Positions 1 through 64,000 of a stretch of DNA of 64,000 nt are shown here, one piece after another. The stretch covers positions 43,224 through 107,223 of the forward strand of contig JBHLMQ010000008.1 of NCBI GenBank assembly GCA_048938005.1, written 5' to 3'. The DNA is from Promethearchaeota archaeon (lineage in GTDB: Archaea > Asgardarchaeota > Lokiarchaeia > Sigyniarchaeales > SOKP01). Under the pieces are notes generated by a model, which was not told the origin of the DNA, made no database searches, and was given only the letters and a program-made list of their open reading frames with translations. Position 1 is the stretch's first letter. Every line of letters begins with the position of its first letter. The position numbers and the translations under genes were made by a program.

Positions 1-1080
1 TTTTTTGCAGTCAATGACAAAGTTTTAGAATATACGGCAATAAAATTGATTCATATCACGAAAGGGAATAACAGGTTATTTTTCTATATGATTTGTCTGT
101 TTACAGGTATAATCGTAGCCTTTATAGAGGATTTAACCCTTTCTTTGATATTGATTCCATTGATCTACAGGACATGCCGAGTTTTAGAGATACCTGCGGG
201 CACTTATATGATGGGGATGACCATTACAATAAATGTTGGTGCAATACTCACGCCCGTCTCTAGCTTAAAAAACCTAATAATTGGTCAAACTTTTGGGTGG
301 GGTTTTGGTGAGTATCTTGCCAATATGGGCATTTTGTTTGTAATCACGTTAATATCCACCATTTTCTTGATTGATAGGTTCATATTGAAAAAAGAAGAAA
401 AACCAACTGAACAAAACAAAAAGATTTTATTATCAATGCTAGAACCTGAAATTGTTATTGAGAATAAAAAATACTTCTTGATGACAGTTATTATTGTTTT
501 AACTACTTTTGTGTTCATGTTCTTCGGATTTGAACCTGCACTTGTCGCGATCATATCTGCGGCTATTCTTCTTCTTATTCACTCTAAAGAAATTAAATTC
601 TCAGATCTTAAGAATGATATCTCGTGGAGAATCATCATTGTATTTGCAATCTTATTCATACTTTCGAATTCATTAGCACACTTCGGTTTTTCAGACTTGA
701 TCTCCTCAGGGTTGGTAAACCTTGTAAATAATAACATTTATCTCGCAGTGTTGATAACATTAGGCATCTCTTCCCTCTTATCAGCATTTCTTGCAGGTAC
801 ACCCGTCACCATCATCCTTCTCCCCATTTTTTCGGCACTCATAGGACAAGGTTTCTTTCCGAACCCGATTATCATTGCCTTCATAAGCGGTGTTAATATG
901 GCAGGTAATTTTTTACCGCAAGGTTCTGCCTGTGATCTTCTCACATTATCAATGGCAAAAAAATACAAAGTGCGGAATTTAGATTACAAGCGTTTGCTAA
1001 AAAATGGAGCCCTTTTCGCAACAATTCATTTCTTAACTATTTTAGGATATACAATGCTTTACACTTTAATTTTTAGTTAA
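1..1080 (+). CDS. ArsB/NhaD/CitMHS (ion transporter superfamily) permease, 5'-truncated by the window edge
   Basis: Frame is open from base 1, upstream of the TTG at 46. Many hydrophobic helices, with IT-superfamily motifs 'INVGAILTPVSSLKNLII' and 'NMAGNFLPQGSA'. Confidence 0.75.
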   Translation, partial: FFAVNDKVLEYTAIKLIHITKGNNRLFFYMICLFTGIIVAFIEDLTLSLILIPLIYRTCRVLEIPAGTYMMGMTITINVGAILTPVSSLKNLIIGQTFGWGFGEYLANMGILFVITLISTIFLIDRFILKKEEKPTEQNKKILLSMLEPEIVIENKKYFLMTVIIVLTTFVFMFFGFEPALVAIISAAILLLIHSKEIKFSDLKNDISWRIIIVFAILFILSNSLAHFGFSDLISSGLVNLVNNNIYLAVLITLGISSLLSAFLAGTPVTIILLPIFSALIGQGFFPNPIIIAFISGVNMAGNFLPQGSACDLLTLSMAKKYKVRNLDYKRLLKNGALFATIHFLTILGYTMLYTLIFS

Positions 1081-1294
1081 GAGATGAGAGGATAAACATT
1101 CTCTTCTATATAACTACAATGAAGATAAGGAATTAGATGGTTATATTTATCTCATGATAACTTATAAGAATATTTAAAGTCTGAATATTTAATGCAAATT
1201 TAAGGTAAAATTTATAAATTAAAGGCGGTTATGAGATTAATAAGAAATCTAAAATATTCACAAGTTTAAGTTTTAAATAAAAGGAGGAATTGTA

Positions 1295-1924
1295 ATGTCT
1301 GAGGATTTAATAGATTTAATAGTAAATTTATGTGAGAAGGAAGCTATAGACCTAGTTCAGAAAAAAATTGATGCTGGAGAGGACCCTCTGAAAATTTTAG
1401 AACAAATTAGAATTGCTATGGCTAAAGTGGGAGAGAAATTTGAGAATGATGAATTCTTCTTGCCGGATTTGATCATGGCTGGAGAGATTCTAAGGCAAAT
1501 AACAGAAGTTATAGAACCAAAGCTCAAAACTGGTGCCAAAATCCGGAGTTTAGGAAAAGTAGTTCTTGGGACAGTATTTGGTGATATACACGATATAGGC
1601 AAGGATATTGTAAAATTTATGTTAGAGTCAAATGGGTTTGAGGTCTATGATCTTGGAGCAAATGTCTCAAAAGAAAAATTTGTAGAAAAAATAAAGGAAG
1701 TGAATGCAAAAATAGTAGGCCTGAGTGGATTTTTAACCCTAGCATATGAATCTATGAAAGAAACTATAGAGGAAATTAAAAATGCAGGTTTAAGAGAAAA
1801 AACGAAGATAATGATTGGTGGAGGGCAGATAAACGAGGATGTAAGAAAATATGTGGGTGCGGACTCCTATGGAAAAGATGCAATCGAAGCAGTAGTCCTA
1901 GCTAAAGAGTGGATGGGTGAATAA
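1295..1924 (+). CDS. Cobalamin-binding corrinoid protein (MtaC/MttC-like)
   Basis: B12-binding motif 'GDIHDIGKDIV...GLSGFL...MIGGG' plus cap domain 'FFLPDLIMAG'. GGAGG RBS upstream. Confidence 0.93.
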   Translation: MSEDLIDLIVNLCEKEAIDLVQKKIDAGEDPLKILEQIRIAMAKVGEKFENDEFFLPDLIMAGEILRQITEVIEPKLKTGAKIRSLGKVVLGTVFGDIHDIGKDIVKFMLESNGFEVYDLGANVSKEKFVEKIKEVNAKIVGLSGFLTLAYESMKETIEEIKNAGLREKTKIMIGGGQINEDVRKYVGADSYGKDAIEAVVLAKEWMGE

Positions 1925-1963
1925 TAATATCCTCAGTAGAGAAATTGTAGGAGGTAATAAAAA

Positions 1964-3301
1964 ATGGAAAATAAATGGGAAAATTTATCATTAGATGAAA
2001 AACAGGAAGAAATGTTTGAAAGGTGGTTTTCACCCCAGGGCATTGAATTTGTCAGCCCCAATGCGGAGAACTCGTATAAAGAAAGAGTAATGAGGATAAA
2101 AGACATTGTTCAATTGAAAAAAAAGCCTGATAGAATTCCTGTTGTACTAATGATTGGCTTTTTTCCTGCATTTTACAGTGGCATATCTCCAAAAGAATCT
2201 ATGTATGATTATGATAAACTTTTTGAAGCATGGAAAAAAGTGATTTTAGATTTAGAACCAGATGCTCATATAGGGTGTTTTGTACCTGGTCCAGGAAAAC
2301 TCTTCGACATTCTTGATTATAGATTATATGCTTGGCCTGGCCATGGGGTTTCTCCTAATCTTTCATATCAGTGCCTTGAGGGTGAATATATGAAGGCAGA
2401 TGAATATGATGCCTTTATCCAAGATCCCTCTGGTTTCTTCAGAACTGTCTATTTACCTCGTATATTTGGAACGTTAGAGCCCCTTAAACAGTTAGCACCT
2501 CTCACTAACATAATCGAATTACCATTTACCGGAGGAAATCTTTTACAATATGGCCTCCCAGATGTTCAGGAAGCTTTAAAGGCCCTTATGGAAGCAGGAA
2601 GTGAGGCTTTAAAATGGGTAGGAACTCTCGGAGCGTTTGACAAGGAGATGGCAGAAAATGGCTTTCCAAATTTCTTTGGTGGAGCGTCAAAAGCACCTTA
2701 TGATGTAATAGGCGATACTCTCAGAGGAACTAAAGGGATTATGCTTGATATATACCGGCAACCTGATAAGTTGCTTAAAGCTCTTGAAATAACAATACCA
2801 TTGATGATTAACATGGGTGTATCTATGGCTAAGATGAATGGAAATCCTATAGTATTCATACCTTTACATAAAGGAGCTGATGGTTTTCTTTCTGATGAGC
2901 AATTTAAGACATTTTATTGGCCTTCCTTTAGAAAAGTTCTTATGGGTTTAATAAAAGAAGGATGTGTACCTTTTTCTTATGTTGAGGGTGGTTTTAACTC
3001 ACGTCTTGAGATTATTAAAGATTTACCTAGGGGTAAGGCTATATGGGCTTTTGATTTAACAGATATGGAAAAAGCAAAAGAAATTCTAGGCGACTCTGCA
3101 TGTGTGGGAGGTAATATGCCGATTTCTTTATTAAATTTAGGTACACCCCAAGATGTAAAAGATTATGCTAAAAAATTAATAGATACTGTAGGTAAAGATG
3201 GTGGTTATTTGATGATGAATGGAGCAGTAATTGATGAAGCAAAGCCAGAAAATGTTAAAGCCATGATTGATTTCACTAAAGAATACGGTGTATATAAATA
3301 G
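1964..3301 (+). CDS. Uroporphyrinogen decarboxylase-family protein (methylcobamide methyltransferase-like)
   Basis: 'PDRIPV', 'FLSDEQFKTFYWP' and C-terminal 'GNMP...GTPQDVKDYAKKLID...GGY...AKPENVKAM' URO-D motifs. Directly follows the corrinoid gene. Confidence 0.85.
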   Translation: MENKWENLSLDEKQEEMFERWFSPQGIEFVSPNAENSYKERVMRIKDIVQLKKKPDRIPVVLMIGFFPAFYSGISPKESMYDYDKLFEAWKKVILDLEPDAHIGCFVPGPGKLFDILDYRLYAWPGHGVSPNLSYQCLEGEYMKADEYDAFIQDPSGFFRTVYLPRIFGTLEPLKQLAPLTNIIELPFTGGNLLQYGLPDVQEALKALMEAGSEALKWVGTLGAFDKEMAENGFPNFFGGASKAPYDVIGDTLRGTKGIMLDIYRQPDKLLKALEITIPLMINMGVSMAKMNGNPIVFIPLHKGADGFLSDEQFKTFYWPSFRKVLMGLIKEGCVPFSYVEGGFNSRLEIIKDLPRGKAIWAFDLTDMEKAKEILGDSACVGGNMPISLLNLGTPQDVKDYAKKLIDTVGKDGGYLMMNGAVIDEAKPENVKAMIDFTKEYGVYK

Positions 3302-3386
3302 AAATAATTCAATATTTCCTTTTTTTTTAATATTGAATTTAAGATAATTAGAGAAAAGTGTATATAAGATCATAATTTTATTAAAA

Positions 3387-3580
3387 TTATTCCCTCATTT
3401 CTTTTGGAAGGGTTAAGGTTCCAATAAGAGGATTATTTAATGGATCTTGGCAATATTGCATATAAAATAAATTAAGTCAAATAAAATGCTTGGATCCTCT
3501 CCACTTTTTAATTTATAATCATACAGGGAAAGTTGATATTCTGCCTCTGTTATTTATGGTTATCGCGTAAGAGAAACTCC
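3387..3580 (-). pseudogene. Decayed duplicate of the last ~65 codons of the GCS2-family ligase gene (4553..4746)
   Basis: Hand alignment gives ~85% identity including the stop codon. Many changes are synonymous; there are also two indels and a CCA>TAA nonsense change. Confidence 0.9.
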
Positions 3581-3625
3581 TAATTTTTCTAAGGAATAAT
3601 AATTTTTCCAACATTTATATTATAG

Positions 3626-4450
3626 TTAACCTGCAGTACTTGAAGGGATTATAAGGATTTCGTCTCCATCAACCAAATTGTAGTCCTTTAAGGATAAACT
3701 TTCGTCAAATGTAATACCTCCCGAAACTAAATGAAAATTTAATGGGTTCAATCCATACATATTTCCTATTGTTTCTTTGATTTTACTGATTACATTATTA
3801 GTATCAATTATTAATTTTTGTCTTTTCTCACCAGGTCCTATAGTTGATAAGAAATAGATCGTAATCTTTTTAGCTTCAATAACAGGTTCTTTAGCAGGAG
3901 TCTTGGATTGTATTGATCCGGGTGTTTTAGTTCTGATAGTAAATAAGGTTTTTTTATAAGTATCCTTTTCTTCTTCTTGAATTTCTTGTCTTATCGTTTC
4001 CTCCTCTACTTCAATTATATCTTCCAAACTAGAAAGGGTTGTCTCATTACCCGTCAGAATTCTACTTTTATTTAATTCTTTTATTTCAATTTTATTTAAA
4101 AGTTCATTTAACTGAAAATTTTCTTCTTGTAAGCTTACTATTTCGTCCATTAATGTTTCTGTAATTTTTCTCGTTAACTCTTCTGAAAAAATTCCTATAC
4201 TATCTTGTATTTCTATGACATCGACTCCTCGTATTTGTAATTGTTTATCTAAGTAGAGAATTGTGAGTAAATCGTTTAAATTCCCCTCAGAAGAATGGAG
4301 ATATGCATAGGAAAAAGGAAAACTCGATTTATTTTTGAATAAATCTCTCTGTAATTTTACAGTATGAGTTTTTTTGCATTTTGGGCAATTATATAATCTA
4401 TTCAAAAATTCTGGTTCATTAGAGTTATCTTTATTAAAATTTTCCGCCAT
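3626..4450 (-). CDS. Protein with N-terminal CxxC-containing domain, central coiled coil and C-terminal ubiquitin-like (beta-grasp) domain ending ...IIPSSTAG
   Basis: C-terminal ~80 aa 'ISKIKETIGNMYGLNPLNFHLVSGG...LKDYNLVDGDEILIIP' fits the ubiquitin-fold pattern and ends in Gly. 'CPKCKKTH' near the N-terminus. Confidence 0.75.
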   Translation of the reverse strand: MAENFNKDNSNEPEFLNRLYNCPKCKKTHTVKLQRDLFKNKSSFPFSYAYLHSSEGNLNDLLTILYLDKQLQIRGVDVIEIQDSIGIFSEELTRKITETLMDEIVSLQEENFQLNELLNKIEIKELNKSRILTGNETTLSSLEDIIEVEEETIRQEIQEEEKDTYKKTLFTIRTKTPGSIQSKTPAKEPVIEAKKITIYFLSTIGPGEKRQKLIIDTNNVISKIKETIGNMYGLNPLNFHLVSGGITFDESLSLKDYNLVDGDEILIIPSSTAG

Positions 4451-4552
4451 ATTTACTAAATATTGTTTTTTTATATAATTCTAATGATTTATACCAACCT
4501 GCTCTTAAGAACATTTTAATAGAAAGTTCTCTCATATTTTTTATCAAGATTC

Positions 4553-6205
4553 TTATTCTCTCATCTCTTTTGGAAGAGTTAAAACCCCTGTAAGAGGATT
4601 ATTTAATGGATCTTGGCAATATTGGATGGTAAAATAAATTAAATCATATAATATGCTTGGATTCTCTCCATTCTTTAATTTATAATCATACAGGGAAAGT
4701 TGATACTCCGCCTCTGTTATTGGTGGTTCTGCATAAGAAACACTCCCAAAGACGGACTGAAGCAACGGTTTTAAGAATGGGCTATACAAGAACCCCAACT
4801 CTTTTAAAACATCTTTTAGATAGAAGAACATGCGTTGCACAGCCTGCATCATATATTTTACTGGCTGATTTTCAGGTCCTAAATATTGTTCTGCAAATTC
4901 AGGATCGTATTGTGCAAGTTGTTCCCGTGTAATATTTTGAGGTCGGAATAAAGAAATCAATCCCCTCTCAATTGCCCCTTGACGATTTATTGCAATTGTT
5001 TCGCTCCCCGCATCGGGTACCCAAATTCCCTTTTCTAATAATTTTCTTGCTTTATAACACATCGCCTGAATCAACATTCCAATTCCTATTCTTCGACAAA
5101 TAGATATCTGTGCATCACTAATCCTAACTTCGATCGTACCCCAATCTGTGAAGGGAAATACATCTTGGAAGCGTCCATCCTCTAAACTCGCTTTCTGAAC
5201 AGTTTGGAGGAAATAATTTTGTGAATTCTGATCTGTGGAAGTTAAATAGGGTATATAATATTTTGGATTATTTCCACTTAACATTGTAGTATTATATTTC
5301 AATCTTAATGACCTAACGCAGTTAGGTGCGGTAATTCTTCCGTTAATAATTTTAACAACATCAGTCGGTTTATTATTTAAAATAGGTGAATTGCAGGTGA
5401 GAGCAATAATATGTGGTATAAAATTCCGTATCATACAATATGCTTGAACTTTTTCTATCTCAGATTGAAACGTTCCTAAATGACTATGATCTGCTTGGGA
5501 TACTCCTCGCATATATTCACGGGTTGCAGGATTTATCGCAGATGCGATTATATGTAAGTCTTTTGGTAGAGTAGCTTTTGCTAATAAGAATAGAGTGCTT
5601 GCCCAATATGCTAATTCTTCAATATAAGCACAAGGTGGTGTTACAAGCTCTAATATATAAGTAATTGCCGTTACATTTCCATCTCTTGCAAAAGAATCAA
5701 TATCGACAGAAGAATCTCCCAAAGCATAGCGTAAATTCATAGCATACCCCTTTTCTAGATCATCTCGACCCCAAGGTCTAGCTAAAACTTTTTGTCTAAT
5801 ATAGTCAGGAACGGGTAGAAAATCATCTCTCCCATCATATAGAATTTGATCCATAATTTTAATGGCGTCCTTTACAATTTCTTTCATCCGAAAAACCATT
5901 TCTTCTCCAGGAGGATAATCTCCATTGTCATCGGCAATGATTAATTCCATTTCAATACCATGAGTGAATGGTAAAGGGGTCCAATGTTCAGTATCCCAGA
6001 GCATCTCCGCCCATGGTCTTTCAGGGATATGAACTTCTCGATAATCTGTCCCTAGAAATAATTTATCACCTGATCTGTCTATGCTTTGTCCCAATGAAAC
6101 ACCAATCTTGCCTTTTTTAGCATATAACTGGGAAAAAGTATCAACTTTCTGTCCGGTTTTCTTTTTCTTCTTTTTCTCTTTCTTCTTTTTCTTATCTTTA
6201 GCCAT
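4553..6205 (-). CDS. Glutamate-cysteine ligase family 2 (GCS2) / carboxylate-amine ligase
   Basis: 'HGIEMEL', 'LELVTPPC', 'HSHLG' and 'GTIEVRISD' motifs of the GS/GCS fold. Lys-rich N-terminal tail. Confidence 0.8.
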   Translation of the reverse strand: MAKDKKKKKEKKKKKKTGQKVDTFSQLYAKKGKIGVSLGQSIDRSGDKLFLGTDYREVHIPERPWAEMLWDTEHWTPLPFTHGIEMELIIADDNGDYPPGEEMVFRMKEIVKDAIKIMDQILYDGRDDFLPVPDYIRQKVLARPWGRDDLEKGYAMNLRYALGDSSVDIDSFARDGNVTAITYILELVTPPCAYIEELAYWASTLFLLAKATLPKDLHIIASAINPATREYMRGVSQADHSHLGTFQSEIEKVQAYCMIRNFIPHIIALTCNSPILNNKPTDVVKIINGRITAPNCVRSLRLKYNTTMLSGNNPKYYIPYLTSTDQNSQNYFLQTVQKASLEDGRFQDVFPFTDWGTIEVRISDAQISICRRIGIGMLIQAMCYKARKLLEKGIWVPDAGSETIAINRQGAIERGLISLFRPQNITREQLAQYDPEFAEQYLGPENQPVKYMMQAVQRMFFYLKDVLKELGFLYSPFLKPLLQSVFGSVSYAEPPITEAEYQLSLYDYKLKNGENPSILYDLIYFTIQYCQDPLNNPLTGVLTLPKEMRE

Positions 6206-6329
6206 TGATGTGTTCCCTTTTTATTGCTCTACACTGTTTTCTAATATAATATATTCTTTTTTTCCTTTTTTTAACTTACAATATAAATAATAAATTCCTA
6301 TTTTATAATTTTGGATTATTATCTTCATT

Positions 6330-8183
6330 TTAGAGTAATGATTGTATAAAAGCTTTAAATATGTCATAATCATTGATAAATTCGTAGGATAGAACTAAAT
6401 TGATGATTTTACACTTGTCAGGGGGAAATATTTGTTTTAGATTATCAGAGATTGTACCACCTTTAAATAAAGAATCATCAAAAATCAGATTAATGGTTTC
6501 TCCAAGCTTTTTAACTTTGGAGTAAAAAGATTTATCTAACTCATTGCCGTCTGAAACGATAACAGTAGGTTTCCCTAGATATGGAATAAAATCTAAATTT
6601 ATGACAAACACATGACCTGGAGCATTTCTTATGTTTTTGAAAAATTGCCTTAACGAATTAGTAAGTGTTTTTAACTCATTCTCATTATAATTCTCCTTTG
6701 ATGGAAAAACATAATATGCTATTGATTTATTTAATGAGTATTTTAAATCGTTGTATACACGATCTAGTATTGGAAAAATGCTAAAATCAAAACCGAATAA
6801 GGATAAAAATGTAATATTAAATTTGAAATCATTTATAAGGATATTGCTACTTACATTTCCACCAGTTAAACTAAAATTTTTAATATCATTATTGACAGTG
6901 GAAATATAAGTATTTAACAGGAAATATTGAGAAAAAACTACTTTAGATTCCATTTTTGTTCTAATTTCATCAACCATGACATAAATTACATTGAATAAGT
7001 CCTTCGATATTTTTTCTTTAAGTTCTTGAATAGTTATATTTTTAATAATAGAATCTGCTTTTGTAGTACTATCAATTTCTGCAAGTGCATGGATTGCATT
7101 TTTAAGCAATTTATAACATAATTTCCTGAATTTTTTATTGGTGGAATATTGCTCAAATGATTTTATAGCTATTCCAATAATTGAGTTTAAGATATTAATT
7201 AATTCAGTTCTCGCATCTTCTTCGTACAATTTTTTTGCGATATTGAATAATGTTTTAGCTTTCAGAATACTATCATCAATATTCTCAATTAATTTTAGAG
7301 CTAATAAAGGATTTGATTCAATTATTTTACCAAAAATATTGATTAGAAGATTTTCTTTAATAGAAGGATTTTGAACTAGAATTCCGACTTTTACTGCCCG
7401 TTCTGGATTAATTTGTGCTTGATCTAATGCCAAAAATTTGAATAAATTTTGTTGAATATCTAAATCTTGTAAATTTTTAACTAATTGAAGCATTTCATCA
7501 AAATTTTTAAAAGCATAGGCTCGAACTAAATTCATATAAAAAATAATTTGTTCATTCTTATCGGATAATATAAGTGCGAATTCTAAAGCTTTTAGTGGAT
7601 TATTAATTGAGAGATAACCTTTTGCTAATTGTTTTATATATGCATCTATTTCTTTAAGTAGTTCAGGAGTCTTTGTATTTATAGATTGTAATGAATTATA
7701 ATTATTTTTCAGTGTTTTCAATTGTTCTTCTGCCTGTTTTATTACATCTTCGGTCATATCAATAAAAAATTCTTCTGGATTAAATATTTCAACCGTTTCT
7801 TTAGTACTAAAGGTATACCTTTCTAAAATTACCTTGATTTTACTAGTTTGGACAGTTTCTCTCACTTTTTGTACTTTAACTTTATACTCTATTACTTTAA
7901 CCCAATATACATTAATATTTAATTTCCCAAAACCATCTGCAGTAGGTACTAATTTTATATCTATATTTTTGGCCTCTCCTGGACCAAATTTAATCTCATT
8001 TTTAAGATCTTCTGATTCGAATACAATTTCTAAGTTTTCTCCTTCAAAATTAAATTTAAAATTCTCTAATTTACCCGAATGGTTGATTGCTTGAATTGAA
8101 ATAGCATTATCAATATCTGGAATTAAAAGATTTTGGGGAAATTTGGTTATATTTAAAGAGATGATTTTGTCTGCGTTTGACAT
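6330..8183 (-). CDS. Hypothetical protein: N-terminal beta-sandwich-like region plus alpha-solenoid repeats
   Basis: 617-aa ORF with repeated 'NPxxALxLxxxIxDxxxK'-type helical units. Confidence 0.6.
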   Translation of the reverse strand: MSNADKIISLNITKFPQNLLIPDIDNAISIQAINHSGKLENFKFNFEGENLEIVFESEDLKNEIKFGPGEAKNIDIKLVPTADGFGKLNINVYWVKVIEYKVKVQKVRETVQTSKIKVILERYTFSTKETVEIFNPEEFFIDMTEDVIKQAEEQLKTLKNNYNSLQSINTKTPELLKEIDAYIKQLAKGYLSINNPLKALEFALILSDKNEQIIFYMNLVRAYAFKNFDEMLQLVKNLQDLDIQQNLFKFLALDQAQINPERAVKVGILVQNPSIKENLLINIFGKIIESNPLLALKLIENIDDSILKAKTLFNIAKKLYEEDARTELINILNSIIGIAIKSFEQYSTNKKFRKLCYKLLKNAIHALAEIDSTTKADSIIKNITIQELKEKISKDLFNVIYVMVDEIRTKMESKVVFSQYFLLNTYISTVNNDIKNFSLTGGNVSSNILINDFKFNITFLSLFGFDFSIFPILDRVYNDLKYSLNKSIAYYVFPSKENYNENELKTLTNSLRQFFKNIRNAPGHVFVINLDFIPYLGKPTVIVSDGNELDKSFYSKVKKLGETINLIFDDSLFKGGTISDNLKQIFPPDKCKIINLVLSYEFINDYDIFKAFIQSLL

Positions 8184-8305
8184 ATTTTAAGTGTTAATTT
8201 TGTTCGTTTGACTTATAATGATTCAAATATCTTATTACTTTTTAGGTTTAATAATTATTAACGAGTTATTTATTATAGATTTAAATAATAAAATAAAATG
8301 AAGAT

Positions 8306-9043
8306 TTATCGTCCCATTCGTCTATTTCTTCTAATATAATCTTGTAAATCTTCAATAACCATTTCTTTATTATAATCAGGCCATAATTCATTTCTAAATT
8401 TGAATTCAGCATAAGAAGAATCCCACAATAAAAATCCTGAGATTCTTGCTCCATCATCCATCCCAGTTCTAATTATATAATCTAATGGAGGGAAATTTTT
8501 TGTGTAGAGATATGTTTTAATCAAATCTGTATTGATACCTTCTGGTTTAATACCATCATTGATTATCTTTTTGACAGCATCAACGATTTCTTCATGACCA
8601 TCATACATAATACAAAGATTTATAAAATTTTGATCGTGATCCTCGGTAAATTCTATCAATTCTTCAATTTTCTTCCTTGCTTTCGGTGGTAGCATTGAAA
8701 TTCGCCCAATAGCACTGAACTTAACTTTTTCTTCTTTAACAATTGATTCAGTTATAACAGTATCAACAGCTTTAACCATTATCTTGTAAATATATTCAAG
8801 CTCTTTAAGATTGCGTTTCCTCACATTTTCAAGTGATAAAATATATAAACTTAAATAATGGATCCCGGCATCAAAAAAATCAAATAATCTTTTTTTTAGG
8901 TTCTCATAACCAACTAGATGACCTAAGTTGACATCAAGGTTTCTTTTTTTTGCCCATCGACGATTACCATCGATAATCAGTCCGATATGCTTTGGTAGCT
9001 TATCTTTTGCTGTTCTTTTTAATTCTTCTAAAGTAGTTTCCAT
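8306..9043 (-). CDS. uppS: cis-prenyltransferase (undecaprenyl/polyprenyl diphosphate synthase)
   Basis: 'PKHIGLIIDGNRRWA', 'DYIIRTG...RISGFLLWDSSYAE', 'LWPDY'. Confidence 0.95.
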   Translation of the reverse strand: METTLEELKRTAKDKLPKHIGLIIDGNRRWAKKRNLDVNLGHLVGYENLKKRLFDFFDAGIHYLSLYILSLENVRKRNLKELEYIYKIMVKAVDTVITESIVKEEKVKFSAIGRISMLPPKARKKIEELIEFTEDHDQNFINLCIMYDGHEEIVDAVKKIINDGIKPEGINTDLIKTYLYTKNFPPLDYIIRTGMDDGARISGFLLWDSSYAEFKFRNELWPDYNKEMVIEDLQDYIRRNRRMGR

Positions 9044-9449
9044 CTAACCCATTACATTATTGTAATATTTTCAATATTAATATTAAATATTAAAAATATT
9101 AATTTTATCTAAAAATTTCAGAGAACTATTATTAATCAATCTTTTTATCTCTAATTAAAAAGGGAAATATCTCCCATTTCTCTTATATTCCATGCAAATT
9201 TGATGATTAATGATCCTGCTTTTAAATTCTTAATGTTTACAAAAGAATGATAATAATACTCTTAACAATTAACACTTATAAGAATTTGAACTGTTGAAAA
9301 TATTAATTTGTTGAGAAGTTTTAAATAATTACTTGTACTGAAAAATATAAAATTTATATAAATAACTTTTTGAATAAATAAAAATTACATATAATTATTC
9401 ATTTTTTCATTAGGATAAGGAAAAATTAGCACATTGAGAGACACGGTAA

Positions 9450-11126
9450 ATGCTTTCTAACGAGTATCTATTTTCGGACATTGGAATTGATTCAGTTTCT
9501 TTTTATACTACAAGGTCATATGTCGATCTTCATGAACTCGCATTAGAAAGAAAGGTGGATCCTGCAAAATATGCTAAGGGATTATTATCAAAAGAAATAA
9601 GAATAGCCGAGATCGACGAAGATATTATTTCGCTTGGATTAAAAGCAGGATATAATGCTTTATTAAGAGGCAGTATCTCTCCTAAAAGTATAGATGCACT
9701 TTTTGTTGGTACTGAAACAGAAGTATATGCTGCTAAATCAGTTTCTAATATTTTTGCTGAGATGTTAGAAATATCATCTAATTCATTGACTCAGGATATC
9801 TACAACGCCTGTGCTGGGGGGACATTAGCAATTCTCAATGCGATCGCTTTAATTGAAAAAGAAATTATAAAAAAAGCTCTCATTATAAGCACAGATATCT
9901 CTTCATACCATCTTGGTTCCCCAGGTGAACCAACACAAGGATCAGGTGCTATTGGCCTTATTATCTCGAAAAATCCTAGAATAGCTAGATTTAGTAAAAA
10001 ATTTGGAAAAGTTTCAGGAAATGTTAATGACTTTTTTAGACCTGCAAATGATAAAAATGCAAGAGCGTTTGGTAGATATTCTCAAGATGCATATATTAAA
10101 TTCCAGCTTGGTGCCTATGATGACCTAATTAGAAATATTGGCGATTTTAATGCAGATTTTTATACTTTTCATGCCCCATATTCCAAACTTCCCCTTAAAA
10201 CAATGCAACAAATAATCCTAAAACGCTGGATTAAACATATAAATGAGTTACCTAAATTTGAGAAAAAGCAGATTAGATCATCTATACTCAAGAAGATTGA
10301 TCGTTTTTTACATGATGTTACAGTTTTACCAGAATATCTTTATTTAAAATTAAAAGAAAGAGGATTTAGTTCCCCCCTATTAGAGAGATTTTCATATTGG
10401 GTTAATACAAATGTAAAGGAAAGGGTACTTCCTCAATTAAATGTCCCAATGCATTTTGGAAACATGTATAACGCTTCACTCTGGGCTCAAATTATATACC
10501 TTCTAGAAAATCATGCTCGTGTTAATGATACAATTTATTTTGGTTCATACGGCTCGGGAGCGACTTGTATTTCTGGTCTTTTAAAAGTTCAAGACAGATT
10601 TGAAGAAATCGTCCGAAAAGGGCCTCATATTGATGATTTTATATCTCTCAAGAAGAGAAAAAGCGTTCAAGAATACGAACTAATAAAGAATGGTATTACT
10701 AAACCAGAAATATTATTAGGACGTATTATAGAACATGAACAAAACAATAATAGAGGATTTACACTTCATTTTTGTGATGAGGGGTGTCTTCTCCCTAATA
10801 TAAAGGGTTTAAATAACTGCCCGAAAGGGCATTCGGGATATCATAAGAGATTTTTCCCTCTTTTTGCGAAATTAAATAGTGATCCAATAGTTCATACAGA
10901 TAATAATGACCTAAAATATTTAAAAGAAGGGTTGGTAAGAGTAGCTAGTAATGTAAAAAAAGGGGCTTCTTTAGAATATGAAATACGGAGGGTTGAGAAT
11001 GAAAAGGAAGAGAATTTTAATGCAAAAGGATTGTTAAATTGGAGCCCTATATATATTCCGATACCCGAGAAATTTTTAGTAAAAAGAAATGATCAAATCC
11101 AAGATCTTGCTATCCCTCATCTATAA
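9450..11126 (+). CDS. HMG-CoA synthase with internal insertion and C-terminal Cys/His-containing extension
   Basis: 'VGTET', catalytic 'NACAGGT', 'GEPTQGSGA', 'FHAPY', 'GNMYNAS', 'SYGSG'. Confidence 0.9.
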   Translation: MLSNEYLFSDIGIDSVSFYTTRSYVDLHELALERKVDPAKYAKGLLSKEIRIAEIDEDIISLGLKAGYNALLRGSISPKSIDALFVGTETEVYAAKSVSNIFAEMLEISSNSLTQDIYNACAGGTLAILNAIALIEKEIIKKALIISTDISSYHLGSPGEPTQGSGAIGLIISKNPRIARFSKKFGKVSGNVNDFFRPANDKNARAFGRYSQDAYIKFQLGAYDDLIRNIGDFNADFYTFHAPYSKLPLKTMQQIILKRWIKHINELPKFEKKQIRSSILKKIDRFLHDVTVLPEYLYLKLKERGFSSPLLERFSYWVNTNVKERVLPQLNVPMHFGNMYNASLWAQIIYLLENHARVNDTIYFGSYGSGATCISGLLKVQDRFEEIVRKGPHIDDFISLKKRKSVQEYELIKNGITKPEILLGRIIEHEQNNNRGFTLHFCDEGCLLPNIKGLNNCPKGHSGYHKRFFPLFAKLNSDPIVHTDNNDLKYLKEGLVRVASNVKKGASLEYEIRRVENEKEENFNAKGLLNWSPIYIPIPEKFLVKRNDQIQDLAIPHL

Positions 11127-11160
11127 TGATAAGAAATATTAAATGAAATTCGCATTCCAC

Positions 11161-11721
11161 CTATTTATTTCCCCATCTTTTAATATCACTTTCTATTCCG
11201 AATTGATCTAGAATTCGACCAACAGTATGATCAATAAGTTCATCAACGGATTCTGGTTTAATATAATAAGAAGGAACAGGTGGTGCAATTACAACATCTA
11301 ACCTAGCTAATTTAAGCATATTTTCTAAATGTATTGGACTTAGTGGACTCTCTCTTACAATTAGAATTAATTTTCTTTTCTCTTTAATGGTTACATCTGC
11401 AGCTCTAGTAATTAAGTTATTAGAATAACCATTAGCTATAGCTGATAAAGTTTTCATAGTGCAGGGAACAATAATCATGCCATCAATTTTATGCGAGCCA
11501 CTAGCAGGTGGAGCAGTTAAATCATTGACATCATAATAAATTGAAGCTAACTGTTGAAGATCAGTAATTTTGATATTAGATTCACTTAAGATTACTTGTT
11601 CAGCTGCTTTAGATATAATTAATGCGGTTTCAATATTTTTTTCTTTTAAAATATTTAATAATCTAACGGTAACTAATATACCTGAAGCTCCAGTTATCGC
11701 AATAAGAATCAAAATTCTCAC
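11161..11721 (-). CDS. ubiX: Flavin prenyltransferase UbiX
   Basis: 'AITGASG', 'ASGS', 'PCTMKTLSAIANG', 'RAADVTIKEKRKLILIVRESP'. Confidence 0.95.
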   Translation of the reverse strand: MRILILIAITGASGILVTVRLLNILKEKNIETALIISKAAEQVILSESNIKITDLQQLASIYYDVNDLTAPPASGSHKIDGMIIVPCTMKTLSAIANGYSNNLITRAADVTIKEKRKLILIVRESPLSPIHLENMLKLARLDVVIAPPVPSYYIKPESVDELIDHTVGRILDQFGIESDIKRWGNK

Positions 11722-11839
11722 AGATATTTGATTGTAAATTTAAATTTCTTATAAGTATTAATTAATTAGGAATAATAATTATTTTTTGTATTAATTTTAA
11801 AAATGTATAAAAAATAATTCTCTACAAAGATAAAATTAA

Positions 11840-13129
11840 TTGTTAATTATGAATGGATATAATTCTGAAATTTCTGGTTTTTATAAACTTTCAATAGAAA
11901 AACGCAGAGAACTTTTATCTAAGCTTATTAAGTTTTCTGAAAATGATAGAAAGATTCTGGAGAACATAGGATATTTTACAGAAACTCAAATTGATACTTT
12001 AATTGAGAATGTAATTGGTTCCTATCAATTACCAATTGGAATTGCTTGTAATTTCAAAGTAAACAATAAAGATTATTTAATTCCTATGGTTATTGAAGAA
12101 CCTTCTGTTGTTGCAGCAGCCTCAAATGCTGCAAAAATAGCTAGAAAACATGGAGGATTTCAATCTGAAAACGTTAAATCTGTAATGATATCTCAAATTC
12201 AGATAACTAACTTAAAAGATAGAGAATCTGCCAAAATCAAATTAGAAGAAAATAAGGAAATTATTTTAAAAAAAGCAAATGAAAAGGATCCGCTCCTAAT
12301 AAAATTAGGTGGAGGAGCTTTTGATCTTGAAATTCGAGAGCTAACAACTAGAAAAGGAGAAATGTTGATTCTTCATTTATTAGTTGATGTTTTAGATGCA
12401 ATGGGAGCGAATGTGGTAAATACTATGGCTGAAACTGTTAGCCCATATATAGAAGAAGTATCTGGAGGTAAGATATATCTTAGAATTGTATCCAATTTAG
12501 CAACCCATCGAATAGCAAAAAGTAAAGCGACTTTTGATAAGGAATTATTAGGTGGAAAAGAAGTTGTAGAAGGTATATTAAATGCATATGAGTTTGCACT
12601 GGCAGATCCTTATAGAGCCACAACTCATAATAAAGGTATTATGAACGGAATTATAGCTTTAACAATGGCTACAGGAAATGATACGCGAGCTATTGAATCT
12701 GGAGCTCATGCATATGCTGCATTGAGTGGACAATATTCTCCATTAACCAAATATCAAGTTGATTCAGATGGAAATTTAGTAGGAGAAATAGAGATACCTC
12801 TTGCACTTGGCATTATTGGAGGTATGACTAAAATACATCCGATGGCCCGAATTACCTTGAAGATTTTAAACGTTAAAAGTGCTAATGAGCTTTCCCAAGT
12901 TGCTGCTGCTCTCGGATTGGCTCAGAATGTAGCTGCTCTAAGAGCCTTAGCTTCAGAGGGAATTCAGAAGGGGCATATGACTCTACATTCGAGAAATATT
13001 GCAAAACTTGCAGGAGTACCAGAAGAATTAATAGAAAAAGTTGCTAAGAAATTAGTAGAAGATAAAAAAATTAGAGTAGATTATGCGAAAGAAATTTTAC
13101 AAAGAATAGTTAATAATGAAAACCTTTAG
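11840..13129 (+). CDS. mvaA: HMG-CoA reductase, class II
   Basis: 'IENVIG', 'EEPSVVAAAS', 'DAMGAN', 'THNKGIMNG', 'GNDTRAIE', 'EGIQKGHMTLH'. Confidence 0.95.
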   Translation: MLIMNGYNSEISGFYKLSIEKRRELLSKLIKFSENDRKILENIGYFTETQIDTLIENVIGSYQLPIGIACNFKVNNKDYLIPMVIEEPSVVAAASNAAKIARKHGGFQSENVKSVMISQIQITNLKDRESAKIKLEENKEIILKKANEKDPLLIKLGGGAFDLEIRELTTRKGEMLILHLLVDVLDAMGANVVNTMAETVSPYIEEVSGGKIYLRIVSNLATHRIAKSKATFDKELLGGKEVVEGILNAYEFALADPYRATTHNKGIMNGIIALTMATGNDTRAIESGAHAYAALSGQYSPLTKYQVDSDGNLVGEIEIPLALGIIGGMTKIHPMARITLKILNVKSANELSQVAAALGLAQNVAALRALASEGIQKGHMTLHSRNIAKLAGVPEELIEKVAKKLVEDKKIRVDYAKEILQRIVNNENL

Positions 13130-13221
13130 TTTTATAAAATTTGTTTCTGTAACTCCTCTAAACATATAATATTATAGATGTTTATATTAATGGAAATAAC
13201 TCTTTAAGATGAATGTAACTT

Positions 13222-14544
13222 ATGGGATTTCGAGAATATATAAATCAAATTGATGAGAAAAATCTTCTTCGAAAGGTAGATATTGAAGTATCGAAGAAAT
13301 TAGAGATTTCTGGAATTTTAAAAAAGATTGAACCAACACCAGTAATTTTTAATAATGTTAAAGAATCCGAGTTTCGCGTTGTTGGCAATGTCTTTTGTAC
13401 TAAGAATGTGATTGCGTCATACTTCGGCGTTACTCCAGCAGATCTTATACCAATGCTTTCAAACGCAATTTCTAATCATTCTAAACCGGAGATTATTTCA
13501 AATGCGTCTTGCCAAGAAGTGATCGAATCAAATGTGGATTTAGATAAATTTCCGATATTATTCCACTGTGAAAAAGATGGTGGAAATTATATCAGTTCTG
13601 CTGTTGTTATTACTAGAGATCCTGATTATGGACAAAATATGGATTTTCATCGCGCAATGCAGTTTTCCAAAGAAAAATTTTCTACTCGAATAGTTAGTGG
13701 TCGTCATTTCCATCAATTTTTAGAAAAAAACGATGAATTAGATGTAGCATTTTGTATAGGAAATACTCCTAACATTTTAATTGCTGGTGCAACTTCTGTA
13801 GATATTGGTATTGATGAATTAGAAATAGCAAACGCATTAGAACCTATTAAAATTGTTAAGGCAAATTCAGTTGATCTTTTAATTCCGGCAGAAGCAGAAT
13901 TTGTGTTAGAAGGTCGTGTTTATAAGGAAGAGAAACATCCTGAGGGACCATTTGTCGATTTAACTGAAACTTACGATATGGTCAGGGAAGAACCAGTTTT
14001 TGAAGTGAAAAAAATTACTCATAGAGAGGACGCCATTTGGCAAGCTTTATTACCTGGTGCGCTTGAGCACAAAATTTTGATGGGCATGCCTCGAGAACCT
14101 ACTATTTTCAATAAGGTAAATGAAATGGGTGTTAATTGCCTTGATGTCAATATTAGTCCTGGTGGGTCTTCTTGGTTACATGCAATAGTTCAAATAGATA
14201 AAAGATCAGAAGAAGATGGGAAAAAAGCAATAGAGGGGACCTTTATGGGCCATACAAGCTGTAAACATGCTTTTATTGTTGATAAAGATATTAATATTTA
14301 TGATCCTTTATCTGTAGAATGGGCGATGGCGACTCGTTTTCAAGGAGATACCAGAATGGTTATTAAAGATAAAGAGCCAGGGAGTAGTTTAGATCCAAGT
14401 GCGGAACCGGGAACAAAGATGACTACGAAAATTGGTTTTGATTTAACTAAGCCACTTATAGTCAAAGGAAAGAGTTTTGAAATAGCAGAATTTCCAAAAG
14501 TCAATATTAACAAATATTTTTTAGATGAGGTAAGGGAAGAATGA
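13222..14544 (+). CDS. UbiD-family decarboxylase, probably anhydromevalonate phosphate decarboxylase
   Basis: UbiD motifs 'DGGNYI', 'AEFVLEG', 'EGPF', 'SSLDPS'. Overlaps the aconitase-X gene in a mevalonate cluster with ubiX. Confidence 0.85.
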   Translation: MGFREYINQIDEKNLLRKVDIEVSKKLEISGILKKIEPTPVIFNNVKESEFRVVGNVFCTKNVIASYFGVTPADLIPMLSNAISNHSKPEIISNASCQEVIESNVDLDKFPILFHCEKDGGNYISSAVVITRDPDYGQNMDFHRAMQFSKEKFSTRIVSGRHFHQFLEKNDELDVAFCIGNTPNILIAGATSVDIGIDELEIANALEPIKIVKANSVDLLIPAEAEFVLEGRVYKEEKHPEGPFVDLTETYDMVREEPVFEVKKITHREDAIWQALLPGALEHKILMGMPREPTIFNKVNEMGVNCLDVNISPGGSSWLHAIVQIDKRSEEDGKKAIEGTFMGHTSCKHAFIVDKDINIYDPLSVEWAMATRFQGDTRMVIKDKEPGSSLDPSAEPGTKMTTKIGFDLTKPLIVKGKSFEIAEFPKVNINKYFLDEVREE

Positions 14545-15734
14545 AATTGACATCAGAAGAGCAAGAAATGCTGGATGGCAAGTATGGAAAAGCTACCAAG
14601 AAGTCTATGGAAATTTTAACTACACTAGGTGATATATTTGATGCTGAAAACATGGTTGAGGTTTATGGAGTCCAGATAGCTGGTGTTTCCTATGCAAATC
14701 TAGGTGAAGCGGGATTAGAATTTTTAAATGAAATGGCAGAAGATGGTAAGGTTAGAGTTTTAACGACTTTGAATCCAGCAGGAATGGATCGTGAAAATTG
14801 GAAAGCTTTAGGGATAGATGAAGAATTTGCTAAAAATCAGAATCGCGCAATTGATGCTTTTGCTAAAATGGGTATAATTACAACATGTTCTTGTACTCCA
14901 TATTTAATTGGAAATGCTCCACACTTCGGTCAACATCTCGCATGGGCTGAAAGTAGTGCTGTATGTTATGCAAACTCAGTTATTGGTGCTAGAACAAACC
15001 GTGAGGGCGGCCCAAGTGCTTTAGCGTCAGCCATTACAGGAAAAACACCAAAATATGGTTATCATTTGGATGAAAATCGGTATGGGGAAGTTTTAGTAAA
15101 AGTTAACACTCACATTAAAGGTACAGACGAATTTGGGGTATTAGGAAAAATAATTGGAGATAAATTGGTCGAACTGGGAAAGAAAATACCGTATATTACA
15201 GGAGTTCCTTCTGCTACAGTTGAAGAGCTAAAATCATTTTGTGCGTCTGTTGCGACTTACGGTGGAACAGCATTATTCCATATGGAAGGAATTACTCCAG
15301 AATATAATAAATATCCTACTCCAAGTGAAATAATATTTGAAATTAATCAAGATGATATAGATAAAACACGATTGGAACTTATTGATGATGTTATTGAAAT
15401 AGATTTTGTTAGTATAGGGTGTCCTCATGCTTCAATTCACGAAATCGCTAAGATTGCGAGCTTATTGAAGGGAAAGAAAGTAAAAAAAGAATTTTGGATT
15501 ACAACTGCACGACCTACTAAAAGAATTGCTGATGAAGCGGGTTACTCAAAAATAATAGAAGATGCAGGAGCGAAATTTGCGGCAGATACTTGCTGTGTCG
15601 TTGCTCCAATTAAGGGACGTTTCAAAGGTATGATGGTGGATTCAGCAAAAGCATGTTATTATGGTCGGGCTAAAAATAAATTTAAAATCACAATTGGTTC
15701 AGTTGAGAAATGCGTGGGGGAGGCAACAAAATGA
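14541..15734 (+). CDS. Phosphomevalonate dehydratase large subunit (aconitase X catalytic subunit)
   Basis: 'TTLNPAG', 'CSCTPY', 'AWAESSAVCYANSVIGARTNREGG', 'GCPH', 'DTCCVVAP'. Confidence 0.9.
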   Translation: MKLTSEEQEMLDGKYGKATKKSMEILTTLGDIFDAENMVEVYGVQIAGVSYANLGEAGLEFLNEMAEDGKVRVLTTLNPAGMDRENWKALGIDEEFAKNQNRAIDAFAKMGIITTCSCTPYLIGNAPHFGQHLAWAESSAVCYANSVIGARTNREGGPSALASAITGKTPKYGYHLDENRYGEVLVKVNTHIKGTDEFGVLGKIIGDKLVELGKKIPYITGVPSATVEELKSFCASVATYGGTALFHMEGITPEYNKYPTPSEIIFEINQDDIDKTRLELIDDVIEIDFVSIGCPHASIHEIAKIASLLKGKKVKKEFWITTARPTKRIADEAGYSKIIEDAGAKFAADTCCVVAPIKGRFKGMMVDSAKACYYGRAKNKFKITIGSVEKCVGEATK

Positions 15735-16123
15735 AGTTGGAAGGAAGAAAAATTTATAAGGGTACTGCTAAGGCGGAAGCAATCGTTACCAATGACGGTA
15801 TTTCATTTTATGGTGGTGTTGATCCTGATACAGGGAAAGTAGTTGAAGTTGGACATGAACTTGAAGGTCAGTCGGTAACAGGAAAAGTTTTAGTATTTCC
15901 AACAGGCAAGGGGTCTACAGTAGGATCTTATACCATGTATAGAATGAAAAAGAATAACATGGCTCCTGCTGCAATCGTCAATAAACAAATCGATACAATT
16001 GTTGCAGTAGGGTGTATTATCAGTGAAATTCCTTGCGTGGATAAAATTGATATTAGCTATATAAAAACTGGACAAGTTGTTATTGTTAATGGTTTAGAAG
16101 GAACTATAGAAATAATAGATTAG
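15731..16123 (+). CDS. Phosphomevalonate dehydratase small subunit (DUF126 swiveling domain)
   Basis: 'ISFYGGVDPDTG', 'GKGSTVGS'. True start is probably ATG 15731, an ATGA overlap with the upstream stop. Confidence 0.9.
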   Translation: MKLEGRKIYKGTAKAEAIVTNDGISFYGGVDPDTGKVVEVGHELEGQSVTGKVLVFPTGKGSTVGSYTMYRMKKNNMAPAAIVNKQIDTIVAVGCIISEIPCVDKIDISYIKTGQVVIVNGLEGTIEIID

Positions 16124-16139
16124 TTTCATTTTAGAATTT

Positions 16140-17150
16140 ATGAAATCTTCTGCAATTGCTCATTCAAATATTGCGCTAATAAAATATTGGGGTAATTGGA
16201 ACAAGGTGTCCCCAGAACTAAATATTCCTTTAAATGATAGCGTAAGCATGACGAAATATGGGTTATCGGAAAATACTCACTTAAAAGCTCATACTACAAT
16301 AGAATTTTCAGAAGATTTCAAGGAAAATGAAGCAAAATTAAATAATAATCTATTAAAAGGAAGAGATATGGAAAGGATTCTAAAAATCATTAATCCATTA
16401 AGAAAATTAAAAAAAATTGATTACAAATTCAAAATGATGAGTTTTAATGACTTTCCTACCCAAGCAGGTTTGGCATCTTCCGCAGCGGGTTTTGCAGCAC
16501 TTACTATTGCGGCAGCAAAAGCATTAAATTTAGATTTAACGCAAAGGGAATTATCTACATTCGCAAGATTAGGTTCTGGTTCTGCAGCACGCTCTATCCA
16601 CGGAGGATTTGTATATTGGCATCGGGGATTCTCCCATGAAACCTCCTATGCAGAACAAATATGTGGTCCAAATGATTTTGACATGGATGCAATTATTGCC
16701 ATAATAGATGAAGGAAGAAAGGATGTAACATCTGATTTAGGTCATGAATCGGCAAAGACAAGCATATTTAATACAGTACGAGTGAAAAAATCGCATGAAC
16801 AAGCTGAAGAAATCAAAAAAGCAATTCTAGATGATGATTTTAAGAAAGTTGGAACAATTGCTGAAAAAAATTGTATATTTATGCATGCAGTAATGATGAC
16901 ATCTAGACCAGCTTTATTTTATTGGAATCCAACTACTTTAAGAGTAATAAAGAAAGTGCTAAATATTCGAAAATCTGAAAATTTAGATTGCTTCTTTACC
17001 ATCGATGCAGGACCGAATGTACACTGTCTATGCAGACCAGAAATTAATAAACATGTTCAAAATATCTTAGAAAATATTGAAGGTGTCGAAAAAACTATTC
17101 TTGTAAAGCCTGCTAATGATTCTTCTACGACAAATAAGCATTTGTTTTAA
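16140..17150 (+). CDS. mvaD: GHMP-family (di)phosphomevalonate decarboxylase
   Basis: 'NIALIKYWG', 'FPTQAGLASSAAG', 'ARLGSGSAARS', 'FTIDAGPNVH'. Confidence 0.88.
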   Translation: MKSSAIAHSNIALIKYWGNWNKVSPELNIPLNDSVSMTKYGLSENTHLKAHTTIEFSEDFKENEAKLNNNLLKGRDMERILKIINPLRKLKKIDYKFKMMSFNDFPTQAGLASSAAGFAALTIAAAKALNLDLTQRELSTFARLGSGSAARSIHGGFVYWHRGFSHETSYAEQICGPNDFDMDAIIAIIDEGRKDVTSDLGHESAKTSIFNTVRVKKSHEQAEEIKKAILDDDFKKVGTIAEKNCIFMHAVMMTSRPALFYWNPTTLRVIKKVLNIRKSENLDCFFTIDAGPNVHCLCRPEINKHVQNILENIEGVEKTILVKPANDSSTTNKHLF

Positions 17151-17311
17151 TACTACTTAAAATATTTATTCTAATATTTCATTCAACTTATTTTATCCAA
17201 CTTTTTAAATAAAGTCAAAAATTATTTAATTAAGTAATAGATTAAGTTATTTTTATAAATTTGAATTTTTTCAAATTCTATTATGTCATACGAGTATAAT
17301 TGGTGAAGAAT

Positions 17312-18278
17312 TTGGGATCTGGAATAGGATATGGAAAGACCATACTTTTTGGCGAAATTTATTTCCCATTTCAGGAATAAACGCAATCATTTTGTTGTAT
17401 ATGGCCTTCCAGCAATTGTATCAGCTTTAGGATCTTTTACAACCGCGGAAGTTAAAATTCTTAAGGGTAATGGTTGGACGGTTGATGATCAAAGACCTGC
17501 AACACCCGGTTATAAAAAAAAGAAATTTAATGAAGCAAAAAAATCAATTAAAAATATAATTGAGTATTTAAATATAGATATAGAGAATCAAAAACTTGAA
17601 ATAAAATTTGCTGGGGACTTAATCGCCGCGAGTGGAGTAGGTGCTTCAGCAGCTCAATGTACATCTCTTTCTCGAGCTTTAAATAACACATTTAATCTTA
17701 ATCTAAACAACGAAAAGATAAACGAAGCTGCCTATGAAGGAGAGAAAGCATACCATGGAACCCCTTCGGGCATCGATAACACAGCCTCTACTTATGGTGG
17801 TATGATTTGGTTTGTAAAAAATTTGAGTGGGGGAAAAAATACTATGGATCTTCTGCAATCTCCAAAAAAGATACCTTTAGTAATAGCAAATTCAGGAATA
17901 ACAGCTTCAACAACAGAAGTTGTTGCCGATGTTCGACGTTTAAAGAAAGAAAATCCAGAAAAATTTGACAAAATCTTCAAGAAATATGAAAAATTAGCAG
18001 AAGAGGCAAAAAAAGCCTTGATTGAAGGTGATATCACTACTATTGGTAATCTAATGAATCAAAATCATAAATTACTACAAGATATTACGGTATCTGGAGA
18101 GATTAATGATAAACTAATTGATATATCCTTACAAAATGGAGCTATTGGTGCTAAAATGACAGGAACAGGGCGGGGTGGCTTGGTTATAGCGCTAACAGAA
18201 AATGAGAAACTACAAGATAAGATTGCCAAAGCAATTGAAAAAGAAGGATATGATGCCTGGAAAACCATGATTGGATGA
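17312..18278 (+). CDS. mvk: Mevalonate kinase, split gene: exon 1 17312..17356, exon 2 17388..18278
   Basis: TTG at 17312 after a GGTGA RBS encodes MGSGIGYGKTILFGE; the frame resumes at 17388 with HFVVYGLPAI. Also 'SGVGASAA', 'HGTPSGIDN', 'GAKMTGTGRGG'. Confidence 0.9.
17357..17387 (+). other. Putative 31-nt BHB-like (tRNA-type) intron in the mvk mRNA
   Basis: Removal restores GEH exactly. Internal hairpin, helix GGCG/CGCA, bulges AA|A and AT|C. Contains an in-frame TAA. Confidence 0.75.
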
Positions 18279-20184
18279 GTGTGAGTTAAAATTGAAAAAT
18301 ATTAATGAGATAATTCTGTTAAAATTAGGCGGTAGTATATTAACTGATAAGAATAAACCTTTTTCTCTTAGAGAAGAGATTTTAGAAAAATGTCTTAATC
18401 AAATTATTGAAAGTAAAAAACCAATTATTTTAATCCATGGAGGTGGATCATTCGGGCATCCAATTGCTAAAAAATATCAAATTTCTCAAGGATTAAATAA
18501 ATCTGTTAAGGATCAGATAATAGGGCTTTCCAAAACCCATGAAACTATGAATAATTTTAATTCTATAATAATAAAGAAATTATTAGATAAAGGATATCCA
18601 GCAATTTCGATTCAACCTTCTAGTATTTTTATAAAAGATTTTAATCAAATAAATATAAAAACTATAGAACCAATTGAAAAATTGCTTGAACTTAGAATAA
18701 TGCCCGTTCTATATGGTGATATTATTTTAAGTTGGGATTCTTATTTTTCAATTCTTTCAGGAGATCAAATTATTTTAAAATTATGCGAGAAAATTCAAAA
18801 TTTTAAGATTTCAAAAGTTATTTTTGCTATTGAAAAGGATGGCATATACATTGAAGATAATGGAAAAACTAAACTTGCTTTAAAATTAAAAACCAAAGAT
18901 TTAGCTGAATTAAAATTAGCCAACTTAGATCAAAAAATAGATGTAACTGGAGGTATAAAAGGGAAACTTGAAACTATTAAAGAGATTATAAATTTCAATA
19001 TCCCTGTTCAAATTATTAATGGGCTTAAAAATAAAAATATCCTTAAAGCATTAAATAACCAATATTTAGAATGCACTAATATTGAAGTATCTCCCGATGA
19101 AAAATTTGTTAGAAAACTGTACAATAGGAAGATAGAACACATTAAAATACCTTTAGAGTATAATGTTCAACATAGAAAGAATTATTTTGATGATATTAAT
19201 CTAATTCATTATCCCCTCCCAGAGATTGAATTAGATGACATTAATCTTTCTGTAGATTTCTTTAAAAAGAAAGTATCCGCTCCTATATGTATAGCCGCAA
19301 TTACGGGAGGGCATGAAATTTCCAAAGCAATTAATAATATCTTAGCAAACGCAGCAAAGACAGAAAATATTATTATGAGTGTTGGTAGTCAGCGAATAGG
19401 ATTAGAGGATCCCTCTACTATTGATTCTTTTAAAATTGTTCGTGATGTCGCACCCTCTATTCCTGTAATAGGAAATTTAGGAATAGGACAGATATGCGAT
19501 CCCGATTTCAATTTAGATGTTTTTAAAAAATGCATTGAAATGATTAATGCGGATGTTATGGCTATACACTTCAATGCTTTACATGAACTAGTTCAAAGGG
19601 AAGGAAACATTTCCTATAAAAATTTTGAAGAAAAATTCAAAGAAATAAGAAAAAATTTGAAGATTCCTATTATAGCAAAAGAGGTTGGCACAGGCTTTAA
19701 TAACGAGTTGGCTTTAAAGCTAGATTTACTCGGATTTGATGGATTTGATGTTGGAGGAACAGGAGGTACTAGTTTTGCTGCAATAGAGTCAATACGTGAT
19801 GAAGATAGCTATGAAGTTTACACTCGGAAAATAGCAGAGACTTTTAGAGAATGGGGCATTCCAACACCAATTAGTATTATGAATGTCAGAAAAGTATCTA
19901 AAAAATTAATTATAGCAACTGGAGGTTTACGATCTGGTATAGATATTGCCAAATCAATTGTTTTAGGTGCTGATATTGGGGGTTTTGCATTTAAATTTTT
20001 AAAGACAGCATGGAGAGACTATAAAAACAACACACAGTCGAATACACTCAAAGAAATAAAAACTTTGAAGCAAGAATTAAGATCTTCCATGTGGTTGATG
20101 AATATGGATAATCTTAAAAAATTAAAAAGCAATAACGACAAAAGGGTATTAGTGGGCGAATTGTATCAATGGGTCAATCAATAA
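18271..20184 (+). CDS. Fused isopentenyl phosphate kinase and type 2 isopentenyl-diphosphate isomerase
   Basis: N-terminal 'LKLGGSILTDK', 'HGGGSFGH', 'SGDQI', 'DVTGGI'. C-terminal 'RKIEHI', 'AITGG', 'VGSQR', 'KEVGTG', 'GGTSFAAIE', 'EWGIPT'. Confidence 0.93.
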   Translation: MDECELKLKNINEIILLKLGGSILTDKNKPFSLREEILEKCLNQIIESKKPIILIHGGGSFGHPIAKKYQISQGLNKSVKDQIIGLSKTHETMNNFNSIIIKKLLDKGYPAISIQPSSIFIKDFNQINIKTIEPIEKLLELRIMPVLYGDIILSWDSYFSILSGDQIILKLCEKIQNFKISKVIFAIEKDGIYIEDNGKTKLALKLKTKDLAELKLANLDQKIDVTGGIKGKLETIKEIINFNIPVQIINGLKNKNILKALNNQYLECTNIEVSPDEKFVRKLYNRKIEHIKIPLEYNVQHRKNYFDDINLIHYPLPEIELDDINLSVDFFKKKVSAPICIAAITGGHEISKAINNILANAAKTENIIMSVGSQRIGLEDPSTIDSFKIVRDVAPSIPVIGNLGIGQICDPDFNLDVFKKCIEMINADVMAIHFNALHELVQREGNISYKNFEEKFKEIRKNLKIPIIAKEVGTGFNNELALKLDLLGFDGFDVGGTGGTSFAAIESIRDEDSYEVYTRKIAETFREWGIPTPISIMNVRKVSKKLIIATGGLRSGIDIAKSIVLGADIGGFAFKFLKTAWRDYKNNTQSNTLKEIKTLKQELRSSMWLMNMDNLKKLKSNNDKRVLVGELYQWVNQ

Positions 20185-20229
20185 GTATCAAAATTGTAAC
20201 TAACTTTAAGATATCTCTTATTGAGATTC

Positions 20230-20613
20230 TTAAGTTTTTTCTTCAAGAACGTCCTTTATTTCATTTATAAAATCAGAAAAAGTATCAATATTTCCTTTGA
20301 AATTTTTTATTTCCTCAGAATAGAGTTTCAAGAATTTTTTTGAGATTTTTTGCAATTCTTTGTTTACTTTCTTTTGATTGAATTTTTTTGAGGAATTAGC
20401 CACAAATATAAGCTCATCTCTCTTTATTATTGTGAATCTTATATCTTTTAATTCAAAATTTGATAATCCTCCTTCTGCTAATTGTTCAGCAAACATATTT
20501 AAAGCAGTCATCATTGCTCCGAAAAGCTGAGGAGAAACTGCTTTATCAAACTCTCTATGAAAAATAACTATCCCAGACTGTTCTAAAATCCAAATATCTT
20601 GGAGCATTTTCAT
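20230..20613 (-). CDS. Stand-alone longin-like domain protein
   Basis: 'IWILEQSGIVIFHR...LFGAMMTALNMFAEQL' pattern and size typical of Asgard longin domains. Confidence 0.7.
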   Translation of the reverse strand: MKMLQDIWILEQSGIVIFHREFDKAVSPQLFGAMMTALNMFAEQLAEGGLSNFELKDIRFTIIKRDELIFVANSSKKFNQKKVNKELQKISKKFLKLYSEEIKNFKGNIDTFSDFINEIKDVLEEKT

Positions 20614-20729
20614 TTGAATTCCTCTTTAAATCTCTTTATACCAATTTCTCATAAAAAATAATCTTAAAATGAACTTCGTTTAAAATTTATTTTTGTTGGA
20701 ATAAATATTTTTTTAATTGGATTTTTTCC

Positions 20730-21797
20730 TTAGAATTTCCTTTTTATAACAAAATTTAGTAGATCTTCAAAGAATTCCATTTCTGTTTCGGTTATTTCAT
20801 TTTTTAATTTATCTAGAGATAATCTCGCTTCTTTAAAATATGAATTTGCTAATTCTTTGCACGAATTAACAACATTTGATTTAAGAAACAAATCCTTAAC
20901 GCTTTGAACATCTCTTTTCGTCATATCTGGCTTTTCTATTAATTCCTCGAGTCTCATCCTCTCCTTATCTTCTAATTTATTAAGGGCATCAATTAATAAA
21001 CAACTCTTTTTTCCCTCTCTAATATCTCCATCTGTTGGTTTTCCAGTTATTTTTTCATCGCCAAATGTCCCTAATATATCATCAATTATCTGAAAAATAA
21101 TACCAAGATTTATTCCATAAATTGAAAGTTCCTTCAATATGTTTCCATCAACACTTGCATAATTAGCTCCAATTAGAATCGATTTCTCAAGCAAAGCTCC
21201 AGTTTTTAGTGAAACCATCTTAATATAATCCGAAATTGTAAGATTTTTTTGGTTAACCATGTCGGTTTCAATTAAAACACCATTGACAATATCTACAAAT
21301 GCTTGTTCATAATATTTTATTGCGTTTAAATTTAAATCTCTATTAAAATCGTTTGAAAAATACGCTTCTAATCCTATAATAAATGCTGAATCGCCTCCAA
21401 TTATTCCTACAGAATTACCAAAATCAACATCAATCATCTTTTTCAAATTATATTGTTTATGATAATTACGGAATCTGAAATGAAAAGTAGGTTTCCCTCT
21501 TCTAAAATTATCTTTATCAATAATATCATCATGAATTAAAGAAGCATTATGAAGAAATTCTACTCCAACACTAGGTAAAACGATTCTTTTTTCTTGAGTT
21601 TCCCTAAAAGCATTAAAAGTAGCTATGCACAATAATGGTCTGATTCTCTTTCCACCTGATAGAAAATAATCCTTGAGTTCTGAATAGTAATCTATAAGAA
21701 AAGGATTTTCTACACTATTCAGTTTCTTATCATAAATTAACTTTATTGCCTTATTAATTTCAGGAACATATTTTTTTGCATATTCAGTAAATTTCAT
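20730..21797 (-). CDS. Polyprenyl (geranylgeranyl) diphosphate synthase
   Basis: 'GGKRIRP', 'SLIHDDIIDKDNFRRG', 'KTGAL', 'FQIIDD', 'DIREGK'. Confidence 0.93.
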   Translation of the reverse strand: MKFTEYAKKYVPEINKAIKLIYDKKLNSVENPFLIDYYSELKDYFLSGGKRIRPLLCIATFNAFRETQEKRIVLPSVGVEFLHNASLIHDDIIDKDNFRRGKPTFHFRFRNYHKQYNLKKMIDVDFGNSVGIIGGDSAFIIGLEAYFSNDFNRDLNLNAIKYYEQAFVDIVNGVLIETDMVNQKNLTISDYIKMVSLKTGALLEKSILIGANYASVDGNILKELSIYGINLGIIFQIIDDILGTFGDEKITGKPTDGDIREGKKSCLLIDALNKLEDKERMRLEELIEKPDMTKRDVQSVKDLFLKSNVVNSCKELANSYFKEARLSLDKLKNEITETEMEFFEDLLNFVIKRKF

Positions 21798-21950
21798 TAA
21801 AATATACTTTTCTACTTATTGGATAATAGTATTTTAATTGAATTATGCTGCAATAATTTTAGTCAAATAAAAATGCTTCCCAATTTTCAATATTATTAAA
21901 TAATGGAGAAATTCATAAATAATATTTAAAATCCAAAATTTTATCTTTAT

Positions 21951-24761
21951 TCACATGATTAAATCAAATTCAATCTTGATTGTTGCTATTACATGTGGTT
22001 CCAATAATATTTCAATTTTATTTTTATTAAAGTTATGAATTTCTGCTTTAATTAGATTTTTCGGTGTTTCTTCTAATAAATTCACAATCACAGCATTCTT
22101 TATTAATAATCCTTTATAAAAACTCAATCTCGCTTTTTGTGAAGAAGGAGCAATATTATAAATCCGAACAATTAAACAATTTTCTTTTTCCGATTTTTTC
22201 AAAGCGCTTAGAATAATATTCTTATTATTCCACTCAAGAAAACTTATTTCAGTTGGTAAGTAAGAGTTCATTTTTTTTTCTGGTAATTTAATTGAGTCAG
22301 ATAATACTCCCAGTCTCGATAATATTAATAAATCTGTCCTTTTTAGAGGGGATTTTAACATTAGCGGAAATAAATGTTTTAAAGGGCAATTGAATTCTTT
22401 TCCTTTAATGTGGACTTCTGAATCCAGCCAATTTGTTTCATATTGTTCGATAACTAAAGATAATTCAAATGTATGATTTCCAATGCATTGAGCTCCAGGA
22501 GTTTTAATACTTAGTCCGGCGTCAAATCTTCTAGAATCTAAATTAGGTCTTGAAAACCACTCAATACTGCGTAGAAGAGTTATTCCTATTGAAATTGTGC
22601 CATCTTCATTTTTGATTGCTTCATATTCTGGTAATCCTCGATTTAATATTGCTAAACATTTTGAATTATCATATAATGCTATAAAATCCTTTTGATGATT
22701 TGTTCTTGAAGGTTTTTGGGCCCAATGTCTAGCTTTAGGTAAGTTAATATCTCTAGGGACAACAAAAAACTGTCCATCACAGAATATCTTGTCTGTTTTA
22801 ATGTTTGAGGGAAAAAGCACTCTAATCCTGTGATCTTTGCTTTGATTTTCCAACTCTATTTTAAAATCTATGCGATTGATGTTTTTATAAAGTGAAATGT
22901 ATAAATTGATATTGTTTTCAATAAGATGAGTTTTTCGCTGAAGACGATCTTCAGATAATGATAGTGGTAATTTCATTATCATTTTGATCTTAATTGTTTT
23001 TTGAGAAGAACCATTTAGAAAAGGCTCTATTTCTACAATTTCAGCATCCTTGGTTGTAAATTTTTTGTCAATTTGTTTACGTACGGGTCCTGAAAAATCA
23101 TACTGATCCCCCCAATCACCAATATCCTCAAATTGACATACATTTTTTAACCATAAAGCTCTAATTTTATCATAGATATTGATTTGGCCATTTTTTTTTA
23201 CATTAACCTTATAAAATTCATTTTCAACTGAATAATCACTAATCTTAAAGTCTACTTCCTTAATTATACTACTTCTTGCTTCTTCTTCCAGTATTATATA
23301 ATATGTCTTATAACCGCATGCTGGGACATCAGCTAAAAATGAAAAACAATAAGTTATGTCTGTTTCTCCACAAAATCTAGGATCTCCTGGTATAGAATAA
23401 CCTTGATAGTCAATTTCTTTCTCATCTGAATCTACTAATTTAAATTTTTTTGGAAATTTATCACGTATTTTGTATACTTTTGAAATTCCATTGAATATTA
23501 CAATATCTCTACGTTTCCAGGGTAATGGATTAAAAACTATTAAAGCAATTTTATTACTTACTTGAGGTAGAATATTAATTAAGTTCGAAAGATACAAAAA
23601 TGAGAGATTGAAAACCTCATTTCCTATTTGATCTGCCCAATCAAACCTAGTTACCATCTCTTCATGGACTTGGTCAATAGAACACCCACAAATTGAATCA
23701 TGAGGATGATTTTTGATGAACCATTTCATTCCAGTAAGAAGGTAAGAACTAGGATATTCAAATTTATGATATTTATCAAGAATCCATGTAATCGCTGAAA
23801 TCGGTTCAGCATATTTTTCAAATAAATATTCTATTTCTGTATTTCTTTGTTTTATCCACATTCTAGCAGATAAAACTCCAGATAGAATAGGGGAATATTT
23901 ACTACCTCTAAGCTCGCCTCGATAAGATATTAAATTAAGTTTTTTTGACATAACTTTATCGATATAATATTCAAAGTCGTTTTGCTCTAATAATACATCA
24001 GGATATAACTCATTCCACTGTCGAACTATCTCAGGAATTTCTGCGCATGCCTCTCGATGATCTGAACCATTGTTAAGCAATACAATAGGTGATGCAATAT
24101 ATTGTTCGATATCAGTAGTTACCCTCTTTATCTTCTCCAACGCTATTTTATACTTACCATCTTCTAAAGAAGTATCTAGATCTACTAATGAACCATATCC
24201 TCTAATTAAATGAATAGCCAAAATTGATGCTGATTTTCCTGGAGATTCCCAAATGAATTCCATATTTAGTGCATTCTCTTCAAACTCATTACCAAAACCT
24301 CTCTCAAAAATAATAGAGGAGAGATTAAACCCGCTTACAATTTGTGGTAATTGAGCTATATGACCAAAAGGATCTGGAATGTAAGCTATTTTCATAACCC
24401 TTCCAAACTTCTTAGCAAATTCATATCCAATTAAAATATTTCTTATTAGCGATTCACCACTGATTAAAAACTCATCAGGTAAAACGTACATAGGACCAAT
24501 AGAAAGCCTTGCTTCTTTTACATATTTTTTAATTTCTTCTTTTCTTTCAGGACGCACTTCTAAATAATCCTCTATAGGAATCGTTTGTCCGTCTAATGTG
24601 AAATTTCTATAATTAGGGTCATCTCGTAGAATAGTCAATAATTTATCCATCATAATTACAAGTCTAGCGCGAAATTCTTGAAAAGTTAGGTACCATTCTC
24701 TATCCCAATGCGTATGCGGGACGATTATAATATTATTTGCTTTCATACTTATTATACTCAA
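21951..24761 (-). CDS. Glycoside hydrolase family 38 alpha-mannosidase
   Basis: 'HTHWDREWY', 'LDGQ', 'PDPFGH', 'HPHDSICGCSIDQVH'. Confidence 0.93.
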   Translation of the reverse strand: MSIISMKANNIIIVPHTHWDREWYLTFQEFRARLVIMMDKLLTILRDDPNYRNFTLDGQTIPIEDYLEVRPERKEEIKKYVKEARLSIGPMYVLPDEFLISGESLIRNILIGYEFAKKFGRVMKIAYIPDPFGHIAQLPQIVSGFNLSSIIFERGFGNEFEENALNMEFIWESPGKSASILAIHLIRGYGSLVDLDTSLEDGKYKIALEKIKRVTTDIEQYIASPIVLLNNGSDHREACAEIPEIVRQWNELYPDVLLEQNDFEYYIDKVMSKKLNLISYRGELRGSKYSPILSGVLSARMWIKQRNTEIEYLFEKYAEPISAITWILDKYHKFEYPSSYLLTGMKWFIKNHPHDSICGCSIDQVHEEMVTRFDWADQIGNEVFNLSFLYLSNLINILPQVSNKIALIVFNPLPWKRRDIVIFNGISKVYKIRDKFPKKFKLVDSDEKEIDYQGYSIPGDPRFCGETDITYCFSFLADVPACGYKTYYIILEEEARSSIIKEVDFKISDYSVENEFYKVNVKKNGQINIYDKIRALWLKNVCQFEDIGDWGDQYDFSGPVRKQIDKKFTTKDAEIVEIEPFLNGSSQKTIKIKMIMKLPLSLSEDRLQRKTHLIENNINLYISLYKNINRIDFKIELENQSKDHRIRVLFPSNIKTDKIFCDGQFFVVPRDINLPKARHWAQKPSRTNHQKDFIALYDNSKCLAILNRGLPEYEAIKNEDGTISIGITLLRSIEWFSRPNLDSRRFDAGLSIKTPGAQCIGNHTFELSLVIEQYETNWLDSEVHIKGKEFNCPLKHLFPLMLKSPLKRTDLLILSRLGVLSDSIKLPEKKMNSYLPTEISFLEWNNKNIILSALKKSEKENCLIVRIYNIAPSSQKARLSFYKGLLIKNAVIVNLLEETPKNLIKAEIHNFNKNKIEILLEPHVIATIKIEFDLIM

Positions 24762-24874
24762 AAATTTCTTAGTCTTTTTTCTTACTAATTGTTAAACATT
24801 TAATTAAATATTATTTTTTTAATAATTTTGAAAATCAATTTCAAAATAGTATTTTTATATAAATATCTATTAGT

Positions 24875-26395
24875 TTAATCCAATATAGATTTTCCAATTA
24901 CACTTGAATGTGGTTTAATTCCTAATAATTCTAATAGAGTCGGAACCATATCTGTTGTTTTACAATATTCCAATTCTTTCTGTGGAAGCTCAAGTGAACC
25001 TCCAATAATAAATGGAATTATCATACACTCTCTAGTTCCAATATCATGAATATAAGGTGAAGCACTTTTAGTTACTCCATGGTCATAATTGAAGCCATAT
25101 TCCCCTAACGTTGAAATAATAATATCGCATGATCGGGGATTTTTAAAATAGCGTGGAATTTGATCAATTATTATAGGGAAATTGATATGATTTGTAGCTT
25201 CTAACCATTCTTCGAGTGTATGAAATTTATTATCCAGAATTTTTGCTGATTTCTCATTATCGCTGTATTGATAAAAATCGTTGCCTTTAAATGTATATTT
25301 GGTTTGTTGATCTTTTCCAAAACCTCTATATTCTATCATTCCATGTCTTTTTTTCCCAGAATTTTTATCAAAATATTCAATATGAATTATTCCTTTTTCT
25401 GGTTTATTATCATCATCTCTATAATACATATATTTTACTCCAGGAATTTCCCATAGAGTATTAAACAAATTCATTTCTTGCTTTCCCTTTCCACTAACCA
25501 TAAATTTCTGCATCTTTTGAATTAAAGGATGATGTTGCCACGTATCCCCTGGAAAATTAAAAAAACCCATTGATCCAATATTACAATCAAAATCTCCAGT
25601 TCCTTTTTCGGGATTATATGGTATTAATCCTTTTTCTTGAAAAAATGGTTCAAGGTCGACAATTTTCTTTGCTTTGAAATTACCGTGATCAGAAATTAGG
25701 CCAATCGCAGTAGAATCATAATATCCTGTTTTTTTCAAAGTATTCATTAAAGATCCTAGATATCTATCGCACTCAACTATTAAATTAATGTAATTAGGGT
25801 GGTCAAATCCTAATTCATGCATAAGATCATCAGTTTGAAAAACATAACCTACACTTAATATTGGAACTTCCTTATTTGGAAAATAAGTTTTAGGATGTTC
25901 AAATGCTTCTATGAGATGTTTAAAGATAGCCTCTACATCGTAAACACTTTTTCCCACAACAAAATATGCTCCACGAAATAAGAAGCAACTGGAACTTAAG
26001 ATATTTCCCTCTGGTATTTGTTCAAAAATCGTTTTTACATTTTTACCAATATCTTTATTTGCTTTTAATAACTGCGATCTATCTCCATAATTACGAATAA
26101 ATGGTGGCTTTTTACTGGTTGATGGTGGATCTTTCCTATTTAACCAATGATAGAGAGGAAGAGCATTCCCTTCTTTAGGAAAATATCCCGAATATGAGCC
26201 AGTAACTATATTACCATAACATGGAAATGTAATTGCGGGATATGATGTAATACAATTTGAACATTTAATTCCATTTTCCGCAATTTGTGCCATATTTGGA
26301 AGCATACCCTCATTCATCAACTTAAATAAATGTTCAGCACGAACATCGTCAAGAATAATCAATATAACTTGGTTAACTTTGGCGCTCCGACTCAT
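24875..26395 (-). CDS. Alkaline phosphatase superfamily / nucleotide pyrophosphatase-phosphodiesterase
   Basis: 'LIILDDVR', 'PAITFP', 'DDLMH', 'SDHG', 'DMVPTLLELLG'. Confidence 0.8.
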   Translation of the reverse strand: MSRSAKVNQVILIILDDVRAEHLFKLMNEGMLPNMAQIAENGIKCSNCITSYPAITFPCYGNIVTGSYSGYFPKEGNALPLYHWLNRKDPPSTSKKPPFIRNYGDRSQLLKANKDIGKNVKTIFEQIPEGNILSSSCFLFRGAYFVVGKSVYDVEAIFKHLIEAFEHPKTYFPNKEVPILSVGYVFQTDDLMHELGFDHPNYINLIVECDRYLGSLMNTLKKTGYYDSTAIGLISDHGNFKAKKIVDLEPFFQEKGLIPYNPEKGTGDFDCNIGSMGFFNFPGDTWQHHPLIQKMQKFMVSGKGKQEMNLFNTLWEIPGVKYMYYRDDDNKPEKGIIHIEYFDKNSGKKRHGMIEYRGFGKDQQTKYTFKGNDFYQYSDNEKSAKILDNKFHTLEEWLEATNHINFPIIIDQIPRYFKNPRSCDIIISTLGEYGFNYDHGVTKSASPYIHDIGTRECMIIPFIIGGSLELPQKELEYCKTTDMVPTLLELLGIKPHSSVIGKSILD

Positions 26396-26514
26396 CTTTA
26401 TCTATTATTTGATAATAATTTATATAAATTTTAAATAAAATATTGTTGTGTAGAATTTGAATTTTTTATTTTAAAATTTAAAAATCTACTGGAATTAATC
26501 AGGAAAACTATATA

Positions 26515-27597
26515 GTGATAATGAAAACTATTCATAAAATTTATTTTAAGGATTCATCTGATATGTGTGAGTTAGAGTCAGATTCAATAGACTTAATGAT
26601 CACATCACCTCCTTATCCTATGATTGAAATGTGGGATTCATTATTTTCTTCTTTAAATGATGAAATTAAACAAGCACTTGATGTAGAGGATGGTAGAAAG
26701 GCGTTTAATTTGATGCATGAAGAATTAGGTAAAGTTTGGAAAGAAGTAGCACGCGTTTTAAAACATGGAGGAATAGGTTGTATAAATATTGGAGATGCTA
26801 CAAGAAAAATAGGTCATAATTTTCAAATATTCCCTAATCATGTTAAAATATCCAATTCTTTTTATGATAACGAATTTATTGAATTACCTTGTATTTTATG
26901 GAGAAAACCGACAAATAGTCCGAATAAATTCTTGGGTTCTGGGATGTTGCCTCCTAATGCGTATGTTACTCTTGAACATGAATATATCTTAATTTTTAGG
27001 AAAGGAGATATTAAGCGTGATTTACCTCCAAAATCAGAAAACAGATATCATAGTGCTTTTTTTTGGGAAGAGAGAAATAAATGGTTTTCAGATATATGGG
27101 AAGATATAAAAGGAACAACTCAAAATTTAGATAAAAATAATGTTAACCAAAATAAAATAAGGGAAAGATCCGCGGCTTACCCATTGGAAGTACCATATCG
27201 TCTAATCAATATGTTTTCATTATACAAAGATACAATTTTGGATCCCTTTTGGGGAATAGGCACAACTACATTAGCTGCAATGCTTTCTGCAAGAAATTCA
27301 ATTGGGTATGAGATTAACTCAGAATTTATGAATTTTTTCAAAATGAATATCCATAAACTTAAACAACTGAATTCTGATATTAATAATGCAAGATTGAATA
27401 AACATATTGATTTTATTAAGAAATATAGTAAGGAAGTCAAAGAGACTAAATATAGATCAGTGCATTATAACGTTCCCGTTATTACAAAACAAGAGAAAGA
27501 AATATTATTATACTCAATAAACAATTATAGTGAAAATAGAAATGAATTTGTGCTCACATATGAAAAATTCAAATTTGACCATAAAACAAAATTTTAA
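26515..27597 (+). CDS. Orphan beta-class DNA methyltransferase (probably N4-cytosine)
   Basis: Catalytic 'TSPPY' precedes SAM-binding 'LDPFWGIGTT'. No nuclease gene adjacent. Confidence 0.88.
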   Translation: MIMKTIHKIYFKDSSDMCELESDSIDLMITSPPYPMIEMWDSLFSSLNDEIKQALDVEDGRKAFNLMHEELGKVWKEVARVLKHGGIGCINIGDATRKIGHNFQIFPNHVKISNSFYDNEFIELPCILWRKPTNSPNKFLGSGMLPPNAYVTLEHEYILIFRKGDIKRDLPPKSENRYHSAFFWEERNKWFSDIWEDIKGTTQNLDKNNVNQNKIRERSAAYPLEVPYRLINMFSLYKDTILDPFWGIGTTTLAAMLSARNSIGYEINSEFMNFFKMNIHKLKQLNSDINNARLNKHIDFIKKYSKEVKETKYRSVHYNVPVITKQEKEILLYSINNYSENRNEFVLTYEKFKFDHKTKF

Positions 27598-27772
27598 TTT
27601 ATGAATGTGTATAACTTAGCTTATAGTTTAAGCTACTATTATATCTAAGCAATACACTTTCTTATAATATTTATATAAATAATTTAACTCTGGACTGAAT
27701 AGTAATAAATGGTGAATCTTAATATTTAATTAAACATATAAACATATACTCTTTTTAAAGGGAGAACTCATT

Positions 27773-28558
27773 ATGAAGGATGATGAAAGTATTTTAAATT
27801 CGTTAAAAAGTCAGATACATAAATTAAAATTGGAATTAGACAAAAAAAATCAAGAAATCAATATCTATAATGAGAAAATCCATGATAATGAAGAGGAACT
27901 TATGAAACTTCATGAGTTTATTTCAAAAACACCCTCTCAAGCAACTTTTCAAAAAATAATTGAAACTAAATATAGTTTTGAATTAAAAGAGAAAGAAAGG
28001 GAAATTAGAGATTTAAAAAATCGTATGGGATTCTTAAGACAAGAAAAAAATGCCTTCCAAAGAGAACTAGAAGAACTTAAAAAAAGAAATAAATCATCAG
28101 CGTTATCTGTAGAGGAGATAAGGGAGAACCAAAAAAAAATCAATGATTTATTAAGTCTTGAGAATTTAGCTATTGAATTACGAAAAGAACTTTATATGCA
28201 AGAAATTTTATTGGGAAATTTCAAAAAAGAAATCGTAAAAAAAGACAAGCAAATTAAAAATTTAAATCTAACTAAAAAAGAATTAAATAAAGAAATTAAA
28301 ATTAAAAATTCACTATTAGAAGGTAAGGTTAATAGAAAAATAAAAAGAGAGTTAAATAAAGAACTGCAAAAGGAACTCAATAAATGTGAAAAACAGATAG
28401 AAGATTTAAGAAATAAATTGATTAAATACAAAAAAGCTAAAGGAGAGAAAATTAAGCATAAAATTGAAATAAATGAACTTAAAAATAAGTTAAATTTTTT
28501 AGAAAAAGAATTGGAAAACAAGGATAGAAAAATTAATGAACTAGAGTCTCAGAAATAA
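27773..28558 (+). CDS. Coiled-coil protein
   Basis: K/E/L-rich heptad pattern over the whole 261 aa. Confidence 0.7.
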   Translation: MKDDESILNSLKSQIHKLKLELDKKNQEINIYNEKIHDNEEELMKLHEFISKTPSQATFQKIIETKYSFELKEKEREIRDLKNRMGFLRQEKNAFQRELEELKKRNKSSALSVEEIRENQKKINDLLSLENLAIELRKELYMQEILLGNFKKEIVKKDKQIKNLNLTKKELNKEIKIKNSLLEGKVNRKIKRELNKELQKELNKCEKQIEDLRNKLIKYKKAKGEKIKHKIEINELKNKLNFLEKELENKDRKINELESQK

Positions 28559-28711
28559 CTATTCCAAAAACCAATATTATTTGAATAAAGATGTTTGCAC
28601 AATCTAAGATAAGAATGAATTTATGAGCCTAATTAGGTATTTTAACAAATTATTTCAAATAAATTCAAAATATCTAAATCTTTCTTAAAATAAAGGATAG
28701 CACGATTTAAA

Positions 28712-30766
28712 TTAAAAAATTGATGCTATAAATTTATAGGCGATATATAAAAAAGATTCATTTACATTCTCTCCAGTTTTGGCAGAAGTAATAATATAAT
28801 TAAGCCCATATCGATTAGCAGTTATTCTTATATCTTCTTCACTAACTAATATTTTATCTACTAAGTCTGATTTATTTCCTATCAAAATAACATTAAGTTC
28901 TCCTTTAATATAAGTTTTAATTTCATTAAGCCATTCATCAATGGATTCAAGACTATCTGGGCGTGTTCTATCTATTACAATTAAAGCACAATTTGCTCCT
29001 TCATAAAATTTCTTTCTATAAGGTGCCATTTTAGTTATCTGACCACCGATATCCCATATTATGAATTTAATTTTTGTGTTTTCACCTAATTTTATTAACC
29101 TTTGTGAAATATCTACTCCCACTGTAGAGTGATAGTCTTCTTTAAAAAGATTTTGTACAAATCTTGTTATCAGCGATGTTTTTCCTACTGCAAAATCACC
29201 GATCAAAATTAGTTTAAGTGAAAAATCACCAACAGGGATTTTACCATCTTTTGTTTTAGCAAGTATTTTTACGATGTCTGGGATCTCAAGTGATACTTTT
29301 TCATTTCCTTCTAAAAGTAACTCGACTTTTTTCGCAACATGTTCAGAATAAACACGTAGTTCAGTATCATTAGTTGTTAGATCAGCAATCGTTAATAATA
29401 TTGATTTTTGTCCCATTGAACAATAGGCGAATTTTTTATCTTGAATTGTGGTAATATTGAAAAAACTACTTTCTTTACCGAATTCTTTTTTAATTCTCTC
29501 TATATAACTATCAACCATGACAGCTATTGCCCCTAAAACTGATTCATCTTCAGTATCTTTTCTACTCTCTGAAGTTATAACAAAACCATCGCGATCACTT
29601 ATTATTACCGCTAAAACGTTTTTCACATTATTCATATAATTTAATAATAGTGTTTTCAGATGACCTTCTAATGAAAAAATTGTTCTGTGTACACCTGTGA
29701 TTTCAGAACTTGGGAGTTCTTTAGCGATTTCAAATTTTTTTAACCTTACTTTAACTTCTTGATATTTTTTATAGAATTCCATTTTGAGAGGATTTTCACC
29801 AAGTTTTAAACAGATATTAATAATCTTTTTATAAATGAAATCTGCTCTCTCTAAATTAACCTCTTCTAAAGCATTTTCAAATTCATTTATCAAATTTTTC
29901 CTTTCCAATTTTAAATTTAATAGAGGAGAAATTTCCTCATGCATCTCTAAAGTATCTACAATAATTTGTATTAATTTGTCTTTATTTTCTGTATTTTTTG
30001 CACTAATTGGAATTGTTTTTAATCCAATGATTTCTTCTATTTGGGATGGTGTCATTGCATTATTTAAATCCTGCTTATTAGCTAAAACAAAAGCATAAGC
30101 TTGAGGAACCTCTTCTTTAATTTTTTTCAAAAAAAATTTACTTTTTTCTACATTATCTAAAGTGCTATTTGTGATTATAATTAAGAGATCGCTTCCTTTA
30201 ATGAAATTATTCCAAAGAAAACCAATTTCTTCTTGCCCCGTAAAATCTCGTATTAAAAAGTATAATCCTCCAATTTTAAGAGTTGATATTTCACCACTAA
30301 TTTTTGAATCTTTTAAAATAGGGAATTCTTTTGTTCTAATTAGATCAGTGATAGTTGTTTTACCAACTCCAGAGTATCCTAAAAATGATATTACTGGTGG
30401 AAATTTATTGTATACAGAATTAAGAAATTCATCGAATTTTTTTAAAATACTAGGATCAATTTGCTCATCTAGGATTTCCATGAATAATCTTAAAAATTCT
30501 TTCCTACATCTTTTTAATTCTTTTTTAATTAAAATAAAATCATCAGTTTTGCTATGAACAAATAAAAATAAAAGTTTGAAATCTTTCTCAGATATGAATG
30601 AAATTCTGTATTTCTTTAAATCATTATAATGAATATGTTCAATATCAACATCCTTAGAAAGAATATTTTGTATTGATGATTCAAACACTTCTTGCGATAG
30701 AGCTTTACCGAAATTTCTTCTATATATTAGAGTGGCGTTTTTATAAATATTTACTTGTCTTAAAAT
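28712..30766 (-). CDS. Multidomain protein: longin-like + small GTPase + roadblock + Rab-like GTPase
   Basis: Two P-loops (GYSGVGKTT/DFTGQ/NKQD and GDFAVGKTS/WDIGGQ/NKSD/TSAK) and roadblock 'IISDRDGFVI'. Frame is open upstream of GTG 30688 to ATT 30766, so the start is uncertain. Confidence 0.85.
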   Translation of the reverse strand: MLRQVNIYKNATLIYRRNFGKALSQEVFESSIQNILSKDVDIEHIHYNDLKKYRISFISEKDFKLLFLFVHSKTDDFILIKKELKRCRKEFLRLFMEILDEQIDPSILKKFDEFLNSVYNKFPPVISFLGYSGVGKTTITDLIRTKEFPILKDSKISGEISTLKIGGLYFLIRDFTGQEEIGFLWNNFIKGSDLLIIITNSTLDNVEKSKFFLKKIKEEVPQAYAFVLANKQDLNNAMTPSQIEEIIGLKTIPISAKNTENKDKLIQIIVDTLEMHEEISPLLNLKLERKNLINEFENALEEVNLERADFIYKKIINICLKLGENPLKMEFYKKYQEVKVRLKKFEIAKELPSSEITGVHRTIFSLEGHLKTLLLNYMNNVKNVLAVIISDRDGFVITSESRKDTEDESVLGAIAVMVDSYIERIKKEFGKESSFFNITTIQDKKFAYCSMGQKSILLTIADLTTNDTELRVYSEHVAKKVELLLEGNEKVSLEIPDIVKILAKTKDGKIPVGDFSLKLILIGDFAVGKTSLITRFVQNLFKEDYHSTVGVDISQRLIKLGENTKIKFIIWDIGGQITKMAPYRKKFYEGANCALIVIDRTRPDSLESIDEWLNEIKTYIKGELNVILIGNKSDLVDKILVSEEDIRITANRYGLNYIITSAKTGENVNESFLYIAYKFIASIF

Positions 30767-31147
30767 GATACTTCACTATATAAAATAGATATTCTTTTAT
30801 TATAATAATTTGAGTTAAAATTTATTTATTGTATAATATATGTAAAATTCAGATTATATATGTTTTAAGGCTTCAACTTCTTTTTGACTATTTCTTCATT
30901 TATTCTCTATGGGCGAAATTGCGTTTATATGCTTCATTTTTTATAAGATAATTATATTATAAAATTTTTTACTATTTTCACAATAAAAAGATTTAAATTT
31001 AGCTAACCAAATAGTGATGATATTTACAGCGCTAATTATATTAATCCTATCAAAATTGATCTATAAAAATATATACCCGTTTTGTTATAGTTATTTTTAA
31101 GGATACAAGGTATATCGAATATTATTAATAAAGGGATTAAATTAAAA

Positions 31148-34100
31148 ATGAAAATTAATAAAAAATATGACAGAAAGTCAAAAAATAAAATAAAATTCTT
31201 AGCAATTCTTTTATTCACATTAATTCTTACAACAACAATTAATATACAATTATTTACAATTTTTGGTAGAAATACAAGTAAAAATATTGTAAAAGATCCT
31301 ATGGAAAAATTATCTCTTTCTACCCCTTCAAACAATCTTCCTAATGCAGATTATTTTAATTATTATAAGGTTATAACCATTGATCACACAAAAGTTAATG
31401 GATCAGACCATCACAACTTTCCTGTTTTAATTTCTATTATTGACTCAGACTTGGATGACAAAACTCAGTTTGATGGTGATGATATCGCCTTTGCTAATAA
31501 TACTACTTGGTTGGACCATGAGATAGAACTATATAATCCTAGCTATAGTGCTACTCAAGCTCAATTGATAGCATGGGTCAGGATTCCCTTGTTATCTACT
31601 TCTAGTGATACTATAATATTCATGTTTTATGGTAACTCAACTATGGGCTCCCAAGAAAATCCAACAGGAGTTTGGAATACCAATTATAAGGGAGTATGGC
31701 ATTTAAAGGAAGATCCTGGTCCTGGAATTCCAGGAGATATTAAAGATTCAACTAGTAATAGTAATCACGGAACTGCTATTAGTATGGGCTCCAGTGATCA
31801 GGAACCAGGACAGATTGATGGTAGCTTAAATTTTGATGGAAATGCCGATCCTGATTATGTTAATATCAATAATATTGGCCCAGGAATAAAAACTATTGAA
31901 TTTTGGATGAATCCTAATACTCTCGGTAGTTCTGATTCTTATAATACAGGTTATAGGAGTCCAAGTGCAACTGGATATGACTATGATGAATGGACTAATC
32001 CACAAGACGCTTATAGCAGTAATAATATTAGAGCATCAGAATCGACTAATTATGACGATCAAGATTGGTACAACTTTAATTTTAATATACCTGCTGAGGC
32101 TACCATTGATGGAATTTTGGTGTCCATTGAAGCACATACCTCACAACAATACCAATCAACTGGATGTAGAGTTAGACTCTCTGGGAATGGGGGAATACGT
32201 TATACTAGTTATAAATCTCAAAGTTGGTATAGTACAATTGATTCATATAGATCTGTTGGTGGTTCGTCAGACACATGGGGGGAGTCGTGGTCACCCTCTA
32301 ATTTTTCTAATTCTAATTTTAGAGTTTGGTTAGAAAAAACAGGTTCTACTTATTACACTTTAAGTGTTGACCATATAAGGATTATTGTTTATTATAGTAT
32401 TTTATCTGATATACCCATAATTGATTTAAATGGCACTACTCAAATTTCTATTGATGCAAATAGTGGTGAAATAAAAACCCTTAGTTTCCCGGGCGCAACA
32501 AATATTTATGTTAACGGCGTAAATAGCTCGACTGTAACCGCAGGTGAATGGTATCATGTGGCAATTACAGATACAGTTGGCATTATTAGTTCGACTTTGG
32601 ATATAGCTAGGAATGCTTCAAGCTATTTTGATGGTACTATTGATGAGTTTCGTCTCTCCAACGTAGAACGTTCAGAAGATTGGATTACTGCTGAATACAA
32701 TAATCAAAAAGATCCTGGTAATTTTTTCTCAGTTGGAGGGGAAGAGACTCCACTTACCGATCTACAGGTTAATGCCACTGATTTATATGGCAATCCAATA
32801 CCAAATGTAAATATTTCTCTCTATAAAAATAATGATTTAATTAGGAGTGATATCGCAGAGGCTAATGGAAGTGTTATATTTGAAGATTTAATTTCTATTG
32901 AAGATAAATATAACTTTACTGTCTCCATGACATCAAATATTCTTCCCTATAAAAGTATAACTATTAATAGAACAACAGAAGCTATCCTTATAGAAGGAGC
33001 ATTTCAGACTATTAATTTAATTTGCAACATAAGCAGAAATATCTTTAATGTGGTAGATAATGATGGGGTTCCCCTTGATTCGGGATGGATAATAGTTGGT
33101 AATAGTTCAGATCCAATTCAGAATTGTACGATTGATAATTCAGGACATGCAACATTTCGATGGTTAAACACTAGTCCTTATCAATATAATTATACAGTAT
33201 GGTATCAAGATTTTAATTACAATCCGAAAAAAATTATAATAGCATCGGGGGATATATTTACACCAAATTTCGATGTCAATGTAACTGCGATCTTAACTAC
33301 AGTTAACTTTACAGTGTTAACTTATGATTACCCTTACACCCCTGTTAATGGTGCAAAATTAATACTAGACAAGCTTAGTCCAGTTGAAAATATAGTAAAT
33401 TTAACCACGAATTTAAATGGAAAAGCAACACTTAGATGGGTAAATTCTTCTGGAATAAATTCAAATTATTCCTTAAGAGTTAGTTTTTATGGACAATTCT
33501 GGGATTTTGAAATACCCGGTATGACTGGAGTAGTAGGGAAGACAAATTTTACTGTGAAAGCTGAAATTACTTATAATATAAGCATTCATTTCGCTCCAAC
33601 TGAGTTAGAAAAATTGGAAACAAAATTAGTATCTTTAAATCCAACAAATAATATTATTGTTGAATGGGGTTCGAAAATAAAATTAAGAGCTCTTTTGAAT
33701 GTTACCAAAGTACCTTCTGGACCTGAATATAAAGATTTACTAGGACCAACTTATGCAGATTCAATGAAATATCAAATATTTGAAGACACAACTCTCATTC
33801 AATCCAATATAATGTCTCCAGAAGATGATTATATTGGTAGACATCAGGTAGAAATTGAAACTGATGAGTTAGAAATTGAGACCATATATACACTTAAAAT
33901 AAGTGCTCAAAAATCTGGTTATGTTTTACCTCCAGATGTAATAATGTTTCTATACCTTAATGAAAATGAGTTAATATTAAACCAATCACAAAACGATGAT
34001 TCATCCCAATCAGTATATTGGCAAGAGAGTGTTGAAATGTCAGTAAAACCTTATGGTATAATTTCTGAATTTTCTACTTTTGAATATAATATTTATGATA

Positions 34101-37100
34101 TAAATTACGATACACCATTTAAGTTTTCAATTCCAGATATCTCAAACGATTGGAATTTATCACAGATTACCTTTAATATTTATGACATTATTTGGAATGC
34201 TCCACCCGATGATATAAATATTACTATTGCGGTGAATGGTTATGGAATCCTCGAAGTTTTTAATATTAGTAATCATGATGGCCACGATTATGCGCAAGGT
34301 ATATGGACAGGAATAGAGCTTAACATAGACAAAAGTAGTCCCACTGGTGATAACAGTTTTGAGTTTTCCATTGGAGGGACATTTTCTGGTAATATAGACA
34401 TTATAGCTGATGCCTTGTTTATTAGAGATAAAATTAATGTTCAATATTCAAGATTTAACATTACAGAGACTATATCTCTTTTAACTGCAGCTGAAGGATG
34501 GGCTATAAAAAATATTACTTTTGAACTCTATAACTGCTTCAATACTTCCAATTGGACACCAATAAATCCCTTATCTGACATTAATTTGAATATATCTACC
34601 AATGAAGGAATTAAATATGCAATGGATTCAGGAAGTTCTGGCTATGGAAAGTTAATCATAGATGATCGAATTATTTACCCTTTAGATAACCAATTCTTAT
34701 TCACCGTAGAAAGTAATCCAGATGTTATGTTTGATGTTATAATTAAAGTTGAATACATTCAAGAATTTCAGCAAAATCAATATCTAGAGACAATTTATAT
34801 ATCGAAGACAGAATATAACAATGGAGGAACTTTTCAAGTCAGAGTCGATGAGAAAGATTGGATTGAAGATTCTACAAAATTACTGATTAGTGAAATCTAC
34901 GACGGTGAAAATTATCTTCTTCCATCAGAAGTGGCAATGAATATTACAATTGGTGGAACCTCTTATAACGTTTCTGATGTTATTTTAGGGCAAGGAATTT
35001 TTTCATTAGAAAATTTAGATAAAGATACTATATACCAAGCTGTTATAAGCACAAACAAACCAACTATTTTCAATCTAAATTTTACAATAGACTACTCAAG
35101 AATGGAAATTTATGAAACAAAAGGAATTGTTACTTATATAATAGAAAAATCTGCTATATTTGGAACTGTTCAGTATAATGAGGATCTGGAATGTTATCTA
35201 CAACCTATAAATACAACTATACTCGATACCATAGATTATACTATAAGATTCACTGTTATTAAACAAAATTATGCTTCAGCTATAAAAGACTTAGATTTGA
35301 CTGTATTAGATCGTCTAACATTGATTAATGGATCTTCGGGATTCTTCAGAAAACCTGAAAATATTTATATTGGTGATGCTATTAATTTTTCTTTTGTATA
35401 TACTGATTTATTAAATGGAACTAAAATTACTGATTTAACAGCTCAATATTATATATGGGAGAAATATGATATTGATGGCAATGTAATTGCTAGTGGACAA
35501 GGAACTTTAGTCACTACTACCGATCAATTACATGTATTAGATTTTGATACTGAAAATTTAACTCTTGGAGAATATTTGTTAATTGCTACAATAGGTAAAA
35601 AAAATTATGAATATAAAAATGCCATAATTTCTTTAACTGTCAATAAAAGAACAATTATTCCTCTTCTCAACGATGGAATTAACCAAATAAATGTTAAAAA
35701 AGGAGTAACTGCTACTTTAAGATTAGAATTAACAGATCCTACAAGAGGGGATATTCCATTACAAAATGCAACAGTTTTATTGACTATAATGGGGAGGGAC
35801 TATGAATTTGAAGAAAGTGAGCCTGGTATATATATTTTTAATTTTCACACAGGCAATATAGATACATTTTTTAATCCAAAAACGTTTATAGGAAAAATTA
35901 ATATTTCTAAAGAAGATTATAAATCTGAAGAATTAACTATTACTATCGTTGTTGGAATGGATGAGATCTTTCCTGGTATACCTACATTTTATTTCTTAGT
36001 AATTGTGATTGGAATTCTTGGAATAGTGGGTAGTCTTGTAGCATATAGAGCATATAAACATGCTAAAATTCCTACATTTGTGAAAAAAGTTCGAGCGATG
36101 AAAAAAACTATTGATGGAGAAAAACCCATTTCAGAAGAGATTTTATATAGAGATAAAGAAGTATTTATTGGAGAAATTATAAAAAATAAATGGAAAGCAA
36201 TTGGATTATCCATAGAAGATATTTTTAGTATAAACCTTGAAAAAGAGAAAAAAGAACAAAAAATACAAAAGAAGATTTCTGAATCTGTTAGAGAGCATGA
36301 CAAAAAACCTCTTGGACTAGTATTAATGAAATGGGACGAAAAAATTGGCACTAATATCATAGCTAAATATCCCGAAGATCTCAAAATTACAACAAAAAGT
36401 TTAATGCAAGTATATAGCACCCATGAATATAGTGGTGAACAAGGTGTGATCACATTAATAACAGAATCATTAAATATTATCTCATATTACACTGGACCTG
36501 AGAGTGGTTATTATCTTCTCCTACTTTTGAATTTAGATGACGATCCTGATGTATATGAAGCGGGAATGGCAGATAATGTACGGATTATTTTAGAAAATTT
36601 GAAAGATGAGTCTTATTTACAACTGATTCCATCACTATTTCAGCGATTATCTGTATATCCATCGCTTAGTGAGGAGGAAATCCTTATCTCCCATTATCAA
36701 AATGGAATTAAACGAACAATTATTAATATTTTAAGAGAAGAAGGAGTAATTTCCAAATCTGAATTGGATATATGGCTCAAAGATAAATTTATTGGAGGAT
36801 TTTTCGACATCGACGCTATTTTGATGGATCTTATTAAAATGGAAATAATAAAAGTCGCTTCCATCAAAGGTTTGCCCTCTGAACTCATTTTTCTAATCAA
36901 AGATCTTTATATGCTTCGAATACCCCCAATTAAATTATTAGATAATCTTGTGAACCGTGGTTTGCCTTCTCAATTTGCTAAAGAATATTTAAATAATATA
37001 AAAGAATTTTTCCAAGATTATCATCCAACAGAAGAAGATAACCTTAAAATTATTAATGCATTAATCAATCCACAAGTTTTTGAGACTTTAAGATTATTGA

Positions 37101-37399
37101 GGACTGCGATTGTTACAAGACAAGATCTTGAAAAACTTAGAAAGAAGGGAGTTGATGATATTTATGGTGTTTTGAAATTACTTTGGGACAATAAAATGAT
37201 TAAAGTTTTCCATGATGATAAAGATAATGAATATTATGCACTTCTTTCTGATTTCTATATTGATTTTATCTTTCCAAAGTATCTTTTAAAAGCTGTTAAA
37301 ACAGCATATGAGCAAAAATCAAAAGTTAATAAAGTACTTGTTGAATATCTTAAAATTCTTGAAATTACATATCTCGATTTAAAAGCATTGGAAAAATAA
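31148..37399 (+). CDS. Giant single-pass receptor-like protein: DUF2341/LamG-like and beta-rich ectodomain, TM helix, cytoplasmic longin/uDENN-like region
   Basis: N-terminal hydrophobic segment; 'YYKVITIDHTKV...NFPVLI', 'GVWHL', 'FDGTIDEFRLS'; TM 'FYFLVIVIGILGIVGSLVAY'; cytoplasmic 'GLVLMKWDEKIGTNIIAKYP'. Confidence 0.75.
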   Translation: MKINKKYDRKSKNKIKFLAILLFTLILTTTINIQLFTIFGRNTSKNIVKDPMEKLSLSTPSNNLPNADYFNYYKVITIDHTKVNGSDHHNFPVLISIIDSDLDDKTQFDGDDIAFANNTTWLDHEIELYNPSYSATQAQLIAWVRIPLLSTSSDTIIFMFYGNSTMGSQENPTGVWNTNYKGVWHLKEDPGPGIPGDIKDSTSNSNHGTAISMGSSDQEPGQIDGSLNFDGNADPDYVNINNIGPGIKTIEFWMNPNTLGSSDSYNTGYRSPSATGYDYDEWTNPQDAYSSNNIRASESTNYDDQDWYNFNFNIPAEATIDGILVSIEAHTSQQYQSTGCRVRLSGNGGIRYTSYKSQSWYSTIDSYRSVGGSSDTWGESWSPSNFSNSNFRVWLEKTGSTYYTLSVDHIRIIVYYSILSDIPIIDLNGTTQISIDANSGEIKTLSFPGATNIYVNGVNSSTVTAGEWYHVAITDTVGIISSTLDIARNASSYFDGTIDEFRLSNVERSEDWITAEYNNQKDPGNFFSVGGEETPLTDLQVNATDLYGNPIPNVNISLYKNNDLIRSDIAEANGSVIFEDLISIEDKYNFTVSMTSNILPYKSITINRTTEAILIEGAFQTINLICNISRNIFNVVDNDGVPLDSGWIIVGNSSDPIQNCTIDNSGHATFRWLNTSPYQYNYTVWYQDFNYNPKKIIIASGDIFTPNFDVNVTAILTTVNFTVLTYDYPYTPVNGAKLILDKLSPVENIVNLTTNLNGKATLRWVNSSGINSNYSLRVSFYGQFWDFEIPGMTGVVGKTNFTVKAEITYNISIHFAPTELEKLETKLVSLNPTNNIIVEWGSKIKLRALLNVTKVPSGPEYKDLLGPTYADSMKYQIFEDTTLIQSNIMSPEDDYIGRHQVEIETDELEIETIYTLKISAQKSGYVLPPDVIMFLYLNENELILNQSQNDDSSQSVYWQESVEMSVKPYGIISEFSTFEYNIYDINYDTPFKFSIPDISNDWNLSQITFNIYDIIWNAPPDDINITIAVNGYGILEVFNISNHDGHDYAQGIWTGIELNIDKSSPTGDNSFEFSIGGTFSGNIDIIADALFIRDKINVQYSRFNITETISLLTAAEGWAIKNITFELYNCFNTSNWTPINPLSDINLNISTNEGIKYAMDSGSSGYGKLIIDDRIIYPLDNQFLFTVESNPDVMFDVIIKVEYIQEFQQNQYLETIYISKTEYNNGGTFQVRVDEKDWIEDSTKLLISEIYDGENYLLPSEVAMNITIGGTSYNVSDVILGQGIFSLENLDKDTIYQAVISTNKPTIFNLNFTIDYSRMEIYETKGIVTYIIEKSAIFGTVQYNEDLECYLQPINTTILDTIDYTIRFTVIKQNYASAIKDLDLTVLDRLTLINGSSGFFRKPENIYIGDAINFSFVYTDLLNGTKITDLTAQYYIWEKYDIDGNVIASGQGTLVTTTDQLHVLDFDTENLTLGEYLLIATIGKKNYEYKNAIISLTVNKRTIIPLLNDGINQINVKKGVTATLRLELTDPTRGDIPLQNATVLLTIMGRDYEFEESEPGIYIFNFHTGNIDTFFNPKTFIGKINISKEDYKSEELTITIVVGMDEIFPGIPTFYFLVIVIGILGIVGSLVAYRAYKHAKIPTFVKKVRAMKKTIDGEKPISEEILYRDKEVFIGEIIKNKWKAIGLSIEDIFSINLEKEKKEQKIQKKISESVREHDKKPLGLVLMKWDEKIGTNIIAKYPEDLKITTKSLMQVYSTHEYSGEQGVITLITESLNIISYYTGPESGYYLLLLLNLDDDPDVYEAGMADNVRIILENLKDESYLQLIPSLFQRLSVYPSLSEEEILISHYQNGIKRTIINILREEGVISKSELDIWLKDKFIGGFFDIDAILMDLIKMEIIKVASIKGLPSELIFLIKDLYMLRIPPIKLLDNLVNRGLPSQFAKEYLNNIKEFFQDYHPTEEDNLKIINALINPQVFETLRLLRTAIVTRQDLEKLRKKGVDDIYGVLKLLWDNKMIKVFHDDKDNEYYALLSDFYIDFIFPKYLLKAVKTAYEQKSKVNKVLVEYLKILEITYLDLKALEK

Positions 37400-37452
37400 T
37401 AAAAATTCTTAAAAACTACAATTTTTTTCTATTTTTTTTGAAAGTTTAATAT

Positions 37453-37527
37453 ATCCAACCTCGTGCAGAGTCTTCATCAAATAACTTCCCATAAAGGTTT
37501 TTTTTATTTGATTCATTATTATGGATT
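37453..37527 (-). promoter_or_regulatory. Eukaryote-type SECIS element (AUGA_AA_GA) in a 3' UTR
   Basis: RNA reads AUGA-AUCAAAUAA-AAAAAA-CCUUUAUGGG-AAG-UUAUUUGAU-GA-A: 9-bp helix above a UGAN/NGAN core, with apical adenines. AUGA begins 15 nt after the stop of a gene with an in-frame UGA. Confidence 0.8.
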
Positions 37528-37530
37528 TTT

Positions 37531-38451
37531 TTAGTCGCAATCTTCAGCTTGCTGGAGATTAATTTTTATGAAAGCTTCTTCTTGTAAATTTCGTTGCTCT
37601 GATTTCACAGATCTATTCACTTGATGTAAGTGTTTCATAGCATTGATTTTTCCCTCTTTAATGTTATCAATTAGTTCCTCTTTGCTAAAACCACCAGAAA
37701 TAACGAGAGCAGTTTGAAAAGTGTGCTCAGGTTCTATAGTCATAAATTCAATCTGTAACGCAGATAAAATTTCTCCTGGTTCTCCATATAAAATATTCGA
37801 AAGATTCATTCTATTTTGATCAATGTGAAAATCTTTTGTTAAGCATGTCTCGTAGTTTGTTGATTTAGAAATGGGAGAAAATCCACCATGTAAACCAGTA
37901 TCATCATATTGGTAAATAATATCGTTTTCTTTGTCATAACCAGATAGATCATTATCAAAACCTTCAAGTCCATTTATATCAAAATCAAAAACAAAATACA
38001 TTGAAAAATCTTTCAAGGCAAAATCCGAAATATTTTTTATAGTAAAGAAAGTATTGATATATGGTACTTTAGGCGGATTGAAAATGTCTTTGTACACACG
38101 AACAAATTGTTTTTTTTCTAACCCTATTGATTTTAATTTATTTTCCCGCTCCAATTTCTTTAGATACTCCGTAATATTGAAATCTAACGTAATTCTACTT
38201 ATAGCAGTACCAGTACGAGTATTAACCATATTATATATTGGTGTTGGTTCGATATTTTTTAGAATCACTGGAATTGTACCAATTTTCTTGCCTTCTAATT
38301 TAAAGCTAAACCAAGGGCCAGTTAAATCTTGTTCACTAAGATATATAAGATATTTTCCTTTGTATGTTAATTCTTTAATTGAAAATCCCATGACATATCC
38401 AGCAGCGTTTCAGGTTGCAAGTACATCGTGCCAATTTACCTTTAGGACTAT
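37531..38451 (-). CDS. Candidate selenoprotein of unrecognised family (306 aa, UGA at codon 14)
   Basis: GGAGG RBS at 38466..38462, ATA at 38451, then VLKVNWHDVLAT-UGA(38412..38410)-NAAGYV in frame with the 286-aa ORF. SECIS lies just downstream. Confidence 0.72.
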
Positions 38452-38557
38452 ATTTTTCTAACCTCCTTTATTAATTTTGAATTCTTTATTTTATTTCGAT
38501 TATATTATCACTTATTTAAAAGAATGAAAATTCATAAAAAAGTTTCTAGCTATAAAG

Positions 38558-39541
38558 TTAGAGAGCTTCAATTTCTCTGTAGGCCATATATAAAAAAGCA
38601 TCATTAACATTCTCGCCCGTCAAAGCTGATGTTAGAATATAATGAAGATCATATTGTTTAGCAACTTCCTTTATTTCTTCTTCACTTACAACTATCTCAT
38701 CTACTAAATCGGATTTGTTTCCAATCAATACTATCGGAATATCCCTTTCTACTGATTTTTTAATGTCATTGTACCATTTTTTTACACTTTCTAGATTATT
38801 AGGACGAGTTCTATCAATAACTATAAAAGCAGCATTTGCTCCATCGTAGAATTTTTTTCGATAAGGAGCGATTTGAGCAATCTGACCACCTATATCCCAG
38901 ATTATAAAATTTATCAGAGTTGATTCACTTATATTAACTCTCTTTTCTGAAACTTGCACTCCGAGAGTTGAAATATAATCTTTTTTGAATTCATTTTCAA
39001 CAAATCTACGTATTAATGATGTTTTCCCAACTCTATAATCTCCAGTTAAAATAACTTTATTTGTAAACTCCCCTTCTAGTCTAGGGAGTTCTCCTCCACG
39101 TGTTTTCGATAATGCTCGAATTATTTCAGGAATTTCTGGTGAAATATTTTCATTTCCATCTATAACTTGTTCTACTTTAGTTGCTATATGTTCTGAATAT
39201 ACTTTTAATTTGATATCGGTTATTGATTTGGAAGCAACCGTTGTTAAGATTGAATGAGGTCCTTGAGAAGAGATTGCAAATTTTTTATCACCTGTTGTAG
39301 TAATGTTAAAAAAATCTCCATGAGTTCCAAATTCTGTCTCAATTCTATCTATATAATTATCTAACATAGCCGATATCGCACCTATAATTACATCTGACTC
39401 CTCTTCTTCCTTTTCTCTAAATTCTGAATCAATAATAAAGCCATCCCTATCGCAAATTGTCACAGCAATAATGCCTTCGATATCACTCATATAATTTTTT
39501 AAAATTTCTTTCAATAGCATTAAATTTGGACGTTTTTCCAT
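38558..39541 (-). CDS. Roadblock-domain + Rab-like small GTPase fusion
   Basis: 'ICDRDGFII' roadblock; GDYRVGKTS, YISTLGV, WDIGGQ, NKSD, TSAL. Confidence 0.9.
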   Translation of the reverse strand: MEKRPNLMLLKEILKNYMSDIEGIIAVTICDRDGFIIDSEFREKEEEESDVIIGAISAMLDNYIDRIETEFGTHGDFFNITTTGDKKFAISSQGPHSILTTVASKSITDIKLKVYSEHIATKVEQVIDGNENISPEIPEIIRALSKTRGGELPRLEGEFTNKVILTGDYRVGKTSLIRRFVENEFKKDYISTLGVQVSEKRVNISESTLINFIIWDIGGQIAQIAPYRKKFYDGANAAFIVIDRTRPNNLESVKKWYNDIKKSVERDIPIVLIGNKSDLVDEIVVSEEEIKEVAKQYDLHYILTSALTGENVNDAFLYMAYREIEAL

Positions 39542-39583
39542 AGCTGCTCATATAAAAAGATTAAGTTCTTAGGATTATTATAA

Positions 39584-39600
39584 CCTTAGAGAATATAAAT
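39584..39600 (-). promoter_or_regulatory. Putative TATA-containing promoter, conserved with 40828..40843
   Basis: Minus-strand ATTTATATT(C/A)TCTA(A)GG at a similar distance upstream of both roadblock-GTPase paralogs. Confidence 0.5.
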
Positions 39601-39800
39601 GTGATTATTAGAATATTATACTTACTTGAACCATATAAAACCTAATTATTATTAATTTAAGTCTTATATCTTTGTCTCATAGATTCAATGGTTCTTTTCT
39701 TATTTTTCTACCTTTGTAAAAATAAAAGATAATTTTTTTCATAGGTCTAGTCAAATATTTAACAGAAAAAGAATTCTTAAGAAGATTCGACTCATTTATG

Positions 39801-40784
39801 CTAAAGGTTCTCAATAACTCTATAGGCAATATATAAGAAAGCATCATTAACGTTCTCGCCCGTCAAAGCTGATGTAAGAATATAATGAAAATCAAATTCT
39901 TTCGCAACTTTCTTTATTTCTTCTTCACTTATAACTAATTCATCTATTAAATCAGTTTTATTTCCGACTATTACAACAGGAATATTTGTGGGTAATGATT
40001 TTTTGATATCCTTATACCATTTCTCAATGCTATATAAGTTGCCCGAGCGAGTTCTATCTATAATAATTAAAGCAGCATTTGCTCCATTGTAAAATTTTGC
40101 TCTATATGGTGCCATTTGATGAACTTGACCACCAATATCCCAAATGATAAAGTTCATTTTGGTTGTTTCACTTAACTTTACTGATTTTTTGCTGATTTGT
40201 ACTCCTAATGTAGAAATATAATCTTTTTCAAACTTATTTTCTACAAATCTTCTTATTAAAGATGTCTTTCCTACAGAATAATCACCAGTTAGAATAATTT
40301 TTTTTGAGTACTCTCCATCTAAACTTGGAAGTTGACCTCCTCGAGTCTTTGATAGTGCTTTTATAATTTCAGGGATTTTAGGCGAAACCTCTTCATTTCC
40401 ATCTAAAACTAGTTCAATTTTAGAAGCAACATGTTCTGAATAAACCTTTAATTCTATATCTGTGGTTGATTGTTCTGCTATTGTGGTTAATATTGAATTT
40501 GGTCCCATTGAGCTAAAAACAAACTTCTTGTCTCCTGTCTCTGTGATATTAAAAAAGTTATCTGTAGTACCAAACTCAGCTTTAATTCTGTCTATATATG
40601 TATCAAGTATGGCAGAAAGAGCACCAATTATCGCGTCTGATTCCTCTTCATTTTCTTGTTTTGATTCTGAAGCGATAATAAAACCATCTCTATCGCATAT
40701 GGCTACACCTAAAATACCCTCTACCTCATTAAAATAATTTTTTATGATATCTTTTAAAAGTCTAGTACTTGGAAGCTTCTCCAT
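39801..40784 (-). CDS. Roadblock-domain + Rab-like small GTPase fusion (tandem paralog)
   Basis: Same 327-aa length and motifs as 38558..39541. Confidence 0.9.
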   Translation of the reverse strand: MEKLPSTRLLKDIIKNYFNEVEGILGVAICDRDGFIIASESKQENEEESDAIIGALSAILDTYIDRIKAEFGTTDNFFNITETGDKKFVFSSMGPNSILTTIAEQSTTDIELKVYSEHVASKIELVLDGNEEVSPKIPEIIKALSKTRGGQLPSLDGEYSKKIILTGDYSVGKTSLIRRFVENKFEKDYISTLGVQISKKSVKLSETTKMNFIIWDIGGQVHQMAPYRAKFYNGANAALIIIDRTRSGNLYSIEKWYKDIKKSLPTNIPVVIVGNKTDLIDELVISEEEIKKVAKEFDFHYILTSALTGENVNDAFLYIAYRVIENL

Positions 40785-40932
40785 TGGTATTCCATCTTTA
40801 AATTTAATATATTAAGAATATAATATCCCTAGATAATATAAATATAGGTATTTAGATAACATTATAATCATATTTCCGAAGATATCACCATACCATATTA
40901 TTTTTTATTTTATTTCTTGCCATTTTTTATAT

Positions 40933-41100
40933 ATGATAGAGACTTCATCATCTGACCAAGATATTTTAAAATACGAGGAAAATATTGCTAAAATCTTAGA
41001 TAGAGCAGTTAAACTCTTTAGAAGGACAAATTTAACCGAATTAGCTGATAAATGGGACAGGATATTAAAAACCTACGATTCAAAAAAAAGAAGTCAATAA
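40933..41100 (+). CDS. Small hypothetical protein (55 aa), not in the ORF track
   Basis: ATG..TAA: MIETSSSDQDILKYEENIAKILDRAVKLFRRTNLTELADKWDRILKTYDSKKRSQ; amphipathic-helix-like composition. Confidence 0.45.
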   Translation: MIETSSSDQDILKYEENIAKILDRAVKLFRRTNLTELADKWDRILKTYDSKKRSQ

Positions 41101-41120
41101 AGAAAGCAAGTAAGATTTAG

Positions 41121-43031
41121 TTAATTTAGAGTTTTCAAATAATTCATAATATGTTTTCGATCCTTATCTGAGATTCGATATAAATCAAAAACTAAAGTAT
41201 CAATTTTTTTCTGAAGATTTTCCATTTCATCAATGTTTTTTAAAATTTTTTTTACAAGTTCTCCTATTTTTTTTGCTTTCTCCTTTTCTTTATCAGTATT
41301 AGGGATTTTTATCGGAAAATCTTTTATTTTTTCAATTAAAATTCTTGGAAATAATTTTTTATATGAACCAAATGATTTTATGAAATAATAAGACAATAGA
41401 TCAGAATTCAAAATTCCTAGGAAATAAAAATTATTAAATTCGGGGATATAAGATTTTTCAATTTTTAAATTATAAAAAGATTGAGATGTCAATGATAAAT
41501 TCTTATCATAAGTGGCACATATTCTGTTATTTTGGCTTATTTGCCTTATAATTATTCGATCTTCATAATAACTTAAATCTTTATAAACTATTCCGATTTT
41601 TGATGTGTCAATATATTTATATTGAGTTTTATCATAACGGTTAATTGAATATAAATACAATTTATAATTCTCTTTTATCGCATCATCAGGAAGCGTGTCA
41701 TAAATAATTTTTTCAATATTTTGTTTATTTAAAAGAGAATTACAATCATGACATTCTAATATTTTTTTAGGAACTGGTGTATATTTCTTACAAGTTTCAC
41801 AGAATATTATCTCTCCAGTTTTAGTTAACTCAACTCCTCGACTTAATACAAATTTAAATTCATTTCTTTCATTTAAATCCTTTAATTTTGGAAAATTAGT
41901 TTTTAAATGTTCAATAAGCGATATATCAGTTTTATTCAAATAAATTAAGAACTTATAGTCCCATTTTTCTATAACTTCTTGTGGAATTATCTTCTCCGGA
42001 ATATTTAATACTTTTAATTTAATCTGGTTCTTTTTTCTTTCTAATATGTTTTCTTCCTTTTGCAAAATTAAAATAATATTTGAAACAATAGGATCATTGA
42101 ATTTTGGACCTGTATGATAGATCTCCTTGATTTTTGTGGTATTATATATAAATTTTCTGATAATTGAACGATATGATAAAGCTAAAAGCGAATCTGGAAC
42201 AATGTATCCAAACATCCCCCGATTTTTTAAAATACTTATTCCAAGTTCTATAAATATCTGATAGTAATCATACTGACCACAATTAGTTTCAAAATTACTA
42301 TTATCAATTAATTTTCTCTGGTCAATTGGAATATCTCTAATAAATAAATAGGGTGGATTCCCTACAACATAATCATATGTTTCTTTATTATTGATTGTTA
42401 ATGCATTAAAATTTTTTATATTAAACTGTGGTAAATGATAATTAGGCTCAGACTCTCTAATGATTCTAAAAATGTCAAATAGCACAAAATATATATTGAT
42501 CTGACATAAAATACAGGCAATCCAATTAATATCTATCCCCCAAATATTATTTTTAACCCTTGATATTATTGCTTTAGCTTCTTCAACCGTTAATTCAGAA
42601 ATCTTTTTTCGTTTATAAATTTCAAGGCATCGGTTAATCAAAATCATTACTATCTGGATAATAAAACTTCCAGAACCACAGCTAATATCAATTATTTTTT
42701 TAGCTTCAATCTTATTTAGATAATTATAGCCTACAGCATTTAAAATATAATTAACTACTGAAGCAGGAGTATAGAATTCACCTAACTTCTTTTTCTCTTT
42801 ATGGTTTCGAGTTTTTTCATATAAAGCACTAAAAATGTCAAATCTTTGATTACTTAAGTCAAAAAACACTCGATTTTTTTTTCTTTCTTTGACAATATTT
42901 AGTCCACTAAAACTTTCGATAATTCTATTAAGAAAGACTTCATCCTTAGGAATAATGAAGTTATTTTTATAATATTCTTTTAATTTTCTAAATATTTTTT
43001 CTTTTTTCAGGTATTCAATGAAATCCTGCAT
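41121..43031 (-). CDS. N6-adenine DNA methyltransferase (gamma class, TaqI/Eco57I-like) with C-terminal target recognition domain
   Basis: 'LGEFYTP', 'IDISCGSGSF', 'VVGNPPY', 'FLGILNS'. Confidence 0.9.
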   Translation of the reverse strand: MQDFIEYLKKEKIFRKLKEYYKNNFIIPKDEVFLNRIIESFSGLNIVKERKKNRVFFDLSNQRFDIFSALYEKTRNHKEKKKLGEFYTPASVVNYILNAVGYNYLNKIEAKKIIDISCGSGSFIIQIVMILINRCLEIYKRKKISELTVEEAKAIISRVKNNIWGIDINWIACILCQINIYFVLFDIFRIIRESEPNYHLPQFNIKNFNALTINNKETYDYVVGNPPYLFIRDIPIDQRKLIDNSNFETNCGQYDYYQIFIELGISILKNRGMFGYIVPDSLLALSYRSIIRKFIYNTTKIKEIYHTGPKFNDPIVSNIILILQKEENILERKKNQIKLKVLNIPEKIIPQEVIEKWDYKFLIYLNKTDISLIEHLKTNFPKLKDLNERNEFKFVLSRGVELTKTGEIIFCETCKKYTPVPKKILECHDCNSLLNKQNIEKIIYDTLPDDAIKENYKLYLYSINRYDKTQYKYIDTSKIGIVYKDLSYYEDRIIIRQISQNNRICATYDKNLSLTSQSFYNLKIEKSYIPEFNNFYFLGILNSDLLSYYFIKSFGSYKKLFPRILIEKIKDFPIKIPNTDKEKEKAKKIGELVKKILKNIDEMENLQKKIDTLVFDLYRISDKDRKHIMNYLKTLN

Positions 43032-43247
43032 TTATATGAGAAACTCAATCTGGTTTCTTTAAAAATTAATCATAAGAATATTTCTTTTTTTTTATTTGTA
43101 ATTTAATAGTAGCAAATAAATTCAGAATTTGCTTAATAAAATTGAGGAAAAGAGAAATTAAGAAATGAAGTACTAAAAAAATAACAAATTTAAATAATAT
43201 TAACCTATATGTTTTTTGTTAGAGTTAAAGAAATTCATGAATGAATT

Positions 43248-44348
43248 ATGATAATAAATATATTTCTGATCATAGCTTCAATAATAATTTCTACGATAGG
43301 GATTCTTTATGTTTATTTCAATCGCCATAATTTCGGCAATAAACTAACTATATTTATAAACATTTTCTTATATTTATTTCTGGGCATTTTCTTTTTCACC
43401 TCCTTTTCTTTATCCACAGAAACTTATTTTCCAGAGGAAATTGTATTAAATTTTTGGGTTATATCAATCATCTTCTGGATCTTTTCAGTAACTATGTTAA
43501 GTGTAATTCAAAAATTTATTATTAAATTTGAAGAAAAAGCAATTATACCTTTCATTTTTTATTCACTTGTAATAGGCATAATATTAGGTTTAACATTTCT
43601 AGCTAATTCTTTTACAATTAAATCAAATAGTGGTAACTATAGATTTATTTTCCAGAATTTAATACTATTGGTTTTCCTATTAAGCTACAATTTTCTTATA
43701 ATGGGAGTAATGTGCTATAATCTCATTAAATATTACTCTAGAATCCGTGACAAAAGAGCTGGAAAAATGTTAAGTATTCTTACATCTCAATTTTGTATTA
43801 TAATTTCTTTATATTCAGTGTATATTCTTACTCAAAATATCCTATTCAGATATCTTTATGTAGCTTTTTATTTGATAGGTTCGTGTTTTGCAACCTATTC
43901 TATAATTAAAACGCCTTTTTTATATATTGAACTAACTAACAGAATTTATGACTTCATTATCTTCCATAGAAGTGGTATTCTTTTGTATTCATATAATTTT
44001 GAAACTGGAGAAGATACTGATGAATCTCTCTTAAAAGGTTCAATACTAATAGGTATTAACCATATTCTTTCAAATTTTATTGATAAAAAAGATCAATTAG
44101 GTCTTATTAAAATGCATAATAGAGACATTATACTTGAATATGATAATAATCATGGCTATGCACTTTTGTTGACAGCTAATCATAAAAATACTTATATAGA
44201 TAAAGCAGTCAACAATTTTATGAACAAATTTACTTCATTAAATAAAGAGAAATTGAAAAACCTACATGGATTAGTTGATGTATCAGAATTTAGAAATGCA
44301 AAAGATATAATTATGGAATTTTTCGAGCCTTTTGTTATAAAGAATTAA
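43248..44348 (+). CDS. ~7-TM membrane protein with C-terminal longin-like domain
   Basis: About seven hydrophobic segments, then 'IIFHRSGILLYSY...LKGSILIGINHIL'. Confidence 0.7.
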   Translation: MIINIFLIIASIIISTIGILYVYFNRHNFGNKLTIFINIFLYLFLGIFFFTSFSLSTETYFPEEIVLNFWVISIIFWIFSVTMLSVIQKFIIKFEEKAIIPFIFYSLVIGIILGLTFLANSFTIKSNSGNYRFIFQNLILLVFLLSYNFLIMGVMCYNLIKYYSRIRDKRAGKMLSILTSQFCIIISLYSVYILTQNILFRYLYVAFYLIGSCFATYSIIKTPFLYIELTNRIYDFIIFHRSGILLYSYNFETGEDTDESLLKGSILIGINHILSNFIDKKDQLGLIKMHNRDIILEYDNNHGYALLLTANHKNTYIDKAVNNFMNKFTSLNKEKLKNLHGLVDVSEFRNAKDIIMEFFEPFVIKN

Positions 44349-44554
44349 AGAAACCATAAAAATAGGCTTATAAAAAAAAAATAACTAGTGTATCTGAATT
44401 TTTCTCATTATTTTAGAATTTATCAATAATAAAATAAAATTATATTTATGATATGTTTTATAATCATTAACAAATTTGTATTTAATTTGTTACTTGTAGA
44501 AATCACATATCTGTATAAAATATTGATAATGGTTATTTTTGGTTAAAAAATTAA

Positions 44555-45700
44555 ATGATGTACATGGTATTTTTAATAATTCTAATAATAGGATACATAT
44601 TCCTCTTATGTGTTGGAACATATACACTAGTGTATATCTATAATCATCATGAAAATTTCGGGATTAAATTCACAGCAATTTTAAATTTTTTAACGATTTT
44701 CAGTGCTATTATGATATATTCTACTCTTTTTATGTTTTCTGTTTCATTCTTTTTTTCTGAAAACGTTAATATTTCTTTATGGAAACTTTCTCTTATTTTT
44801 GGTTTTATTTCTTTAATGTTAACGTCATTGAGTTATGCATTTTTAAAAGAATTCAAAAAGATACCATATTTTCCCTTTTTGTATTTTACAATACTTTTTG
44901 GATTACTAATCGGTTCTTTTTTTTCACCAAATTCGGTTCAAGTATATATAAATTCATTACTTTCTCCCCCTTTTTTAATTACAGATATTTCAATAATAAA
45001 TTACAAATTTAATTTCATGACTGGATTGATAATAAGTATATTTCAATATTCTTTAGTAATTTACTATTTCTTTCTTTCCCGCATGATATCTAATAGAGCA
45101 AGAAATAAAGAGATTGTTAGAGGTTTGTTTATAAACACTATTATCTTTGCTATTCCAATCTCAATGTACATTTTATATATTATATTTCAATTACCGATTT
45201 TTAGAGAATTACATATCCTTTCTCTATGGATAAATATTCTAGGGATATGTTATATTATAGTAAAAAAACCCGAGATGTTTTTAGAGTTGACCAATAAAAT
45301 TTATTATATTAATATTTATCATAAATCAGGAATATTATTGTATTCCTACAAGTTTAGAACTCCTAAAAATGAAATTAATTCAACTATATGGGGAAATATC
45401 CTTATAGGAATTAATCACATTCTTTCTGAATTTGTTGATCCAAAAGACCAAATAGAAGTACTTCAAACAGACAATTCGGATATTATTGTAAATTATGATG
45501 AGTTCGGATTCGCTGTTGTTTTGATAACTAATCGTAAAAATGCTATCTTGAAAAAACTAATGGAAAATTTCGCTAAAGAATTTAAAAATAAATACAAAAA
45601 CGAATTAATCGAGATCCAAGATCTTAATAAATTAATTAACGTTTCTGAATTCAAAGAGACAAAAGATATTATTGAAAAAAATTTTCAAATGTACTTATGA
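44555..45700 (+). CDS. ~7-TM membrane protein with C-terminal longin-like domain (paralog)
   Basis: Same layout; shares 'ELTN.IY...H.SGILLYSY.F' and 'ILIGINHILS.F.D.KDQ' with the upstream gene. Confidence 0.7.
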   Translation: MMYMVFLIILIIGYIFLLCVGTYTLVYIYNHHENFGIKFTAILNFLTIFSAIMIYSTLFMFSVSFFFSENVNISLWKLSLIFGFISLMLTSLSYAFLKEFKKIPYFPFLYFTILFGLLIGSFFSPNSVQVYINSLLSPPFLITDISIINYKFNFMTGLIISIFQYSLVIYYFFLSRMISNRARNKEIVRGLFINTIIFAIPISMYILYIIFQLPIFRELHILSLWINILGICYIIVKKPEMFLELTNKIYYINIYHKSGILLYSYKFRTPKNEINSTIWGNILIGINHILSEFVDPKDQIEVLQTDNSDIIVNYDEFGFAVVLITNRKNAILKKLMENFAKEFKNKYKNELIEIQDLNKLINVSEFKETKDIIEKNFQMYL

Positions 45701-45809
45701 TAATATAATCATTCGAAAATTGGACCACTAAAATCTTTAATAAATTATAAATCTAAACCTTATTAGAAAAAAAAAACTAATAATCTCAAAAAAATGGTGC
45801 TACATAAAG

Positions 45810-46409
45810 TTGTCTTTAAAATTCTGTCCTAAATGTGGAAATGAACTAAAACCAAATTCAATGTTTTGTGGTTCATGTGGCGCAGACTTAAGTATAAGAA
45901 AGGATAAATCCAATGTAAATATCTCTACAATAACAGAAATCCCCCCTAAACCACAAATAACACCAGAAACAGTACAATATGCTGATTTTTGGATCAGACT
46001 ACTTGCTCTTATTATTGATAGCATTATAATTGGCATAATAGGGTCATTAGTTTCATTGGTATTGTTTATTTGGTGGATATCATTTAATCCTTTATTCTTT
46101 TGGGAAAGAGAGTGGTGGACAATTAGCTTTCCCTTCGATTGGTTGCTCGGATTTATATATTACTGGCTTTTAGAGGCATATAATGATGGTCAAACTTTAG
46201 GGAAAAAGGCGCTAAAAATTAGAACTGTAGATGAAAAAACTTTAGGGCTTGCATCTTCTAGTAATTATGCTATAAATAATATTTTCAAGAGTTCCCCTTT
46301 TCTAATATTAGATCTTCTTATTGGAATACTTAAATATTCTGGAGATCCTAAGTATAGGTTTAGGATAATGCAGCATGTCTCTGAAACAGTTGTAATTAAA
46401 TCAGGATAA
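45810..46409 (+). CDS. Zinc-ribbon + RDD family membrane protein
   Basis: 'FCPKCG...FCGSCG', 'YADFWIRLLALIID', 'GQTLGK'. Confidence 0.85.
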   Translation: MSLKFCPKCGNELKPNSMFCGSCGADLSIRKDKSNVNISTITEIPPKPQITPETVQYADFWIRLLALIIDSIIIGIIGSLVSLVLFIWWISFNPLFFWEREWWTISFPFDWLLGFIYYWLLEAYNDGQTLGKKALKIRTVDEKTLGLASSSNYAINNIFKSSPFLILDLLIGILKYSGDPKYRFRIMQHVSETVVIKSG

Positions 46410-46540
46410 AATTCTTTTAAAATCTTAAACAATTTATTTTTTTTCATTTTTTTCTACAAAATTAGTTAGAAATTCACTAGCATCTAAATATTTATAAAGC
46501 CAAGTTTATATGAATATCCTCAGAAAATATATTTTCATAA

Positions 46541-46753
46541 ATGGATGTTATAATGGAATTAGTCCAAGATGAAGAATGGGCAAACGATTGGAAAGTAATT
46601 GTGGGAATTTTTGAAACTATTGATTACTTAAATTCATTATTTAAGAAGATTGATGTTCCATATTTAAGGGAAATACAACAAAAAATGTTAATTCTTAACT
46701 TAGAGAAATATGCCTGGTCATTGCAGAATTACATTATTGAGAAATATTCATAA
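46541..46753 (+). CDS. Small hypothetical protein (70 aa)
   Basis: Isolated ORF with protein-like composition. Confidence 0.6.
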   Translation: MDVIMELVQDEEWANDWKVIVGIFETIDYLNSLFKKIDVPYLREIQQKMLILNLEKYAWSLQNYIIEKYS

Positions 46754-46921
46754 AAAATAGGTTTTTCAAATATATATTTCCACACTAATCTATAGAGAAT
46801 TCTATATATTTTCGATCACTTCACCTAAAAATAAAAATTAATCTTTATTAAAACTTAGATTGAGTTATTATCTAAAATAATATATTTGTAAGTAATTGTT
46901 AGATTAAGGTGTTTTTTTATT

Positions 46922-48292
46922 ATGAGTGAAGAACAACAATTTAGTCGAGGTCAAAAATGGAGTTTTGGAATGGGAAACTTTGCTCAATGGTTTATCAACA
47001 GTGCTTTTAATATCTGGGTTTTTACATTTTATTTTGCGGCTGTAAAACTCCCTATTGGATATTATATACTAGCTGCTGTAATTTGGACACTTTGGAATGC
47101 ATTTAATGACCCATTAATAGGATATCTTTCAGATCGCACTCATACTCGATGGGGGCGTAGAAAACCATATATTATGCTTGGAACAATTCCAATTATCATA
47201 TTAGAAATCATAATTTGGATACCTCCAACTGGAAATGATGTTATAACTTTCATATACCTGCTTATTATGTTATTCTGTTATGATACTTTCTATACTATGG
47301 TATCTTTGCCTTTTGATGCACTTTTTCCGGAACTTTATACAACAGTTAAAGACAGAGCAGAAGTAAATACTATAAAACAAATTCTGGCAGTGATTGGATT
47401 AATATTGGCTGCTATAGTTCCTGGTATTTTTATTAGTGATATTGAAACATTAGATGGTTATTTATTGAATGGTATTATAACATCGATAATTGTAGGCGAA
47501 TCTTTAGTAATAGCATTAATGTTTGGTGCTGTTGAGCGTAAAGAATTTAAACTTGATTATAAACACGGGCTGGGTTTCTTTCAAAGTTTAAAATATACGT
47601 TGAAGAATAAAGCCTTTGTATTGTATACAGCAATGTTCTTTCTATATGAATATATCTTACTTCTCCTTGGAACTGTTGTTCAAATTTTCGGTAGGAATGT
47701 GTTAAATAGTACTCCATTTGAAACTTCATTAATAATGGGCATAATGTATGTTGTAGGTGTAGTTTCTGTGGTTGTATGGAGATGGCTTGATTTAAAATTG
47801 GGGAGTAAACGAGCGTATGCTGTATCGATAGTTGCATATCTTATAGGATCTTTTCCACTGCTATTCATTGATTCATACCTCACTACTCTAATAGTAGCTG
47901 TATTTATGGGATTTGGATTTGGAGGCATGTTATACTTCATTTATCTACTTATTGCTGATGTTATTGATGAGGATGAGTTAAAAACAGGTGTAAGACGTGA
48001 GGGTGCATTTTTTGGTGTTACAAACTTCTTTATGAGGCTGGCAATGATACTTTCTATTATAACTGTTGGCGTGATGTTCACGCAAATTTCATGGGAGGTT
48101 TATGCCCCTATAGGTATACTTGCAGAAAAAGTAGTTCTTAGGATACTCATGTACGTATTTCCTGCTATAGCATTAGTGATTACTTTAATATGTCTTTATT
48201 TCTATCCATTTACAAAATCCAAAGTTGAAGAAATGAAAGTAAAATTAATAGAATTACATAAAGAAAAAGGAGAGAAAGTCAAAACAACCTAA
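46922..48292 (+). CDS. MFS transporter, GPH (MelB-like) family
   Basis: 'WNAFNDPLIGYLSDRTHTRWGRRKPY', 'ADVIDEDELKTGVRREG'. Confidence 0.92.
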   Translation: MSEEQQFSRGQKWSFGMGNFAQWFINSAFNIWVFTFYFAAVKLPIGYYILAAVIWTLWNAFNDPLIGYLSDRTHTRWGRRKPYIMLGTIPIIILEIIIWIPPTGNDVITFIYLLIMLFCYDTFYTMVSLPFDALFPELYTTVKDRAEVNTIKQILAVIGLILAAIVPGIFISDIETLDGYLLNGIITSIIVGESLVIALMFGAVERKEFKLDYKHGLGFFQSLKYTLKNKAFVLYTAMFFLYEYILLLLGTVVQIFGRNVLNSTPFETSLIMGIMYVVGVVSVVVWRWLDLKLGSKRAYAVSIVAYLIGSFPLLFIDSYLTTLIVAVFMGFGFGGMLYFIYLLIADVIDEDELKTGVRREGAFFGVTNFFMRLAMILSIITVGVMFTQISWEVYAPIGILAEKVVLRILMYVFPAIALVITLICLYFYPFTKSKVEEMKVKLIELHKEKGEKVKTT

Positions 48293-48340
48293 GATTTTTT
48301 ATATAAGAAATTTTTTCAAACTTTTTTTTTATCTAAATCT

Positions 48341-49618
48341 CTATATTTGCTTCAATGCTTGATCTAAATCTGTTATTAAATCTTCAGGATCTTCCAAACC
48401 TACTGAAAATCTAAAGTGTGTATTTGAAATATTCATAGATTTAAGTTCCCATGAAGCTAGGTCAAATCCTGTCATTACAGAAGTATATTCTATAAGAGAT
48501 GTTAGATCTCCTAATGATACACCGACTTTAATTATTTTCAAGAGTTCGATGAATTTATTGCATTCCTCTACAGTTTTTAGCTCAAAACCCATCATTCCCC
48601 CAAAATCTTTCATTTGTTTTTTCGCTATTTCATAACCAGGGTGAGATCTTAGACCAGGATAAATAACGTTAACAACCTTAGGGTGATCCCTCAAGAATTT
48701 TGCTAATTTAACCGCATTTAATGAATGACGAGACATTCGCAAGCTAAGTGTTCTAATCCCTCGTAAAATTAACCAAGCATTAAATGGGCTAAGAACTTGA
48801 CCCTGTGTTTCCTGCCAAAAATAACGAATATTTTGAATCTCATTTTTCGGACCTATTATAGCACCCCCAAGGCAATCACCATGCCCATTAATATATTTAG
48901 TAAGACTTTCAACTACAAGATCCGCCCCTAATTCGAGTGGGCGTTGGAGTGCTGGAGATGCTAAAGTGTTATCTACAATACACTTACCACCAACTTCATG
49001 AATCAAATCAGCACATGCTTTTATATCGATTATATCTATAGTAGGATTCGCCGGCGATTCGAAAAAAATCAATTTAGTATTATTATCAATCTCTTTTTTT
49101 ACTTCAGAGATATTGCAGAGATTTACTCTTTTAAACTCGATTCCCATTTGAGGATAGATTTTAGTGAGAAGTCTATAAATACCTGTATACTGATTAATGT
49201 GGATTATTATATTGGGGACATCTTCTGGTTTGGATTGTGGTAATAATTTTTTTATTTTATCAGGTCGGACACGTTCAATACGCTGTTGTAAAACACTTGA
49301 ACATGCAAGATGAACGGCACCCATACCTGAAGCAACTGAAATTGCACTTTCACCTCTATGCAATGTAGCTAATTTATTATCTAAAGCATAAAGTGTTGGA
49401 TTTTCTGTCCGGGAATAATAATAATGATTTTTTGATAGTTCACTTAAAGAAGAGTAAGTATAAGATTTTGCTGCATATATAGGTGTTCGTAAACTATGTG
49501 ATGTTTCAGGATAAGGGTCCTCACCAGCACGAATTAATTGTGTATCAAACTTAAGCTTATCCCATTTGTCTCGATTTTCTTTAATTGATTCTTGAAATGT
49601 TTTTTTCATTTCTGACAT
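48341..49618 (-). CDS. Cys/Met metabolism PLP enzyme (methionine gamma-lyase / cystathionine gamma-synthase family)
   Basis: 'YSRTENPT', 'SGMGA', 'ESPANP', 'VDNT', 'SLTKYINGHGD', 'SLG'. Confidence 0.9.
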   Translation of the reverse strand: MSEMKKTFQESIKENRDKWDKLKFDTQLIRAGEDPYPETSHSLRTPIYAAKSYTYSSLSELSKNHYYYSRTENPTLYALDNKLATLHRGESAISVASGMGAVHLACSSVLQQRIERVRPDKIKKLLPQSKPEDVPNIIIHINQYTGIYRLLTKIYPQMGIEFKRVNLCNISEVKKEIDNNTKLIFFESPANPTIDIIDIKACADLIHEVGGKCIVDNTLASPALQRPLELGADLVVESLTKYINGHGDCLGGAIIGPKNEIQNIRYFWQETQGQVLSPFNAWLILRGIRTLSLRMSRHSLNAVKLAKFLRDHPKVVNVIYPGLRSHPGYEIAKKQMKDFGGMMGFELKTVEECNKFIELLKIIKVGVSLGDLTSLIEYTSVMTGFDLASWELKSMNISNTHFRFSVGLEDPEDLITDLDQALKQI

Positions 49619-49753
49619 GCAGTTCTCAATATTCTTTTAATTTAATATTGTTTTTTGAGTATAATCTTTCAAAAATGAATACGTAGATAAACTTTTTTAC
49701 AAATTTTCAATTATAGAACTGAAAGTAATTTATCTATAATAATTGAATTAAAA

Positions 49754-50404
49754 ATGACATTGGAAGAAAACATAAAGGAAGCAATAATCGAGTGGAATGA
49801 AGAAGGTTTAAAGGAAATATGTAACGTTGCTATTAAAAATAAAGAAGTCACACCAGCAGAATTGTTAAAAATAATTGGGAGAATCATGCAATTCGTAGGG
49901 AAACAATTCGAGGATGAGGAAATATTTCTTCCTGATTTGGTTGGTTCTGCAAATGTTGTCAAAAACACAATTGATGAAATTCTGGATCCTGCGATTAGAG
50001 AGTCAGGTGAAATTAAAGAAACTCTCGGTAAGGTTGTCATCGGCACTGTTGAAGGCGATGTCCACAGTATAGGGAAAGATCTTGTAGGAAGTTTTCTTTT
50101 TTCTAATGGTTTTGAAGTATTTAATTTAGGTGAGGAGGTTCCCGCTTCTGATTTTGTTGATAAGGCAGAAGAAGTTAGTGCTCATATTATAGGGCTCTCG
50201 TCTCTATTAACAATGTCGATGGGTTTTCAGCGGGAGGTTATAAATGAACTTAAGAATCGTGGTTTAAGGGATAAGTATAAGGTTATTTTAGGAGGTTCAC
50301 CAACATCAAATGAATGGGCTGAAGAAATTGGAGCTGATGGATGGGCTGATGATGCAATTGAAGCGGTCGTTCTAGTGAAAAAATTACTTGGAGTTAATAA
50401 ATAG
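49754..50404 (+). CDS. Corrinoid protein (MttC-like)
   Basis: 'GTVEGDVHSIGKDLV', 'GLSSLLT', 'ILGG'. Confidence 0.92.
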   Translation: MTLEENIKEAIIEWNEEGLKEICNVAIKNKEVTPAELLKIIGRIMQFVGKQFEDEEIFLPDLVGSANVVKNTIDEILDPAIRESGEIKETLGKVVIGTVEGDVHSIGKDLVGSFLFSNGFEVFNLGEEVPASDFVDKAEEVSAHIIGLSSLLTMSMGFQREVINELKNRGLRDKYKVILGGSPTSNEWAEEIGADGWADDAIEAVVLVKKLLGVNK

Positions 50405-50418
50405 CGGAGGAAAATGAA

Positions 50419-51945
50419 ATGAGATTAAAAAAAATTAAAGTCCTTTCTAATGATGAAATACAAGCTATACACTCTGCATCTATTGAACTTCTATCTAAGG
50501 TAGGAATTAAAATAGATTCTCCTTCAGCAAGAAATTTATTTAAGGAAAATGGTGCTGAAGTTAGCGATAATGATCTTTTTATTAGGATCCCAGAATCTTT
50601 GATAAAAGAAAAATTAAAAGAAGTTCCAAATTCATTTAAATTGCATGGACCTGATGGTAAATTTAATTTTGAAGTGAATACAACATCCACACAGTTTGCT
50701 ACTATTGGAACACCTGTAAAAATTTATGATCCAAGTAAAAAAAGTGGCATCAGAAAAACTGTATTAGATGATACGATAAAGCAAATTAGGATTGTAGACT
50801 CCTTAAAAAACATAAATTGTTCTCATTTAGATGTATGGCCTAATGATGTTAACTATCTCTCCCTTCATGTTCATTGTATTTATCAATGGGTTCATAATAC
50901 CCGTAAGCCATATGGTCTTGGTTGTTGGGGAAGGGTAGTAAGTCAAGATGTAATAAATATGGCATCTATTATTGTGGGAAGTGAGGATGAGCTAATTAAA
51001 AATGCTCGATTTGTAGGTTTCATGAATCCTACCTCTCCACTACATCTACCCCAATTAATGACGAACGGTCTTGAAATTTTTGCAAAATATAACCAACCTA
51101 CAATAATCGCTCCAGAAGCTCTTGCTGGGGCAACAGCACCTGTAACTATGGCAGGACTTTTAACTCAAATTAATGCTGAGATTATTGGAGGAATAATTCT
51201 CACACAAATTTATAAATCTGGAGCACCAGTATTTTTTGGAACGGTTTCTACTATAACGGACATGAAATCTGGAAATGCTGCCTTAGGCTCGATTGAAACT
51301 GGACTTATTACTACCGCAATTGCGCAAATGGCTCGATTTTATAACATACCGTCGAGAGGACCTGGTGGGATTACAGATTCAAAAGTACTTGATGTCCAGT
51401 GTGGCTTCGAACGATTACAAACATTATTAGTAGCAGCTCAAGCTGGGATAAATTATATCACTTGCGCAGGAACTTACGAAGAAACTCTGGTAGAATCGTT
51501 AGAACTCCTTGTAATTGATGATGAGTTAGTTGATATAGTAAAACGTTTACTTGAAGGAATTAGTGTAGATGAAGACACAATTGCGCTAGATGTTATAAAG
51601 AAAGTAGCTTCAAGCCCAAAAAAAGGAGTAAATTATCTCGGCGAAGCACACACCCGCAAATATATGCGAGAAGAACTATTCATTCCTTCCTTAATTGACA
51701 GAAATAGACGTTCAACATGGCGTAAAAAAGGGGCAAAAGATATTATTGGGAGAGCGGGAGAAAAAGTAAAACAAATCCTTCAATCATTTATTCCACCAGA
51801 GTTAGACAAGGGAATTGAGAATGAGCTTTTAGATTATATTAAAGAAGTTGAAAAAAGAACATTAGAGTATTATAAGAAGGCAGAAGGTATATCGGCAGGG
51901 AAGGTATCTCTTCCAGGCACTGAAATATCCATTAATGATCAGTAG
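50419..51945 (+). CDS. MttB-superfamily methyltransferase, non-pyrrolysine type
   Basis: 'SPLHL', 'GATAPVTMAG', 'AQMARFYNIPSR', 'DSKVLDVQCGFE'. No in-frame TAG. Confidence 0.9.
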   Translation: MRLKKIKVLSNDEIQAIHSASIELLSKVGIKIDSPSARNLFKENGAEVSDNDLFIRIPESLIKEKLKEVPNSFKLHGPDGKFNFEVNTTSTQFATIGTPVKIYDPSKKSGIRKTVLDDTIKQIRIVDSLKNINCSHLDVWPNDVNYLSLHVHCIYQWVHNTRKPYGLGCWGRVVSQDVINMASIIVGSEDELIKNARFVGFMNPTSPLHLPQLMTNGLEIFAKYNQPTIIAPEALAGATAPVTMAGLLTQINAEIIGGIILTQIYKSGAPVFFGTVSTITDMKSGNAALGSIETGLITTAIAQMARFYNIPSRGPGGITDSKVLDVQCGFERLQTLLVAAQAGINYITCAGTYEETLVESLELLVIDDELVDIVKRLLEGISVDEDTIALDVIKKVASSPKKGVNYLGEAHTRKYMREELFIPSLIDRNRRSTWRKKGAKDIIGRAGEKVKQILQSFIPPELDKGIENELLDYIKEVEKRTLEYYKKAEGISAGKVSLPGTEISINDQ

Positions 51946-52654
51946 ATTTATTTCTTTTCTTCTTTAATTTATTGAAGATCTCAATAAAATTTACTCTTAA
52001 CATGAGATATACGGTAATTACTGTGAAATATAAAGTAACTATACTAAAAATCCAATTTTCTCCCCCAAGAAAAATACAAATATTAAGTAAATTATAAGCA
52101 AAAATAAGCATTAATCCTAATTTTCCTAACCATATCCAAAAAATTGTTTTTTTAGCATCATACTTTATCAATCCTAATGGAACCGTTATCATATCGTCAT
52201 TTAATGGCGTAACACCAAAGATAAAAATAAGTAGCGGAGCAATTTTTGGATGATCTACTAAATATTGCTGATATTTTTTTAAATTTTCTTTTCGATCGAT
52301 AGAAATTACTTCTGAAGCACCTCTACCAACAAGGTAGCCACCCATTTCCCCAACTAAGCAACCCATTGAAGCAATAAAACCAACTAAAAGGGGAATAAAA
52401 ATGTTCATTTGTCGAAAAGGTTGGGAACTAAAACATACTACAAAAGTATAAGGAGTAGGGATTGGGAGTAGATTTCCAATCATACAGACCCAAAAAGTGA
52501 TAAGAAGACCAGAACCTAAATCCTGAAAAGATCCATATCTCGAAATATTTTCTATAGCTTCTCTATGTGATGCATTTAATAAAAGATCCAATGAGAGAAT
52601 TGTTAGAATCACTAACAAAATAATAAAAACAATATCGATCTTTTTAAGTTTCAA
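51932..52654 (-). CDS. DedA/VTT-family membrane protein
   Basis: 'GCLVGEMGGYLVGRG', 'FGVTPLNDDMITVPLGL'. Confidence 0.75.
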   Translation of the reverse strand: MKLKKIDIVFIILLVILTILSLDLLLNASHREAIENISRYGSFQDLGSGLLITFWVCMIGNLLPIPTPYTFVVCFSSQPFRQMNIFIPLLVGFIASMGCLVGEMGGYLVGRGASEVISIDRKENLKKYQQYLVDHPKIAPLLIFIFGVTPLNDDMITVPLGLIKYDAKKTIFWIWLGKLGLMLIFAYNLLNICIFLGGENWIFSIVTLYFTVITVYLMLRVNFIEIFNKLKKKRNKSTDH

Positions 52655-52910
52655 ATTAAATCTTAGATTGTTTATGATAATTTGGGTAAACGATTTAAAA
52701 TTATATAGTTAATGATTCAAGCGTATTTTAAGGCATTCAAAATGTTATTAAAATTATACTTATTACTATACTAACAAAAAGAACAAGAATTATAATTAAA
52801 CCAAGCCATTTTCTTTTAATATTCCTTTTTATAACTGCCTTGCGTTGTTGAGATGGGTTGCGTCTAACATGAGACATTGTATTCAACTTCAGGAAGAATT
52901 AATATTAAAT

Positions 52911-53606
52911 TTAATTATTTTTCCTATCAATTTTCTGCAATAGTTCGGTTAAAACAACATTATTGAATGAAAATAGCATCCTTGGGATATATTTATCAGC
53001 TAAATATGGCCCATCATCAACATCTTCTTGTAAAGGAAAGAGTTTTTTCTCTTTTATCACAGAATCTAAATAATTTCTATCATATTCCTTATAACCAAAT
53101 ATTTTATTTTTAACTATAACCATTTTTCTTTCATATCCTTCAGGCACACCGGCTTTTTCAAGAAGCAAAAGTATCTTTTCTCTAGATAAAGATTCAATTA
53201 ATTCCAAATCTTGCTCAGTTCCTTCATAAGTAGGTCCTGTTTGGACTTCTGTGTAATCAATTTCTTCCTCGAAACCAGCAGCTATTTTGAAACCTAACGT
53301 TTCATTACCCTCATCCACAGCTGCTATTTTAAAACCTATTCCATATCTATCTCTAATACTAGGTGCTAATTTAGCAGCAATAAATTTCATTCGTGTTGTT
53401 GTATTGCTTCCATGCCATATCCACACACGGTATCTCTTAAAATCAACAAAAAGTAGAACGAAATCTGGATCTAATAATTCTTGTATTTGAATATCTTCTC
53501 CTAATTCTAGTTCTTGAAATTCACCAAGTTTATCATTATATTGAAAGACAATAATTTTCTCTTTTTCTAGATCTGGTATAGATTCATCTGACATGATGTT
53601 GGACAA
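52911..53606 (-). CDS. Gelsolin-like domain protein with C-terminal extension (Asgard type)
   Basis: 'LDPDFVLLFVD...VWIWHGSNTT...VDEGNET..F' gelsolin core. Confidence 0.78.
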   Translation of the reverse strand: MSNIMSDESIPDLEKEKIIVFQYNDKLGEFQELELGEDIQIQELLDPDFVLLFVDFKRYRVWIWHGSNTTTRMKFIAAKLAPSIRDRYGIGFKIAAVDEGNETLGFKIAAGFEEEIDYTEVQTGPTYEGTEQDLELIESLSREKILLLLEKAGVPEGYERKMVIVKNKIFGYKEYDRNYLDSVIKEKKLFPLQEDVDDGPYLADKYIPRMLFSFNNVVLTELLQKIDRKNN

Positions 53607-53671
53607 ATAATTGTTTATATATTACTATATAATTTTACTAATATATTATTATTTTGACTTCAAACATAAAG

Positions 53672-53831
53672 TGCGGGAAGGGAGATTTGAACTCCCGAAC
53701 TCCTACGAGAATGGGTATCTCCAATTAGAATATCTATGGCACTATAAACTTTTAATGATCTGAGCCCATCGCCTATGATCGACTTTTTATCAAGCTCGTA
53801 TTAGCCATTGACCAAACTTGGCAATTCCCGC
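53672..53831 (-). tRNA. tRNA-Leu(CAG) with two introns (D-arm 53807..53775; canonical 37/38 53758..53717)
   Basis: Acceptor stem GCGGGAA/TTCCCGC, D stem GCC/GGC, anticodon arm ATGGG-CTCAGAA-CCCAT after splicing, long variable arm, GTTCAAATC T-loop. Confidence 0.93.
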
Positions 53832-53938
53832 AAAGTTTATCTATTTAATCCTAATTACTTATCTGTTTAACTATCAATTATTTAAAATTCCTAAAAATTT
53901 TAACGATTTTTATAAAGTATAATTATTTATACTGAATA

Positions 53939-54565
53939 ATGCAAGAACTCTTAGATAAAATACAGAATCTTAAAGCTAGCACCGTTAAAAATCGTATTAA
54001 TTCTAGGTTAGCTGAATTTAGTGAGATTAAAAATCAAGATATAAGTTTAATATTTAGAGAACTTTGTTTTTGTATTATGACTGCTAACTGTAGTGCTGCG
54101 AAATGTATTGAGATACACGAGCATATTGGAGAGACTTTTCTCTCGTTTTCTGAAATACAATTAGCAAATAAATTCAAGGAGTTAGGGTATCGATTTCCAA
54201 ATGTGAGATCTAGGTTTATAATTGAAGCAAGAAACAAAATTTCTCAATTAGAAAATGTAATTAAAGATGCCAACAATGGAATAAATGTAAGAGAATGGAT
54301 TGTTAAGAACATAAAAGGTATTGGTTATAAGGAAGCCAGTCATTTCTTAAGGAATATTGGGTATAATGATTACGCTATTATTGACTTTCATATAATTGAT
54401 CTCCTAGTTAATTATGATCTAATTCAAAAACCAAAAACTATAACAAAATCTAAATATCTTGAAATTGAAGAATCTTTAAAAGATATCGGAGAAAAGCTTA
54501 AATTAAATTTAGCTGAATTAGATTTATATCTTTGGTATTTGGAAACAGGAAAAGTTCTTAAATAA
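53939..54565 (+). CDS. ogg: 8-oxoguanine DNA glycosylase/AP lyase (archaeal Ogg2 type)
   Basis: 'ELCFCIMTAN', 'GYRFPN', 'KGIGYKEASHFLRNIG', 'AIIDFHI', C-terminal 'TGKVLK'. Confidence 0.93.
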   Translation: MQELLDKIQNLKASTVKNRINSRLAEFSEIKNQDISLIFRELCFCIMTANCSAAKCIEIHEHIGETFLSFSEIQLANKFKELGYRFPNVRSRFIIEARNKISQLENVIKDANNGINVREWIVKNIKGIGYKEASHFLRNIGYNDYAIIDFHIIDLLVNYDLIQKPKTITKSKYLEIEESLKDIGEKLKLNLAELDLYLWYLETGKVLK

Positions 54566-54585
54566 ATGAATTATTTAAAAATCCA

Positions 54586-55305
54586 ATGGAGAATGAAATA
54601 TCAATTAATAATAATAAAGGATTTGAAATGGAACCTACTTGTCATAAATGCAATAGCATTAATTATTGCATTCTTGGAAAACCAAACAAAAATATGCAAA
54701 ATTGTCCTATGATAATGAGCCCTGAAATCGAAAGAGAGGCGATTGATCTTTATAAAACTAACGAATTCATAAAAAAAACCACAAAGATAGCATCTATCGT
54801 AGAAGCATCAGGATATATTCATTGGCCTCGTTTAAAAGACACTATAGAATTTGCACGAAGAATGGGATTTAAAAAATTAGGATTAGCTTTTTGTATTGGT
54901 TTGAGAAAAGAAGCTGGAAGAACTGCTGAAATCCTAAATAAATATGGATTTGAAGTATGTTCAGTTTGTTGCAAAACTGGAGGAGTTAAAAAAACAGAAC
55001 TTGAGGTTCCTGAGGAATTTACAATGTTTTCGAAGACTGGATATCCCATTGGCTTTATCTCATGTAATCCTATTGCTCAAGCGCTACTATTAAATAAAGC
55101 TAAAACAGATATGAATATTATTATAGGCTTGTGTGTAGGACACGACATTACATTTACCCAGCTTTCAAATGCTCCAGTTACTACTTTAATTGCGAAAGAT
55201 CGATCACATCCTCATAATCCCGCAGCAATTTTATATTCTCATTATGGTGATTCTTACTTTTCTAATGATTTAAAAAAACTCTTAAAAGAAAAAAAATTAA
55301 AGTGA
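54586..55305 (+). CDS. DUF1847 Cys-rich metal-binding protein
   Basis: 'GLAFCIGL', 'SVCCKTG', 'CNPIAQA', 'GLCVGHD', 'AKDR..HNP'. Confidence 0.85.
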   Translation: MENEISINNNKGFEMEPTCHKCNSINYCILGKPNKNMQNCPMIMSPEIEREAIDLYKTNEFIKKTTKIASIVEASGYIHWPRLKDTIEFARRMGFKKLGLAFCIGLRKEAGRTAEILNKYGFEVCSVCCKTGGVKKTELEVPEEFTMFSKTGYPIGFISCNPIAQALLLNKAKTDMNIIIGLCVGHDITFTQLSNAPVTTLIAKDRSHPHNPAAILYSHYGDSYFSNDLKKLLKEKKLK

Positions 55306-55404
55306 ATTTATATCATTTTATTTGCATTTTGTCAAAAATCAAGTAAATTTAAATATTAAAGTATGAAATTCAAAATTAGTAATTAAAACATAAAGAACCG
55401 AATT

Positions 55405-57258
55405 ATGCCAAGATACCCAAATAAGGTCATGGAATTAGTTAAAGAGCTTCCTGAGGGACATTCTGGATTAAAAAAGTTAATTAAGAAAAATTATCAGAGA
55501 ATAAATTTTGAGAAATTAAAGGTTTTTGATCTAACAAGTGAAGAAATACAGAATTTTTATAAACTAGTTATTGAAGAGATTCTTTCACCAAATTCAGAAG
55601 CTTTAAAGTTGCTTAAAAATTTGATTGCGATAAATACAGAGGTAGAGAGTAATATTGATATAAAGACCATTAAAACAGCTTATAAATTGCCAAATATAGA
55701 GAAAGCCTTCAATGAGTTAGTTGATACAAGAATAATAAAAAAAAAAGAAGGTAAAGAGGACACATATGATTTCACATTTCCCGAAATTCAAGATGCTTTA
55801 GATATCCTAATTGATGAAAACTGCCATGAAAACGCTTTAAAATATTATGAAAAAAAGATAAAAAAATTTGGAGATAATATTTTTGATGAAATTGAGGTTC
55901 TTTATCATAAGGCAAAAATAAGACCAACTGAAGAATTAGTTAAAGAATTTTTAGCAATTGCCAATAGTATAGAACAATTTGATTACGGACATAAAAGATT
56001 AATTAATGTTGCAGAAGAATTATTGATCCTTGAAGATAAATATAAAGCACCAATTCTAATCGTGCTTGGAAGTATCTTCTCCGTTATAGGAGATTCTGAA
56101 GATGCCGAGAGAATCTACCTTAATGCTTTAGAACTTTATAAAAAGCTGGCTAAGCAATATTATAGGATATATTTACCTTATATTGCTGCGACTCAAAAAA
56201 ACCTCGGAACCTTATATATAGATTTAAAACGGTTTGAAGAGGCAGAAAAGTTATATAGCGAAGCATTAAGTTCATATAAAGAGTTAGAAAGACATTATTA
56301 TGATGTTCATTCATCTGACTTTCATTTAGAAGAGTATAATGGTCTAGAAAAATCATATACTGATGATTTAAGGGCATACAATGAGATATTAAAAAAATAT
56401 TATGATATATATTTACCTGAGGAACCCTCAATTGAAGGTGATTTTGGTAATATACATATTGATTTAGACTTATTAGAGGATATTAAAGATGGAACCATTG
56501 ATTCTATGGACAGTTTTAAAACGTTAGCAAAGATGTCTTATGATATGTATTTAATCGATATTGCTAAAACACAAAGTAATCTAGGGTTAATTTATAGTGA
56601 ATTACAGAAATTTGAGGATGCAGAACGGATGCACCTTGAAGCGTTAAAAATTAAAAAAAATTTAGCTGAACATTATCCAAATCAGGTTTTACCTGAGTTA
56701 GTCCTTACTCTATTGGATCTTGGAGATTTATATGCAACTTTGAATAAATTTGAGGATGCAGAGCCAATGTTCAATGAAGCATTAAAAATTTCTAAACAAT
56801 TAGCAGAACAAAATCCAGAAGTATACATGTACAATATTGCTATTATTCAAAATTCACTCGGTACCATATACACTAGATTACAGAAATTTGAAGAAGCGGA
56901 ACAAATGTACCTTGAGGCACTAAAGATCTTTAAAAAGTTTGCAAACCAAGACCGTAAAACCTATTTATACAACGTTGCTGATGTTCAAAACAATCTTGGG
57001 AACTTATTTCTGACGCAGAGGAATCTTGAACAAGCCGAGTATTATCTTAATAATGCAATCAAGAAAGATCCCACAAATATTAATATACTATATAATATCG
57101 CATGCCTTGAATCACTAAGAAATAATCAAGTAAAAGCATTGGAATTATTATCAAAAGCAATAGAGATTGATAAAGGTTTTATTGAAAGGGCAATATTGGA
57201 TGAAAAACTTGAAAATATAAAAGATTTAGAAGAATTTAAAAAGTTAACTAGTGAATGA
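55405..57258 (+). CDS. Tetratricopeptide repeat protein
   Basis: Repeated 'IAxTQxNLGxxYxxLxxFEEAExxYxEAL' units; terminal 'YNIAC' TPR. Confidence 0.88.
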   Translation: MPRYPNKVMELVKELPEGHSGLKKLIKKNYQRINFEKLKVFDLTSEEIQNFYKLVIEEILSPNSEALKLLKNLIAINTEVESNIDIKTIKTAYKLPNIEKAFNELVDTRIIKKKEGKEDTYDFTFPEIQDALDILIDENCHENALKYYEKKIKKFGDNIFDEIEVLYHKAKIRPTEELVKEFLAIANSIEQFDYGHKRLINVAEELLILEDKYKAPILIVLGSIFSVIGDSEDAERIYLNALELYKKLAKQYYRIYLPYIAATQKNLGTLYIDLKRFEEAEKLYSEALSSYKELERHYYDVHSSDFHLEEYNGLEKSYTDDLRAYNEILKKYYDIYLPEEPSIEGDFGNIHIDLDLLEDIKDGTIDSMDSFKTLAKMSYDMYLIDIAKTQSNLGLIYSELQKFEDAERMHLEALKIKKNLAEHYPNQVLPELVLTLLDLGDLYATLNKFEDAEPMFNEALKISKQLAEQNPEVYMYNIAIIQNSLGTIYTRLQKFEEAEQMYLEALKIFKKFANQDRKTYLYNVADVQNNLGNLFLTQRNLEQAEYYLNNAIKKDPTNINILYNIACLESLRNNQVKALELLSKAIEIDKGFIERAILDEKLENIKDLEEFKKLTSE

Positions 57259-57394
57259 AATATTTAAGAAGTTTTTCTTAGTTTTATAATCCTTAATAAG
57301 AATAACTATTTTCAAATTTCTATCCAATATTTTTAAATAAATTGAAAATTTATGAATTTTAATATTAAAGCAAAATCAGAATGGGAGAAATCAT

Positions 57395-58552
57395 TTGTCA
57401 TTAAATAAAATCCAAATTCCCATTATCTATCACGGAAAAGATTCATTAAAGGAATTAAAAAAGATAAAAGAACAGAAAATATTAATTGTTACTGACAAAA
57501 TGATTAAAAGTCTTCATGCAGAATTAATTCTAAAATATCTTAAGAAAAAAGAATGCATTTTTTTTGATAATGTTGAGCCAAATCCAAACGATTTAATGAT
57601 TATGAAGGGTAATGAAATTGCTTTTGATTTTAATCCAGATTTAATAATTGGATTTGGTGGAGGTTCTGTCATGGATACAGCAAAAATGATTTACTTTCTT
57701 TATGAGACTGAAAAAAATTCAGTATATGAATGTAATCCGGTAACATCCTATAACCTTGGTCAGAAATCAAGATTAATATTGATTCCAACTACTTCTGGAA
57801 CTGGCGCCGAACATACACCTGCTTCAATAATAACTAATTCAGAGACGGGTCAAAAAACAACAATCGCTTCAGGTGAAATTATTCCCTCAACAGTATTTTT
57901 AGATTCTAGATTACCGCTTTTAATGCCACCAAAATTAACAATATCGACTGGTCTAGATGCCTTGGTTCATGCAATTGAAGGTATAACTAGTAAAATGAGG
58001 TCTGATTTTAGTGATGCGATGAATTTCCATGCGATAAGATTATTAACTAAATTCTTGCCTCAAGTTCTTAAAGAAAATGAAAAAGATATTTTTATCCGAG
58101 AAAGATTACATAATGCTGCTTCAATCGCAGGAATAGGAATGGGAAATTCAAGTTGTGGTCTTGCTCACTCTTGTGGGCATGCATTAGGCGCTCTTCATAC
58201 AATACAGCATGGTATAGCTGTTGGAATAATGCTACCCTATACAATAGAATTCAACAAATCCAAGTGTGCTGAAAACTATGAGGAAATTCTGAATTGCATT
58301 AATATATCAGGTTATAATGATCCAACTTCAGAATTAGCTTATTTTCTTAGAATATTTCTAAAAGAAATTAATATCCCTGTTCTGCTAAAAGAAATAATAT
58401 CTAATGAAATGGATTGGAACCAAAAATTGGAGAAATTGATATCATTTGCTAAAAAAGACATCTTAACTCCATTTAATCCCAGATTTGTAAGCGAAGATGA
58501 GTTTAAAAAAATCTTTGCATATGCATATATAGGAAAACCTGTAGACTTCTAA
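57395..58552 (+). CDS. Iron-containing alcohol dehydrogenase
   Basis: 'GGGSVMDTAK', 'PTTSGTGAE', 'DALVHAIE', 'HSCGH...HG'. Confidence 0.92.
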   Translation: MSLNKIQIPIIYHGKDSLKELKKIKEQKILIVTDKMIKSLHAELILKYLKKKECIFFDNVEPNPNDLMIMKGNEIAFDFNPDLIIGFGGGSVMDTAKMIYFLYETEKNSVYECNPVTSYNLGQKSRLILIPTTSGTGAEHTPASIITNSETGQKTTIASGEIIPSTVFLDSRLPLLMPPKLTISTGLDALVHAIEGITSKMRSDFSDAMNFHAIRLLTKFLPQVLKENEKDIFIRERLHNAASIAGIGMGNSSCGLAHSCGHALGALHTIQHGIAVGIMLPYTIEFNKSKCAENYEEILNCINISGYNDPTSELAYFLRIFLKEINIPVLLKEIISNEMDWNQKLEKLISFAKKDILTPFNPRFVSEDEFKKIFAYAYIGKPVDF

Positions 58553-58733
58553 GTTTCATAATACAATCTTATCTTATTTAAAAGATAAAAAAAGAAATTA
58601 GATTTTTATTAAAATCGGAATATTATCTGTTTAGATAATATTTCTTTTTTATTTCATATTATTTTATATACTTTCTATCATAGGTATTAAATGTTAAAAA
58701 TATCCTAATTTTAAAAAATAGAGTGGTGAAAGA

Positions 58734-59360
58734 ATGTCCAAACAAGTAAAAGAAAGAATAAGTTGGAGTACGAAAGGTGTGTATTACGAGGCATGTGCAT
58801 CAGAAGGTCATTGCTCCTTTTATTTTGGGAGGGACAGAGAAACTCCATGTAAATTATTTCAATTATTCCATTATGAAGAAGGGAAACTAGGTGAAGTGGA
58901 TATCAGTGGAGTAATGGTAATACATGTCATTGATTTATATTCTAATAAAGCTGCAGATCTCTTGACTAAAGGTGGAGAAGGAGGATTATATATCAGTAAT
59001 AAGACTACTGAAGAACAAAGAAGATATTTAGAACCTTTTTTTATTAATAAAATCCCTGGTGGGTTAATTCTACAAAAGATTTTAGGAATCAGATATGTTG
59101 ATATTGAATTAAATCAAGAAGAAAACACATTTCAAGTTACTATGCCTTATGGAGAAATGAAATTATCTTATACCCAAGGGCTCGATGGAAAAAATCCTCA
59201 AAAGATCGAAAATTCTCCATTTGGTGTGTTCCTCTCAGATTTAAAAATCTGTAATACTCACTACTGGAAATTTAATGATTTTGGAAGAGATTGGGAGTTT
59301 AAAAATAGAAGCGGGATTATAGCTAACTTCGATGGAAAAGGAAAATCAAGAAATTTCTAA
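58734..59360 (+). CDS. DUF1326-like protein
   Basis: N-terminal 'W..KG.YYEAC....C....C', 'EEQR..L..FF' and 'W.F..RSG' pattern. Confidence 0.6.
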   Translation: MSKQVKERISWSTKGVYYEACASEGHCSFYFGRDRETPCKLFQLFHYEEGKLGEVDISGVMVIHVIDLYSNKAADLLTKGGEGGLYISNKTTEEQRRYLEPFFINKIPGGLILQKILGIRYVDIELNQEENTFQVTMPYGEMKLSYTQGLDGKNPQKIENSPFGVFLSDLKICNTHYWKFNDFGRDWEFKNRSGIIANFDGKGKSRNF

Positions 59361-59467
59361 AAATTTAATACCTTCTTTTTTTTTATTGAACCATAAATAA
59401 CTCAAAAATGATAAAAAATAGTTAAAAAATCTTATTTAAAAAATACTAAAAAGAAATTATAGACAAT

Positions 59468-59593
59468 TTACATTAATTCTAATTTATTTTGACAGTAAGG
59501 ACAATGTAGAGGTAACTCCTCATCGCAAGTTTCTAATTCTTCACTATTAAGAATATTCTTCCAAGAAATAAGTTTATCTCCCTTCATAATCAT
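59468..59593 (-). pseudogene. Short ORF or gene remnant ending in a CPYC knuckle (41 aa)
   Basis: MIMKGDKLISWKNILNSEELETCDEELPLHCPYCQNKLELM; only one CxxC, and it abuts the start of the 923-aa ORF. Confidence 0.35.
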
Positions 59594-59602
59594 ATCTCGC
59601 CC

Positions 59603-62374
59603 ATGATGTTGTGTTATAATATCCTTCGTTTGTCAGTTCGCGCAACTGGTCTCCACTCCGCTGAAGAGGATAATAGAATGGGTAGAGAGAAAGAATTTAA
59701 CTTTCTAGTAGGTTTAATTCATAAATTAGCAATAGATAAAAAAATCTTAAGTTCAGGTTGGCCCATTATTGAGATAATTCATAATAAACCTTTATTATCT
59801 GTTGATGTAGACCCTACTGATTATACTGTCGTTGGGAGTAATCTCTATTTCTATCGAACTTTAGAAGACATTGTGTTCCAAAATGTAGGTGAATGGATTT
59901 CATATTCTTATATACCGGATTATTATAACGCCCTAGACTATAACATACATATTTACTTCTCTACACTCATACCTAACGGTATCCCTCCTTCAATCTCGTA
60001 TGAGGAAGGCCCAGCTGAGTCGTGGGCAATAACACATCTGGGAGAATATCCACCTACCCCATATACTCCGACTAAACCTCTTGAGATTATTAACACCACC
60101 GCCGATGAGCTTAGTAGGATTGCCTTAGCCCAAGCAAGTTCTTATGCCATTTCTGATTATTTCAATCAATATTGGATGGCAGCAGAAGATGGACAAAATA
60201 AGGCTTCTTTAGATTATACGATACTTGTTACGTTCTGGTCAACGTTAATTTCGAACCTTATACTTGTGCCTATTACTGCTGGAATCTATTTTAAGAGCCC
60301 CTTCTTTTCTACAGCCTCACAAATGACTTACAGTCGATTGCTGGGTATATCCGCACTTAGTATACCAAAAAGTATCTTATCCGAAATTTATGAAGAATTG
60401 TACGTAGATCCTGTGATTGAGAATTGGATAGCGGCATGGTTTTATGAGGCAGGATGGGATTCAGAAGCAGCAGAGTTCTGGTCGATGATTGTTACTTCCT
60501 TTAGAGAAGCATTCTTTGGCGCAGCATCCGATCTAATAAAGGGTGCGATAAAAGGGGTAAGGGGGCCTAAAATAGACATTAATATTAATATTGATACTTT
60601 AATCCAACAGAAGGTAAAATTGGAAAATACGCAAGTATTGAAATCACTTGTTATAAAGGGTGCTCTTGTGGGTATTGGGCTTACTGCTGCAAGTTGTATC
60701 TTTGGAGGGTCGAATCTTGGAGTCTTGACCGCGGCTTTAGGTGTTGCTACTGATGTGGCTATCGACAAACTTCAGACCAAATACCAGATAGAAATGCTTG
60801 ATCAAAAAATAGGAGAAATGGTTGGAGAGATAACCAAGGTGCGTCCTGATCTTGCCGCTGATATTACGTGGGTTTTAAATTCACCGACGGTAAGGATCGT
60901 TCCATTACTCACTAATCCACTAACTACATCAGCCAGCCAAGTAGCATCTCAATCGATCTCCTCACTGAGCACATTAGGTGTTACCGAGCATTATATTCAA
61001 GAAGTTATGGATATGGTAAATTCACAGCCCAATTTCAATGAATTTTCCCATGAAATAACCTTAACAGACTATGGAAAAATGCTTATAGAGCAGTATGGAT
61101 TTGCTCCTATGGGTGGTTTAAAACTTCCTGATGGGAGAAATACTTGGGAGTTAGGAAAACTAAAACCAATAGAAGATATGAATTTAGCAGAATATCAAGC
61201 GTTTTTAAAGTCTATAAGTAGTAAATATGCCGAAACTGTTGAAATTTTGAAAATTGAAGATAAAGAAAGCTACAAAGTAAAAGATCGACAATCTTTGGAA
61301 AAACTGATTAATTCAATTAATGAAGAGAGATTAACCAATGGAGAATCAGGAGTTTGGGGAGTAGTTTATAAAATTACAGATCCGAGAACTGGTTTTAAAC
61401 GTATAGGAAAAACAGAAGATAATACGGATTTTTTATTTATTGATCGTCTAAAATCATATATAAGAAAAGCCCAGAAGATATCTCAACCAAATGTCAGATT
61501 AAACGCTTTTGAAGTAAATTTAGCTGATTATTTTGGATTTTCTCAGGGTGAAAACCTCGAACTGGAACCAAAATCATTTATTGATGATTTTTTTACTGGA
61601 TATGACGTTGAAATTTGGTTATGTGATGATCAAGTAGAACTATTTGCATTAGAAGTTTTAATCACGCTATACACTAATAGAATAAGTAACGAAGTAGGGT
61701 TTGATCTTCGAAAGAATAATTTATTTAATAAAGTTGTAGGACCTTTAATGTATAACTTAGAAAAGATAAAAGCATATAATCTAGATAAATTAGAATCAAT
61801 ACTTACGAAGTGCTTTGATCGTGCACTAACTAGGGAATTGGCATTTAAAAGATTTGTAGATGAGGGAATAAGAGTAAGAAGTGAATCAATCTTCGATAAA
61901 TATTGCGAGATAATAAAAGGAACTACTTATTATAATGCGATGAATAAACATATTATTGAAGAAGCATCAATATCTTCAGATTTGGATGTTAGAACAGCTT
62001 CATGGTTAAAGGATAAATTTAGTAGAGAAAAACTAAGTACATTGTTATGGACAGTAGAAGGTCCTGATGGAAATATAAAACCTCTTTTCCTAGGATTCCA
62101 TCTTAGTGATGATTCAGGGAGTGGTTTCCTGCATTCATTTCTAGAGCATAGAAGTAAATTTGCAAAATGGTTTATTAGAGCTGATAATCGACAGCCACTT
62201 GTATCATGTAGAATGGTATCTGAACTTGTCTACAATGCAATAAAATACAATGATTTTACTCCATTAGGAAATAATAGATATAAATATAATTTCATTTATA
62301 ATCTTAAACCAATATCATTTATCATAGAATTGAATAGTATTACTGGTGAAATAGAGAAAATAGAACCACAATAG
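59603..62374 (+). CDS. Probable C-terminal part of a polymorphic-toxin-like protein: hydrophobic helices, GIY-YIG-like domain, C-terminal BECR-like RNase domain
   Basis: 'WGVVYKITDPRTGFKRIGKTE' near 61355; terminal 'LFLG...SGSGFLHSFLEHRSKF'. First ~25 codons look non-native. Confidence 0.55.
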   Translation: MMLCYNILRLSVRATGLHSAEEDNRMGREKEFNFLVGLIHKLAIDKKILSSGWPIIEIIHNKPLLSVDVDPTDYTVVGSNLYFYRTLEDIVFQNVGEWISYSYIPDYYNALDYNIHIYFSTLIPNGIPPSISYEEGPAESWAITHLGEYPPTPYTPTKPLEIINTTADELSRIALAQASSYAISDYFNQYWMAAEDGQNKASLDYTILVTFWSTLISNLILVPITAGIYFKSPFFSTASQMTYSRLLGISALSIPKSILSEIYEELYVDPVIENWIAAWFYEAGWDSEAAEFWSMIVTSFREAFFGAASDLIKGAIKGVRGPKIDININIDTLIQQKVKLENTQVLKSLVIKGALVGIGLTAASCIFGGSNLGVLTAALGVATDVAIDKLQTKYQIEMLDQKIGEMVGEITKVRPDLAADITWVLNSPTVRIVPLLTNPLTTSASQVASQSISSLSTLGVTEHYIQEVMDMVNSQPNFNEFSHEITLTDYGKMLIEQYGFAPMGGLKLPDGRNTWELGKLKPIEDMNLAEYQAFLKSISSKYAETVEILKIEDKESYKVKDRQSLEKLINSINEERLTNGESGVWGVVYKITDPRTGFKRIGKTEDNTDFLFIDRLKSYIRKAQKISQPNVRLNAFEVNLADYFGFSQGENLELEPKSFIDDFFTGYDVEIWLCDDQVELFALEVLITLYTNRISNEVGFDLRKNNLFNKVVGPLMYNLEKIKAYNLDKLESILTKCFDRALTRELAFKRFVDEGIRVRSESIFDKYCEIIKGTTYYNAMNKHIIEEASISSDLDVRTASWLKDKFSREKLSTLLWTVEGPDGNIKPLFLGFHLSDDSGSGFLHSFLEHRSKFAKWFIRADNRQPLVSCRMVSELVYNAIKYNDFTPLGNNRYKYNFIYNLKPISFIIELNSITGEIEKIEPQ

Positions 62375-62382
62375 TGATTTAA

Positions 62383-62844
62383 ATGAAAGTAATGATTAAG
62401 AAAGTGGGAATAAGTACATTTAATCCTGATACTGATGAAATTTTTGATTTTTGGATTTTAGGACGACTTCAAACTATGAGAGAAATTAGAATTTTTGATA
62501 ATCTTCCATACGATTTAAGAGATATGGAAAATCAGGAGATTGACTGCTTACTTTTTATGACTCTAAGTGGTATTCCAGTAGATCACAAAACCGAGGATCA
62601 ATTAAAAACTCCTATTTTAAAAGGATATTATTTAGGTAAATACAAGCTATCAGACAAATGGCGAATTCCTAAATATATAAAATTAAAATATGATCACATT
62701 AAAGAATTCCACGCTATTCAGGTAGAAAATGACATTTTTTTAATTTCTCCATCTGATATCGAATATTATTCAGTAAAAAAAGGGGAAGAATTTACGTTCC
62801 AAGCAATAGAGTTTGAATTATTGACTTGGAACCCAATTAAATAA
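62383..62844 (+). CDS. Hypothetical protein, candidate immunity protein
   Basis: Starts 8 nt after the toxin-like ORF; 153 aa. Confidence 0.5.
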   Translation: MKVMIKKVGISTFNPDTDEIFDFWILGRLQTMREIRIFDNLPYDLRDMENQEIDCLLFMTLSGIPVDHKTEDQLKTPILKGYYLGKYKLSDKWRIPKYIKLKYDHIKEFHAIQVENDIFLISPSDIEYYSVKKGEEFTFQAIEFELLTWNPIK

Positions 62845-62947
62845 GAAGTAAGTTTATTTTTATAAAATGAAAATACAAGGATGTGATTATAGAATTAAAA
62901 AAGTCAAAATCAAACCTCCTTCTCCATTATCTATAAAAGATTGAGAT

Positions 62948-63664
62948 TCAATCTCTATCTTTATTCGATTTAGAGAAATTCTTTAGTTTTACAAATTTCT
63001 TAATAACGCTTATTTTTTCATCCATATTAGGAAAAGCTGATTCTTGAAGTTCTTTAATAATTGACTCATATTCAAATATTGTCAAAAAATTTAAAGATAT
63101 TCGCACCATCATATTTTCAACCTCTGCGGTATTTCTGTCTTTGATATAATTTTTCATACTACTAATATATGTTTTTTTAGCATCCCCAACACCCTTCTCA
63201 CTTAATCTTTCCAATATTTCAAGCCAATAAATAGCATTATCGGAAAAAGGTACTTTTTGTACTTGATCATTGAAATCTTTCAACTCCCTTGAGAGTATCT
63301 CATTTGCGTTTTGAACATTAATTTCCACACAATCTAGTATGAAATTAAACCAACTTTCTCCTGTCTCATCAGCAAAAACTTCAAATATCTCAAAAGAATC
63401 TGAAAGGTCTTCAAGACATTGAGATAATAATTCTTTTGCTGTCACAATACCTAATTTTGAAAGATCCATCATGATTTCAAGCCCAGGTTGAGAAAATGAG
63501 GGAGGATCCGTTATTTTTAAAATCTCCTCCCATTTTTTGTCTGAAAAAATCTTTAAATATCTCCCCTTAATCTTATCAAATAAATCCCAATCGAATTTAC
63601 CATCAATAAATTGATTTTCAATCCATTCTTTATCTTCATTAGATAATGTAGCCATTCTTATCAC
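62948..63664 (-). CDS. Hypothetical acidic helical protein
   Basis: 238-aa ORF with no motif I recognise. Confidence 0.55.
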   Translation of the reverse strand: MIRMATLSNEDKEWIENQFIDGKFDWDLFDKIKGRYLKIFSDKKWEEILKITDPPSFSQPGLEIMMDLSKLGIVTAKELLSQCLEDLSDSFEIFEVFADETGESWFNFILDCVEINVQNANEILSRELKDFNDQVQKVPFSDNAIYWLEILERLSEKGVGDAKKTYISSMKNYIKDRNTAEVENMMVRISLNFLTIFEYESIIKELQESAFPNMDEKISVIKKFVKLKNFSKSNKDRD

Positions 63665-63829
63665 GTTTCAATTATTGTCTTAACATATAATAAATGTAAT
63701 AGAAATATATCTTTTCCTAATTTTTTCCAATTTATTCTTACCTCCCTCCCCCGTGGTGCCCCCTTCTGAAAGAGTATGTGGAAAGTACTGAAATAATCCT
63801 ATAAATAGCTTTAAGTTTTAAAGTATAAC

Positions 63830-64000
63830 TTAATATTCAATTGTCTCTATAGTTTCTATTTTTTCAAAATGTGTTACATTTCTAGTTATAATTTTTGTGA
63901 TTCCATTGGACAGCATGATCCCGGCGATAAGAATGTCATTGTCGTCAATTAAATTTCCTTTGGATTCAAGGATATCATAGATTTCAGCAGCTTTTTCTGC
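63830..64000 (-). CDS. vapC: PIN-domain VapC-type toxin, 3' part (runs off the window)
   Basis: AEKAAEIYDILESKGNLIDDNDILIAGIMLSNGITKIITRNVTHFEKI matches the VapC 'D.LIA...T.N..HF' signature. Confidence 0.85.
   Translation of the reverse strand, partial: AEKAAEIYDILESKGNLIDDNDILIAGIMLSNGITKIITRNVTHFEKIETIETIEY

Follow-up and report, generated by a model that had tools for sequence, protein, structure and literature searches.

A predicted 31-nt intron of the relaxed bulge-helix-bulge class in the mevalonate kinase gene of a Promethearchaeota archaeon and its relatives

In the genome of a Promethearchaeota archaeon, the conserved GKTILFGE/HFVVYG motif of mevalonate kinase (mvk) is interrupted by a 31-nt insert (here and below, the slash marks the junction), which raises the question of how a full-length kinase could be produced from this gene. 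The window analyzed here is a stretch of 64,000 nucleotides of contig JBHLMQ010000008.1 (positions 43,224 to 107,223), and coordinates refer to it unless a contig is named. The Glu codon GAA occupies positions 17354-17356, the insert positions 17357-17387, and the His codon CAT positions 17388-17390. The frame of exon 1 belongs to an ORF (17300..17380) which ends at a TAA codon at 17378-17380, while the frame of exon 2 is open up to position 18278. A sequence-only reading of the window had described the insert and the premature stop at these same positions, which our analysis reproduces to the letter, and had interpreted the insert as a tRNA-type intron of the kind cleaved by the archaeal splicing endonuclease EndA.

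The identity of the gene is well supported. Exon 2 alone scores 214.8 bits against the NCBIfam mevalonate kinase profile TIGR00549 (profile positions 11-276), above the curated cut-off of 163.05 bits, and the N-terminal motif is present as well. The match of an intron-less mvk orthologue (234.4 bits, profile positions 3-276) starts at profile position 3; exon 1, whose residues 8-15 correspond to profile positions 3-10 as aligned in that orthologue, thus supplies the missing start of the domain. mvk is the sole gene above the mevalonate kinase cut-off in this 95%-complete genome, the single other GHMP-kinase match being 28% identical and below the cut-off. In all 41 orthologues read in the genus, the 15-codon exon-1 protein is kept, with synonymous variation, and exon 2 shows 70-85% identity over 296 open codons, with zero stops in any orthologue. 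Neither an intact mvk elsewhere in the genome nor a decaying exon 2, which the sequence-only reading had set against its own interpretation, was found.

mvk sits inside a mevalonate-pathway gene cluster (Table 1). As an MVD-family gene lies beside the AcnX gene and mvk, eukaryote-type and archaeal mevalonate-route genes stand side by side in this cluster. The TTG start of mvk is preceded by GGTGA in this genome; in all intron-less and some intron-bearing relatives, the stop of the AcnX gene directly abuts an ATG start of mvk.

Table 1. Positions of the mvk exons, the predicted intron and its structural elements, the neighboring genes, and two similar inserts located elsewhere in the genome
Feature	Position	Strand	Remarks
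AcnX small subunit	15710-16123		mvk cluster
MVD-family gene	16140-17150		TIGR01240, 247 bits; between the AcnX small-subunit gene and mvk
mvk exon 1	17312..17356	+	15 codons, TTG start; M-G-S-G-I-G-Y-G-K-T-I-L-F-G-E
Exon-exon helix, 5' strand, GGAAAGACCAUA	17333..17344	+	RNAalifold
Central helix H, 5' strand, GGCG	17351..17354	+	in exon 1; pairs with 17382-17385
5' bulge AA/A	17355..17357	+	predicted cut after 17356
Intervening sequence, phase 0 (proposed HBh'/BHL-type intron)	17357..17387	+	31 nt; 36 loci with, 27 without
Intron hairpin h'	17358..17381	+	17358-65 with 17374-81, loop 17366-73
Central helix H, 3' strand, CGCA	17382..17385	+	in intron; nearly invariant though non-coding
3' bulge or loop AU/C	17386..17388	+	predicted cut after 17387
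mvk exon 2	17388..18278	+	296 codons plus TGA (18276-78); begins HFVVYGLPA
Exon-exon helix, 3' strand, UAUGGCCUUCC	17400..17410	+	95.2% of cells paired, compensatory change absent
Isopentenyl-phosphate kinase (NF040647) / type-2 IPP isomerase (TIGR02151) fusion	18271-20184		one 637-aa ORF
purA (adenylosuccinate synthase) insert	G000:C11:159185-159215; locus L104:1586-1616	minus	31 nt
Zinc-ribbon/LOR-family (PF04525) insert	G000:C11:146203-146232; locus L105:804-833	minus	30 nt

Contigs assembled from three runs belonging to three studies (X2, X3, and X7) cross positions 17357-17387 with neither indel nor joint, so the insert is intact in independently obtained DNA; the contig of a fourth run (X13) ends at position 17361. 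We searched 54 genomes of the genus, 42 of which carry mvk, with a readable N-terminus in 41 cases. An insert is found at exactly the same site in 26 of these 41 orthologues (31 nt in 24 of them, 30 nt in two), and in the other 15 GAR is directly followed by CAY. Named contigs of relatives, mostly entitled 'Promethearchaeota/Promethearchaeia archaeon' (28 of 42; we take the kingdom Promethearchaeota to be the Asgard group), yielded 40 readable N-termini: 18 are junction-identical to loci already counted, 10 are new loci with a 31-nt insert, and 12 are new loci without it. Altogether, 63 distinct loci could be compared, of which 36 carry the insert, always at the same site, and 27 lack it. The predicted junction GAR/CAY is contiguous in every intron-less locus (27/27). 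The insert is absent from more distant mevalonate kinases of the order (L022-L025, L027, and L030), which read GE/H or GD/H unbroken.

On a tree of exon 2 (40 rows), the intron state changes at least six times, and at least four of these changes are required by branches with good support. Of the intron-less genes, eight branch off at the base and seven fall within groups of intron-bearing genes. Such a distribution points to precise loss or allele replacement having occurred repeatedly, as described for cbf5, and the intron is most likely a tolerated element, repeatedly gained and lost, rather than a regulator. A covariance model of the mvk intron matches the mvk site only in its own genome and gives one match per intron-bearing genome in the genus (26 of 54 genomes); by this model, no paralogous copy of the intron was detected in the own genome or in the 54 genus genomes. 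One additional weak match (genome G061, E 0.006) was discarded, being located within an intact 306-aa membrane ORF in antisense orientation.

The structure of the insert was measured on an alignment (A3) of the 36 intron-bearing sequences. RNAalifold found helix H, hairpin h', and the exon-exon helix unaided. In this alignment, 90.0% of the cells of the model are paired, versus 39-46% with slid partners, and five pairs (18 cells) are changed on both sides. The covariation score of the model is reached by none of 500 shuffles, although shuffle counts overstate significance because the relatives are kin. In helix H, the sequence-only reading had noticed that GGCG (17351-54) and CGCA (17382-85) can pair at three of four positions, and the helix is supported across the 36 loci. 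Pair 37-67, which links the third base of a Gly codon to the intron, is CG in 32 loci, UA in three, and UG in one; pair 36-68 is GC in 34 and GU in two; and pair 38-66 is GC in all 36. The fourth pair is a G.A mismatch in 27 of the 36 loci. Where the Gly codon is GGT, the intron CGCA is changed to CAC in three of four such loci, but the three UA cells of pair 37-67 may stem from only one or two evolutionary events.

The hairpin that had been proposed within the insert comprises 8 bp, one of them G-U (17358-17365/17374-17381), and appears in minimum-energy folds. Over the 36 loci, 86% of its cells are paired and it is kept by compensatory changes, as four of its eight pairs are changed on both sides; for example, the inner pair 46-61 is UA in 13 loci, CG in seven, AU in four, and UG in four. 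The 3' bulge is followed by a single invariant closing pair (U17350-A17389, 36/36). Further out, the exon-exon helix is conserved without covariation: 10.6 of its 11 pairs can form in intron-bearing genes, versus 7.7 of 11 in intron-less ones.

Selection on the coding sequence next to the insert is visible at synonymous sites, which we compared in 25 intron-bearing and 14 intron-less genes (L012 and the partial L053 were left out). Synonymous diversity over the 10 codons preceding the intron is 0.51 bit in intron-bearing genes versus 0.99 bit in intron-less genes, and about 1.0 bit in both groups over the rest of mvk. The four lowest of 227 windows in intron-bearing genes are those of the codons before the intron, whereas the same region ranks 136 of 225 in intron-less genes. 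In addition, when the letters of the insert were shuffled 200,000 times with the exons fixed, no shuffle reached three helix pairs plus eight hairpin pairs, and 17 reached six hairpin pairs.

Folding energy computed from the single sequence is not significant relative to shuffles (z -0.40 for 76 nt and z -0.73 for 87 nt), and the single-sequence fold pairs GGCG with exon 2 and not with CGCA. Such folds prefer GGCGAAAU paired with exon 2, and the resulting alternative helix joins UGGCGAAAU to AUUUUGUUG of exon 2 (17350-17358 with 17389-17397). This helix is pairable in 92.9% of cells over the 36 loci; it shows no compensatory change, its partners are constrained by coding, and it leaves the conserved intron CGCA unexplained. 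It would hold both splice sites together and competes with the central BHB helix. From modeled folds, it might represent an additional conformer, or else a by-product of the U-rich codons. Judging from the comparison of loci, the insert is a conserved and real intervening sequence under selection at the RNA level.

To which class of introns might it belong? In the canonical hBHBh' motif, a 4-bp helix separates two 3-nt bulges on opposite strands, and each bulge is bordered by another helix. The insert departs from this motif, since a single U-A pair stands beside the 3' bulge and the fourth pair of H is mismatched in most loci, but it retains the elements of the 5' half, namely H, the 3-nt bulge, and the 8-bp h'. 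The insert corresponds instead to the relaxed HBh'/BHL forms as defined in PMC5829648 and PMC6379350, with one bulge intact between H and h', compensatory changes in the helices, and the 3' site in a loop. The caveat of the sequence-only reading that the motif is relaxed and BHL-like was therefore right. Its prediction of the junction holds equally well: a cut after the second bulge nucleotide restores Glu-His in 36/36 loci and gives the junction seen in the 27 intron-less loci. The same cut position, past the second of the three bulge residues, is the one applied to cbf5 in PMC2738675.

The genome contains two EndA-family genes, encoding proteins of 198 and 205 aa (gene regions G000:C26:1893-2117 and C56:18923-19171), and one RtcB. 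The 198-aa protein (alpha-like) can be aligned over its full length with PDB chains 3p1z_B and 3ajv_B, named in the search output only as 'tRNA-splicing endonuclease' and which we take to be Aeropyrum pernix EndA. The alignment covers the specific loop of 3p1z_B (broad specificity), Lys included. The 205-aa protein (beta-like) has a Ser where 1a79_A has a His, presumably the catalytic one. According to PMC5829648, the Lys of the specific loop is K44, Asgard EndAs are (alpha-beta)2 enzymes with a specific loop, and this type cuts relaxed HBh' introns. On the basis of these alignments, the host appears to encode the EndA type that matches relaxed motifs, plus RtcB.

Other inserts bounded by similar motifs were searched in the whole genome by combining HBh' geometry with ORF fusion. 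Strict settings returned mvk plus two further cases, purA and a LOR-family gene, both of which the sequence-only reading had missed. The purA insert falls inside the Asp codon of the W-G-D/E-G-K-G-K P-loop (phase 1). purA is a single-copy gene, and its exon 2 matches the adenylosuccinate synthase profile from position 14 onward with 497 bits. Half of the purA orthologues in the genus (15/30) carry an insert (31 nt in 13, 30 nt in one, 32 nt in one) and the other half (15/30) do not. The purA fold consists of a helix H formed by GGGG and CCCU, bulges AG/C and AU/A, and a hairpin; 86.1% of the cells of H and hairpin are paired, versus 30-49% with slid partners, and five pairs are changed on both sides. 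In the LOR-family gene, H pairs at 4/4 positions and the hairpin has 10 bp. Seven of 30 orthologues (L136-L165) carry an insert at the same site, five carry a 27-30-nt insert located 9-12 nt upstream, and 18 are contiguous, so that there are two neighboring insertion sites within one gene.

At loose settings, real geometry was no commoner than shifted decoys (5408 vs 5243-5493, 2373 vs 2296-2421, and 54 vs 31-69), and no enrichment of any length class was found in this genome scan. As hits equal decoys at loose thresholds, the scan finds candidates but cannot count introns. None of the other listed candidates resembled a split gene: by eye, those inspected closely were gene junctions or wrong-frame or low-complexity peptides, and candidate C13:33177-33208 looks coding. 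From the sequences compared, the mvk intron appears to belong to a small set of 27-32-nt mini-introns sharing the same build in this genus.

We consider it probable (roughly 0.8) that positions 17357-17387 form a genuine archaeal intron of the bulge-helix-bulge class, in its relaxed HBh'/BHL form, spliced by EndA and RtcB. The tRNA-type, EndA-style intron originally proposed is strongly supported by presence and absence at 63 loci, compensatory changes, and synonymous constraint. In the pre-mRNA, the last bases of exon 1 (GGCG) would pair with CGCA of the intron. The 5' splice site would then fall within the 3-nt bulge that separates this 4-bp helix from the 8-bp intron hairpin. On the 3' side of the helix, the 3' splice site would be located in a loop, which is closed first by one U-A pair and then, more distally, by the 11-bp exon-exon helix. 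A two-subunit EndA would cut after the second base of each bulge and RtcB would join the exons, giving TTT GGC GAA/CAT TTT, with TTTGGCGAA/CATTTTGTT as the expected spliced junction, and a full-length kinase. We infer both cleavage and ligation from DNA.

Other explanations can be envisaged. The insert could be removed from the RNA by means other than EndA and RtcB, such as another nuclease and ligase or a guide-RNA-dependent process, in which case the BHB-like fold would be incidental. The relaxed 3' site, the unremarkable single-sequence energy, and the possible alternative helix would be compatible with such a scenario. However, three unrelated genes share the 4-bp helix, the 2+1-nt bulge, the hairpin, and the 4-nt and 2-nt spacing, the EndA cut rule yields the correct protein junction in every case, and the genome encodes the matching type of enzyme, so we regard this scenario as unlikely. 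Alternatively, mvk may not be repaired at all, being either a decaying pseudogene or a gene whose exon 2 is made from an internal start as part of an N-terminally altered protein. Indeed, an ATG at 17331 opens a 315-aa frame running through the insert into exon 2, which an annotation pipeline would call. Yet this ATG is the out-of-frame reading of TAT-GGA, in which TAC replaces TAT in 9 of 23 Tyr codons (25 intron-bearing orthologues), and a stop occurs just before CAT in that frame in 5/36 loci. The protein sequence of exon 1 is moreover conserved in its own frame, exon 2 has its first ATG only at codon 139, the sole mevalonate kinase gene is intact in 36 species-level genomes, and single-copy purA has the same pattern, all of which makes an unrepaired gene very unlikely.

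Two further scenarios leave the insert in the mRNA. In translational bypass, the ribosome would take off at GAA and land before CAT. A hairpin-containing insert of about 30 nt with an early stop within a conserved ORF does resemble known bypass elements (T4 gene 60 and yeast mitochondrial byps), and the hairpin is conserved across loci. Bypass nevertheless requires identical or cognate take-off and landing codons, whereas the take-off codon is GAA in 36/36 loci and the triplet preceding CAY is AAT, AAA, TAT, TAA, or TAG. Furthermore, hopping does not account for the purA insert, one of the three, whose junction interrupts a codon (phase 1). Exon GGY also covaries with intron CRC, 4 nt upstream of the 3' boundary, as would suit EndA geometry but not a landing site; bypass is in our view highly improbable. 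As for a programmed ribosomal frameshift, 31 equals 30+1, and in this genome one +1 shift made ahead of the TAA would be enough to enter the frame of exon 2. But two of the 36 inserts are 30 nt long with in-frame stops, at odds with a +1 site, and in five of 36 the last triplet, adjoining CAT, is TAA or TAG when read in the frame of exon 2; together these exclude frameshifting, which would also place 10 foreign residues within a conserved motif. An assembly or sequencing artefact is contradicted by the presence of the insert in independent assemblies from three studies and in 36 genomes. We give frameshifting or artefact virtually no credence.

If mvk is spliced by EndA and RtcB, the process would share with HAC1/XBP1 the spliceosome-free removal of a short intron by a protein endonuclease and an RNA ligase, with a change of frame. 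The ligase is RtcB in animals. The sequence-only reading had extended this parallel to regulation. However, the HAC1/XBP1 nuclease is IRE1 and not EndA, and its splicing is a stress-regulated switch, whereas intron-less relatives do without the mvk intron and show that it is dispensable; nothing points to regulation.

To our knowledge, EndA-dependent splicing of protein-coding mRNA in archaea has been described only for cbf5 of some Crenarchaeota. The cbf5 pre-mRNA intron (Desulfurococcales and Sulfolobales; PMC2738675) likewise interrupts a protein-coding gene and has a relaxed BHB motif, termed 'unconventional'; as proposed for the mvk intron, each cut is predicted to fall past the second of the three bulge residues, a hetero-oligomeric EndA is needed, and the distribution is patchy, with gain and loss among close relatives. 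The predicted introns reported here differ from it in lineage (Promethearchaeota, i.e., Asgard-type), in host genes (mvk, purA, and a LOR-family gene, cbf5 of this genome being contiguous and without an intron), in number (at least three genes in one genome versus one), and in their very uniform small size (27-32 nt). Spliced cDNAs exist for cbf5, whereas the mvk intron is known here from DNA alone. Similarly, HBh' tRNA introns such as that of M. kandleri tRNA-Glu (20b/21; PMC5829648) have one good bulge between H and h' and a relaxed other site, and are cut efficiently by the (alpha-beta)2 EndA with specific loop, the type reported for Asgard. In the case of mvk, by contrast, the host RNA is an mRNA. 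An 11-bp exon-exon helix built from coding sequence stands in for the tRNA body, and this helix places a constraint on synonymous sites.

A search through the main text of freely available full-text papers did not turn up any description of BHB introns in protein-coding genes of Asgard archaea, or in mvk or purA. In the review PMC6379350, the sole citation for the pre-mRNA BHB motif is Yoshinari et al. 2006, which, on our reading of PMC2738675, is the cbf5 work. The predicted mvk intron is an addition to the cbf5-type mRNA introns of archaea.

EndA splicing is hereby implied for essential metabolic genes, involved in the synthesis of isoprenoid lipid precursors and AMP, in at least three genes of one genome. 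One practical consequence is that gene callers will report such split genes as truncated or frameshifted, so that mevalonate kinase or adenylosuccinate synthase may be mistakenly recorded as absent or defective in metabolic reconstructions of these genomes. These introns also provide minimal natural substrates (27-32 nt), with dozens of variants, for studying the action of broad-specificity EndA on non-tRNA RNA, as well as a clean system for intron gain, shift, and loss between species.

A broader hypothesis, which we find possible but rather doubtful as a whole, is that the genus holds mobile HBh' mini-introns of about 30 nt, inserted perhaps by reversal of the EndA/RtcB reaction beside runs of G-rich codons, and that several essential protein-coding genes have been colonized. 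In this 30%-GC genome, the exon strand of the 4-bp helix would then come from Gly or Trp codons, and from one species to another introns would be acquired, moved by a few bases, or lost. Splicing of mRNA by the tRNA machinery would be routine and genome-wide, and might even be conditional, possibly coupling lipid and purine synthesis to EndA/RtcB activity. Asgard archaea are the archaeal group closest to eukaryotes; should this hypothesis be true, mRNA splicing by tRNA machinery would be routine in close prokaryotic relatives of eukaryotes.

The sequence-only reading had also compared the bulges of mvk with those of a tRNA-Leu carrying a D-arm intron, but no such tRNA was detected in the window by ARAGORN, by Rfam (gathering score, and E<=1), or by a search for the T-arm motif. 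At the genome level, ARAGORN predicts only 30 tRNAs when introns are allowed, and 21 of these contain an intron, which suggests that many disrupted tRNA genes escape detection. About six of these 21 introns fit the helix and bulge geometry within 2 nt of their boundaries; their use as a control for the geometry was rejected, as the boundaries are too unreliable. Within the window, ARAGORN reports a tRNA-Asn(att) with a 65-nt intron at 53671-53831 (minus strand) only when introns are allowed, and this tRNA is doubtful because it is seen neither without that option nor by Rfam. Finally, positions 51370-51469 show a sub-threshold match (31.2 bits, versus a gathering score of 38) to Rfam PYLIS_3, the mttB pyrrolysine insertion element, in which the UAG of the model aligns to AUU.

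Follow-up and report, generated by a model that had tools for sequence, protein, structure and literature searches.

No known organisms are closer to eukaryotes than the Asgard archaea, whose SECIS elements have been proposed as a link between archaeal and eukaryotic selenocysteine decoding. In this work we asked whether a gene publicly annotated as a hypothetical protein of 286 residues, lying on the minus strand of a promethearchaeotal stretch of 64,000 nucleotides (the window), begins upstream of its annotated AUG and encodes a selenoprotein of a new family, as a first-pass annotation had claimed. GGAGGT is followed there, in one frame, by AUA (38451), 12 sense codons, UGA, 6 codons and the annotated AUG (38391), and translation across the UGA into the annotated ORF reads IVLKVNWHDVLAT-U-NAAGYVMGF. 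The features of the locus are the following.

38461..38466, minus strand: Shine-Dalgarno-like GGAGGT, with GGAGG (38466-38462) 10 nt upstream of AUA
38449..38451, minus strand: proposed near-cognate start codon AUA (start-column conservation across orthologues)
38410..38412, minus strand: UGA, proposed selenocysteine codon, residue 14 (invariance in the genus; Cys/UGA alignment in other genera)
38392..38451, minus strand: N-terminal extension of 20 codons, putatively IVLKVNWHDVLAT-U-NAAGYV, missing from all public gene calls
38389..38391, minus strand: internal AUG, the start in all public annotations, where the best database homologues begin
37531..38451, minus strand: full predicted CDS, 306 residues plus stop TAA (37533-37531), by ORF translation
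37537..37539, minus strand: codon of Cys305, the conserved C-terminal Cys (orthologue comparison)

Upstream of the AUA the frame is closed by an in-frame TAG at 38460-38458, and no in-frame ATG, GTG or TTG occurs at this locus from the TAG to the TGA or from the TGA to the ATG. The best 120 database homologues, 281-287 aa long, all begin at the internal AUG. Public gene calls cut the protein short there because the UGA and the non-AUG start conceal what is probably the true N-terminus. These data could also be read in another way, in which the 13 codons up to the UGA form an upstream ORF of their own, a regulatory leader peptide, the protein is made from the AUG, and the element behind the gene is a kink-turn RNA or a terminator unrelated to selenocysteine. 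The leader indeed has no canonical start, the public gene calls all begin at the AUG, and a GGA 9 nt ahead of the AUG is a possible weak ribosome-binding site; no strong one was found ahead of it in the locus sequence.

Comparison with orthologues argues against such a leader. The UGA column was invariant in all 35 same-genus orthologues. Across 29 of them the entropies of the three codon positions were 0.72/0.21/1.38 before the TGA, 0.54/0.31/0.87 after it, in the frame of the ORF, and 0.23/0.15/0.88 in the main ORF, which corresponds to third-position wobble on both sides of the UGA in a single frame. The six codons from the UGA to the AUG thus evolve as coding sequence in the frame of the ORF. 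The internal AUG column was Met in 29/29 orthologues, and in none of these 29 was a canonical start present from the UGA to the AUG. The start column was ATA in 32 and ATT in 2 of the 34 same-genus orthologues evaluated and AUG in none, and in 32 of the 34 an in-frame stop precedes any canonical start upstream. A GGAGG-type motif was seen in the same-genus orthologues inspected, 7-9 nt (counted after GGAGGT) upstream of the ATA or ATT. Genome-wide, ATA/ATT behind GGAGGT were not generally in excess as starts.

At 13 distant homologous loci from other genera of the order, the column aligned with the UGA was Cys in 9 (the second Cys of a CxxC motif) and UGA in 4 (CxxU). These loci start with AUG or GUG 13-18 codons upstream of the Cys/UGA column, and the ATG of Cys forms lies 13 codons before the Cys, exactly at the AUA column of the genus studied here. 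Cys is also found at the aligned position in the cluster representatives P0128, P0129, P0132, P0146 and P0151. Residue by residue, the leader is homologous to the N-terminal part of full-length Cys forms that have Cys at the place of the UGA, and this speaks against a separate upstream ORF. The gene very probably begins 20 codons upstream of the annotated start, at the AUA, and has selenocysteine at residue 14.

Such a reading calls for a SECIS element, and one was predicted in the 3' UTR, with the following parts.

37453..37526, minus strand: candidate SECIS element in the 3' UTR (sequence, RNAfold, orthologue covariation, published features)
37526-37522 / 37457-37453, minus strand: helix 1 (lower), AUCCA/UGGAU (pairing)
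37516-37513, minus strand: AUGA, starting at the 15th nt after the stop TAA
37512-37504 / 37484-37476, minus strand: helix 2, 9 bp, AUCAAAUAA with UUAUUUGAU, 9 Watson-Crick pairs
37503-37498, minus strand: A6, unpaired apical adenines (sequence)
37497-37495 / 37490-37488, minus strand: ministem CCU/GGG with a 4-nt loop (pairing)
37487-37485, minus strand: apical AAG (sequence)
37475-37474, minus strand: GA 3' of helix 2 (sequence)
37460..37470, minus strand: junction hairpin CUC-UGCAC-GAG, between the GA and the 3' strand of helix 1 (2 of 3 pairs covary; equivalents in the genome)

GGAGG, ATA, TGA, ATG, AUGA, the 9-bp helix, the ministem and the lower helix all lie where the first-pass annotation had placed them. 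The junction hairpin (37470-37460) had escaped it. The minimum free energy structure given by RNAfold is the fold described above, and its energy is ordinary (z = -1.5, with 13/200 shuffles folding as well). Since the G+C content of the genome is 29.8%, AT-rich hairpins and ATGA words are common in it, and a loose SECIS pattern gave 58 matches; the in-frame UGA and the hairpin might accordingly be due to chance in AT-rich intergenic DNA or be the remains of a decayed N-terminus. A strict descriptor (ATGA, a perfect stem of 7-10 bp with at most one G-U, an A-rich apex and GA) matched the genome at 9 sites, where 10 dinucleotide shuffles gave 2.1 on average (range 0-4). This number exceeds chance because most of the 9 sites sit behind known selenoprotein genes, among them two of SelD and two of MvhD/FlpD (PF02662, 142 and 141 bits).

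The element was kept in 33 orthologues, and the sequence past it diverges. AUGA was found in 31/33 and AGGA in 2/33, the latter also occurring in 1/36 genuine SelD elements. Eight pairs of helix 2 are kept in 32-33 of the 33 orthologues, and the pair adjoining the core is often non-standard (23/33), as in 8/36 SelD elements. At the apex neither the A-run nor the A ahead of the G varies, the G itself is found in 32/33, and the GA after helix 2 is invariant (33/33). In orthologues inspected by eye the ministem varies with pairing retained (CC/GG, UCA/UGA, UCU/AGA), and in the junction hairpin U-A is replaced by C-G in 5 orthologues and C-G by U-A in 3. Pairing was seen in 92.2% of the cells of the orthologue alignment, compared with 25-48% when partners were slid; both sides changed in 5 pairs, and the covariation score was reached by 0/500 shuffles. 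Since helix 2 hardly varies, most of the covariation comes from the small hairpin and the ministem. The architecture of helix 1 and the small hairpin is common to the candidate, SelD, MvhD/FlpD and two further candidate elements of the genome. With conservation in 35 species showing codon periodicity, the alignment of Sec with Cys, and the conservation and covariation of the 3' UTR, a chance or decay origin is already contradicted by the comparative data, and we give it a negligible probability.

The candidate shows all sequence and structure features given for lokiSECIS in the part of PMC4989117 available to us, namely a 9-bp stem, A at the first five apical nucleotides, and G at the last apical nucleotide, preceded by A. 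It also agrees with the type II eSECIS-like model of Asgard archaea, which in the available part of PMC11227280 has a stem of 7-15 bp, a bulge of 4-12 nt, a ministem of 2-8 bp and a loop of 2-6 nt, the candidate having a 6-nt A bulge, a 3-bp ministem and a 4-nt loop. A covariance model built from 36 SelD SECIS elements ranked it first in the window (14.7 bits, E = 0.2), the model being too family-specific to decide the matter; genome-wide the candidate was not outstanding in this model, and the MvhD SECIS elements were likewise not found. Rfam (37300-38700, E <= 10) gave no SECIS family and only insignificant snoRNA or miRNA matches; the same failure of Rfam is published for accepted Loki SECIS elements, according to the portion of the literature consulted. 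The claim of a SECIS element was supported, and its label 'eukaryote-type' needs correction: the element would more precisely be called a Lokiarchaeal SECIS that has, besides the 9-bp stem and the ministem, an additional junction hairpin. As part of the whole reading, there is a strong probability that it is a Lokiarchaeal, eukaryote-like SECIS of the kink-turn type directing selenocysteine at the UGA. A gene with a leader unrelated to the protein would leave this element without a target, since it has no other in-frame UGA, and a Sec-unrelated RNA would not be expected to share features specific to the SECIS elements of this genome.

The genome contains a tRNA-Sec (61.7 bits), SepSecS and PSTK/KTI12 genes, a SelB-like factor (231.9 bits) adjoining the SepSecS/PSTK genes, and two SelD genes with an in-frame TGA, so that the machinery whose confirmation had been suggested as a check (tRNA-Sec, SepSecS, PSTK, a SelB-like factor and Sec-containing SelD) was found throughout. 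Upstream conservation in homologues, Cys or Sec in the aligned column and Sec machinery, on which the new-family claim had been staked beforehand, all turned out in its favour. Two further selenoprotein candidates of the same genome also came out of the SECIS search, and an equivalent of the junction hairpin is present there.

AlphaFold2 modelled the 306-residue protein with a mean pLDDT of 89.5 and a pTM of 0.88, the chain ending with three short helices. VIA-align comparison with 1ulv, 1lf6, 2cqs, 7w2t and 8rf9 gave Z values of 18-20 and an rmsd of 2.4-3.2 A over 212-237 residues, at 10-16% identity to these supersandwich structures, and Foldseek E values were as low as 5e-9. At the sequence level no family was found in Pfam (E <= 1) or in NCBIfam, a family profile had no match in the PDB, and in the ESM Atlas the matches were all Asgard hypothetical clusters, a weak lead pointing to the GH94 supersandwich. 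From the model we infer a free-standing beta-supersandwich like the non-catalytic N-domain of GH15, GH94 and GH116, not a thioredoxin-like protein, with Sec14 placed in the loop after the first strand. This agrees with the earlier description of the product as beta-rich and unlike known archaeal selenoproteins, no relation in sequence or fold to the listed Asgard families being apparent.

A Cys is present within the last three residues in 35/35 same-genus orthologues. In the wider family the C-terminal Cys co-occurs with the N-terminal CxxC/CxxU motif, and short family members of 219-230 aa have neither. The proposal that the C-terminal Cys acts as resolving partner thereby gains indirect support, and Cys305, in the C-terminal tail, is a likely selenenylsulfide partner of Sec14. 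As the ancestral CxxC/CxxU motif has lost its first Cys in this genus, Sec14 and Cys305 would form the redox pair. The absence of a CxxU motif, claimed earlier, holds for this genus and fails for the wider family. No SECIS of the candidate's type was found behind the four CxxU forms of other families or behind Cys forms; between these CxxU genes and their convergent neighbours lies a 51-nt gap with a short conserved hairpin. Of 1.84 billion representatives searched, 32 clusters belonged to the family; close homologues that carry a source name at all carry an archaeal one, and in what the searches returned the family is confined to Asgard archaea.

Two genes lie directly upstream on the same strand.

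38558..39541, minus strand: gene for a Roadblock plus Ras-like GTPase, directly upstream (Pfam Ras, 131 bits)
39801..40784, minus strand: second gene for a Roadblock plus Ras-like GTPase (Pfam Ras, 128 bits; Robl_LC7 weak)

The coordinates and Pfam Ras matches confirm the earlier statement that the candidate follows two Roadblock-GTPase genes on the same strand. A homologous GTPase gene was found 157-227 nt upstream at 30/30 same-genus loci, and in 3 genomes of another family the Cys form likewise has such a gene immediately ahead of it. Prediction of a complex between the adjacent GTPase and the 286-residue core scored 0.00, which speaks neither for nor against binding. One may speculate that, within this conserved pairing with a Roadblock-Ras GTPase gene, the protein is a redox-sensitive, possibly sugar-binding, partner or regulator; a tie to GTPase signalling is likewise speculative, conserved gene order being its basis.

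In 5 of 54 species a conserved hairpin of 28-32 nt follows directly after the UGA, beginning inside the Sec codon. It has one 3-nt bulge (AAU) and a 4-bp helix, and its distribution among close species is patchy. In these five species leader and main ORF lie in different frames, both still conserved, and the leader, the UGA and the SECIS are retained. This frame-breaking hairpin fits no simple read-through, and the conservation of leader and main ORF out of frame with each other counts in favour of a separate upstream ORF. Against the coding constraint between UGA and AUG, the homology of the leader to Cys forms and the SECIS features given above, however, we consider a separate leader improbable.

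Several explanations of the hairpin were tried. An archaeal bulge-helix-bulge intron lacks the second bulge, and its excision would remove the loop plus 4 nt and leave the frame still broken. Neither translational bypass with matched take-off and landing codons nor frameshift sites fit all five cases. For the hairpin-bearing locus L024 no RNA run was listed. Among DNA contigs of four sediment runs, one identical to the locus spans the hairpin, and no junction removing it was found; the other contigs were uninformative, being of mixed related species. When contigs were scanned for the hairpin termini, one of the matches listed was the candidate gene and the others were unrelated, and in a genus-wide search for the hairpin pattern 2 of 7 matches lay at unrelated places. 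If the full-length protein is still produced in the hairpin-bearing species, either the RNA must lose the hairpin or the ribosome must skip it; selenocysteine decoding would then be coupled to a mini-intron or to a translational bypass, and to our knowledge neither is known in archaea. That the AUA start, as an obligatory near-cognate start kept by selection genus-wide, and the frame-breaking hairpin are two further recoding features appears to us rather unlikely.

The gene might also make two products, the AUA-started selenoprotein and a Sec-less core of 286 residues from the AUG, in a ratio set by the weak start and the selenium supply; in the five hairpin species only the core and a short selenopeptide would then be made. 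The invariant internal AUG, the weak AUA start conserved in 34 species without a change to AUG, the existence of the short family members that have neither the N-terminal motif nor the C-terminal Cys, and the retention of leader, UGA and SECIS in the hairpin species are all in keeping with this, and the internal AUG is possibly a second initiation site yielding a Sec-less form; the lack of a strong ribosome-binding site before the AUG speaks against it. We regard two products as a possibility of lesser weight, and as one that extends the selenoprotein reading and does not exclude it.

Taking the data together, it is highly probable that this is a real selenoprotein gene with an AUA start, Sec14 and SECIS-directed decoding, of a family not described as such. 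The conserved UGA, the coding constraint found before and after it, the alignment of Sec with Cys, the conserved SECIS and the Sec machinery all speak for this reading. Translation would start at the near-cognate AUA (38451), 10 nt below GGAGG; the UGA at codon 14 would be read as selenocysteine, directed by the SECIS 15 nt behind the stop; and translation would continue past the annotated AUG to a 306-residue product. We speculate that the conserved weak start throttles initiation, so that no ribosomes queue behind slow UGA decoding 13 codons downstream. If the selenoprotein reading is true, the candidate would be the eighth Asgard selenoprotein family, with a fold new among the Asgard families listed in the portions of the literature consulted, and tied by gene order to Roadblock-Ras GTPases, which are of interest for the origin of eukaryotic signalling. 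With its Sec codon at position 14 and the SECIS 15 nt behind the stop, the gene would be a compact natural test case for Asgard selenocysteine decoding. The listed Asgard selenoproteins were all found by homology to known families, as far as the consulted portions tell; UGA codons and non-AUG starts hide N-termini from gene callers, and SECIS-first searches should therefore find more.

Compared with lokiSECIS elements as given in the available parts of PMC4989117 and PMC11227280, the candidate is alike in its AUGA, 9-bp stem, apex of at least five A ending in AG, and GA, and in its place just behind the stop codon. Its ministem resembles that of SelD (SPS) elements, so that it has the stem length of the standard form (9 bp) together with a SelD-type ministem, in an apical region of 19 nt. 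Its sequence is distinct enough from SelD SECIS elements to score only the 14.7 bits mentioned above in the SelD-based covariance model.

Seven Asgard selenoprotein families have been listed, SelD, FrhA, HdrA, FrhD, Prx-like, an AhpF N-domain homologue and DsbA-like (Huang et al. 2024, PMC11227280; 2026 review), and the candidate family is absent from these lists in the parts consulted. Besides SelD they are, in the same parts, hydrogenase and heterodisulfide-reductase subunits or thioredoxin-like proteins. The candidate shares with them the organisms, the recoding machinery, Sec/Cys pairs and, in its wider family, redox-type CxxU/CxxC motifs. It would differ from these families, as there described, in being a beta-supersandwich and not a thioredoxin, hydrogenase or flavoprotein fold, and in its non-canonical start. 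The predicted beta-supersandwich is shared with the N-domains of GH15 glucoamylase/glucodextranase, GH94 phosphorylases, GH116 and cyclic beta-1,2-glucan synthase, whereas the candidate stands alone, without the (alpha/alpha)6 catalytic domain, matches no Pfam family, and has in addition a Sec/Cys motif at its N-terminus and, at its C-terminus, a helical tail containing a Cys.

Translational bypass is known from T4 gene 60 and mitochondrial 'byp' elements, and archaeal introns are marked by a bulge-helix-bulge, with two 3-nt bulges flanking a 4-bp helix. The hairpin of the five species resembles bypass elements in lying directly behind a stop-type codon, in a length not divisible by three and in its patchy distribution, and differs in lacking matched take-off and landing codons. 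Like a bulge-helix-bulge it has a 3-nt bulge by a 4-bp helix, but no second bulge. Rdx-type eukaryotic selenoproteins such as SelW have a thioredoxin-like fold in which the first beta-strand is followed by a CxxU motif, with Sec at about residue 13. The proposed Sec of the candidate is also very near the N-terminus, in a different predicted fold and, in this genus, with no first Cys. Finally, bacterial infC, which is autoregulated by IF3, has a conserved AUU start behind a good ribosome-binding site, and the candidate would be alike in a near-cognate start kept by selection behind such a site.

The minus-strand gene ending at the TAA 37533-37531 is very probably a genuine, previously unannotated selenoprotein gene. 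The first-pass annotation had extended its frame upstream of the annotated ATG, through one TGA, to an ATA behind a ribosome-binding site, and inspection of the sequence bore this out. GGAGG is sited 10 nt upstream of the ATA, an in-frame TAG lies beyond two further upstream codons, and no in-frame ATG, GTG or TTG occurs between this TAG and the annotated ATG. The same annotation had placed the gene directly downstream of two same-strand Roadblock-GTPase genes, and both are present. The features of the locus are as follows:

38391-37531, minus strand: annotated ORF, 286 amino acids
38412-38410, minus strand: in-frame TGA, six sense codons before the annotated ATG
38451-38449, minus strand: candidate ATA start, 12 sense codons before the TGA
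38558-39541 and 39801-40784, minus strand: two tandem Ras-family GTPase genes with an N-terminal Roadblock/LC7-like domain, paralogues 71% identical

A Roadblock and Ras-like GTPase gene is found 157-227 nt upstream in all 30 same-genus loci, and in other genera one GTPase copy precedes the homologous gene. Another family has, in three genomes, the arrangement GH2 glycosidase, Roadblock-Ras GTPase, Cys form (CxxC in place of the UGA motif), unknown protein and PhoU-domain protein. Upstream of the GTPase pair lies an Eco57I/N6-adenine DNA methyltransferase-type gene with a TaqI-like specificity domain (41121-43031, minus strand). A TATA-box-like word, TTTAAATA (38513-38520, minus strand), is located approximately 62 nt upstream of the AUA, and suggests that the gene may be transcribed from a promoter of its own, within the 166-nt gap that follows the GTPase gene.

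Orthologues were searched in six frames in 36 other genomes of the genus and in other genera of the order. The gene was found in 33 of the 36, with 74-91% identity, and homologues in the other genera showed 24-32% identity. Upstream of the annotated ATG the same-genus copies keep GGAGGT, a 7-9 nt spacer, ATA or ATT, 12 codons, the TGA and six codons; the L067 leader is one codon shorter. The AUA start is conserved (ATA in 32 and ATT in 2 of the 34 copies evaluated), and initiation is predicted to take place there. An in-frame stop precedes any canonical start upstream of the ATA in 32 of 34 copies, and the region upstream of it is non-coding, since the length of the GGAGGT spacer varies by non-multiples of three. 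The TGA is kept in 35/35 copies and is flanked by conserved codons. In the 29 copies lacking an insertion, mean column entropies at codon positions 1/2/3 were 0.72/0.21/1.38 before the TGA, 0.54/0.31/0.87 between TGA and ATG, and 0.23/0.15/0.88 over codons 1-20 of the annotated ORF, i.e. a single frame with the same coding periodicity throughout.

The N-termini encoded at 13 loci in other genera can be aligned with this one residue by residue. Nine carry M-x(4)-DYETIC(V/I)NC(K/Q)EKGYSFGY, a CxxC motif, with an ATG 13 codons before the second Cys, and four carry CxxU (CTVU, CSIU, CTIU, CKWU), where this column is occupied by a TGA and the start is ATG or GTG. In an alignment including cluster representatives, the proposed selenocysteine, U14, falls on the second Cys, so that the aligned residue in distant homologues is Cys or Sec-type TGA. 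The earlier statement that there is no CxxU motif holds for the studied genus, where Leu, Phe, Val, Ile or Met replaces the first Cys, but not for the wider family. All six of the Cys-form genomes that were searched have SepSecS, which means that loss of the Sec trait does not explain the Cys state; SepSecS was also found in two of the four CxxU-form genomes, the other two giving weak or partial matches alone. No element of the Lokiarchaeal SECIS type (lokiSECIS) was detected within 700 nt downstream of three CxxU forms from other families of the order (L053, L054 and L064). These three share a conserved short hairpin, CCAAG-UNGCC-CUUGG, in the approximately 51-nt gap to a convergent gene.

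Five of 54 genomes of the genus (L024, L035, L042, L043 and L226) carry a hairpin insert directly after the TGA, single-copy in each genome, with lengths of 29, 28, 31, 32 and 31 nt, which puts leader and main ORF in different frames. It consists of AUCUUC, 13-17 variable, mostly self-complementary nucleotides and GAAGCAAGA, followed by the usual AAY. The hairpin has an outer CUUG/CAAG stem, which takes in the UG of the UGA, then a 3-nt bulge AAU and a CUUC/GAAG stem; the stems are conserved, and the inner part varies while staying self-complementary. These genomes keep the leader, the UGA, the NxxGYV codons and the SECIS, and the insert has a scattered distribution on the gene tree, where the four insert-bearing copies placed require four separate changes. 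Bulge-helix-bulge splicing, frameshifting and matched-codon hopping each fail in some or all cases. The main conclusion is untouched, because the window's own gene has no insert at the corresponding site (38409/38410).

The reading requires that the organism can decode Sec, and the machinery was found. Contig 60, which contains the window, belongs to a 101-contig genome (3.72 Mb, 29.8% G+C). This genome carries a tRNA-Sec (61.7 bits, above the Rfam threshold), an adjoining SepSecS (382 bits), a SelB-like elongation factor at a distance of 4 kb (231.9 bits, slightly short of the curated 242), a KTI12/PSTK homologue (118 bits) and two SelD genes with one in-frame TGA each. It follows from this gene set that the organism decodes Sec.

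An AUGA starts 15 nt past the stop codon of the gene. It leads into a perfect 9-bp helix whose apex consists of six unpaired A, a 3-bp ministem and AAG, and whose 3' strand is followed by GA. Between this GA and the 3' strand of a lower helix, AUCCA/UGGAU, come AGA and a small hairpin (CUC-UGCAC-GAG). The first-pass annotation had described this fold correctly, apical adenines included, except for the small hairpin, and it is the RNAfold minimum-energy structure. Its energy is ordinary for a 30% G+C sequence (z = -1.5), the Rfam scan matched it to no SECIS family, and its interpretation depended on comparative data. Across 33 orthologous 3' UTRs the element hardly varies, while the sequence past it diverges; 92.2% of cells are paired, versus 25-48% with slid partners, and five pairs change on both sides, including two of the small hairpin's three. 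AGGA replaces AUGA in two orthologues and also in one genuine SelD element. The SECIS can serve only this gene, since the downstream gene converges from the other strand. That gene is a 2083-residue ORF (31148-37399, plus strand) with an N-terminal signal-like segment, many Asn-rich repeats and, as sole Pfam match, a weak CarboxypepD_reg.

Both SelD genes carry, directly behind their stops, GAUG-UCU-AUGA-7 bp-AAAA-ministem-GA-5 nt-small hairpin-CAUC, a structure backed by 36 SelD-type elements from the genus (96.9% of cells paired, 8 pairs changing on both sides). This layout is also that of the candidate, with a stem of 9 bp. With a SelD-only covariance model it ranked top in the window and was not significant (14.7 bits, E = 0.2); genome-wide this model finds SelD elements alone, and is thus too narrow to decide. 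Standard SECIS models and SECISearch3 also miss accepted Asgard elements, according to the sections consulted of Mariotti et al. 2016 (PMC4989117) and Huang et al. 2024 (PMC11227280). A strict descriptor retrieved nine sites in the genome, while 10 dinucleotide shuffles gave 2.1 on average (0-4):

Sites 1-4: the two SelD genes and two MvhD/FlpD genes (PF02662), the latter with two Sec codons each
Sites 5-9: the candidate, two ORFs with an in-frame TGA, one AT-rich intergenic site and one site inside an ORF

A lower helix and, between GA and that helix, a small hairpin whose loop contains GCA are common to the SelD, MvhD and candidate elements and to two others. The lokiSECIS features given in the part consulted of Mariotti et al. 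(PMC4989117), namely AUGA before the stem, a 9-bp stem, five leading apical adenines, a final apical G preceded by A, GA after the stem and proximity to the stop codon, are all found in the candidate, which also lies within the type II limits in the consulted part of Huang et al. 2024 (PMC11227280). The SECIS of the gene belongs to the known Lokiarchaeal kind.

Elsewhere in the genome, the small ORF L229 (C80:580-831, minus strand) contains an in-frame TGA (..EPT-U-PSTC..) and is predicted to encode a membrane helix. It is followed at 23 nt, near C80:559, by a perfect lokiSECIS with a 9-bp stem, an 11-nt loop, a lower helix and a junction hairpin; it matched no Pfam family and is possibly another unlisted selenoprotein. 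ORF L230 (C17:134470-134973, plus strand), likewise with no Pfam match, has two adjacent in-frame TGA (..VVHAD-UU-ADV..) and, 11 nt behind its stop, a lokiSECIS-like hairpin at C17:134982; the TGA pair may be read as Sec-Sec, or it may be a double stop near a hairpin that arose by chance. A SECIS-like element near 12365 of C73 (plus strand) has one stem mismatch, a lower helix and a UUGCAA junction hairpin, and no ORF of at least 60 codons ends within 200 nt upstream of it.

Pfam, NCBIfam and PDB sequence searches with the protein and 18 relatives gave no match. At E <= 0.001, public databases contained 395 homologues. The top 120 are 281-287 amino acids long, all begin at the internal AUG, and the named ones are 'hypothetical protein'. 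A search of 1.84 billion cluster representatives gave only 32 matches. The motifs conserved in the core are GPWFSF, DFD(I/V)xG..D...YD and GPxD...LQW. A Cys stands among the last three residues in 35/35 orthologues, and occurs together with the N-terminal motif in the protein, the CxxU forms and the cluster representatives P0128, P0129, P0132, P0146 and P0151; five short forms miss both, and two CxxCxxC forms have no C-terminal Cys. This co-occurrence fits, without proving, a Sec14-Cys305 redox pair.

The AlphaFold2 model (19-row alignment; pLDDT 89.5, pTM 0.88), less certain over its first 20 residues (70 and 59), predicts a beta-supersandwich, as in the N-domain of GH15, GH94, GH116 and related enzymes (VIA-align Z 18-20, rmsd 2.4-3.2 Å over 212-237 residues; Foldseek E down to 5e-9). 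A literature search over the main text of articles returned no paper describing this family. In the portions of these sources compared, Huang et al. 2024 (PMC11227280), whose homology search for known families covered 409 Asgard genomes, list seven families, a 2026 review gives the same seven, and Mariotti et al. 2016 (PMC4989117) list five. As far as these lists go, the predicted fold would be new among selenoproteins; in contrast to the GH15, GH94 and GH116 enzymes, the protein has no catalytic (alpha/alpha)6 domain.
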